IMG/VR virus record: IMGVR_UViG_3300024335_000660
Span: 1 to 30,578 of that record
Length of the DNA: 30,578 nucleotides
Source: a virus
Lineage: Duplodnaviria > Caudoviricetes
Strand: one strand, 5' to 3'
Shown here: positions 1 to 30,578 of the stretch, piece by piece
Layout of the letters: the number at the start of each line of letters is the position of its first letter
How positions within the stretch are numbered: the first letter of the stretch is position 1
Notes under the pieces: model-generated
Seen by the model: only the letters and a program-made list of their open reading frames with translations
Databases searched by the model: none
Told to the model about the DNA's origin: nothing
Program-made: the position numbers and the translations under genes

Positions 1-744
1 GCTAAAAGAGCTCAGACTACCAAAAAACAGAAACATCAACAAAAAACGCAAGATAACAATGTAATTAACGTGAACAATTATAAAAAGAGACAATCTCACG
101 TGCATATTATTCCAAAGAACTTGACACAAGAAGATTACTTGGAAATGCTAGACGATAGTAATAAATCTATCGTATTTGCAATGGGACCAGCAGGCACAGG
201 TAAAACTATGCTAGGCGTTCTCGCTGCTATACAAGCAATGAAAACCAATCAATGTGACAAAATTGTTATCACACGCCCCGCCGTTAGTGTTGATGAACAG
301 CATGGCTTCCTTCCAGGAACATTAGTAGAAAAGATGGCGCCATGGACTAGACCAATATTTGATGTTATGGAAGAATATTGGAGCCCACAAGAAATAGAGA
401 CTATGATTGCAGCAAATACTATTGAAATTGCGCCACTTGCTTATATGCGTGGACGTACTTTTAAAAATGCTTGGATTGTAGCAGATGAAATGCAAAATGC
501 AACACCATCACAAATGAAAATGTTACTAACCCGTATTGGAGATAATAGTAAGATTGTCGTAACTGGTGATTTGCATCAACACGACCGTGGTTTTGAAGAC
601 AACGGTTTAAAGGACTTCGTTCGAAAATTAGAACAGCGTGATAGTCCTATGATAGGCATAGTTCAGTTTGAACGCAAGGATGTTGAACGTCATCCAGTTG
701 TGTCAGCTGTATTAGGCATTTATGGAGACGACGATATAGATTAA
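1..744 (+). CDS. phoH: PhoH-family ATPase (5' end runs off the window)
   Basis: GPAGTGKT Walker A, ITRPAV, GFLPG, YMRGRTF, DEMQN, TGDLHQHD. The frame is open from base 1 (AKRAQTTKK...), so the true start is probably upstream of the window. Confidence 0.95.
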   Translation, partial: AKRAQTTKKQKHQQKTQDNNVINVNNYKKRQSHVHIIPKNLTQEDYLEMLDDSNKSIVFAMGPAGTGKTMLGVLAAIQAMKTNQCDKIVITRPAVSVDEQHGFLPGTLVEKMAPWTRPIFDVMEEYWSPQEIETMIAANTIEIAPLAYMRGRTFKNAWIVADEMQNATPSQMKMLLTRIGDNSKIVVTGDLHQHDRGFEDNGLKDFVRKLEQRDSPMIGIVQFERKDVERHPVVSAVLGIYGDDDID

Positions 745-752
745 AACCAAAG

Positions 753-775
753 ATTGTTGGCTCTAAGCCAACAAT
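753..775. terminator. Hairpin between convergent phoH and DUF465 genes
   Basis: ATTGTTGGCT-CTA-AGCCAACAAT, a perfect 10-bp inverted repeat; no strong U-tract. Confidence 0.6.
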
Positions 776-810
776 ACTGGTCCAGCTTGCCGCTCAACTT
801 AATCTAAATA

Positions 811-1041
811 CTAGTCTTCAGTTAACTGTGCCAACAGCTCCTGTTGTGATATGTAATCAAGTTCACTTTCCAACATAACAATTTTTTCCTTAATTCCTAA
901 CTTCTCAATCTTTAATTTTTTAATTGAGTTTTCATTAAGATGTGATTGTATCATGTCTGAAATTTTAGCATCAAGTATTTGATGTTTGCTTTTTAGACTT
1001 GTAAGATATCTCATCTTACTATTAATAGTTCCTGTTCCCAT
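811..1041 (-). CDS. DUF465/YdcH-family small coiled-coil protein
   Basis: H-x-x-LD-x-x-I...IKKLKIEKLGIKEKI pattern. Confidence 0.75.
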   Translation of the reverse strand: MGTGTINSKMRYLTSLKSKHQILDAKISDMIQSHLNENSIKKLKIEKLGIKEKIVMLESELDYISQQELLAQLTED

Positions 1042-1649
1042 TATTTTTCTCCTAAAATTAAATCAGTAATATCTGACCATGTATCAACTTTAATTAGTTG
1101 ATCGTTTACTCGGTCTTCATTATGTCCATGTTTAAGCAACAGACATTTTAGACCAAATTGCAATCCACACTCTGCATTTTCAAACTTATCCTCTAACCAG
1201 TATTCTGCATTAGGATATTTTTGTGTATAGTATGTTAGTGCATCATCTTTATCAGCACCAGTATCTAAACAAATAACTTCTTCTACTACATCTTCACCAA
1301 ATACATTTTTGATGTTATCGATACGCAGCAACCGAGCTTTTCTATCAAGACTTAGACTTGTAATTACTACAAACTTATATCCATTTTCAACTAACTTAGC
1401 CACACCACTACGTGAATCACGGAATGCGGTTAGATATCCCATCCATGCACTACTATTAAACTGTTTAATTATTGTGGTACATTCGTCTCTTGTGATACCA
1501 TATACTTGTGACATATCATATACATCTGCATCAGATTTTGTATAACCATTACTGGCCATCCATGCATCAAATGCTGTTACCCAATCAAGCATTACGCCAT
1601 CACAGTCTGTTAGTATTATTTTTTCATTTGTATTAATTTTCATTTTCAT
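1041..1649 (-). CDS. HAD-superfamily phosphatase / 5'-nucleotidase, T4 gp30.2-like
   Basis: ILTDCDGVMLDW (motif I), VITS (II), GADK (III), WLEDK..N (IV). Start re-assigned to ATG 1649 (or 1643), downstream of the promoter at 1680-1708. Confidence 0.85.
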   Translation of the reverse strand: MKMKINTNEKIILTDCDGVMLDWVTAFDAWMASNGYTKSDADVYDMSQVYGITRDECTTIIKQFNSSAWMGYLTAFRDSRSGVAKLVENGYKFVVITSLSLDRKARLLRIDNIKNVFGEDVVEEVICLDTGADKDDALTYYTQKYPNAEYWLEDKFENAECGLQFGLKCLLLKHGHNEDRVNDQLIKVDTWSDITDLILGEK

Positions 1650-1679
1650 CGTCTTTCTTACATATTTTATTATATCATC

Positions 1680-1708
1680 TTTATAGCACCATAATTGGGG
1701 CCTGTCAA
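1680..1708 (-). promoter_or_regulatory. sigma70-type (early) promoter
   Basis: TTGACA-N17-TATAAA with TGn extended -10. Confidence 0.8.
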
Positions 1709-1728
1709 CATAAATCAGAACATTTATT

Positions 1729-1761
1729 AAAAAAATACCCACAGTCCGGTAAGTCTGTGGG
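1729..1761 (-). terminator. Intrinsic terminator
   Basis: CCCACAG...CTGTGGG stem followed by TATTTTTTT on the minus strand. Confidence 0.7.
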
Positions 1762-1770
1762 CGTTTTATG

Positions 1771-1965
1771 CTATTCTGGTTTTGGTGGTGGTTTAGGTTT
1801 TGCTTTACGTCTACCCCACTGCCCGACTTGTAAATTTTCAGTACGGGCTCCTGGTTGACATACGGTAACAGTACCACCTTTGTCTAAATATTCACGAATT
1901 TGTTTGCTAAGTTGCTCTTTTGCAGCTGCTTCTTCATCTGTGATTACTTGTTTATTAATAGCCAT
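1771..1965 (-). CDS. Small conserved phage hypothetical protein
   Basis: IREYLDKGGTVTVC motif; AGGGA RBS; has its own promoter and terminator. Confidence 0.75.
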   Translation of the reverse strand: MAINKQVITDEEAAAKEQLSKQIREYLDKGGTVTVCQPGARTENLQVGQWGRRKAKPKPPPKPE

Positions 1966-1997
1966 AAAGTTTATTTCCCTAGTTGTTTAATAGTTAT

Positions 1998-2026
1998 ATT
2001 CTAACATTTTAAGATATAGTTGTCAA
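1998..2026 (-). promoter_or_regulatory. sigma70-type (early) promoter
   Basis: TTGACA-N17-TAGAAT with TGn. Confidence 0.8.
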
Positions 2027-2034
2027 GTATTATT

Positions 2035-2226
2035 TTAGTATTGATCGAATGGAACAACGACACCATTCTTCCATTTAACAAGAGCTTCCAGTGCTTCATC
2101 AACTGTGTCATATACTTTAACTTTTAAATCCCAACAGTTGTCACCATTATCTTCGGTCACATATATATGATCGTCAGCACTTAACTCTAATAATATTGCC
2201 CACTTGTGATCGCTTGCTGTGTTCAT
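2035..2226 (-). CDS. Hypothetical protein
   Basis: ATGA overlap with the upstream gene; 63 aa. Confidence 0.7.
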   Translation of the reverse strand: MNTASDHKWAILLELSADDHIYVTEDNGDNCWDLKVKVYDTVDEALEALVKWKNGVVVPFDQY

Positions 2227-2600
2227 CGACGCATACTTGCAATATCTTTGGCATCTTCTTTGCGATCAGCAAATATTGGTACCATATTTGATTTGTGCAT
2301 TGTAGCAATACCAAGTAGTTGTCGCTCACCACTATATGTATTTGCTTCACGGGCGGCGCCATGTCCTGCAACTGTATTACTAAGTTCGATCTTTGGTTTA
2401 TGTGCTTTGTAATCTGGGATTGAATTTAGAGCTTGGCGTTTCTTCTTCGCGGCGAGTTGCTCTGGATGTACACCTTGTTTACGCAAAAACTTATCGTGTT
2501 CTGCTTCAGCTTTGAGAAGCTTTGCAGTCTTCTTACGATTAGATTTTTTGCTGTTGTACTTTGTTGTGGTCATATGAGGACCTAATAAGTGCATTGTCAT
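2223..2600 (-). CDS. Conserved T4-like phage hypothetical protein
   Basis: GIATMHKSNMVPIF motif, basic N-terminus, AGGAG RBS. Confidence 0.75.
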   Translation of the reverse strand: MTMHLLGPHMTTTKYNSKKSNRKKTAKLLKAEAEHDKFLRKQGVHPEQLAAKKKRQALNSIPDYKAHKPKIELSNTVAGHGAAREANTYSGERQLLGIATMHKSNMVPIFADRKEDAKDIASMRR

Positions 2601-2635
2601 AAAAAAACTCCTGCTATAATTACTGTTATGTAAGT

Positions 2636-2664
2636 ATTGTAGCAGAAGCTAATTATAATGTCAA
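2636..2664 (-). promoter_or_regulatory. sigma70-type (early) promoter
   Basis: TTGACA-N17-TACAAT with TGn. Confidence 0.8.
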
Positions 2665-2676
2665 TAGTTATTTTAA

Positions 2677-2841
2677 CTATTCGGCTTTCCAAATAGTCCA
2701 TGCACCATATGCAATTGCTGCATAAGCTGCTAGTTTTGCAAACGGTCCTGCAATCAGTATAACTAATCCTACACCAATTAATACTGCACCGTCTAATGAT
2801 GTACGTTCTTCAATTCTTGATTTAATCCAATTTTTAATCAT
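2677..2841 (-). CDS. Small membrane protein, 54 aa (absent from the ORF track)
   Basis: MIKNWIKSRIEERTSLDGAVLIGVGLVILIAGPFAKLAAYAAIAYGAWTIWKAE; GGAGG RBS; overlaps the upstream stop. Confidence 0.8.
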   Translation of the reverse strand: MIKNWIKSRIEERTSLDGAVLIGVGLVILIAGPFAKLAAYAAIAYGAWTIWKAE

Positions 2842-3043
2842 TTTTGTCCTCCGGTTTTACATAGGGTGATTTGTCCATTGCAATCTTTAATGCAAGTGAT
2901 TGTATATCATCAATCAATATATCAATAGCTGCGTCACGTTCTGGAGTCTTAATAAATCCTCCGTACTTTGCACTATGCAATTGTTTTGATTTTTTATGCA
3001 TTGTTTCCACTACATGAATCATGTCACTTATTTTATGAAGCAT
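2834..3043 (-). CDS. Hypothetical protein
   Basis: AAGGGG RBS, directly downstream of a promoter. Confidence 0.7.
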   Translation of the reverse strand: MLHKISDMIHVVETMHKKSKQLHSAKYGGFIKTPERDAAIDILIDDIQSLALKIAMDKSPYVKPEDKND

Positions 3044-3078
3044 ATGTTATCCCTTTATCTTATCTTATTTTACGTTAT

Positions 3079-3107
3079 ATTATATAATATATATTTTAAA
3101 ATGTCAA
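3079..3107 (-). promoter_or_regulatory. sigma70-type (early) promoter, perfect consensus
   Basis: TTGACA-N17-TATAAT. Confidence 0.85.
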
Positions 3108-3113
3108 CTTATA

Positions 3114-3650
3114 TCAAAGACTTTTTAACACATTTTCAGGAGACGTTTCTCCATACGGATCAGTATCACTACCATCGTTATTAATACCTGGCTCTTCAAA
3201 CCAATGCGTAATTACACCATTGTCTATAACTGCTGCATATCTCCAACTACGTTTACCAAATCCAAGATGCGTTTTATCAATAAGCATATCCATGCCTGAT
3301 GTAAATTCTCCGTTACCATCAGGGATAACTTTTACATTTTGCAAACCTTCTGAACGAACCATTTGCGCCCATTTATTCATTACAAAACTATCGTTTACAC
3401 TAATACAATAGATATCATCAATACCTTTATCGTAAAATGCTTGTGCATCATTTTCAAATCCAGGTAGTTGATATGTACTACACGTTGGTGTAAATGCACC
3501 TGGTAGTGAAAACACTACTACTCGTTTATCATTAAAATAATCATCTGTGTTCATGTCTTGCCAACGAAATGGATTATCGCCACCAATATTTTCATCACGA
3601 ACTCTTGTTTTAAAAGTAACCGTTGGTACGGTTGTTCCTACTTTATTCAT
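3114..3650 (-). CDS. Peroxiredoxin (Prx5/type II)
   Basis: LPGAFTPTCS peroxidatic motif, SVNDSFVM, DGNGEFT, RSWRYA. Confidence 0.95.
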   Translation of the reverse strand: MNKVGTTVPTVTFKTRVRDENIGGDNPFRWQDMNTDDYFNDKRVVVFSLPGAFTPTCSTYQLPGFENDAQAFYDKGIDDIYCISVNDSFVMNKWAQMVRSEGLQNVKVIPDGNGEFTSGMDMLIDKTHLGFGKRSWRYAAVIDNGVITHWFEEPGINNDGSDTDPYGETSPENVLKSL

Positions 3651-3669
3651 CTAGTTTTCCTTTAATTTA

Positions 3670-3753
3670 TGGTACCCGTGATCGGACTCGAACCGATACG
3701 CTGTGAAGCGAGAGATTTTAAGTCTCTTGTGTCTACCATTCCACCACACGGGC
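3670..3753 (-). tRNA. tRNA-Leu (anticodon TAA)
   Basis: GCCCGTG acceptor arm, AGAGA-CT-TAA-AA-TCTCT anticodon arm, long variable arm, GGTTCGAGTCC T-arm, encoded CCA. Confidence 0.95.
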
Positions 3754-3770
3754 ACTCTATTCTATAATTC

Positions 3771-3940
3771 TCGTGTATGTGAGGGGAGTTCTCAACACAG
3801 GGTAATTCCTGCTCCGCCCATCCTCACTAACGACAAACACATGCCGGCATACTTGCATCGAGCCTTTTGTTGTGACTGCAACATCACTTCTCGTCATATG
3901 GGATTTGCTGACCCATACTAGTTGGTGCTACCCAACACGT
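3771..3940 (-). ncRNA. Putative structured non-coding RNA of unknown family
   Basis: Intergenic, about 49% GC by hand count, with consecutive hairpins at 3921-3936, 3897-3917, 3868-3883, 3831-3860 and 3779-3827. Confidence 0.5.
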
Positions 3941-3944
3941 CTCT

Positions 3945-4232
3945 TTATTCTTGCTCTTTTGTTGGCAAGCATCCAAATACTACAGTTACTATTGTACCAA
4001 CGACTGGTATAATTAATCCTACTATCCACCAAAGACTGTTTCCAGTATCGCGAATTCGGCGTGCGGTAGTTGCTAGTGCATACCAAAGTACTGTGACCAT
4101 TACTATTAGTGAAAGCCATGGCATGGTTGCCAGTAATGCTTCTCCAATAATATATCCAAGGGTACCAATAATAATCATTGCCCAATATTGTGAACGGTTT
4201 GCAGTGCCGTCAAAGTTAAAATATTCTTTCAT
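3945..4232 (-). CDS. DUF805-family membrane protein
   Basis: FNFDGTANRSQYW, RRIRDTGNSLWW, three hydrophobic segments. Confidence 0.9.
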   Translation of the reverse strand: MKEYFNFDGTANRSQYWAMIIIGTLGYIIGEALLATMPWLSLIVMVTVLWYALATTARRIRDTGNSLWWIVGLIIPVVGTIVTVVFGCLPTKEQE

Positions 4233-5443
4233 GTTTTCTTTATCTCCGTATCTTTAAAGTTTTCTTTTCCATTGCCTCTGAAGTCTAATTCTTTCCCGCA
4301 TGTCTTTCCACAAATCCAAAGACGATTATCTGAGTTTGTTTCCCAACTTGCTACTAAGTCATTTGCAAAATATGGAGTTTTAAGTATGTCAAATAGCGAA
4401 TGCTTTGACAAATCATTAAAATCTTCACCGTAACGATCCCACATATTCTTATTGTCTTCGATACGTCTTGGTGTTGCCATATCATGTCCTATTTTACTAT
4501 AGTACCATCCCTGCCAACAGCAAGGCCATACTTTGCCCTGATAATCGATAAAAATACTCTTATCTCTTTTAGTCTGACATGATATTTCTGTAACCTTCAC
4601 ATAATTATCAAAGCCTTTATGTTTTTTAATTACATCATCTATTTTATTAGTAGTATTAGATTTTATTTTTGTAGGTTCTGCTAATATAGTTGCAAGTGCT
4701 TTTTCTTTTTGTTCTGCGGTCTTTCTTTTGTTTTTTGCTACATGTTGTTTAGCAACAAATGTTAATTCTTTTTTAGTTTCAATCGCTTCAACTTCTTCTC
4801 CCTCATAATTTGTAGGGATAACAAATCTATTTGATTTCTTATATCTAAATTTGACAAAGCCCATGTCTTTTGCTAGTTGTCTCGCTTCATCTATCTGATG
4901 TTCATTGTGCGCAAATCCAATAAAGTACCAGTTTGCAATGCCACCATTAGCAATGAATGCTTTTGCATTACGCATAATAATATTCCACTTAGAATTCACA
5001 CGATACAAATGATTAGTGTCTTCTAATCCATCAATAGCAAAGATAACTCTGTCTGACTTTTGCATAATAGATGCAAGTTCAGCCCACCATTCTTCTGTTT
5101 GTGCAGACCCATTTGTACTTAACGTAACTTCTGGTACTCCAATATCTTTGCACATCTTTACTACTTCTAGTAAATGAGGATACATTATTGGATCGCCGCA
5201 ATTCCCATTAATGAATACATGTTCTGGAAGAAACGGTTTCATGTCTTCTAATGCTTGTTGTATTACTCTAGGATCAGTATCAGTTAAGTCTAAATCATCA
5301 CGTTTCTTTAGCTTTACATTATCCCCATCCATGCCAGTTGTTCTAACGCACATCGGACATAACAGGTTACACCTAGAAGTAAGTTCTAATTGCATTACAC
5401 CTACATCAAATTTGATGTACTCTAAGTTCTCTGACTGCGCCAT
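4229..5443 (-). CDS. Radical SAM protein with C-terminal twitch/SPASM-like cysteines
   Basis: CNLLCPMC (CxxxCxxC), GNCGDP, STNGS, VWPCC, CGKTC. Confidence 0.9.
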   Translation of the reverse strand: MAQSENLEYIKFDVGVMQLELTSRCNLLCPMCVRTTGMDGDNVKLKKRDDLDLTDTDPRVIQQALEDMKPFLPEHVFINGNCGDPIMYPHLLEVVKMCKDIGVPEVTLSTNGSAQTEEWWAELASIMQKSDRVIFAIDGLEDTNHLYRVNSKWNIIMRNAKAFIANGGIANWYFIGFAHNEHQIDEARQLAKDMGFVKFRYKKSNRFVIPTNYEGEEVEAIETKKELTFVAKQHVAKNKRKTAEQKEKALATILAEPTKIKSNTTNKIDDVIKKHKGFDNYVKVTEISCQTKRDKSIFIDYQGKVWPCCWQGWYYSKIGHDMATPRRIEDNKNMWDRYGEDFNDLSKHSLFDILKTPYFANDLVASWETNSDNRLWICGKTCGKELDFRGNGKENFKDTEIKKT

Positions 5444-5470
5444 TTTAAAAATACTTCTTTAGGTAACTTG

Positions 5471-5611
5471 CTATATGCATGTTTTATTTCTATCATTGTA
5501 TTTTATCATAATGGTCCATTCTGGATGTTTGTTAACAAGTTCATTTGCTTCTAACAAACTATTAGCAGTATATTTAATACTTCCAGTCTTAAGATTCATT
5601 ATGTAAAACAT
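5471..5611 (-). CDS. Small hypothetical protein, 46 aa (absent from the ORF track)
   Basis: MFYIMNLKTGSIKY...; TAATG stop/start overlap with the upstream gene. Confidence 0.55.
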   Translation of the reverse strand: MFYIMNLKTGSIKYTANSLLEANELVNKHPEWTIMIKYNDRNKTCI

Positions 5612-5730
5612 TATTTGTTTAGCATCCTTGTACATGTAAAAAAGCTATTCTCATTTAAACAGTCTTTCCATTGATGAAAGCCTATTGCTAGTAAAAGACC
5701 AACAACAACTGCAAGAAATACCTTATTCAT
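5611..5730 (-). CDS. Small membrane-anchored protein, 39 aa
   Basis: Start re-assigned to MNKVFLAVVVGLLLAIGF; overlaps the upstream stop. Confidence 0.6.
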   Translation of the reverse strand: MNKVFLAVVVGLLLAIGFHQWKDCLNENSFFTCTRMLNK

Positions 5731-6157
5731 GCTCGCCGCCGTTTGCACGACCGCCATAGTTACCAAATACTTGCGGCTTACGCTTCGCGGTTTCAAATGT
5801 TGCTACTGTTACTGCAATTGCAGCAAGTAACAACGCATGTATTACCATACTAATTACGCCTGCCCACATGCTACTTACAATAATAGCAAACACAATACAC
5901 CACATCCACGCAAGTACTTGCATGATCATATGTCGTGTGCTGAAGTCTGGAATGTTACTGAGTGGATTCTTTTCATGATCCATTACTACATTCCAACAAT
6001 TATATACCCATTCTCTCATTGATATTACCTTTCTAAATATTATCTTTGTAGGATAGTGTGCATCTGCATCATCACGAAATTCAATTGCATCGTTTACGTC
6101 ATGGAACTCTTGAGATATTTTTGTATCCTTAAACCATGCTGTTACTCTATACATCAC
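5723..6157 (-). CDS. Membrane protein of a marine alphaproteobacterial/phage family; possible second start at 6019
   Basis: NPLSNIPDFSTRHMIMQVLAWMWCIVF followed by two TM segments; GAAAGG precedes the internal ATG at 6019. Confidence 0.7.
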   Translation of the reverse strand: MMYRVTAWFKDTKISQEFHDVNDAIEFRDDADAHYPTKIIFRKVISMREWVYNCWNVVMDHEKNPLSNIPDFSTRHMIMQVLAWMWCIVFAIIVSSMWAGVISMVIHALLLAAIAVTVATFETAKRKPQVFGNYGGRANGGEHE

Positions 6158-6172
6158 TAAACTTTCTTTTTT

Positions 6173-6249
6173 TGGCGACCCCTATAGGATTCGAACCTAT
6201 GACCTGCTGCTTAGAAGGCAGCTGCTCTATCCAGCTGAGCTAAGGAGTC
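6173..6249 (-). tRNA. tRNA-Arg (anticodon TCT)
   Basis: GACTCCT acceptor arm, TAGCTCAGCTGGATAGAGC D-arm, GCTGC-CT-TCT-AA-GCAGC anticodon arm, GGTTCGAATCC T-arm, encoded CCA. Confidence 0.95.
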
Positions 6250-6257
6250 AGTTAGTT

Positions 6258-6470
6258 CTATCCAATTACGCTATCCAATTGGTCTATTTCATTCTGTAAA
6301 CTTTTAATACGATCTTCCATCCAGCTAATAGCTGTATAGATATGACCAGTAGCACTAGGCTGTATTTTAGATTTTGCATGAGCTATTTCTGCTTCAAGCA
6401 CACTTATAGTATTCAGATGATCCATTACAGTAATGTCAATGAATGCATCAATATCATCTTTACCTATCAT
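6258..6470 (-). CDS. Hypothetical protein
   Basis: AAGGA RBS; PSATGHIYTAISW motif; directly downstream of a promoter. Confidence 0.7.
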   Translation of the reverse strand: MIGKDDIDAFIDITVMDHLNTISVLEAEIAHAKSKIQPSATGHIYTAISWMEDRIKSLQNEIDQLDSVIG

Positions 6471-6495
6471 AACTTATCCTTTTATTACATGATAT

Positions 6496-6524
6496 ATTGT
6501 ACAACAATATATTAAGTATGTCAA
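6496..6524 (-). promoter_or_regulatory. sigma70-type (early) promoter
   Basis: TTGACA-N17-TACAAT. Confidence 0.8.
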
Positions 6525-6527
6525 GTA

Positions 6528-6740
6528 TTAATTTGAAAAGACTTTGTTTGCTTCAGCCATTGCAGATGATTTTGAATGATCTGATGAGTTGTTGTATCTA
6601 CGGGTTTGAGATACAGTTTCAATATCTTCTAACACTTCAATTTTCTCAATAACTTTATTTAAAGCTCGTAATCCTTCTTGAGATTTTTCATTAGCGATTT
6701 GCTTTTTAATAATTTCTACAACTTGTCTGCTCGTGATCAT
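6528..6740 (-). CDS. Hypothetical protein (start MITSRQ)
   Basis: AAGGA RBS before ATG 6740; the track's TTG start at 6800 is the -35 hexamer. Confidence 0.7.
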   Translation of the reverse strand: MITSRQVVEIIKKQIANEKSQEGLRALNKVIEKIEVLEDIETVSQTRRYNNSSDHSKSSAMAEANKVFSN

Positions 6741-6771
6741 TTTTCTACATCCTTTGTTATCTAGTTTAATG

Positions 6772-6800
6772 AATATAACACTTATCAAAGTGTTTGTCAA
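6772..6800 (-). promoter_or_regulatory. sigma70-type (early) promoter
   Basis: TTGACA-N17-TATATT with TGn; an ATAAATA late-type box lies just upstream at 6823-6829. Confidence 0.75.
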
Positions 6801-6866
6801 TGCTTTTAGTTACTATTATCTATATTTATCTTCATTGCATTAACTACTATGATAACAATTATTCAT

Positions 6867-6896
6867 AAAAAAAGGAGAAGACAAAAGTCCTCTCCT
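6867..6896 (-). terminator. Intrinsic terminator of the porin gene
   Basis: AGGAGAGGAC-TTTT-GTCTTCTCCT followed by a T-run. Confidence 0.85.
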
Positions 6897-6935
6897 AAAG
6901 TTGTCTAGTTTTATCTAGATGTTTTATTTATTCTC

Positions 6936-7685
6936 TTAGAATGAGAAACTTAAACCAACTGCTGGTGTTGTTTCTTCTGTGTCTACATTGTAGCCTACTT
7001 CTGCATATACTTCTGCACCATTCAATACTGTTACATAACCAGCACCGACATTTTGTAGTGTATTGTTTTCATCACCATTCAAGAATGTGTTTACGCCCAT
7101 CATACTATAACCTAATTCGTATGCAAAATCATCTGCATATGTTACTGCTAAGTCAATGTCTGATACTGTTGCTGCAACACCGTATGTAAGGTCTGATGAT
7201 GCTTCGTTGTAATCTACTACTACGCCTACATTTGCAATACCTGCATCTACTACAGTTGCTAATTGTACATTTGTTACATCTGTGATATCAGTTGTTACAT
7301 CTGTCATGCCAACCATTACTGCTATACCACCAAATGATAGTTGTACGTTTTCGTTTGACTCTGCTGGGTTAGCTAGTGTTGTACCGCCAACTACTTCAAG
7401 GCCTGCACCTAAGTCAAAAATATCTTCTTGGTCACCAAATGATACACCTAATGCACCTAATTGTGTTCCTACTGAGTAACGATCAAGTATAATGTCGCCA
7501 CCTACTTCTTTTAAGTCAACTGACACATCGCCAGCTTCACTACCAAAACCTAATTTGATTGTTGGTGCCATTACAAATTTGTCAGATGCATTTTCTGTTA
7601 CATCTAAATCTACTGAGCCAGTTACATCGGCCATTGCTACGTTCGCACATAATAGTGCTGTTGCGGTTGTTAAAAACTTACGCAT
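6936..7685 (-). CDS. Outer-membrane porin-like beta-barrel (Rhodobacterales type)
   Basis: Signal peptide ending AMA|D, acidic Gly/Val-rich alternating strands, C-terminal VGLSFSF beta-signal. Confidence 0.8.
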   Translation of the reverse strand: MRKFLTTATALLCANVAMADVTGSVDLDVTENASDKFVMAPTIKLGFGSEAGDVSVDLKEVGGDIILDRYSVGTQLGALGVSFGDQEDIFDLGAGLEVVGGTTLANPAESNENVQLSFGGIAVMVGMTDVTTDITDVTNVQLATVVDAGIANVGVVVDYNEASSDLTYGVAATVSDIDLAVTYADDFAYELGYSMMGVNTFLNGDENNTLQNVGAGYVTVLNGAEVYAEVGYNVDTEETTPAVGLSFSF

Positions 7686-7858
7686 ATTTTATTTCCTTTT
7701 TATATATTTGAATTGAGTGGGGTTACTTACTAACTAGCCACTCGATTACTTATCACAAAAACACACAATTTACTATAAATCTTAAGAAGTTCTCTTCTGT
7801 TTATATCATTATGTTGTACATATGCAACATAGTGATTCTGTGCCTTATTAATATCCAC

Positions 7859-7887
7859 ATTTTAACACAACTATATGCATATGTCAA
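7859..7887 (-). promoter_or_regulatory. sigma70-type promoter upstream of the porin gene
   Basis: TTGACA-N17-TAAAAT with TGn. Confidence 0.8.
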
Positions 7888-7891
7888 GTAA

Positions 7892-8731
7892 TTAAAAATC
7901 TTCACTGTGTGCCTTCGTCCAAGCGCCAGTTCTATTAATATTAAAAACTACTGCCATTCCAAAATCAATTGTTGGTGCATCTTTGAGTTGTTGCCAGACT
8001 TCACTCCACATAGTATGTGCTTCAAACTTTTGATTTCCGTCTGCTTTAGCAAATGTTGGTATTAATAAATCTTCTGGTTTAGTATAGCACCAGGTTTTAA
8101 ATCCCTCTGTATTAAATGTAAAAGATATATCACTTATCATTGGGGCAAATGGATGCCCACTATACAATAAACTATCATGTTGTGCCACACAACGACTAAT
8201 ACCGTTTAAAGAATGTACTTTAATTTCTTCACATTTTTTTAAATAATCGTTAATATGTACTCTACTAATATCATTACTATTATTAATAGCAAGATCCCAT
8301 CTCAGTCTAACAATTATATCATAATGATCAAATGTATCTTTTAGCATACAAAATGATCTCATTGCACTCCATATTTGACCATATGCACAACGACTTGCTT
8401 CTAAATGTACGTCAACAAATGTTGCTGGGTCATGTATATGTAGTGTGTGATTATCATTAAAACTATACTGGTTATTGTATGATCTGTTGATAAAGTCTTC
8501 CTTTACCCAGTTATCTATTACTACTTGATCTTCAACTTGTAGTTCTTTAATTTCAAAAAAGTTATTTTTGAGTAGGGGAGCTTCACAATGTGACCATGTA
8601 TGCCCATATACATCTACTTCTTTGGCAATTGTTTTATACATATCTATTATCTTAGACATTTGATAACCTTCAGGCAAGTCTTTGTAAGATCTAGTTTCGC
8701 CACTTATCACTAATGCTATTTTGTTTATCAT
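7892..8731 (-). CDS. Putative glycosyltransferase-like protein
   Basis: KIALVISGETR...VYGHTW...YDIIVRLRWD pattern seen in viral polysaccharide-related proteins; GGAG RBS before ATG 8731. Confidence 0.5.
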   Translation of the reverse strand: MINKIALVISGETRSYKDLPEGYQMSKIIDMYKTIAKEVDVYGHTWSHCEAPLLKNNFFEIKELQVEDQVVIDNWVKEDFINRSYNNQYSFNDNHTLHIHDPATFVDVHLEASRCAYGQIWSAMRSFCMLKDTFDHYDIIVRLRWDLAINNSNDISRVHINDYLKKCEEIKVHSLNGISRCVAQHDSLLYSGHPFAPMISDISFTFNTEGFKTWCYTKPEDLLIPTFAKADGNQKFEAHTMWSEVWQQLKDAPTIDFGMAVVFNINRTGAWTKAHSEDF

Positions 8732-8751
8732 AATTAACACTCCATTTAATT

Positions 8752-8776
8752 TATTTATCGACCTTGACCATAAATA
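8752..8776. promoter_or_regulatory. Back-to-back divergent T4-late-type promoters
   Basis: ATAAATA on the minus strand (8752-8758) and on the plus strand (8770-8776). Confidence 0.7.
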
Positions 8777-8781
8777 CTATT

Positions 8782-9102
8782 ATGGAACAAGAACTATCAA
8801 AAACAATTGTAACTTCAATACAACCATTATTAATATTGTTTGTGGGCGCAATTATTGCTATGATTTTAAAAGAAACAGTAGCCAGTTTAGTTGCTAGTTT
8901 AAAATGGAAAATGAAGCCAGGATTTGAGCCAGGTGATGAAGTATTTTTTGATGGAGATTTAGCTACTATTATTAGTATTGGTTGGCGTGAAACTGTATTT
9001 GAAATAACCAATAGTAACGGCACTGTATGGAGATATGTTGAAAATACTCGCATGCCTATACACCGATTGGAAAAAATAATATCTAAGAAGGTGGAAAAAT
9101 AA
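8782..9102 (+). CDS. Short MscS-like mechanosensitive-channel domain protein
   Basis: TM helix followed by GFEPGDEVFFDGDLATIISIGWRET, resembling the MscS beta-domain. Confidence 0.6.
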   Translation: MEQELSKTIVTSIQPLLILFVGAIIAMILKETVASLVASLKWKMKPGFEPGDEVFFDGDLATIISIGWRETVFEITNSNGTVWRYVENTRMPIHRLEKIISKKVEK

Positions 9103-9845
9103 TGAACATGGACACTGCAATATTTTGTTCAAAATTTAGTGGATGGGTATATAAAGACATTTTAGAAATGACACACCAGTTGGAATTGGCTGAAGTAAAA
9201 TATAATAAGTTAAAGTATTTTGAAAACGATGGTGCCCAAGCATATGGTCTACAATTGGACTCAGGCAAGGTAGTAATAGGGTTTCGTGGTACAGAGCCAA
9301 CTGTGTTAAGTGACATAGTTGCTGATTTAAAAGCTTTACCTACTTCTAGTGATACTATTGGAATGGTACATGCAGGCTTTAAAGAAGAGCTTGATAAGGT
9401 ATACTATGATATTGTGAATTGGATTGGAAGTTTACGTGACAAGGATATGATAGTTACTGGACATAGTTTAGGTGCAGCAATGGCTACTATCTTTACTACT
9501 AGAATGCATTACTTGCATAGTGTAAATGTTTCACTATATACTTTTGGAAGTCCTAGAGTAGGGAACGACGAATGGGCTGAACAATTTAAAGATATTAGTG
9601 CATACAGATTTGTTAACAATAACGATATAGTATGTAAGGTTCCTCCAGGATTATATTACGAACATGTAGGAGATATATGTTATATTAGATATAACGGAAA
9701 AATTACATTTAATGAAAGATATATTGATAGACTTTTAGATAGAATACGTAGTAGATTTAAATGTTACTTAAAGTTTCAATTGTTTAACGCATTGTTTGAT
9801 CATGACATTATTAGGTATGTGTCTAGAATTATCAATCGCAAATAA
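9102..9845 (+). CDS. Class-3 lipase (alpha/beta hydrolase)
   Basis: FRGTE, VHAGF, GHSLGAA nucleophile elbow, YTFGSPRVGN, RFVNNNDIV, C-terminal DH. Confidence 0.92.
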   Translation: MNMDTAIFCSKFSGWVYKDILEMTHQLELAEVKYNKLKYFENDGAQAYGLQLDSGKVVIGFRGTEPTVLSDIVADLKALPTSSDTIGMVHAGFKEELDKVYYDIVNWIGSLRDKDMIVTGHSLGAAMATIFTTRMHYLHSVNVSLYTFGSPRVGNDEWAEQFKDISAYRFVNNNDIVCKVPPGLYYEHVGDICYIRYNGKITFNERYIDRLLDRIRSRFKCYLKFQLFNALFDHDIIRYVSRIINRK

Positions 9846-10815
9846 TAATTTCGTTAAGAGTAGGACCTTGCTCCCATGTACTACTTAATTCTTTAAGTAC
9901 ATAACCATTTTTATAACCTGTAATCGTATTTTCTAATTGTTCTATACTACCTACCATTTCTGCTCTAAGCATAGCATAGCACGGATTAGTAACATTGGCT
10001 GCAGATAACATCATCATATGCTCGAGCCCATTGTATCTCCAATTATATCCAATACGTGTATCTTTTCCATCTACAAATCCATCATATCTTATTGCGTCCC
10101 AAAATGTAAATTTAATTTTTGTTGGATCAGCATCTAACACTTGTTGATTATCTGTATCTGTAATTGTTCCACTATCTACTACCATAGCATGTCCGTCAAG
10201 AACAGTATCTTGGCCCTGTGCTAGTATTAAAAATTGTTCATGGAATGTTTCCCAACCAGGTACAACTATGCCATCTTTAGTTCTTATATCAACTTTTTTA
10301 TCTTTAACAATAACATTAACTCTAAGCCCCTTGCTTATATGCTGTATTGATGCTGGAAATTTATCAAAACCTGTAATTGATCCAGGCTGTGCTTGTCTGA
10401 TTGGATATGGTAAAATTAAATTAGGCCACACTGTATTGATTGTTTCAATTTCCAAGTCCAAGTGCTTATCTAACGTTTGATTAACTAACATTAATAATGG
10501 TTCTGCTTCTAAGTTCTGTACATGCATAAATGCCATTCTCCAAGCGAAGCTTGCCTCGTTGTCTTCTAGCTTTCCTTGAATAATGTCATCAAAAATATGT
10601 AAAAATCTAGCTATACCCATTCCAAATTCTTTGCCCATATATTTAGGTGTGAAACTTTGTAGCTTAAAATCCAGCCATGGATTGTATGCTAGTTCAACAA
10701 TACGCTTGAGAGTTTTCTCATTACAATATTTCTGCAATACCTCAAGCTTGCTATCCTGACTGTTATAGCTAGCTACTTGTTTTATAATACTTGATATTAG
10801 TCCTGTTCTGCTCAT
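9832..10815 (-). CDS. T4-type ATP-dependent DNA ligase homolog with degenerate active site and no OB domain
   Basis: Ligase-like N-terminus (KLEVL...LAYNP), FPASIQHISKGLR in place of QxKxDGxR, VLDGH, FTFWDAI, NGYVLK. Confidence 0.7.
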   Translation of the reverse strand: MSRTGLISSIIKQVASYNSQDSKLEVLQKYCNEKTLKRIVELAYNPWLDFKLQSFTPKYMGKEFGMGIARFLHIFDDIIQGKLEDNEASFAWRMAFMHVQNLEAEPLLMLVNQTLDKHLDLEIETINTVWPNLILPYPIRQAQPGSITGFDKFPASIQHISKGLRVNVIVKDKKVDIRTKDGIVVPGWETFHEQFLILAQGQDTVLDGHAMVVDSGTITDTDNQQVLDADPTKIKFTFWDAIRYDGFVDGKDTRIGYNWRYNGLEHMMMLSAANVTNPCYAMLRAEMVGSIEQLENTITGYKNGYVLKELSSTWEQGPTLNEIIICD

Positions 10816-10820
10816 AATAC

Positions 10821-10868
10821 TATTTATGATATTAAAATGTGTTTTAATTTAGAGTTTTTAAATAAATA
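10821..10868. promoter_or_regulatory. Divergent T4-late-type promoters
   Basis: ATAAATA on the minus strand (10821-10827) and on the plus strand (10862-10868). Confidence 0.7.
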
Positions 10869-10909
10869 CGTTTATAATAGTATTAAAATGATACAAAAGG
10901 AGAGAAATT

Positions 10910-11767
10910 ATGAGTGAAGGTGACAAATATAGAAAGCATATGGATCCTAATTTAAGCGGTCCCAACCGTGCAATGGAATATAATGCTGCAGGACTACCTG
11001 CACTAAGAGTAATTGGAAATAATTTTGGATGGGGAGTTCAAATAGCAGATGGTGATATTGAAGGTGTAAGTCACATTGAAAAGTTTGGCATGAATGTTGA
11101 TGTTGACAATGATAAAGAAACTATCTGGGACGGTGGTGGAATTTACACATACATTGAAACAGCTGAAACACTTACTGTAACAAGCGATGATCCACAAGAT
11201 AACCCAACAGGCACTGGCGCTCGAAGTGTAGAAATACAAGGCTTGAATCAAGCAGGCGAAGTTGTTGTTGAAACTGTTAACATGGGTGCTACAACAAGTG
11301 GAGCATTTAAACGTGTGTTTCGTGTTAAAGCAATAACAGTAGGTACAAGCGGTGTTAACGAAGGTACTATCAGTGTTACTAGTGATGATACTTCAACAGT
11401 ATTGGCAATCATTGGTTTAGACGGCACAGGTGTAAATGCTGCAGGACGTGGACAAACGTTCATGGCGCAATATACAATTCCAGCAGGGAAAACAGGATAC
11501 ATTACACAATGGACTGTTGGTGCTGGTAAACAAAACACAGATGCTATTGCAATGCTTATGACACGTGATCCAGATGCACCAGGCGATGGCGCTTGGAACG
11601 CACGTGATATCATTACAGTGAGTGCAACTACATATGCAAAGAACTATAACGTCCCTATTAAAGTAAATACAGGTGATGATATTGAAGTTCGTGCTTATAG
11701 TAGTGTAAACAATTCAATAGTAAGTAGTACATTCTGTATAATACTAATTGACGATCCAGCACCATAA
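10910..11767 (+). CDS. Conserved beta-rich phage protein, possibly virion-associated
   Basis: KFG.N.DVD...ETIW.GGG.Y and GTGARSVEIQGL motifs; Gly/Thr-rich; late box and AGGAG RBS. Confidence 0.6.
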   Translation: MSEGDKYRKHMDPNLSGPNRAMEYNAAGLPALRVIGNNFGWGVQIADGDIEGVSHIEKFGMNVDVDNDKETIWDGGGIYTYIETAETLTVTSDDPQDNPTGTGARSVEIQGLNQAGEVVVETVNMGATTSGAFKRVFRVKAITVGTSGVNEGTISVTSDDTSTVLAIIGLDGTGVNAAGRGQTFMAQYTIPAGKTGYITQWTVGAGKQNTDAIAMLMTRDPDAPGDGAWNARDIITVSATTYAKNYNVPIKVNTGDDIEVRAYSSVNNSIVSSTFCIILIDDPAP

Positions 11768-11784
11768 TCAAACAAAGGTCATAG

Positions 11785-11814
11785 AAAAGGGAGCTGTAAA
11801 AGCTCCCTTATTTT
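11785..11814. terminator. Bidirectional intrinsic terminator
   Basis: AAGGGAGC-TGTAAAA-GCTCCCTT flanked by A- and T-rich runs, between convergent genes. Confidence 0.85.
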
Positions 11815-11825
11815 CTTTATAAGTT

Positions 11826-11933
11826 TTATAAACCTATGTACCACATCCATACGGGTATTAATCCTACATGTAAAAATACACATAGAAATAACATTAACCA
11901 AACTATTTTTATGTTACCCCTATCGCCGTGCAT
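11826..11933 (-). CDS. 35-aa single-TM peptide (absent from the ORF track)
   Basis: MHGDRGNIKIVWLMLFLCVFLHVGLIPVWMWYIGL; the ATG directly abuts the pseudoazurin stop. Confidence 0.65.
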   Translation of the reverse strand: MHGDRGNIKIVWLMLFLCVFLHVGLIPVWMWYIGL

Positions 11934-12356
11934 TTACAGTTCTTTTAAAAGTGCTTTTAGTTTTTTCTTTGACTTGCCTTTTACTTTGGCTTTTGAGATA
12001 TCGTTATCTCCGTCACCTACAACTACAATGGCAATCATGCCCATTGATTTGTGTGGTGAACACTGATATAGATATACACCTGGTACATCAAATGTAATCG
12101 CAACTTCTTTGTTTAGTTTTGATTTCTTTGGTGCTTTCCAACCATCTGGTCCTGCAATGAATTCTACATTGTGACCTTTTGATGTTGGTACCCAAGTAAT
12201 TGTTTCGCCTACTTCAATTGTAGTGATGTCTTGTGAGTAAACCATTTTAGCGCCGTCGTCACGCTTGTTTAGCATTTCGATTGTTACGTCTGCGTGTGCT
12301 GCGCTTACAGTAAATACCGCTGCGAACACTACTAAATAAAAATAAAGTGTTTTCAT
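11934..12356 (-). CDS. Pseudoazurin (type-1 blue copper protein)
   Basis: Signal peptide AHA|D, GHNVE, and C-x-P-H-x-x-M-G-M copper ligands (QCSPHKSMGM). Confidence 0.92.
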   Translation of the reverse strand: MKTLYFYLVVFAAVFTVSAAHADVTIEMLNKRDDGAKMVYSQDITTIEVGETITWVPTSKGHNVEFIAGPDGWKAPKKSKLNKEVAITFDVPGVYLYQCSPHKSMGMIAIVVVGDGDNDISKAKVKGKSKKKLKALLKEL

Positions 12357-12364
12357 GTTATATC

Positions 12365-12499
12365 CTATCTTGTTTTATACATGTTGTGTTTAAACTCTGA
12401 GATTTCATTGGCTTTAGTAAACTCGCCCATTTCTCTAAGTTGTTTGATACTCATACAATAACTTCTGTATTCCATTGCTTTTAAAAATTTCTTAAACAT
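12365..12499 (-). CDS. 44-aa small helical protein
   Basis: Start re-assigned to MFKKFLKAMEYRSY; GGAG RBS; TAATG overlap. Confidence 0.7.
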   Translation of the reverse strand: MFKKFLKAMEYRSYCMSIKQLREMGEFTKANEISEFKHNMYKTR

Positions 12500-12681
12500 T
12501 ATCTGTTCTCCGTCATTAAACGTTTTGCTTCTTCGTGGTATCCTTCTCTCCAAAGTGCTTCTGCAGCTCTTGCTCTGCCTGCTGATTCACCAAGTGCCCA
12601 TGCTCCCATTGCAAATGCTACTAAGCCTTTGCTTACCATTTTACCTAAGTTAGATGTTCTTTTCATTACTAGTGTAGACAT
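12499..12681 (-). CDS. 60-aa small helical protein
   Basis: GESAGRARAAEALWREGYHEEAK; translationally coupled at both ends. Confidence 0.75.
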   Translation of the reverse strand: MSTLVMKRTSNLGKMVSKGLVAFAMGAWALGESAGRARAAEALWREGYHEEAKRLMTENR

Positions 12682-12929
12682 TATACGAAACCTTTCAAGT
12701 TAGCATTTGTTTCAAGATCTGTCATATCTGAAATTTCAGATAATGTTACTTGTTGTGGTTTGTTATATGAATTGTGTGCAATTGTGTAAATTTCTCCACG
12801 ACAAATACCAATATCTTGTAGCTCATGGTTAGTTAGTTTCGAAAGTTCTTTGATAGTAGTACGAACAGCCGTTCTATACTCCATGTTGCGTCTAAAATTA
12901 ATTAGTTTTGTAATAATTGTGTTAATCAT
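12681..12929 (-). CDS. DUF1127-domain small protein
   Basis: RTTIKELSKLTNHELQDIGICRGEI matches the L-x-x-L-[ST]-x-x-x-L-x-DIG-x-x-R signature. Confidence 0.9.
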   Translation of the reverse strand: MINTIITKLINFRRNMEYRTAVRTTIKELSKLTNHELQDIGICRGEIYTIAHNSYNKPQQVTLSEISDMTDLETNANLKGFV

Positions 12930-13111
12930 AATATCATTCCTCTTATATCTTTATCTGATGGTGGCATACCAGTGTCTAGCATGCATTGATAAGCAAACTG
13001 CCAATCATTTCCGTATTCTGTTTTTGCCCAAGTCATCATATTTGATTCTTGTCTTGTTTTTGATTTCGTGAATATATTCACTAAGCCAGTAAATAGCATA
13101 TTAGTCATCAT
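12926..13111 (-). CDS. 61-aa small protein
   Basis: TWAKTEYGNDWQFAY; AAGGAG RBS; ATGA overlap with the DUF1127 gene. Confidence 0.75.
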   Translation of the reverse strand: MMTNMLFTGLVNIFTKSKTRQESNMMTWAKTEYGNDWQFAYQCMLDTGMPPSDKDIRGMIL

Positions 13112-13173
13112 TGTCAGTCTCCTTTTAGGTTAAATGTGTATTTTGAAGCAACCATTGCTTCTTTCTACGCTAA

Positions 13174-13181
13174 TATTTATA
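13174..13181 (-). promoter_or_regulatory. T4-late-type promoter for the DUF1127 operon
   Basis: TATAAATA followed by a leader hairpin, GAAGCAA-TGG-TTGCTTC. Confidence 0.65.
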
Positions 13182-13274
13182 TCATAATAACACGAAAAAC
13201 CAGGGTTTACTACTGCTGTCTGCGTAGACTCGACATGCGTCTAGTGCAACTGTGCATATATGCGCAGCTCATAG

Positions 13275-13399
13275 AAAAACCCTGCTGCATTACTGCAACA
13301 GGGCCTATACTTCTCTTTTGTAGGTGAAGGTTAATACCAAGTCTTACTACATTGTATCCTAGGCCAACTTCATCGCCTGATAGTTAGTTTCCTAACTAT
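13275..13399 (-). ncRNA. Putative 125-nt small RNA
   Basis: Own promoter; ATAGTTAG-GAAA-CTAACTAT hairpin starting at the predicted +1; CCCTGTTGCA-GTAA-TGCAGCAGGG-TTTTT terminator; no credible ORF. Confidence 0.7.
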
Positions 13400-13405
13400 G
13401 TACTT

Positions 13406-13434
13406 AACATAGCATGTCTTAATCTATATGTCAA
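13406..13434 (-). promoter_or_regulatory. sigma70-type promoter of the sRNA
   Basis: TTGACA-N17-TATGTT with TGn. Confidence 0.75.
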
Positions 13435-13442
13435 GTATTTTT

Positions 13443-14573
13443 TTATAATTTAGTTGTGGTATTTGCATAAACTGCATTGAACTGATTATTCACTCTAACA
13501 AATGTTGTACATTTACTTAATTGTTTAAGCTTTAATGCACCTGCATATGTACAAGTACTACGCAAACCGCCCAAGATATTTTGTATTGTATTAGTAACAT
13601 TGCCACGATAAGGAACAAGTACTTCTCGTCCTTCACTTGCACGATAGTCTTTTAGTCCACCAAAGTGTTTTGTATTTGCAGCATCACTGCTCATTCCATA
13701 AAATGCTATAAACTGTTTTTCTTCTACTTTATGTGTCTGCTTATTAAGATGTGATGCAACTTCATAAACAAGCTCATTTATTTGATAGTACTTGGTAATT
13801 ACTTCGCCACCACCTTCATCGTGTCCAGCAAGCATACCGCCTAGCATTACAAAGTCTGCTCCGCCTGCAAATGCTTTAGATACATCGCCAGGACTAGTGC
13901 AACCACCATCAGCAATAATATGTCCGCCAAGTCCATGTGCAGCATCAGCACATTCAATGACGGCTGACAACTGCGGGTAACCAACGCCTGTTTGAATACG
14001 TGTTGTGCATACACTACCTGGTCCAATACCAACTTTAACAATGTCTGCTCCTGCAAGGATTAGTTCTTCTGTCATTTCTCCAGTAACTACATTACCTGCT
14101 ATAATTACCAAATGTGGAAACTGATCACGTACCTTACGTACTCTTGCCGCAAAATGATCACTATAACCATTTGCAATATCCATACAAACAAACTTTAGAT
14201 TTCCACCTACACTAGCTACAACGTCTATTAGCTTATGAAAGTCAGTGTCACTTGTACCAATACTCATAGCAACATTCTCTGATCGTCTACGATCTGGATA
14301 GTCGTTGTTAAAGAATTCTGATAGTACATCTACTGAATATGTTTTTACAAGACAAGTAAAGATGCCCTGCTCTGCAAGTGTGTTAGCCATTTCAATGGTG
14401 CCTACGCCGTCCATGTTAGCAGCCATAATAGGAATACCACTGTAGTCTTTTTTGCTGTTTCTAAATGTAAACTTGCGTTCAAGTCTTACTTGTTTACGTG
14501 AGCTTAATGTACTACGCTTTGGACGAATTAGTACGTCACTGTAGTCTAGTTTTATGTCCTGATCAATTCTCAT
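13443..14573 (-). CDS. guaC: GMP reductase
   Basis: [59 protein letters not shown]; start at MRIDQD with ATGA overlap. Confidence 0.95.
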
Positions 14574-15109
14574 TTTACTTTTAATCCTAATTGCTGTAAT
14601 GTTTGTTGTACACATAATGCTTGAGCTTTGCAATCTTCTAATGCATTGTGTGCATCAAAGTTCATTGCTTTACGTGGATCTACTGGCATGATACCAAATA
14701 ATGTTCTACTATCTCTGATATTCCAAAACTTCCATGGAATATGATGATTGTTTTGGCGATACATATTTTCTAATATTACCATATCAAATGTTGGTCCTTG
14801 CGCCCATAATGAGTCAACTCCCACGCACCATTTGTTTAATGCTTTTAGTACTTCGATAACAGGTGTACGATTATCAGGTCCCATTGCTTCTTCCATTACA
14901 GACTTATTTTGTCTGCCCCACCATTGTAATGTACTATCGTCTGTTGTACGACCACTTTCAAGCTGTTCATCTACTTCAAACCTATAATAGAACTCTTGAG
15001 TACATTCAGAGATTGAATTAGGATCGAACTTCACACCGCCAATAGTTAATACTGTTGTGTCAGGAGTAAACCCTAATGTTTCTAAGTCAATCATTGCATG
15101 TGTCGTCAT
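14570..15109 (-). CDS. DEDDh 3'-5' exonuclease (DexA/Rv2179c-like)
   Basis: [27 protein letters not shown]. Confidence 0.88.
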
Positions 15110-15516
15110 TTTTTATTTCCTATTCTACTTCTCAAATCGCTAGACGAAAATCTATGGTCTCTTTTATTAAAGTAAAGTTCTATATCACGCTTACGACATA
15201 TGTCTTTACCAGTAAAATCTTTGTCTCTGTATTCTTCACCTAATATTCTAACATCAATATTATACATTGTCAAGATATCATCTAAGTCTTTTTCAGTACC
15301 ATATGGTATTATCTCATCTACGTATTTTACTGCTTTGAGTTGAGTGTAACGCTCTACTACAGTTTGTATAGGAGCATTCTTCTCTGCACGATCAACACTA
15401 GGATCCATTTGCAAGCCGCAGATTAAATAATCACAATGTTCTTTTGCTTCACGTAACATTTGCACATGTCCTGCGTGACAAAGATCAAATGTGCTACATG
15501 TGAATCCTACCTTCAT
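15106..15516 (-). CDS. Glycerol-3-phosphate cytidylyltransferase family (TagD-like)
   Basis: TFDLCHAGH (HxGH), YVDEII, RDHRFSSS. Confidence 0.9.
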   Translation of the reverse strand: MKVGFTCSTFDLCHAGHVQMLREAKEHCDYLICGLQMDPSVDRAEKNAPIQTVVERYTQLKAVKYVDEIIPYGTEKDLDDILTMYNIDVRILGEEYRDKDFTGKDICRKRDIELYFNKRDHRFSSSDLRSRIGNKK

Positions 15517-16086
15517 TTATAATCCCAATACTCCGTATGCTTCGCAAGGAAGCCAATTTGTTTTCATTCTTTCTGGATGCCATAATACTGTAATAATATT
15601 ATCAAGCTTCCAGCTTTCACAATATCCTTGATCATCTTTAGCAAGTGATGTTGCACCAAGTGGAATACTATTAAGTAGTTCAGTATGTCTACTGCATACT
15701 TCTATGGTATCACCATTATAGTATACATTATGATTAGCAGAATGTCTATCTGTTTCTTTTATTGAGCCGCCAAGGCTTACTGTCAAAAACTGACATCCTT
15801 TGCTAATTCCTAATATTGGTATATTGTATAGCCTTGCTAAATCCAACGTATGTTGTTCTATTCGTAATCGCTGAGCATTGTACTGCCAGTTTCCTTCTAT
15901 TAAACTATTGCCGCCACTAAAGACCACTAAATCACTATTAACTATTTTACTAGTATCAAAGTGTTCTAGATTATTTGGTATAGGGAAAAGTTCATGATTA
16001 CTGAACATGTCATAAAATCCATGATCCAGACTATCATAAGGTCCGTTGCGAAAGTCAATCACACGTTGCGTGATTGATATTTTCAT
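15517..16086 (-). CDS. Class-I glutamine amidotransferase-like / peptidase C26 protein
   Basis: ITQR, FSGGN, LGISKGCQ (elbow Cys replaced by Ser), WHPE. Confidence 0.8.
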   Translation of the reverse strand: MKISITQRVIDFRNGPYDSLDHGFYDMFSNHELFPIPNNLEHFDTSKIVNSDLVVFSGGNSLIEGNWQYNAQRLRIEQHTLDLARLYNIPILGISKGCQFLTVSLGGSIKETDRHSANHNVYYNGDTIEVCSRHTELLNSIPLGATSLAKDDQGYCESWKLDNIITVLWHPERMKTNWLPCEAYGVLGL

Positions 16087-16094
16087 ATATTAAT

Positions 16095-16397
16095 TTATTC
16101 TACTTCTTCAACAACTACGTCTAAAGGAAAGCCTGCTTGTCTAGCCTCTGTAATTGTTTCGATACATTTTTGTTCTGCTACTTCGTAACTATAAGTACCT
16201 GCAATACCACGACCATTTTCATGTATATCCATAGTAATAGAAGTTGCATCGTCATGTACTTTATTGAAGGTTGTCACTAGTATTTGGATAACAAACTCCA
16301 TAGGAGTTGCATCGTCATTTAACATGATAACATGATATTTTGGTGGTGTTTTTAAACGTACTGCTTCGCTTACTGCTTCTTTATTTTCTTGTGCCAT
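16095..16397 (-). CDS. clpS: Clp protease adaptor ClpS
   Basis: PPKYHVIMLNDDATPMEFV, IHENGRG, EVAEQK, GFPL. Confidence 0.93.
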   Translation of the reverse strand: MAQENKEAVSEAVRLKTPPKYHVIMLNDDATPMEFVIQILVTTFNKVHDDATSITMDIHENGRGIAGTYSYEVAEQKCIETITEARQAGFPLDVVVEEVE

Positions 16398-16419
16398 TGC
16401 TAGTCCTTAAACTAAATTA

Positions 16420-16650
16420 TTATCGATTGTTTTCTTTTGCAATACGTCTTCGGTGACGTGCTGTTGCTGCTGCTTCAGACGCTAAACGTTTTGCTGTATT
16501 ACTTACAAAATGTTGACGATCTCTTAGCTCTTGTAGGATTCCATCATTCATCATTTTCTTTTTTAATTTTCTCATTGCCTGGTCAACGTTATTGTTTTGT
16601 ACTTTAACGCTTAATCCGCCATCACTTCGAGAATGTTTACTGTTTGCCAT
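16420..16650 (-). CDS. rpsU: Ribosomal protein bS21
   Basis: VKVQNNNVDQAMRKLKKKM...GILQELRDRQHF. Confidence 0.88.
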   Translation of the reverse strand: MANSKHSRSDGGLSVKVQNNNVDQAMRKLKKKMMNDGILQELRDRQHFVSNTAKRLASEAAATARHRRRIAKENNR

Positions 16651-16686
16651 TATTTCACTTTCTTATATGTATATAGCAAGATTCAA

Positions 16687-17892
16687 TTAACCCTTAACCA
16701 ATAAGGGCGGCATATCATCTTTAATAGTTTGGTCAGTAATAACGATCTTTGTAACGCCACGTTCTGACAAATCTGGTAGTTCGTATTGAATATCTATTAA
16801 TGCACGATCGAGTATTTTTCTTAATCCTCTGGCACCTAGCTTCTGTTCAATTGCTATAGTAGCAACTGCATCCAATGCTTTTTTACTAAATTCAATCTCA
16901 ACATTGTCCATTTTAAATAGCTCCTTATATTGGGATACGATATTATTTTCTGGTTCTGTTAAAATTCTTATCAAGTCATCTTTGGATAACTCATGTAATG
17001 TATTTATACTTGGAAGACGTCCTACGAACTCAGGTATTAAACCATACTTAACAAAGTCAGTTGTTTGTAAGTGTTCTTCCCAATTAGTAACTAATGTGGC
17101 TTCGCCATCTTGAAAGCCTATTTTATTTTTACCTATACGCTGTAGCACTGTCTCATCTAGTCCTACAAATGCGCCTGACACTATAAACAATATATCCTTG
17201 GTATCTATATCAATACGCTCAGGATTGTGATTTGGTTGGTTTGGTATACTTACAATAGTACCTTCCATTAACTTTAGTAAACTTTGTTGTACTCCTTCTC
17301 CACTCACGTCACGACTTAAACTTACCATGTCATTACGCTTGGCTTTTTTATCTATCTCATCTACATATATAATACCTATTGAAGCTTTGTCAAGATCATA
17401 ATTAGCATCTTGTACTAACTTGTGTATTAATACTTCAGCATCGTCTCCTGCATAACCGCTTTCTGTTATTACTGTCGCATCTGTAATAACCATAGGTACT
17501 TTTAATTGTTGTGCTAATGTTTGTGCAATTAGAGTTTTGCCACATCCTGTTGGGCCTGTAATTAATATATTACTCTTGCCAATGTTAACTTTTGCTTTGC
17601 TTGTTATTCTTTTATAATGATTATAAACTGCTACACTTATGGATTTCTTTGCATTGTCCTGTCCAATTACATGCTTGTTTAAATAACTATGAAGCTCTTT
17701 AGGAGGGATACGCTTAGTAGCCTTACGGGCTTTGCTAATTTCTTTACCTTCTTCTGTGGTGTCATCATTAAGTATATGCCAACATAAATCAACACATAGA
17801 TTACATATATGTGTTGACTCGTTACCAGCTAAAAGTTTCTTAACTTGATGCTTATCTTTTCCACAAAAGTTACAAGATGGCGAGCTAGTCAT
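16687..17892 (-). CDS. clpX: ClpX AAA+ unfoldase
   Basis: C4 zinc domain (CNFC...CNLC), VIGQ, GPTGCGKT, YVDEIDK, RDVSGEGVQQSLLK, IGF loop, PEFVGRLP, GARGLR. Confidence 0.95.
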   Translation of the reverse strand: MTSSPSCNFCGKDKHQVKKLLAGNESTHICNLCVDLCWHILNDDTTEEGKEISKARKATKRIPPKELHSYLNKHVIGQDNAKKSISVAVYNHYKRITSKAKVNIGKSNILITGPTGCGKTLIAQTLAQQLKVPMVITDATVITESGYAGDDAEVLIHKLVQDANYDLDKASIGIIYVDEIDKKAKRNDMVSLSRDVSGEGVQQSLLKLMEGTIVSIPNQPNHNPERIDIDTKDILFIVSGAFVGLDETVLQRIGKNKIGFQDGEATLVTNWEEHLQTTDFVKYGLIPEFVGRLPSINTLHELSKDDLIRILTEPENNIVSQYKELFKMDNVEIEFSKKALDAVATIAIEQKLGARGLRKILDRALIDIQYELPDLSERGVTKIVITDQTIKDDMPPLLVKG

Positions 17893-18337
17893 CTAGATAT
17901 CCAAATCCAGGTGCTGTTTGTATTTTAAGGTATGCATCTAATTCGTTTATATCAGACAGCATAACATATTTACTTGATGCGTTTATTAATTTGATCGCTT
18001 CACGTCTCTTTTTCTTTGGGCTGTAGAAAATTACCTGATGTCCTTCATCAACAGTTTTTAATAATGCTGCCATGATATCTTCATACGCACATGTGTCTAT
18101 ATCCAGTATCATAAACTCACATGATCTACTAACATGCCACAGCCATGGCAATGATACTGATGTGGTTTTACTGCCTTGTACATAAAACACAATACTGTTC
18201 ATGATATATTTTTCTACAAGTAACTTAATGCCAGAAGTTAACTTTGCATCAGTACTTGATATTACTACGCTAACACCATTGTCAGAAAGAAAGAGGTCTG
18301 GTGATGTTACTGTGTAACTGCTATTATCTGGTTTCAT
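17885..18337 (-). CDS. Hypothetical protein, coupled to clpX
   Basis: 150-aa ORF overlapping the clpX start. Confidence 0.7.
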   Translation of the reverse strand: MKPDNSSYTVTSPDLFLSDNGVSVVISSTDAKLTSGIKLLVEKYIMNSIVFYVQGSKTTSVSLPWLWHVSRSCEFMILDIDTCAYEDIMAALLKTVDEGHQVIFYSPKKKRREAIKLINASSKYVMLSDINELDAYLKIQTAPGFGYLDD

Positions 18338-18352
18338 GTAGTTCTATTTCTA

Positions 18353-19765
18353 TTAGTTATTATCTATTAAGTCTTTTATTGTAGCGTATTCAGGATTACC
18401 AGGTTCATATGTTACACCTTTGTAAACTATCTTATCAGTATACAGGTTTTCTTGTACTACGTCAACTATTACTGGCTGTTTTTCTTTAACAATTTTCTTC
18501 TTAATACTATTTACCTTTTTTTTTGGTTGTACTTTTTCTGGCTCTGGTTCAGAAACTTTTACAACTGGCTTGTGTTCTATAACTGGTTCCTGTTTACGTT
18601 TGCGAGTCTTTTGGTTTTGCTCAACTAAACTAATACCTGATATAACTAATGCAACTGCAAGTGGATCAAAAACAAATACAAGTATCAGTATAACTGCCCT
18701 AACTGCTTGCTCGAGTGATGATGTTCCTGCATCAGTACCATAAACCATTTCAGCAATATACTTAACTGGTCCTACTTCTGCTTCTAGTACACGTGCTTGT
18801 GATTCAATCTCATACTTCTTTTCCATTAAAGTACCTATAGTATTGTTAGCTTTTTTAATTTTAATACTCTGTTCGTCAACATCAGCTTCAACTGTGTCTG
18901 CATTTCCTCTGCCAAGCTGACTACGTAGGCGAGTAACTAGTTGATTAGAATCTGCAATCTCTCTTTCTGCGATTGCACGAACACGAGCAATTTCTGTAGA
19001 GGCTTTATCACGTAGCTGTTGTATTTGACTTAATGCTACTTGCTTCTTATTCTCTAAGTTTACTTTATAATCCTCTACTGCTTGTGCTGTTTTGCTTCCC
19101 CAAGCCCCATCTGGTTTAGCTTTTACAAAAGCTTGTAATGTCCTAACTTTGTCTCTATCACGTGTATCAATTGCTGTAAGTTCACTTAGTTTAACTAAGT
19201 CACTTGATGATATATCAAACTCTTGTTGCCAAGGAACAATACTTGCTAATAGTGATTCTTTTAAATCAGTTACAGTTAGTTCAATACGATTATTAGCTGA
19301 TGTAATACGTTGCTGTTCTGCTTCAATTTTAGTCTGTAGAGTGTCATCTACTACTGTGCTTGCATTGTTTAAATTTTGTATTGTAATTTCTGCACGTGAT
19401 ATAATATCCTCGTTGCGAGAGATTTCTGTTTGCAGACGTTCTAACTGTGCAACACCTTCAGTAGCAACTGCTGTTTGCTCAATATGCGCTTTACTTAAGA
19501 AGCCAAAAATACCCATACTTGTGATGAACATTAGTAGCATTGTAGCGAATACCAAATATGATTTAATTAAAAATCCTGCTCTAGTCCAATTTAAATGAAG
19601 CCATACCGCTGTAGTTAATTTACCAACTTCTAGAGCTGCTCCCATGATAATAACTGGTACTACTGCGCTGGCAAAAATTGCAACTAATCCTACTATACTA
19701 TAATATGCGGCAACTACACTAATACATAATGCTACAAATACTGTCCAATATCCAAATAATCTCAT
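18353..19765 (-). CDS. Membrane protein with a long coiled coil and an embedded peptidoglycan-binding-like motif
   Basis: Three N-terminal TMs (AAYYSIVGL, LEVGK, TSMGIFGFLSKAH), heptad region, VRTLQ...DGAWGSKTAQAV, C-terminal TM (FVFDPLAV). Confidence 0.75.
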   Translation of the reverse strand: MRLFGYWTVFVALCISVVAAYYSIVGLVAIFASAVVPVIIMGAALEVGKLTTAVWLHLNWTRAGFLIKSYLVFATMLLMFITSMGIFGFLSKAHIEQTAVATEGVAQLERLQTEISRNEDIISRAEITIQNLNNASTVVDDTLQTKIEAEQQRITSANNRIELTVTDLKESLLASIVPWQQEFDISSSDLVKLSELTAIDTRDRDKVRTLQAFVKAKPDGAWGSKTAQAVEDYKVNLENKKQVALSQIQQLRDKASTEIARVRAIAEREIADSNQLVTRLRSQLGRGNADTVEADVDEQSIKIKKANNTIGTLMEKKYEIESQARVLEAEVGPVKYIAEMVYGTDAGTSSLEQAVRAVILILVFVFDPLAVALVISGISLVEQNQKTRKRKQEPVIEHKPVVKVSEPEPEKVQPKKKVNSIKKKIVKEKQPVIVDVVQENLYTDKIVYKGVTYEPGNPEYATIKDLIDNN

Positions 19766-19766
19766 T

Positions 19767-20123
19767 TTATTTTGCTCCGTTAAAATACTCCACTGCATAT
19801 CCTTCTGCTACCATTAAATCATTTAAATTAACTTGGTCGCCAAATTTGTCAGTTACAAGTATTATACCCATTATACGTCCATATTTACCTCGTTTATTGA
19901 GTACACTTTTAATTACAAAAGTTTTGTTAAGTAATTCCATTAATCTCGCCTTTGCTTCTAATCCACGTTCTTTTGTCTCTAGATCAGATGACTTGCTATC
20001 AGGAGTAGCTATGCCATATAGCTTAACTCGCTGTGATATAGATATGTCGAATCCTAAGTCGATAGAAACATCAAGTGTGTCGCCATCTATAATTCTTACT
20101 AGGGTTGCTTTATATGTATACAT
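19767..20123 (-). CDS. Thermonuclease (SNase)-fold protein with altered catalytic motif
   Basis: IIDGDTLDVSIDLGF, VKLYGIATPDS (family pattern VRLxGIDTPE), KYGR. Confidence 0.8.
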   Translation of the reverse strand: MYTYKATLVRIIDGDTLDVSIDLGFDISISQRVKLYGIATPDSKSSDLETKERGLEAKARLMELLNKTFVIKSVLNKRGKYGRIMGIILVTDKFGDQVNLNDLMVAEGYAVEYFNGAK

Positions 20124-20163
20124 TTATTTTATCCTTAGTTTACAGATTAATAACCCTGCTGTA

Positions 20164-20170
20164 TATTTAT
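20164..20170 (-). promoter_or_regulatory. T4-late-type promoter
   Basis: ATAAATA about 40 nt upstream of the SNase-fold gene. Confidence 0.6.
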
Positions 20171-20187
20171 TATGCAAATACTGTTAC

Positions 20188-20763
20188 TTAACGTATACTA
20201 TTATTGCTATGTGACCAATGCTTTGCTTGTTTACTTGATGGTGGGGTATTTAAAAAATCATACACTGAATTAGCAACTGCTTCTAGTTTATATTTTCTAC
20301 CAGCATCTTGTGTATTCTCACTGGTGTCTATAACATGAAAATTGTCTTGATTAAATATTTCTTTAAATTTTATAAGATTGTCTTGTGCCTGGTTCCACTC
20401 TACAGTAACTAATTCTGCAGGAGTTCTTTTATTGCCTTCTTGATTTCGCTTGTGAGTAACTTCAAGATTAGCTGTAACAAATAACATAATAGTATCATAT
20501 CCTAGCTTCTCTACCATGTCTAATTGAGCTTGAACTTTTTCTACATCTCTTCCATTACTAGGCAAAAGTAGTCCTACTCGATTATATGCAAAGCTTGAGT
20601 CAATTTCATCACAGTTAACTGGTCTAAGACTAGTCCCATTCAACATAGTATTAGCCACAAATGCTTTTCCAGAACAAGGGCCGCCCACAAGGAAAACTGC
20701 CTTGAACTTGTGCGGATCATTAAAATCTGTCTGTGGTTTTACTAATATATCAAGTATCTTCAT
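20188..20763 (-). CDS. P-loop kinase-like protein (zeta-toxin/AAA_33-like), degenerate
   Basis: KAVFLVGGPCSGKAF, LGYDTIMLFV, RN...R lid motif. Confidence 0.65.
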   Translation of the reverse strand: MKILDILVKPQTDFNDPHKFKAVFLVGGPCSGKAFVANTMLNGTSLRPVNCDEIDSSFAYNRVGLLLPSNGRDVEKVQAQLDMVEKLGYDTIMLFVTANLEVTHKRNQEGNKRTPAELVTVEWNQAQDNLIKFKEIFNQDNFHVIDTSENTQDAGRKYKLEAVANSVYDFLNTPPSSKQAKHWSHSNNSIR

Positions 20764-20768
20764 AGTTA

Positions 20769-20776
20769 TATTTATA
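20769..20776 (-). promoter_or_regulatory. T4-late-type promoter
   Basis: TATAAATA-TAACT-ATG. Confidence 0.7.
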
Positions 20777-20794
20777 ACTTGTCAACAAGAATTA

Positions 20795-20817
20795 TGCTGG
20801 GTAGTTAATACCCAGCA
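20795..20817 (-). terminator. Terminator-like hairpin after clpP
   Basis: TGCTGGGTA-N5-TACCCAGCA perfect 9-bp stem; weak U-tail. Confidence 0.7.
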
Positions 20818-20845
20818 CTACATTTAGTTTAACCTACTTGATCTA

Positions 20846-21460
20846 TTATTTTTTTGTGATTACTTTGTCAGCTAATCCAAATTCAACTGCTTCTTGTGCT
20901 GAAAGGAATGTGTCAAACTTCATTGTTTCAAAGAACGTATCATATGTTTTGCCTGCTGTATTATGATCTACATACAACTGCGTTAGGCGTTCATTAATTT
21001 TTTTAGATTCTTCCATTGAACGAATAGTATCTTCAAATTGTAGTTCTTGTACATGTACACTTCCACTTGTACCTGGTGTGCCACTACTTACTCTGTGGAT
21101 CATTGTGCGTGAGTTAGGTAATACAAATCGCTTGCCTGGTTCACCTGCTTGTGCTAGGAATGAACCCATACTACATGCTTGTCCCATAACAATAGTTGAT
21201 ACTGGTGCATTAATAAACTGCATAGTATCGTAAATTGATAGTCCTGCTGTTACGCTTCCGCCTGGAGAATTGATATAAAAATTAATATCTTCATCTGGGT
21301 TTTGTGATTCTAAAAATAGCATTTGTGCTACTACTAGGTTTGCACTATTATCATTAACATCTGTATTGAGCATAACGATACGATCTTTTAGTAAGCGGCT
21401 GAAAATATCGTAAGAACGTTCGCCGCGACCTGTTTGTTCTACTACCATTGGGACTAGCAT
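20846..21460 (-). CDS. clpP: ClpP peptidase
   Basis: [38 protein letters not shown] (Ser), MIH (His), FDTF (Asp), EAVEFGLAD. Confidence 0.96.
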
Positions 21461-21466
21461 AAAATA

Positions 21467-22318
21467 TTACTCCTTGTATCTAGCTTGTAAATCAAATATA
21501 ATTGAATATCTCTGATTGTGTGTTGGATCTGGATTGTGTGCCATGCCATGGTAAGTAGGCTTCCACCCACTTTGTTCTGCATGTTCACCAAACATCCACA
21601 TCATATTATTTTTGTCTAAACCTTCAATAAATTCCCACTCATTGTTGTTTGTATTTTTGGCATGGAATTCTGTAAAGTTTTCACCTAGGTGTAATCCGCC
21701 TAATGTTTCATCACAATGATCGTCACCAAAACGTTCAGTGTTATGTTTTCTATGAGACACTCTTGTTTCATCAGTGGCTACCGGTACAGTATACTGGATA
21801 ATCATTAATTTGTAAAGAACTTTCTCCCACAAATCTTCCTGATCACTATAGCACTCTTTTAAATAATGCTGTAGTACAGGCTTAAATGTATCATGCATAT
21901 TTGTGAAGTAGTCAAGCTCAGGAAACTTACCTGCTGTTTTCTCTTTTGTCCAATCATATACATAAAGTTTTCTACGTTGTACAAAATCTCTAGTTTCTGA
22001 TTTTTCGTCATACCAACTAATTGGTCCATGCATTGTATCAACATCATAACCAAAACATGGTCCTTGATGTTTTAATGAAAAACTTTTGTTTGGAATATCT
22101 TCGTCACGCCAAGTATTAATTAATACAGGATCATCTGGATCAATTTCATTTAGTGTAAGATACTCAATTGTATCCAAGTTTTGAAATAACTGATCAGCTA
22201 CCTGATACCTATCTGAAAATTTAGATACTAGATCAGATGACAATGTTACTGGCCAATGGCCAGTATCCTGTAGTTTTTTAAGTTCAGCATATGTAAAAAG
22301 TTCACTCATTGTCTTCAT
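21467..22318 (-). CDS. 2OG-Fe(II) oxygenase-like protein
   Basis: HCD (HxD), PTYHGM distal His, RYS (RxS); start may be 22309. Confidence 0.7.
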   Translation of the reverse strand: MKTMSELFTYAELKKLQDTGHWPVTLSSDLVSKFSDRYQVADQLFQNLDTIEYLTLNEIDPDDPVLINTWRDEDIPNKSFSLKHQGPCFGYDVDTMHGPISWYDEKSETRDFVQRRKLYVYDWTKEKTAGKFPELDYFTNMHDTFKPVLQHYLKECYSDQEDLWEKVLYKLMIIQYTVPVATDETRVSHRKHNTERFGDDHCDETLGGLHLGENFTEFHAKNTNNNEWEFIEGLDKNNMMWMFGEHAEQSGWKPTYHGMAHNPDPTHNQRYSIIFDLQARYKE

Positions 22319-22523
22319 AAAAGTGTTCTACAGGCTGTATGAGTGTTTCACCATGTTTATCTTTACTAAGTGAAATAACGCCACTGTTTGCTAGCGTCTT
22401 CAAAGTGGTATCCATAGTAAAAATTGAGCCTTCATTAAACCCATCACTATGTCCACGTTTATAGCTAAAGAAAGCACAAGCTATAGTAAAGCATCCAAAG
22501 ATTAAATATAATTGCATATCCAT
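22302..22523 (-). CDS. Small membrane-anchored protein
   Basis: N-terminal TM followed by YKRGHSDGFNEG. Confidence 0.7.
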   Translation of the reverse strand: MDMQLYLIFGCFTIACAFFSYKRGHSDGFNEGSIFTMDTTLKTLANSGVISLSKDKHGETLIQPVEHFYEDNE

Positions 22524-22525
22524 AT

Positions 22526-22672
22526 TTATTCTTCCATACGACCAGATATTACTTGAGCTGCTCCTGCTGCATATGATTCTTTATGAATAACTGCACTCTC
22601 TTCTAGAGTTAACCCTTCATAGCGTTCACGTTCACCAGTTTCCCAGTTTTTAATAATTTCAACATACCACAT
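22526..22672 (-). CDS. 48-aa hypothetical protein (absent from the ORF track)
   Basis: MWYVEIIKNWETGERERYEGL...; AAGGA RBS; fills the gap between its neighbours. Confidence 0.7.
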   Translation of the reverse strand: MWYVEIIKNWETGERERYEGLTLEESAVIHKESYAAGAAQVISGRMEE

Positions 22673-22675
22673 TTT

Positions 22676-22894
22676 TTATTCCTTACCTAACTCATCATGC
22701 CATATAGCTGATGCTGTTTCCTGAATATATTCTTCACCATGATTGCAATATGACATTGTTAGATCATCTTGCTCATATAATTTCCATACCAAACGATTAA
22801 ATTGTACAAACGATTTACATTCATCAACACGATCTAATGCTTCATCGTAGATGCGGTCTTCAGCATCCATTACCATTTGTTTCATTTGTCCCAT
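22676..22894 (-). CDS. Acidic hypothetical protein
   Basis: AAGGA RBS, tight packing. Confidence 0.7.
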   Translation of the reverse strand: MGQMKQMVMDAEDRIYDEALDRVDECKSFVQFNRLVWKLYEQDDLTMSYCNHGEEYIQETASAIWHDELGKE

Positions 22895-22895
22895 A

Positions 22896-23102
22896 TTATT
22901 CCTTTCTCATAGTGTTTCGCTTATAAATGTTATAAGCCTTAACAGTTGTTTCATTATGTGCTAGTGGAGCACGTTCGATAAACTCCATTAGTTCATCCCA
23001 TTTCATTCCTAAAAATATACACTGCTTTTCTAATACAGTTGTTGCGCCTTTAAGTTGCATATTAACTCTCCTAAGATTAAGCGGCAATTTTTGATTGGCC
23101 AT
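22896..23102 (-). CDS. Hypothetical protein
   Basis: ORF within the early operon; start could be the internal MQLKG. Confidence 0.65.
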   Translation of the reverse strand: MANQKLPLNLRRVNMQLKGATTVLEKQCIFLGMKWDELMEFIERAPLAHNETTVKAYNIYKRNTMRKE

Positions 23103-23316
23103 TTACAAACGATGCTTCACAGTATACAAAAACTTCTTCACGTACTGATGTATCATCTGCTTCTTCAAACGCTTGACATTCTGACAAACTAATTAAGTCG
23201 CCCAATACACAGTTGAAAAGCTCGTCTAAATCAGTAAAGCCACGTCCGATAAATTCATCTGCGATTGCTTTAACTGCTGCGTTACCTGCGTCTGTGAACA
23301 TTGCGAAGTTTGTCAT
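23077..23316 (-). CDS. Acidic hypothetical early protein
   Basis: First gene behind the promoter; AAGGA RBS. Confidence 0.7.
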   Translation of the reverse strand: MTNFAMFTDAGNAAVKAIADEFIGRGFTDLDELFNCVLGDLISLSECQAFEEADDTSVREEVFVYCEASFVNGQSKIAA

Positions 23317-23352
23317 TTTGTAATCCTTTGTTTGTTTACTTGCTATATATAC

Positions 23353-23381
23353 TGTCTAGCAGTTCTATACCAATATGTCAA
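23353..23381 (-). promoter_or_regulatory. sigma70-type promoter
   Basis: TTGACA-N17-TAGACA with TGn; the -7 T is absent. Confidence 0.65.
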
Positions 23382-23449
23382 CAAAAAAGTGACAAATAAA
23401 TGAAAAAGGTTTCCAATAAAATCAATAGGTTAAAAATTATTTTCAATTT

Positions 23450-24547
23450 TTATTTAAATTGTTCAGCAAAAGGATCAAATTCTGTACCACATTTCTGTGC
23501 GCAGACTCCTAGTTTGCCGTTTTTAATACTGTCAAGCTTCCAACTATCTTGTATATTTTGCATAATACCACTATCAAACACTCCACGCATGCCGTTCTTT
23601 TTGATACTAATGCCGTCTTTACCGCCTGCCGCATCAATAAAGTCCCAGATTTGTTCTGTTTTTGGGTCTTTATGCCACCACTTGTACATACGACCTGCTG
23701 TCCAACAACATGGCATTGCAAGTCCTTCAGCTGTAACAAATAAGCTTTGATTTTTACCTCGTTGTGCTACTTTACAACTAATAGTGGCTTGATTATAATA
23801 GTCCATCATACTTCCGTATGTTTTTTCAATCTCTTTTAGTTTAAGTATTGCTAAGTTTTGGTGCTCTAACTTTTTAGGCTTTGCTAATTTAGTAGTTTCA
23901 GCGCCTTTGCGATTCTTTGCTTGGTGTGACTCTTTCTTTTTGCTGTCTTGTGTAATAAATCTACCTGTTTTCTTTTTAGTGAACTTCTCTACGCCCCACT
24001 CTTTGGCTAACTGTTCTGCACGTTCTACATCACATTCACTATGTTCAAATATCAAGTAATCCCATCTAGCTCTACCACCTGCGGCAATAAATGCTTTCAT
24101 GTTACGCTCTACTTTATCCCATTGTACATTTTGCCTATACAAATGGTTTGTATTCTCTAATCCATCTACACTAAAGATAACTGTGCCTTTTCGACCTATT
24201 ACATTAGCTAATTCTGTCCACCATTCTACATCACGTGCGCCTGCATTGGTGTTCATACTTAACCACATCTCACTATTGCAATCACGGAACCATTGCATAA
24301 TTTCTAATGTGTCCCTTGCGCTTATTGGATCTCCCAAGTTACCACACATATACATTACATCTAACTGTGCAATAAAATCTGCAGGAAACATATCAATACA
24401 ATCGTCAAGTGTTAGCTCTTGTTCATCTCCACGTATATGTTGATTAACTGGTCCGCCATTTTCATTACGGTCACACATTGGACACGCAGCATTACACCTC
24501 TGGGTTACTTCCAGATGTACTTCATTAATATCTTCGTAATTATACAT
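23450..24547 (-). CDS. Radical SAM protein with twitch/SPASM-like cysteines (paralog of 4229-5443)
   Basis: CNAACPMC, CGNLGDP, NTNAG, DGLENTNHLYR, MPCCW, CAQKC; GGAG RBS before MYNYED. Confidence 0.9.
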   Translation of the reverse strand: MYNYEDINEVHLEVTQRCNAACPMCDRNENGGPVNQHIRGDEQELTLDDCIDMFPADFIAQLDVMYMCGNLGDPISARDTLEIMQWFRDCNSEMWLSMNTNAGARDVEWWTELANVIGRKGTVIFSVDGLENTNHLYRQNVQWDKVERNMKAFIAAGGRARWDYLIFEHSECDVERAEQLAKEWGVEKFTKKKTGRFITQDSKKKESHQAKNRKGAETTKLAKPKKLEHQNLAILKLKEIEKTYGSMMDYYNQATISCKVAQRGKNQSLFVTAEGLAMPCCWTAGRMYKWWHKDPKTEQIWDFIDAAGGKDGISIKKNGMRGVFDSGIMQNIQDSWKLDSIKNGKLGVCAQKCGTEFDPFAEQFK

Positions 24548-24896
24548 TGCTAAACAACGCTCCAAATATAAAATAATCTGTTATGAATGTCAGTTGTGCT
24601 CCTATGAACACTGCCCACCAGTAATTACCTAACCAGTCCCATATCTTCTTGATTACATACCATGCAATTAATACTCGTATTGTGTACTGTATATTGCTTA
24701 TTATTGTATCATATATGCTGCCTGGATCAACTCCATAGTAGAACCAAAATACTAAAAAGTCATATGCAAAACTACATTGTGCCATTATAAGTACTGACTC
24801 AAACCAAGTCAATCTTTTATTTAGAAACTTGACAATGTTTGCACTAACTAATAGTCTGTAACTTACATATATGATATTTGTTATTAATAACTCCAT
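24540..24896 (-). CDS. Multi-pass membrane protein
   Basis: Hydrophobic; internal duplication (YRLLVSANIVK...IMAQCSFAYD / IRVLIAWYVIK...IGAQLTFITD). Confidence 0.7.
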   Translation of the reverse strand: MELLITNIIYVSYRLLVSANIVKFLNKRLTWFESVLIMAQCSFAYDFLVFWFYYGVDPGSIYDTIISNIQYTIRVLIAWYVIKKIWDWLGNYWWAVFIGAQLTFITDYFIFGALFSNV

Positions 24897-25141
24897 TAGC
24901 TATCAATTACAAATGTAATATCCACACCTGGTCCTGTTAAGCTAGGCATATCACCATGCTCTTCTATATAATATTTTACTACTGCTTTGTACCACAAATG
25001 ACTATTGTGATATGCTTTAGCATTAAATTTATGTATACTATTATTGTCCGCTGGCATAGTGCTAATTGCTCTTGCAGCTTCACGTTGTAAATCTCTAACC
25101 GTAAGCTGGTCTAAGATTATGTCCCATAATTCATCATCCAT
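24896..25141 (-). CDS. Conserved hypothetical protein
   Basis: RDLQREAARA...IHKFN...HNSHLWYKAV; coupled to both neighbours. Confidence 0.7.
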   Translation of the reverse strand: MDDELWDIILDQLTVRDLQREAARAISTMPADNNSIHKFNAKAYHNSHLWYKAVVKYYIEEHGDMPSLTGPGVDITFVIDS

Positions 25142-25433
25142 GTATTGTCTTGAGTCCTCTAAGTTTTACCATCATTGCATCTTCTACTTTGTAAAATTCA
25201 ATACGGAATATCCTGACGCCACTGTGAGCTGTAATAAAAGATTGTGAGAACCAAAAATCCTTCTCATATTCCAACCCAAGTGCGCCAAGTTGTGCCGATA
25301 TATTACCCATAATATTTATAGAATCTACTAACCCATCTCCTACATGTCTTATTAGATAGTCTGCAGAGCTATAATCAATATAATTTATATCTGGCGGAGC
25401 TTGCAATTTAGTAATCCATATTACTATCAACAT
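25134..25433 (-). CDS. Hypothetical protein
   Basis: ORF between pepA and the next gene; start uncertain. Confidence 0.6.
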   Translation of the reverse strand: MLIVIWITKLQAPPDINYIDYSSADYLIRHVGDGLVDSINIMGNISAQLGALGLEYEKDFWFSQSFITAHSGVRIFRIEFYKVEDAMMVKLRGLKTIHG

Positions 25434-26856
25434 CCAGTTTAGTTTTTTTGCTTGAGTGTGCTTTAACTAAGTTGTATAATGTTCTTACACCAAAACCAAC
25501 TGCACCTTTTGGTGTTACTGGTTTTCCTGACTTTTCCCAAGCCATACCTGCAATATCTAAGTGTGCCCAAGGTGTATTGTTATCTACAAAACGATACAAA
25601 AACTCTGCAGCTGTAGTTGAACCGCCTCCACGTCCACTTGAGATATTCTTCATGTCTGCAATATCACTATCAATCATCTTATTCCAGTTTGGACCCATTG
25701 GCATACGATAAAATCCTTCATCAGCATCTTTACCTGCCTTGATAATATTTTCTGATAAATGAGTACTGTTAGTAAACAATCCTGCCATCTCACTTGCAAG
25801 CGATACGACAATAGCTCCTGTTAGTGTTGCTAAATCAACAATGTATAATGGATCATATTCATCCTGTACGTGTGTTAAAATATCTGCAAGTACTAAACGA
25901 CCTTCTGCATCAGTATTTAAATTTTCCACAGTTTGTCCACTTAGTGATGTAACTACATCACCTGGTTTAATTGCGGTACTACTTGGCATGTTCTCTACTA
26001 GTCCAACAATCCCTACTACGTTTTGAGTTAACTCATTAGATGCAATCGCATGCATTGCACCAACAACTGATGCACTACCGCCCATGTCATATTTCATATC
26101 ACCCATACCTGCACTTGGCTTAATACTAATACCACCAGTATCAAATGTTACACCTTTACCTACTAGAGCAATTGGAGAATCATCTTCATCACCATTCATC
26201 CATTCCATTACAACAACATAACTATCTTTTGCACTACCTTGTCCAACACTTAGTAATAAATTAAAGCCCATTTGTTCTAACTCTGACTGATGATAAATCC
26301 TAACATTAACACCAAGCGGCGTCAACATATCGTTAATTGTATGTGCATATGTTCTTGGATACAATTCATTTGCTGGTTCTGATACTAAGTCACGTGCAAA
26401 ATTAATGCTGTTGTAAACTGTTTTGTTTCCACTTACTGTTTCAATATGAACTTTTGGCATACGTTCTGATGGTGATGTTTTACTTTTGTATTTGTCAAAA
26501 TTATAGCTTGCCATCATTGCACCGTCATATACTTCAGTAGTATTAATTGTGTCAGGATTTAATGCAAAATACAAAGTATCTACCTTGCCTTTGTATTTTG
26601 TTACATTCTTGCCGCCAAGTGTACGCAAGTCTGTATTTGATATTTTATCTTGCCATTGTACGATAGTGATATAGTCAATTGTAGGATGATCTGGATATGA
26701 AATATCTACGCTCTTGACCGTTTTGCCATCAAGTTTAGCCTTATTACATACCGTATCTAAATATCCGGATAATTCTCCATCAAGTAAATGATATTCTTCT
26801 GAGTCATACAGTACTACTACTGCGCTATTTGTTGAAAATTCTGTTGTGTTTTGCAT
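25408..26856 (-). CDS. pepA: M17 leucyl aminopeptidase
   Basis: VGKGVTFDTGG, MKYDMGG, NTDAEGRL, DLATLTGA, WAHLDIAG; all metal ligands present. Confidence 0.96.
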   Translation of the reverse strand: MQNTTEFSTNSAVVVLYDSEEYHLLDGELSGYLDTVCNKAKLDGKTVKSVDISYPDHPTIDYITIVQWQDKISNTDLRTLGGKNVTKYKGKVDTLYFALNPDTINTTEVYDGAMMASYNFDKYKSKTSPSERMPKVHIETVSGNKTVYNSINFARDLVSEPANELYPRTYAHTINDMLTPLGVNVRIYHQSELEQMGFNLLLSVGQGSAKDSYVVVMEWMNGDEDDSPIALVGKGVTFDTGGISIKPSAGMGDMKYDMGGSASVVGAMHAIASNELTQNVVGIVGLVENMPSSTAIKPGDVVTSLSGQTVENLNTDAEGRLVLADILTHVQDEYDPLYIVDLATLTGAIVVSLASEMAGLFTNSTHLSENIIKAGKDADEGFYRMPMGPNWNKMIDSDIADMKNISSGRGGGSTTAAEFLYRFVDNNTPWAHLDIAGMAWEKSGKPVTPKGAVGFGVRTLYNLVKAHSSKKTKLDVDSNMDY

Positions 26857-26865
26857 TTGTTTCCT

Positions 26866-27846
26866 CTATTTAATTCCAATAAGCATAAATCTATTATATA
26901 ATTGTGTGTCTAGTGTCCCTGCATAGGCTAGGCTTTGCATAGGATATTTGGTCTTCGCTTCTTCTAAGTCCTTAACACAATTACTGTGTTGCGGATTGCT
27001 AAAATAATCATTTGTTTGTAGTACCACAAATGTACCAGTTGGTAAATTATCATACCAATCATCATCCATGTGTTCGCAACTTGTGTTTACTACCATATTA
27101 ATTGTGTCTAATTCCCAATACTCTCCAGGATCTTCTCCCTCTGTTTGATTAGTAGGAACAGTTGCAACTTTTTCGTTCCATTTAATTTTAGATACATTTA
27201 TTGTCTTTGGTAAAAATCTTCCTTCTTCAACTTGTGTTGGGTATAGGCGCTTGCTTGGAGCCACCACATTGCCATCAACATCTAAACTATATATCTTGTC
27301 TACATCAAACTGCGAGAACAAGAAGTGTGCCATAAAGTTATACCAACCACCATAAAATGCTATATTGCCTAGTGGACCTTCAACTACTTTAGCTAATTCA
27401 GTTACCATCCATAATTTACTTTTAACTTGTCCTCTACTAAGGAAGTCATTCATATCTGGCATCTGTGCTGCTTCACCATCTTCGCCTGCCCAATAGTTAA
27501 CAAACTTACATGTGTTTACCATAAATGTATCTTCATGCATAAATTTACGAACTAGAGTAGCCATCATTTGTGGTTTTACTTCAGCGGAAACTTTTTCACG
27601 TAACAATGCATTAATCCAGGCACGAGTATGTGCTGGGTTGCTATTTGGCATTGTGGCTAGTTCTATAACTACATCACGGATGCGATACCAATTTTGTTGA
27701 AGTACTGCTTTTTTAAGTACTTGCCATCGTTCTATTTGTCCTGTAAATTCAAAATATTCATCAAGACCATAAAACCAATGATACTGTTTAGAAAATGCTT
27801 CTTGTTCTTCAGTAGTTGGTACTACTTCTTCATTAGAGTGCGTCAT
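26866..27846 (-). CDS. Class-I SAM-dependent methyltransferase-like phage protein
   Basis: GQVKSKLW, FYGGWY Gly-rich loop, SLDVD, VNTSCEHM. Confidence 0.65.
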   Translation of the reverse strand: MTHSNEEVVPTTEEQEAFSKQYHWFYGLDEYFEFTGQIERWQVLKKAVLQQNWYRIRDVVIELATMPNSNPAHTRAWINALLREKVSAEVKPQMMATLVRKFMHEDTFMVNTCKFVNYWAGEDGEAAQMPDMNDFLSRGQVKSKLWMVTELAKVVEGPLGNIAFYGGWYNFMAHFLFSQFDVDKIYSLDVDGNVVAPSKRLYPTQVEEGRFLPKTINVSKIKWNEKVATVPTNQTEGEDPGEYWELDTINMVVNTSCEHMDDDWYDNLPTGTFVVLQTNDYFSNPQHSNCVKDLEEAKTKYPMQSLAYAGTLDTQLYNRFMLIGIK

Positions 27847-28537
27847 TAAATGTTTCCTTTAGCCATTCCCAGTCGTTAATTTTACGTAAGGCATCGGTAT
27901 TACCTTGATAATGTGTTCCAAAATCTCTACCTTGATTAGCACCTAGTATTGCATACTCACCATAACGTTTGTTCTCACCACGAGTACACCATACTTCTAA
28001 TCTGTATGCATCGTCTACTTGCTTCTTGTGATCGATAATACCACTGGCCATTTTAGTTCCTTCACGGAATCCACTGCGCCATGTGTTAAATGGATCAGTA
28101 TTAAATGCTGTAGTGTTTGATATCTCAAACTTAGGTTTAAATACTGCACCAATACTTGTAGTCATGTCTACTTTAAATTCTTTAGTAGCAAGTAACTTCT
28201 TCTTTGGGAATAGTTTTAATGCACCAAACCCATAGATAAGATCGTTAACAGGGTTATGACTACGATAAGTAAACACACATTCTGTTTCTTTTACACCTGG
28301 GTATGCTTCTCGTCTGTCGCTTGGTTCAAATTTAAATTGAAAGTTCTCTTGTATAATTGCATCTGCATCACATACATAAAAATAGTTTGTTTTTGATAGT
28401 TCTGCGGCCGCCTTGTGTGCATTTAATAAGCCTACAACATTGTCTACTCGTTGTGCATGTGGAGCTTTTTGTTTTAGTATCTCGAAGTTCTCGTCAGCTT
28501 CCGGCTCGCCGAAAGTCAGCATAATAACATCTAACAT
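27833..28537 (-). CDS. GT-A fold glycosyltransferase-like protein
   Basis: AHKAAA...YFYVCDADA (DxD), YGFGALKL, WRSGFRE. Confidence 0.65.
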   Translation of the reverse strand: MLDVIMLTFGEPEADENFEILKQKAPHAQRVDNVVGLLNAHKAAAELSKTNYFYVCDADAIIQENFQFKFEPSDRREAYPGVKETECVFTYRSHNPVNDLIYGFGALKLFPKKKLLATKEFKVDMTTSIGAVFKPKFEISNTTAFNTDPFNTWRSGFREGTKMASGIIDHKKQVDDAYRLEVWCTRGENKRYGEYAILGANQGRDFGTHYQGNTDALRKINDWEWLKETFNDAL

Positions 28538-28555
28538 ATATTAATCCTTTTATTG

Positions 28556-29179
28556 TTAACTTTCCTTTGTGGCACGTTCTACCTCAAAGTCTAGCCAATA
28601 TTCATTTACTTTTTTTACATATTTTTCATTAGCGTCATTACGTAAGATTTCATCTATCTCAGTATCCCAAAATGCAATTGGCCAATCTAAGTCTCTACTT
28701 ATTTGTTCTAAGTAATCACCTTTATAGAGATACAATAACTCTTGGCTAATAAATGTGCATTGTTGATTTGCTGTTACCCATTTTAAATGATCTTTTGCAA
28801 GTGGTGTTGTATGTTTTCCTCTTACTCGTTCTTGTTGATGCTTGAGTATATTTTGATCTCTGCCTATAATAGCAACATCTATATCAACATACTCTTGTGC
28901 AACTTTTATAAATCGTTCATAGTTTGGTATAGACATCTCTCTATTTTTTACATATGGACAACTAATACTGGTCACAAAGTATTCGCTTTGTTCCCAATTA
29001 AAATTATTTAGCTTAGATGGATCAGCCCAACATTCTGCGAAGGGCTCGTGATGATGCCCTTCCCAATATGTATTAAGTAATGTCTTCCATCCAAAGACAT
29101 CTTCATGTAAACCTAGACATTTACTAAACAAGTGATTGCCACTGCCTTGTGGTCCTGTGATTATAAGAAGTCGAGCCAT
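28556..29179 (-). CDS. Sulfotransferase-like / P-loop-like protein
   Basis: N-terminal ITGPQGSGNHL and downstream IIGRD, resembling the 5'-PSB and 3'-PB motifs. Confidence 0.45.
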   Translation of the reverse strand: MARLLIITGPQGSGNHLFSKCLGLHEDVFGWKTLLNTYWEGHHHEPFAECWADPSKLNNFNWEQSEYFVTSISCPYVKNREMSIPNYERFIKVAQEYVDIDVAIIGRDQNILKHQQERVRGKHTTPLAKDHLKWVTANQQCTFISQELLYLYKGDYLEQISRDLDWPIAFWDTEIDEILRNDANEKYVKKVNEYWLDFEVERATKES

Positions 29180-29185
29180 AGTACT

Positions 29186-29214
29186 ACTATACTTTATTTC
29201 TATTAATCTGTCAA
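29186..29214 (-). promoter_or_regulatory. sigma70-type promoter giving a leaderless transcript
   Basis: TTGACA-N17-TATAGT, 6 nt before ATG 29179. Confidence 0.75.
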
Positions 29215-29218
29215 TGTT

Positions 29219-29728
29219 TTATTGCGCTAATGGATTATCCAATGCACGTTGTAGACGTTTATTCAATCTAGCTTCTAAATCTTTTAGTTTACGCTCAGTG
29301 TCTATACGTAGACGTTCTTTAGCCTGATCATAATCATTTTGCAATGCATCACGTTTGTTTTCAAAACGTTCTTCTGCTAAACTAATTTCTTGACGCACAT
29401 CTTCTTCAATACCATTAATATCGTCTTCAACTTGATCTACAATACGCTCTAGTCTAACGATATCATCACGTAATCCGTTTTTAATATCTTTAGAGTATTC
29501 ATTGTTATCGTCTAACTTTTGATCAATAATCGCAAGCTCTGATCTAATTCCACTTAGGTCTGGTGCTACATAGCGTTCTATCTTAGCTTTCATATTTCTA
29601 TAGTCATTATAGAATTCAAAGCCTCCCCATGCTGCACCGCATATTGAACTTATTACTGTAATAACTAGAAATAGTTTACCACCGGTAAACTTTACTCCAC
29701 CTACCTCTACTGTTGTTTTATCACTCAC
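29219..29728 (-). CDS. Membrane-anchored coiled-coil protein
   Basis: GTG start with AGGAG RBS, one TM, heptads, C-terminal ALDNPLA. Confidence 0.75.
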   Translation of the reverse strand: MSDKTTVEVGGVKFTGGKLFLVITVISSICGAAWGGFEFYNDYRNMKAKIERYVAPDLSGIRSELAIIDQKLDDNNEYSKDIKNGLRDDIVRLERIVDQVEDDINGIEEDVRQEISLAEERFENKRDALQNDYDQAKERLRIDTERKLKDLEARLNKRLQRALDNPLAQ

Positions 29729-29739
29729 TGTTCTTCTCC

Positions 29740-30069
29740 TTAAAATTTAATTTGTATTCCAACAACAAGTCCGGGCTTATTGTCGTCTAGTGCTGGCATT
29801 AAAAATAAATCCTTATAATTAATCCTAGCTGTTGGGGTCACACTATAATCGTATCCTGTTGCTATTCCAACTTCTATTGATGTATCTTTATTGATGTCGT
29901 ATTCGTATCCAGTGAATACACTTAACTTTCCAATACTATTGTAATATGCTCCTGCTATTACATTGCTCTCTGTTTTTACATTACAATATGGGTGTATAGA
30001 TTTATAATTGTAATCATCTACAAGCCCCATATGCATTGATATTGCTATTCCGCAAATAAACGTAACCAT
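29740..30069 (-). CDS. Small beta-barrel-like protein
   Basis: AGAYYNS, EVGIATGY, alternating strands, terminal QIKF. Confidence 0.55.
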   Translation of the reverse strand: MVTFICGIAISMHMGLVDDYNYKSIHPYCNVKTESNVIAGAYYNSIGKLSVFTGYEYDINKDTSIEVGIATGYDYSVTPTARINYKDLFLMPALDDNKPGLVVGIQIKF

Positions 30070-30578
30070 TATTCCATTCCCTCATATTGTTGATCTACCA
30101 TGTCATTCCATTTTAATTCACTTGCTAATCCATTTCTTAGCCCACGTTGATTCTCTGGTACCTTTTTATCTTTATAAAACTCTTCTGGTTCATAAAACTC
30201 TCGTCCAGGTATTGCTAATTGTCCGTATGCATTAAATCCTGGTACATAGTTAATTAATGCTGTAATCTGTGCTTGCAGAGCTTTCTGTTCTTGCAATGAT
30301 ACTGCTTCTCCCATAACATTTGCTAATCTAGATAGTTTCTCTTTGATAATTTTTCTCATCTTTTCTTTTTTTGCTTTTTCTTTTTGTGCTTTTGTTAGTT
30401 TTTTAATTTTCTTCTTTACAACGGGTTTTGATTCAGTACTGTTTTCTTCAGTAACTTCTTCATTGCTCTCTTCATCGCTTGATTCTTTCTCACTTGATTC
30501 TTCTTCAGTAGCTTCTTCATTGGCTTCTTCAGTAGACTCTTCTTCTGTGTTTTCTTCATCAATTACTTCCTCTTCAGT
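30069..30578 (-). CDS. C-terminus of a large protein with an acidic low-complexity region (5' end runs off the window)
   Basis: The frame is open to the window end: an E/T/S-rich tract, then a K-rich tract, then INYVPGFNAY. Confidence 0.8.
   Translation of the reverse strand, partial: TEEEVIDEENTEEESTEEANEEATEEESSEKESSDEESNEEVTEENSTESKPVVKKKIKKLTKAQKEKAKKEKMRKIIKEKLSRLANVMGEAVSLQEQKALQAQITALINYVPGFNAYGQLAIPGREFYEPEEFYKDKKVPENQRGLRNGLASELKWNDMVDQQYEGME

Follow-up and report, generated by a model that had tools for sequence, protein, structure and literature searches.

Orphan RNA genes within phage tRNA clusters have stood unexplained since RNAC (species 1) and RNAD (species 2) of phage T4, the role of both being stated as unknown (PMC3014915 and PMC9697503, in excerpt). 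Theta (minimal HDV-like) ribozymes start directly after tRNA 3′ ends in phages and form a double pseudoknot (PMC10879173, in excerpt), and GOLLD and ROOL are structured orphan RNAs that occur near tRNAs and in (pro)phages (PMC5737381, in excerpt). Marine T4-like cyanophages carry the structured manA and wcaG motifs, of a size class similar to that of the RNA described here (PMC2864571, in excerpt). T-box riboswitches combine a kink turn with a codon-like triplet in a loop (PMC4919913, in excerpt), and the type III antitoxin mimic (ToxI) of phage phiTE is a phage RNA restraining a host nuclease (PMC3475682, in excerpt).

The setting of the element analysed here, which lies in a 30,578-nt stretch of viral DNA (the window), is thus already known. 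What is new is its predicted fold, which showed the defining features of no known family among those tested. Like RNAC and RNAD, it is an orphan RNA gene inside a phage tRNA cluster, and the likeness is one of setting only, plus one local hairpin look-alike: RNAD starts with 5′ AGAA followed by a GUCGC-loop hairpin (4/4 aligned T4-type copies), which resembles our joiner and stem P3. RNAD is 119 nt long, consists of one hairpin and one long arm and ends in CCA, whereas our RNA has six predicted stems, pseudoknots and no conserved CCA. Models R1 and R2 built for our family gave no match to RNAC or RNAD with filters off, nor in the whole T4 genome. In 4 aligned copies of RNAD itself (L326:1054-1172, minus strand), a hairpin at the 5′ end and a block at the 3′ end are invariant and the middle varies; RNAD is matched by 735 phage records, many of which annotate a hypothetical protein or nothing at this site.

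Our RNA differs from theta and HDV ribozymes in its length of ~165 nt, in two tandem pseudoknots each with an inserted hairpin instead of the nested HDV order, in a stem P6 that runs straight into the 3′ pseudoknot strand, in a first base that can be A, U or G, and in having no J4/2 C. GOLLD and ROOL are much longer, and our RNA has a different fold and no Rfam match to them. The manA and wcaG motifs lie in 5′ UTRs of metabolic genes, and our RNA has no Rfam match to them at E<=10. As in T-boxes, kink-turn geometry and a codon-like triplet in a loop are present, but there is no antiterminator or terminator, no conserved UGG (CCA-pairing) bulge and no regulated gene. ToxI-type antitoxin RNAs form a pseudoknot with an A-rich loop, and in type III antitoxin RNAs, repeats of 34-57 nt stand in tandem ahead of a toxin gene; our RNA, by contrast, is single copy, with neither tandem repeats nor an adjoining toxin gene. 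Candidates tried and rejected were tmRNA (ARAGORN and Rfam are silent on the element, and carrier record G001 has a separate tmRNA), Y RNA/YrlA (no YrlA match on the element, and a Ro60 (TROVE) gene in 0/5 records searched, all fragments) and RNase P RNA (no Rfam match). In RNase P RNA the P4 pseudoknot joins conserved regions I and V, whereas the A-rich joiner and AGUA hairpin of our RNA are 5 bases apart and unpaired with each other.

No publication naming this RNA was found in the literature available in part. The available part of PMC10690425 reports 8,495 unnamed RNA candidates from IMG/VR, and its accessible tables gave no match for family motifs or contig numbers; the family may be among these candidates, in which case its newness falls.

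The locus and the family

A preliminary description had picked out a GC-rich element of about 170 nt immediately 5′ of tRNA-Leu, and this was borne out. G+C amounts to 84/170 bases against 35% for the whole window, making the element the second most GC-rich 170-base stretch there; the first (87) lies inside a coding gene. The locus holds the following features:

3670..3753, minus strand: tRNA-Leu(TAA), downstream neighbour (ARAGORN/Rfam)
3772..3941, minus strand: RNA gene, ~170 nt (157-221 nt in the family), ends placed at the limits of conservation
3945..4232, minus strand: upstream neighbour, a DUF805 membrane-protein gene that stops 3 bases short of the RNA
6496..6524, minus strand: sigma-70-type promoter match at 11/12 positions, a consensus match only

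A gap of 19 bases separates the 3′ end of the element from tRNA-Leu(TAA) on the same strand, and a redoxin gene comes after this tRNA. The DUF805 gene is not conserved as a neighbour across the family. Within the window, no strong promoter lies directly upstream of the RNA and no terminator follows it on its strand. The closest strong promoter match is 2.6 kb upstream, at 6496..6524, and is predicted to start a long transcript with tRNA-Arg, the RNA and tRNA-Leu.

The window record is 30.6 kb and estimated to be 9% complete, implying a phage of jumbo size. A fuller carrier record, G001 (300 kb, 86% complete), has 17 of the 38 window ORFs of >=100 codons, a set that includes overlapping spurious frames. 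Its DNA polymerase is nearest to those of Sinorhizobium phage Phosso (52%) and Agrobacterium phage Atu_ph07 (46%), and it carries a two-piece alphaproteobacterial tmRNA (L339:4238-4573, minus strand) 3.3 kb from its RNA copy. Because of this tmRNA type and these polymerase relatives, the phage host is likely an alphaproteobacterium. G001 also holds a freshwater-2 RNA at a separate site (L350:2658-2743) and, ~1 kb upstream of its copy of our RNA, a gene like that for RNA polymerase omega (Rpb6; L339:1965-2219, minus strand).

When contigs from viruses, metagenomes and genomes were scanned for family patterns, ~90 distinct relatives turned up in the viral and metagenome sets; one distant copy came from a model search. 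A profile match was present in 231 of the first 325 loci; many fetched loci were the same contig more than once, and they were reduced to 79 distinct complete copies. Another 23 loci were set aside for truncation or an atypical 3′ end, 11 of which were recovered by hand. The metagenome scan gave at least 118 matches (~140 estimated), and one further variant came from the final pattern scan. Alignment A3 comprises 86 copies, with 56-85% identity to the window copy (median 75%); L092, L142, L240 and L016 were excluded for long insertions. Extra hairpins are inserted in or before the P6 arm at L016:2356-2546, L092:2416-2635 and L142:628-849, indicating that this arm tolerates large insertions. 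With model R1, the window copy scores 171 bits, the window being part of the model's training set.

The distant copy (58 bits, E ~1e-14) lies in G005 (342 kb, 92% complete) and in G007. It came from a model search of 4 records reached via the redoxin protein or chance pattern matches, 2/4 of which were positive. Anchoring on redoxin gave 7 loci with the element nearby in 1, and anchoring on DUF805 returned the same contig alone. One copy per record was found in 4/4 long records, and no locus had two profile matches. Searches by blastn with three different copies against 50,697 annotated phage records gave chance pieces or nothing, and nine further IMG/VR records gave no significant match to the model. 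Eight cultured jumbo phages, chosen among the 40 nearest by DNA polymerase, were searched together with T4; the best match, of 17 bits with broken alignments and no tRNA near, was taken as chance. A pattern scan of GTDB genomes gave 4 matches, none of them scored by the model, and the pattern would miss the distant type, so that absence from cellular genomes is weakly tested. Rfam 15 gave no match on the window element at gathering score or at E<=10, and none on the element in 15 further loci or on the distant copy.

Family members keep close company with tRNA genes. A tRNA adjoins 62 of the 79 complete copies on one or both sides: the 3′ end of an upstream tRNA is within 15 bases in 48/79 (all at 0-8 bases; 47/79 at 0-3), and a downstream tRNA begins within 30 bases of the RNA 3′ end in 47/79. 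Any tRNA is present in 72/79 loci, the remaining seven, some of them short, having no tRNA call, and 288/288 tRNAs in these loci lie on the RNA's own strand. The neighbours vary, with 12 tRNA types upstream and 9 downstream, or protein genes instead, and the borders of conservation stay sharp and fixed though the flanking genes change. The top neighbouring protein cluster is a spurious frame over tRNAs, and the next, the commonest real family, occurs in 18/89 loci. The lack of a constant protein neighbour argues against both a cis-switch of one gene and a local protein-RNA cassette. The nearest tRNA to the distant copy in G005, tRNA-Ser(ACT), is 184 bases away, within a 20-kb stretch with 19 tRNA calls.

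Borders that remain sharp as the context changes, covariation, the lack of a conserved frame and the lack of an Rfam match agree with the preliminary description's "unclassified phage ncRNA". We regard it as nearly certain, on this comparative evidence, that the element is a non-coding RNA gene, and by sequence comparison it is a member of an uncatalogued RNA family of marine jumbo phages with a covarying, pseudoknotted fold.

Fold and covariation

The fold is predicted to comprise six stems and a compact core with two pseudoknots. Its parts are listed below, position 1 of the model being window position 3940.

3921..3936, minus strand: stem P1 and loop 1 (model positions 5-9/16-20), 100% of cells paired, double changes at 3/4 pairs
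3896..3918, minus strand: stem P2 and loop 2 (23-29/39-45), 97.7% paired, double changes at 3/7 pairs
3907..3909, minus strand: PK1 5′ strand, in loop 2 (32-34), 100% paired, double changes at 3/3 pairs
3872..3887, minus strand: stem P3 (GTGA/TCAC) and loop 3 (54-58/65-69), 95.3% paired
3864..3871, minus strand: A-rich joiner before the PK1 3′ strand, with four invariant A
3861..3863, minus strand: PK1 3′ strand (78-80), from mutual information, tree and pairing counts
3847..3856, minus strand: stem P4 (85-87/92-94), short, with an invariant AGUA loop (3850-3853)
3831..3846, minus strand: stem P5 (95-99/106-110), 99.8% paired, double change at 1/5 pairs
3837-3840, minus strand: probable PK2 5′ strand, the P5 loop (101-104)
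3779..3827, minus strand: P6 arm with a variable cap (114-119/157-162), double changes in 4/4 pairs tested
3813-3814 (GA), 3794-3796 (3-base bulge) and 3792-3793 (GA), minus strand: kink-turn geometry in P6
3775..3778, minus strand: probable PK2 3′ strand (163-166), 98.3% paired, one double change, in 3 copies

In a MAFFT alignment of the 86 copies that was not fitted to structure, 98.4% of cells pair in the final model, compared with 90.8% when shuffled and 23-48% when slid, a control that flatters the model because the model was derived from the same sequences. Double changes occur at 18/35 pairs, and 0/500 shuffles were as high; as the copies are related and apparently mosaic, such counts are no probabilities. 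Four L048-type rows, misaligned in P2 and P3, were counted as unpaired. Because G-U wobble dominated an initial scan of all pairs, mutual information was used instead: by its corrected value, 117-159 ranks first, 86-93 second, 33-79 third and 34-78 fifth. On an approximate tree from which the tested columns had been left out, coincident changes number ~6 for 33-79, ~5 for 34-78, ~7 for 86-93 and ~14 for 117-159, counts that the mosaic look of the RNA can inflate. RNAalifold, run on 30 diverse copies, returned the same nested stems.

The distant copy, which played no part in deriving the model, was compared by eye. P1, PK1 and the three inner pairs of P5 are all swapped in it with pairing kept; AGUA is also kept, PK2 has one mismatch in four, and there is no kink turn. 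PK1, whose middle pair occurs as four pair types in the alignment, is well-supported by these comparisons, and the A-rich joiner is presumably its minor-groove strand, as predicted from likeness to H-type pseudoknots. PK2 is probable, and its register is uncertain by two bases, since the RNA 3′ end alternates A and C and slides of −2 and +2 pair equally well. The closing pair of P4 is C-G in 75, A-U in 6 and G-C in 5 of the 86 copies. The two outer pairs of P5 compete with an extension of P4, positions 95-96 being able to pair with 109-110 or 81-82. The 5′ leader may pair with the joiner before P6, a pairing seen in 96.5% of cells that varies on one side only and has two competitors. A GC kiss between loops 1 and 3 is possible, with two pairs in 86/86 copies and a single compensating copy. 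Unpaired positions make up many of the invariant bases in alignment A3, though invariance at CTAGTA, ATGA, GATG and AGTAT was partly forced by the search patterns; the AGUA loop is kept in L016, L019 and the distant copy, which were found without fixing it.

In a kink turn, tandem G.A/A.G pairs are set off from a canonical stem by a 3-base bulge. This geometry is present in P6 in 83/86 copies, and control bulge lengths of 0, 1, 2, 4, 5 and 6 gave 7, 64, 7, 5, 26 and 7 copies. As it is missing from 3/86 copies and the distant copy, the P6 kink turn, judged by its sequence geometry, is not the core function. For the 3′ arm, the idea of an interdigitated T-loop or L1-stalk mimic gave way to the kink turn after this geometry count, and likenesses to RNase P conserved regions, hairpin ribozyme loop A, SRP Alu and group II domain V were contradicted by the alignment.

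The stems listed in the preliminary description can all be read in the sequence; about half proved wrong across the family, and the pseudoknots had been missed. Three (GTTGG/CCAAC, TATGGG/CCCATA and GTGAG/CTCAC) are kept with compensatory changes over the 86 copies. Four fail: TGTTG/CAACA pairs in 71.4% of cells and is replaced by P3, CGTGT/ACACG pairs in 67%, GGAG/CTCC in 60% and the ATGCCGGCAT hairpin in 76%. TGACGA/TCGTTA, at 89%, is tenable for its inner 3-4 pairs, and CAGG/CCTG belongs to the variable cap. The recurrence of AGCA in loops is no family feature; loops 1 and 3 have a GC in common, and the second loop forms half of a pseudoknot. Nor does the element fold better than shuffled sequence, a result that the preliminary description had named among its grounds for refutation. 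The element alone has an MFE of −49.3 kcal/mol and a z of −0.28, 75/200 shuffles folding equally well, and 22 of the 86 aligned copies sampled for folding have a median z of −0.47, with z < −2 in 3/22. The rejection suggested by folding energy is overturned by the covariation seen across the family.

Proposed release and action, and competing readings

We tentatively propose a trans-acting RNA that is freed by tRNA processing and binds a host protein as a decoy or ligand, and we put the probability of this reading at about 0.35. The preliminary description had considered both release by RNase P cleavage at the tRNA 5′ end and a protein sponge; the former would fit the context, and the latter is our favoured guess as well. 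The RNA, with no promoter or terminator of its own, would be co-transcribed inside a tRNA operon; 3′ trimming of the previous tRNA would set its 5′ end and RNase P at the next tRNA its 3′ end. The freed RNA would be stable and would act in trans on a host protein of the translation/tRNA or anti-phage machinery. The lack of its own promoter, terminator, fixed downstream gene or partner gene, taken together with the packing against tRNAs, makes trans action and release by tRNA processing the simplest account. The upstream tRNA side would matter as much as the downstream one, given the 48/79 copies that start 0-8 bases after a tRNA 3′ end. A host-protein partner is favoured because tRNA operons hold phage counter-defence RNAs and kink turns are protein-binding sites (PMC4919913, in excerpt). 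Defences that cut tRNAs are countered by tRNAs of phages (PMC10264068, PMC11555353 and PMC11464382, in excerpt), and an RNA with which a phage mimics an antitoxin has been described (PMC3475682, in excerpt). The many invariant unpaired bases are also what a binding surface would show. An L7Ae gene was found in 0/5 records searched, all fragments. Against this reading, dense invariant joiners and pseudoknots suit a ribozyme or ligand pocket equally well, and genes in these clusters normally lie close against tRNAs.

Matches to the family occur in 24 sequencing runs, 22 of them recorded as RNA and mostly from seawater; contigs from RNA libraries carry no strand, ends or level and may hold DNA. 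Comparing the window with four runs, we found a contig with no differences that bridges DUF805 and the 5′ part of the RNA, and one with two differences that bridges its 3′ part, tRNA-Leu and the redoxin gene. A similar comparison of locus L053 with four runs gave one contig covering the whole copy and both flanks. These bridging contigs fit co-transcription, and they may be DNA.

A somewhat unlikely reading is a new catalytic or tRNA-handling RNA class that docks on the neighbouring tRNA and cuts, matures or shields it, with a fold unrelated to RNase P, T-boxes and HDV-like ribozymes. Rather unlikely is a new ribozyme class that cuts itself or a tRNA precursor, releasing the tRNA 3′ end and playing the part of theta ribozymes in gut phages. 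The 47/79 copies that begin 0-3 bases past a tRNA would suit it, as would the weak free energy and the compact core of several pseudoknots, in which unpaired bases are invariant, and theta ribozymes are themselves tRNA-linked nested double pseudoknots (PMC10879173, in excerpt). However, the strand order is unlike the HDV fold, no conserved C precedes the 3′ pseudoknot strand, and 31/79 copies, the window included, have no tRNA call directly upstream (some loci being short). The RNA-library contigs also cross the 5′ border and one whole copy, although these may be DNA or uncut precursor.

An aptamer for a small molecule without an expression platform, such as a nucleotide-signal sponge, is quite improbable, and a riboswitch less likely still. 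We take the size, the two hairpin-inserted pseudoknots, the A-rich joiner and the kink turn to resemble those of riboswitch aptamers, and G001 is rich in nucleotide and cofactor genes. These points are set against a tRNA downstream in 47/79 copies, the lack of a terminator on the RNA's strand and of a consistent downstream gene, and the absence of any riboswitch match in Rfam for the window, the distant copy and 15 other loci.

It is more doubtful still that the AGUA loop pairs with U33 and the ACU/GCU anticodon of a serine tRNA in the manner of a T-box specifier, escorting or shielding it. AGU is the codon for anticodon ACU, the directly upstream tRNA is Ser(ACT) in 24/79 copies and Ser(GCT) in 4/79, and Ser(ACT) is nearest to the distant copy. 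Ser(ACT) is also present in 14/33 carrier records (8/8 of those >=98 kb) compared with 1/17 other records. This pattern was noticed after the fact, however, and the carriers are one lineage. tRNA-Gly(TCC), which has no codon match, is equally linked on the downstream side (21/28 loci holding it, against 24/35 for Ser(ACT)). AGT is the most used serine codon of G001 (2364 against 1348 AGC), which explains a Ser(ACT) tRNA by itself, and phage XaC1 has Ser(ACT) with no detectable RNA copy. Flanking A-U pairs in 86/86 copies leave a tetraloop poorly placed for four pairs, and there is no CCA-pairing bulge.

A structural RNA that multimerises or is packaged, GOLLD/ROOL-like or linked to virions late in infection, is very improbable. 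GOLLD and ROOL likewise occur near tRNAs and in prophages (PMC5737381, in excerpt), the late RNAs RNAC and RNAD have no known role (PMC9697503, in excerpt), and the GC pairs of loops 1 and 3 could form between molecules; against this, docking motifs are not repeated and there is no match to the GOLLD or ROOL Rfam models. Our RNA is also far below GOLLD and ROOL in size. A small protein gene or neutral GC-rich spacer is largely refuted: a 46-codon ORF exists and is open throughout the element in 35/79 copies, and z is −0.28, but a stop falls inside the element in 44/79, the conserved core sits in three frames (49, 23 and 7 copies), the ORF has no Pfam match, and changes track base pairs, not codons.

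The proposed trans-acting, protein-binding RNA and its ribozyme alternative bear on whether, in addition to tRNAs, these operons in phages supply folded RNAs for binding proteins of host defence or translation, or else a ribozyme of a new kind. The natural variation of the family is enough to fix a model of tertiary contacts (PK1, probable PK2, the possible kiss and the kink turn), and the RNA is short enough for direct transcription and probing and occurs in seawater RNA libraries.

Other elements in the clusters and the window

tRNA-Ser with anticodon ACT is common, in 35/79 loci (among them L009, L010, L084 and L412:1228-1317), and is also found in phage XaC1; bacterial tRNAs seldom have A at the wobble position. 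In the G005 cluster, one tRNA is called with anticodon CTA and there is an odd 96-base tRNA-like call. Around the distant copy (L432:10050-10700, minus strand), ~180 bases downstream and 250 upstream are without a convincing ORF or Rfam match and possibly hold further RNAs. A second conserved non-coding element of ~87 bases occurs in the same tRNA clusters, often directly after the RNA (L140:1335-1421, minus strand; L160:1661-1750, plus strand; L157, L019, L172, L180 and L185). It has a closing stem, a T-arm-like hairpin and a CCA end, and ARAGORN and Rfam make no call on it. Elsewhere in the window, an intergenic stretch at 13180-13420 (minus strand), which follows a TTGACA promoter-like site, has several hairpins, one of them terminator-like, and a z of −2.64; it is a possible small RNA.

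Follow-up and report, generated by a model that had tools for sequence, protein, structure and literature searches.

Base-pairing small RNAs (sRNAs) encoded by phages exist: the report on lambda LPR1 (PreS) (bioRxiv 10.1101/2024.10.31.621285) describes a short non-coding phage unit that is experimentally shown and conserved, with proposed mRNA pairing. Lytic phages that infect marine bacteria have so far yielded few regulatory RNAs, as PMC9964418 notes for cyanophages. The manA RNA (RF01745, PMC2864571) is an RNA of marine T4-like phages, about 190–200 nt long with several stems, and the PeSL cassettes of T4-like phages (PMC4122927) carry a stem-loop upstream of a sigma-70-like early promoter at insertion/deletion sites, with a Shine-Dalgarno (SD) sequence and a start codon after it. 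The Cuckoo/CcsR/alpha-r14 RNAs of the CIN1 loci lie by a DUF1127 gene and have a pyrimidine-rich, anti-SD-like segment, with CCUCCUCCC in two hairpin loops (PMC8034643).

We analysed a candidate unit of this general size in a virus record of 30.6 kb (the window, meaning the whole stretch of DNA), which is about 9% complete and encodes phoH, clpS/X/P, ribosomal protein S21, guaC and two tRNAs; clpS, clpX, clpP, the S21 gene and phoH lie at 16095–21460 and 70–744. Records of related viruses are as long as 343 kb and have terminal repeats, so we take the phage to be a jumbo phage. The RNA runs that contain it are marine, and its DUF1127 gene, pseudoazurin-like gene and LysR-type box suggest an alphaproteobacterial host. 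PMC9123017 and PMC12619734 gave no help in placing the phage.

Anatomy and insertion site of the unit

The unit lies on the minus strand and runs for 125 nt from a predicted +1 at 13399 to the terminator end at 13275; with its promoter the block spans 13434–13275 (Table 1). Inspection of the sequence bore out the elements that the earlier note had described: the TTGACA-N17-TATGTT promoter, which matches 10 of 12 consensus positions and has TG upstream of TATGTT, the perfect 8-bp GAAA-capped hairpin that starts at +1, and the 10-bp GTAA-capped terminator with U5, in which one pair is G-U. This terminator was missed by a simple terminator scan. Because the scan lists no other terminator between the guaC stop and the one in the unit, the latter probably ends the guaC message too, so that the label "stand-alone" fits the unit's own promoter and terminator but is weakened by a terminator that is probably shared. 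We also agree that there is no credible ORF, as none with a start codon and more than 11 codons lies wholly inside the unit; an AGGA stands four bases 5' of an AUG, and two stops immediately follow that AUG. Judged by sequence only, the unit has the marks of an sRNA: its own promoter, an intrinsic terminator, a length within 50–300 nt and no ORF.

Table 1. Features of the unit and its neighbourhood in the window (positions are window coordinates)
Feature	Position	Strand	Details
guaC, GMP reductase (upstream gene)	13443..14573	-	ATG 14573, stop ends 13443; NCBIfam NF003470 543 bits vs cutoff 397; Pfam IMPDH
Predicted host sigma-70-type (early) promoter	13406..13442	-	A-tract, TTGACA 13434-13429, 17 nt, TG-n-TATGTT 13411-13406
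5' hairpin, flush with predicted +1	13380..13399	-	8 Watson-Crick pairs, GAAA loop; pair probabilities 0.63-1.0
Weakly structured middle	13304..13379	-	Folding z 0.26; pyrimidine-rich AACCUUCACCU 13332-13322; A-rich stretch 13319-13309
Predicted intrinsic terminator	13275..13303	-	10-bp stem (one G-U) 13303-13280, GUAA loop, U5 13279-13275
Predicted LysR-type operator region	13236..13268	-	T-N11-A box 13248-13236
Operon's own promoter element TATAAATA	13174..13181	-	Predicted start near 13167
Downstream operon	11934..13111	-	61-aa ORF; DUF1127 protein 12929-12681; 60-aa and 44-aa ORFs; pseudoazurin-like protein 12356-11934

The whole unit folds with a z of -3.96, matched by none of 200 shuffles. 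The 5' hairpin and the terminator were each better than all 300 shuffles, and for the middle (nt 21–98) 172 of 300 shuffles were as good; only the two end hairpins account for the fold significance of the unit. G+C content is 42% in the middle as against 33% in the window's non-coding DNA, and in the RNA fold the A-rich stretch of the middle is mostly unpaired and its pyrimidine stretch partly paired.

For the middle, the earlier note had proposed a long interrupted helix and an anti-SD seed. Both arm pairs (GGCCT/AGGCC and TGTAG/CTACA) and the pyrimidine segment are present, and the AGGCC arm does overlap the terminator base, by 2 bp. The helix itself did not hold up: in the full RNA the pairing probability was 0.0 for GGCCU/AGGCC and 0.4–0.5 for UGUAG/CUACA, no better than chance, and a structure with the outer helix reaches -30.7 kcal/mol vs -39.7 for the best fold, a cost of 9 kcal/mol. 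In folds of the growing transcript, the best structure contains a 6-bp GGCCUA/UAGGCC helix at lengths of 98–118 nt; at 120 nt this helix has been displaced. The seed fared no better, since the pyrimidine segment forms a duplex of -8.4 with AGGAGGUGA vs -15.2 for the presumed 16S tail, about half the energy and no better than chance. It has UCACCU in common with what we take to be the 16S tail.

On the promoter alone the locus is at chance level, with 19 promoter-scan matches found and 19.0 expected in 5 kb. Perfect 8-bp hairpins with a 4-nt loop occur 151 times per 2,712,953 positions of related phage DNA, and in 9 of them, the unit's included, the loop is GNRA. Of 648 promoter-like sites in related phage contigs (140 stretches totalling 2.72 Mb; the local scans left out the jumbo-phage genome G095 and part of G066), 10 have a hairpin of at least 7 bp near +1, and among the 648 only the window's unit joins a +1 hairpin, a separate terminator and the lack of an ORF of 40 codons. 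Promoter–terminator units without a long ORF numbered 35, the remainder including tRNA genes, chance matches and a leader-peptide family. The same promoter type precedes other genes of this phage and of its relatives, two of which (L307 and L320) have a similar +1 context. Three observations support the claim that this is a short non-coding transcription unit of its own: the anatomy, the rarity of the combination among the 648 sites, and the occurrence of the whole as a single block that is absent in relatives. We regard the promoter–hairpin–terminator unit as probably transcribed.

Comparison of guaC-adjacent relatives revealed an empty site. In five near-identical contigs (L222–L225, L230), no more than 2 nt separate the guaC stop from the operator region that in the window comes after the unit. 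The TAAATA element lies 62–167 nt past the guaC stop in 11 of 13 distinct loci vs 263 nt in the window, and the interval in L400 is 1.4 kb. None of the 12 other guaC-adjacent relatives has a sigma-70 promoter pattern in the guaC–operon interval; among the 13 distinct loci the window alone has one. Most relatives do without a terminator at the unit's position, L399 has one there, and L075 has at the same position a 545-codon gene with its own terminator ahead of the same operator. The unit is thus a lineage-specific insertion between guaC and the DUF1127/pseudoazurin operon, and, as L075 has a gene with a terminator at the same place, the site takes complete inserted units that have a terminator at their end.

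Short units of other kinds were noticed in the related phages. A promoter, a 19–33-codon ORF with a Trp codon and a terminator precede tRNA clusters in which tRNA-Trp comes first in nine of ten and third in one (L289 +18308; L334 +6383, L002 5644–5820; L337 -18688; L341 -15670; L347 +10632; L350 +12908; L352 -15671; L310 -16795; L331 +8965; L267 near -8950). The peptide was read by script in nine of the ten, and these units look like ribosome-sensing attenuation of phage tRNA genes. RNAs resembling manA occur in 10 of 100 related virus records (L435–L437, L444–L450), 7 of them above the Rfam cutoff, and the inspected ones have their own sigma-70-type promoter. Promoter- or manA-linked hairpins with long C/U-rich loops, a terminator and no evident ORF (L444–L449 at about 1740–1800, L460 +3829) are further sRNA candidates.

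Homolog searches, the downstream operon and RNA data

One contig is 99.98% identical over the whole window and is therefore not independent; no distinct homolog of the unit came up. In the Rfam search the window gave only two tRNAs at gathering scores, and the six matches in 13050–13500 (E 0.46–8.3) were all below cutoff. Exact patterns from the unit matched 1, 1 and 24 stretches of viral contigs, the near-identical contig being the only real match; the remaining 23 stretches, judged by reading, were without the promoter–hairpin layout. A metagenome pattern matched at least 120 loci from 19 of 64 collection parts, among which those listed had no alignment past the seed (best E 0.097), and a prokaryote genome pattern gave 2 matches with unrelated flanks. 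BLAST over 50, 5 and 50 virus records found one promoter-only match (E 0.001) and no homolog, nhmmer of the unit over 2.7 Mb had a best E of 3.5, and six-frame tblastn of the unit against 3.5 Mb of viral loci gave no protein match (best E 0.39). Nothing beyond the near-identical contig was found in 80 guaC loci (scan of 20 of 64 parts) and 80 operon loci; INPHARED phages gave short matches only and plasmids none. These searches rest on exact-match patterns and the virus records are nearly all fragments, so that absence is not proven. Among the papers listed in literature searches, none dealt with the unit's RNA or with the DUF1127/pseudoazurin operon of this phage.

A number of candidate identities were rejected. 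A two-piece BLAST match in G084 turned out to fall within a long, repetitive ORF, on its reverse strand; a ribozyme or group I intron core is unfit in its element order (by eye) and has no Rfam match; and the helicase-like word DEVGLG in one frame has flanks that do not match. A degenerate Trp-leader attenuator was dropped, a profile of 7 such attenuators matching the terminator alone (E 0.15), as was a displaced operon leader, for which a profile of 33 leader modules gave no match in the unit.

The DUF1127 gene of the downstream operon (PF06568) is one ORF away from the unit, and the pseudoazurin-like protein scores 100.4 bits with TIGR02375, under the 109.85 cutoff. TAAATA is found upstream in 51 of 53 operon leaders. 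Among 53 distinct regions upstream of the operon, 32 have a TGC-N7-GCA-type box, whose position relative to TAAATA ranges from -47 to -96 and is most commonly -69. The operator boxes are spaced about 10 nt apart and conserved in position before the TAAATA phage promoter. The region upstream of the operon suggests control by a host regulator of the VtlR/LsrB kind. VtlR activates three DUF1127 genes in Brucella (PMC12595884), and the VtlR motif quoted there also contains TGCA-N4-TGCA. The DNA of the unit's terminator stem contains such a TGCA-N4-TGCA palindrome (13297–13286), with a second at 13256–13245, 41 nt apart, and the window has just these two. The terminator as a conserved LysR site was rejected, as the N4 palindrome stands at -118 in just 1 of 53 upstream regions.

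The RNA data consisted of assembled contigs from 8 runs in 8 studies (of 24 runs listed), with no DNA run as control. The operon (11934–13165) is present as long exact contigs in seawater RNA runs, which also contain numerous variant copies that belong to related organisms. The operon's contigs end, in all 8 runs, at 13140–13165 with no loose ends, just past the predicted start near 13167; as contigs cannot map starts, this is a weak hint of the operon's own start. Two contigs touch the unit, 13313–13474 (X1) and 13344–13508 (X2), both exact and both extending upstream past +1 into guaC; they fit guaC read-through or DNA and do not establish a separate RNA. The other 6 of 8 runs were without a contig over the unit, and 0 of 8 had one over 13166–13312; libraries of this type often lose small RNAs, and the gap proves nothing.

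Of 53 distinct phage loci, 50 have a conserved modular RNA leader ahead of the DUF1127 operon (L002 2930–2980, L075 5633–5683, L356–L434 near 1420–1480); it is missing in the window at 13165–13112. The leader starts with at least one and up to several short hairpins, which vary in their stems and mostly have an AAAGA-like loop, and closes with a hairpin that has a CCUC-type loop before the SD. It has no Rfam match and looks like an undescribed cis-regulatory motif, with covariation seen by eye, not counted. The window's phage has lost it. This leader is a better-supported lead than the unit.

Readings of the unit

We read the unit, with a probability of about 0.45 and therefore tentatively, as an orphan, early, end-stabilised phage sRNA whose terminator would also end guaC and which most likely would act in trans by base pairing. 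Its anatomy, its insertion and the separate promoter signals of the operon are found in the DNA; transcription, stability and action in trans are what this reading adds. Host RNA polymerase would start at 13399 early in infection and make a 125-nt non-coding RNA. The terminator would supply a 3' stem and a U tail, features typical of Hfq-type sRNAs, and would at the same time end the guaC message and keep read-through from reaching the DUF1127/pseudoazurin operon, which has separate promoter signals. Pairing with mRNAs would fall to a region in the loose middle. The flush 5' hairpin may block 5'-end-dependent decay, as we infer from the known behaviour of RppH/RNase E, against which 5' secondary structure stabilises transcripts (PMC3997798). 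A search for a pairing target among 80 ribosome-binding regions in a 48.7-kb piece of the same phage gave a best value of -16.9 kcal/mol, matched by 66 of 100 shuffles. This counts against the reading, as do the lack of a distinct homolog in the searches above, which leaves it without support from conservation, and a middle that folds no better than shuffles. It is quite improbable that the unit is, more specifically, a newly gained, doubly capped early sRNA whose exposed UCACCU/CCUUC would mask the ribosome-binding sites of host mRNAs in the one lineage of these lytic phages without the operon's leader; if true, phages would have their own equivalent of the alphaproteobacterial anti-SD sRNAs.

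The unit might instead be the remnant of a protein-coding insert, in which the promoter, leader hairpin and terminator were kept and the gene was deleted or decayed, a short idle RNA perhaps persisting. We consider this doubtful, though deserving of serious weight. The site takes inserted transcription units, as seen from the gene with terminator in L075 and the terminator in L399; hairpins near +1 also precede ordinary genes (L261 and L274); the loss of the operon's conserved leader means that deletions occurred here; and no homolog was found. The AGGA before an AUG and two stops points the same way, but a spacing of four bases is short for a ribosome site. No frame gave a protein match in tblastn, and promoter, hairpin and terminator are all intact, which argues against this reading, as does the difference from PeSL, whose stem-loop is upstream of the promoter (PMC4122927). 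That the terminator alone matters, ending the guaC transcript and insulating the LysR-regulated operon promoter, with the promoter and first hairpin incidental and the stretch being guaC 3' UTR, strikes us as unlikely. RNA contigs from 2 studies run from the end of guaC into the unit, the 5-kb scan finds promoter-like matches no more often than expected by chance, and L075 and L399 have a terminator at the same place, all in keeping with such a role; yet a perfect 8-bp GNRA hairpin, of a kind found 9 times in 2.7 million positions, stands exactly 7 nt past the -10 box, the promoter has an A-tract and a +1 context like the phage's other promoters, and most relatives need no terminator here.

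The earlier note had also offered an attenuator controlling read-through into the DUF1127/pseudoazurin operon. In such an attenuator or riboswitch, the GGCCUA/UAGGCC helix, which is in the best fold of 98–118-nt transcripts, would weaken the terminator and early transcription would reach the operon; leader-peptide attenuator-like units of similar size do exist in related phages. We hold this to be very unlikely, because the operon has its own conserved operator and TAAATA promoter, its RNA contigs begin at 13140–13165 in 8 of 8 runs (a weak hint), the 2-bp overlap leaves 8 terminator pairs, and neither a leader peptide nor an aptamer was recognised. Moreover, relatives keep the operon without the unit, the competing helix is unpopulated (probability 0.0, at a cost of 9 kcal/mol), and the profile of 7 leader-peptide attenuators finds the terminator only; Rfam matches no riboswitch, which leaves room for an undescribed aptamer. 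Least credence of all goes to a shortened derivative of a structured phage RNA, either manA or the operon's modular leader, serving as a protein-binding RNA or decoy. It would draw on the manA-like RNAs, which in 10 of 100 related virus records lie behind a promoter of the same type, on short words in common with the middle (by eye) and on the hairpin module that is conserved in 50 of 53 operon leaders and missing in this phage. However, Rfam manA is unmatched even at E 10, profiles built on 8 manA-like sequences have no coding-strand match (a 7-bit hit on the opposite strand is among 121 noise hits), and the profile of 33 leader modules misses the unit.

If it is a working sRNA, the unit would illustrate how a phage can acquire a complete RNA gene at a variable site, and would offer a small testable handle on RNA-level control of the host. 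As an orphan with a predicted transcript only, it does not yet open a question.

Comparison with described systems

The unit resembles the PeSL cassettes in having a sigma-70-like early promoter and a stem-loop at an insertion/deletion site. In PeSL (PMC4122927) the stem-loop precedes the promoter, and downstream of the promoter come an SD and a start codon, whereas the unit has both hairpins downstream and no gene after; the position of the stem-loop and the absent SD and start codon contradict a PeSL identity. The manA RNA of marine T4-like phages follows the same promoter type in relatives, but it is larger, with several stems (PMC2864571), and manA identity was rejected, the covariance model and custom profiles being unmatched by the unit. 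Like the Cuckoo/CcsR/alpha-r14 RNAs, the unit is a small RNA candidate by a DUF1127 gene with a pyrimidine-rich, anti-SD-like segment. Unlike them (PMC8034643), it has a terminator and a second promoter between itself and the DUF1127 operon, and it is without CCUCCUCCC, its loops being GAAA and GUAA, and without an Rfam match; Cuckoo/CcsR identity was rejected on the lack of CCUCCUCCC loops. Lambda LPR1 is experimentally shown and conserved (bioRxiv 10.1101/2024.10.31.621285), whereas the unit is an orphan known from sequence. As a short non-coding phage unit with proposed mRNA pairing, lambda LPR1 is, by analogy, the nearest working precedent for the putative sRNA described here.
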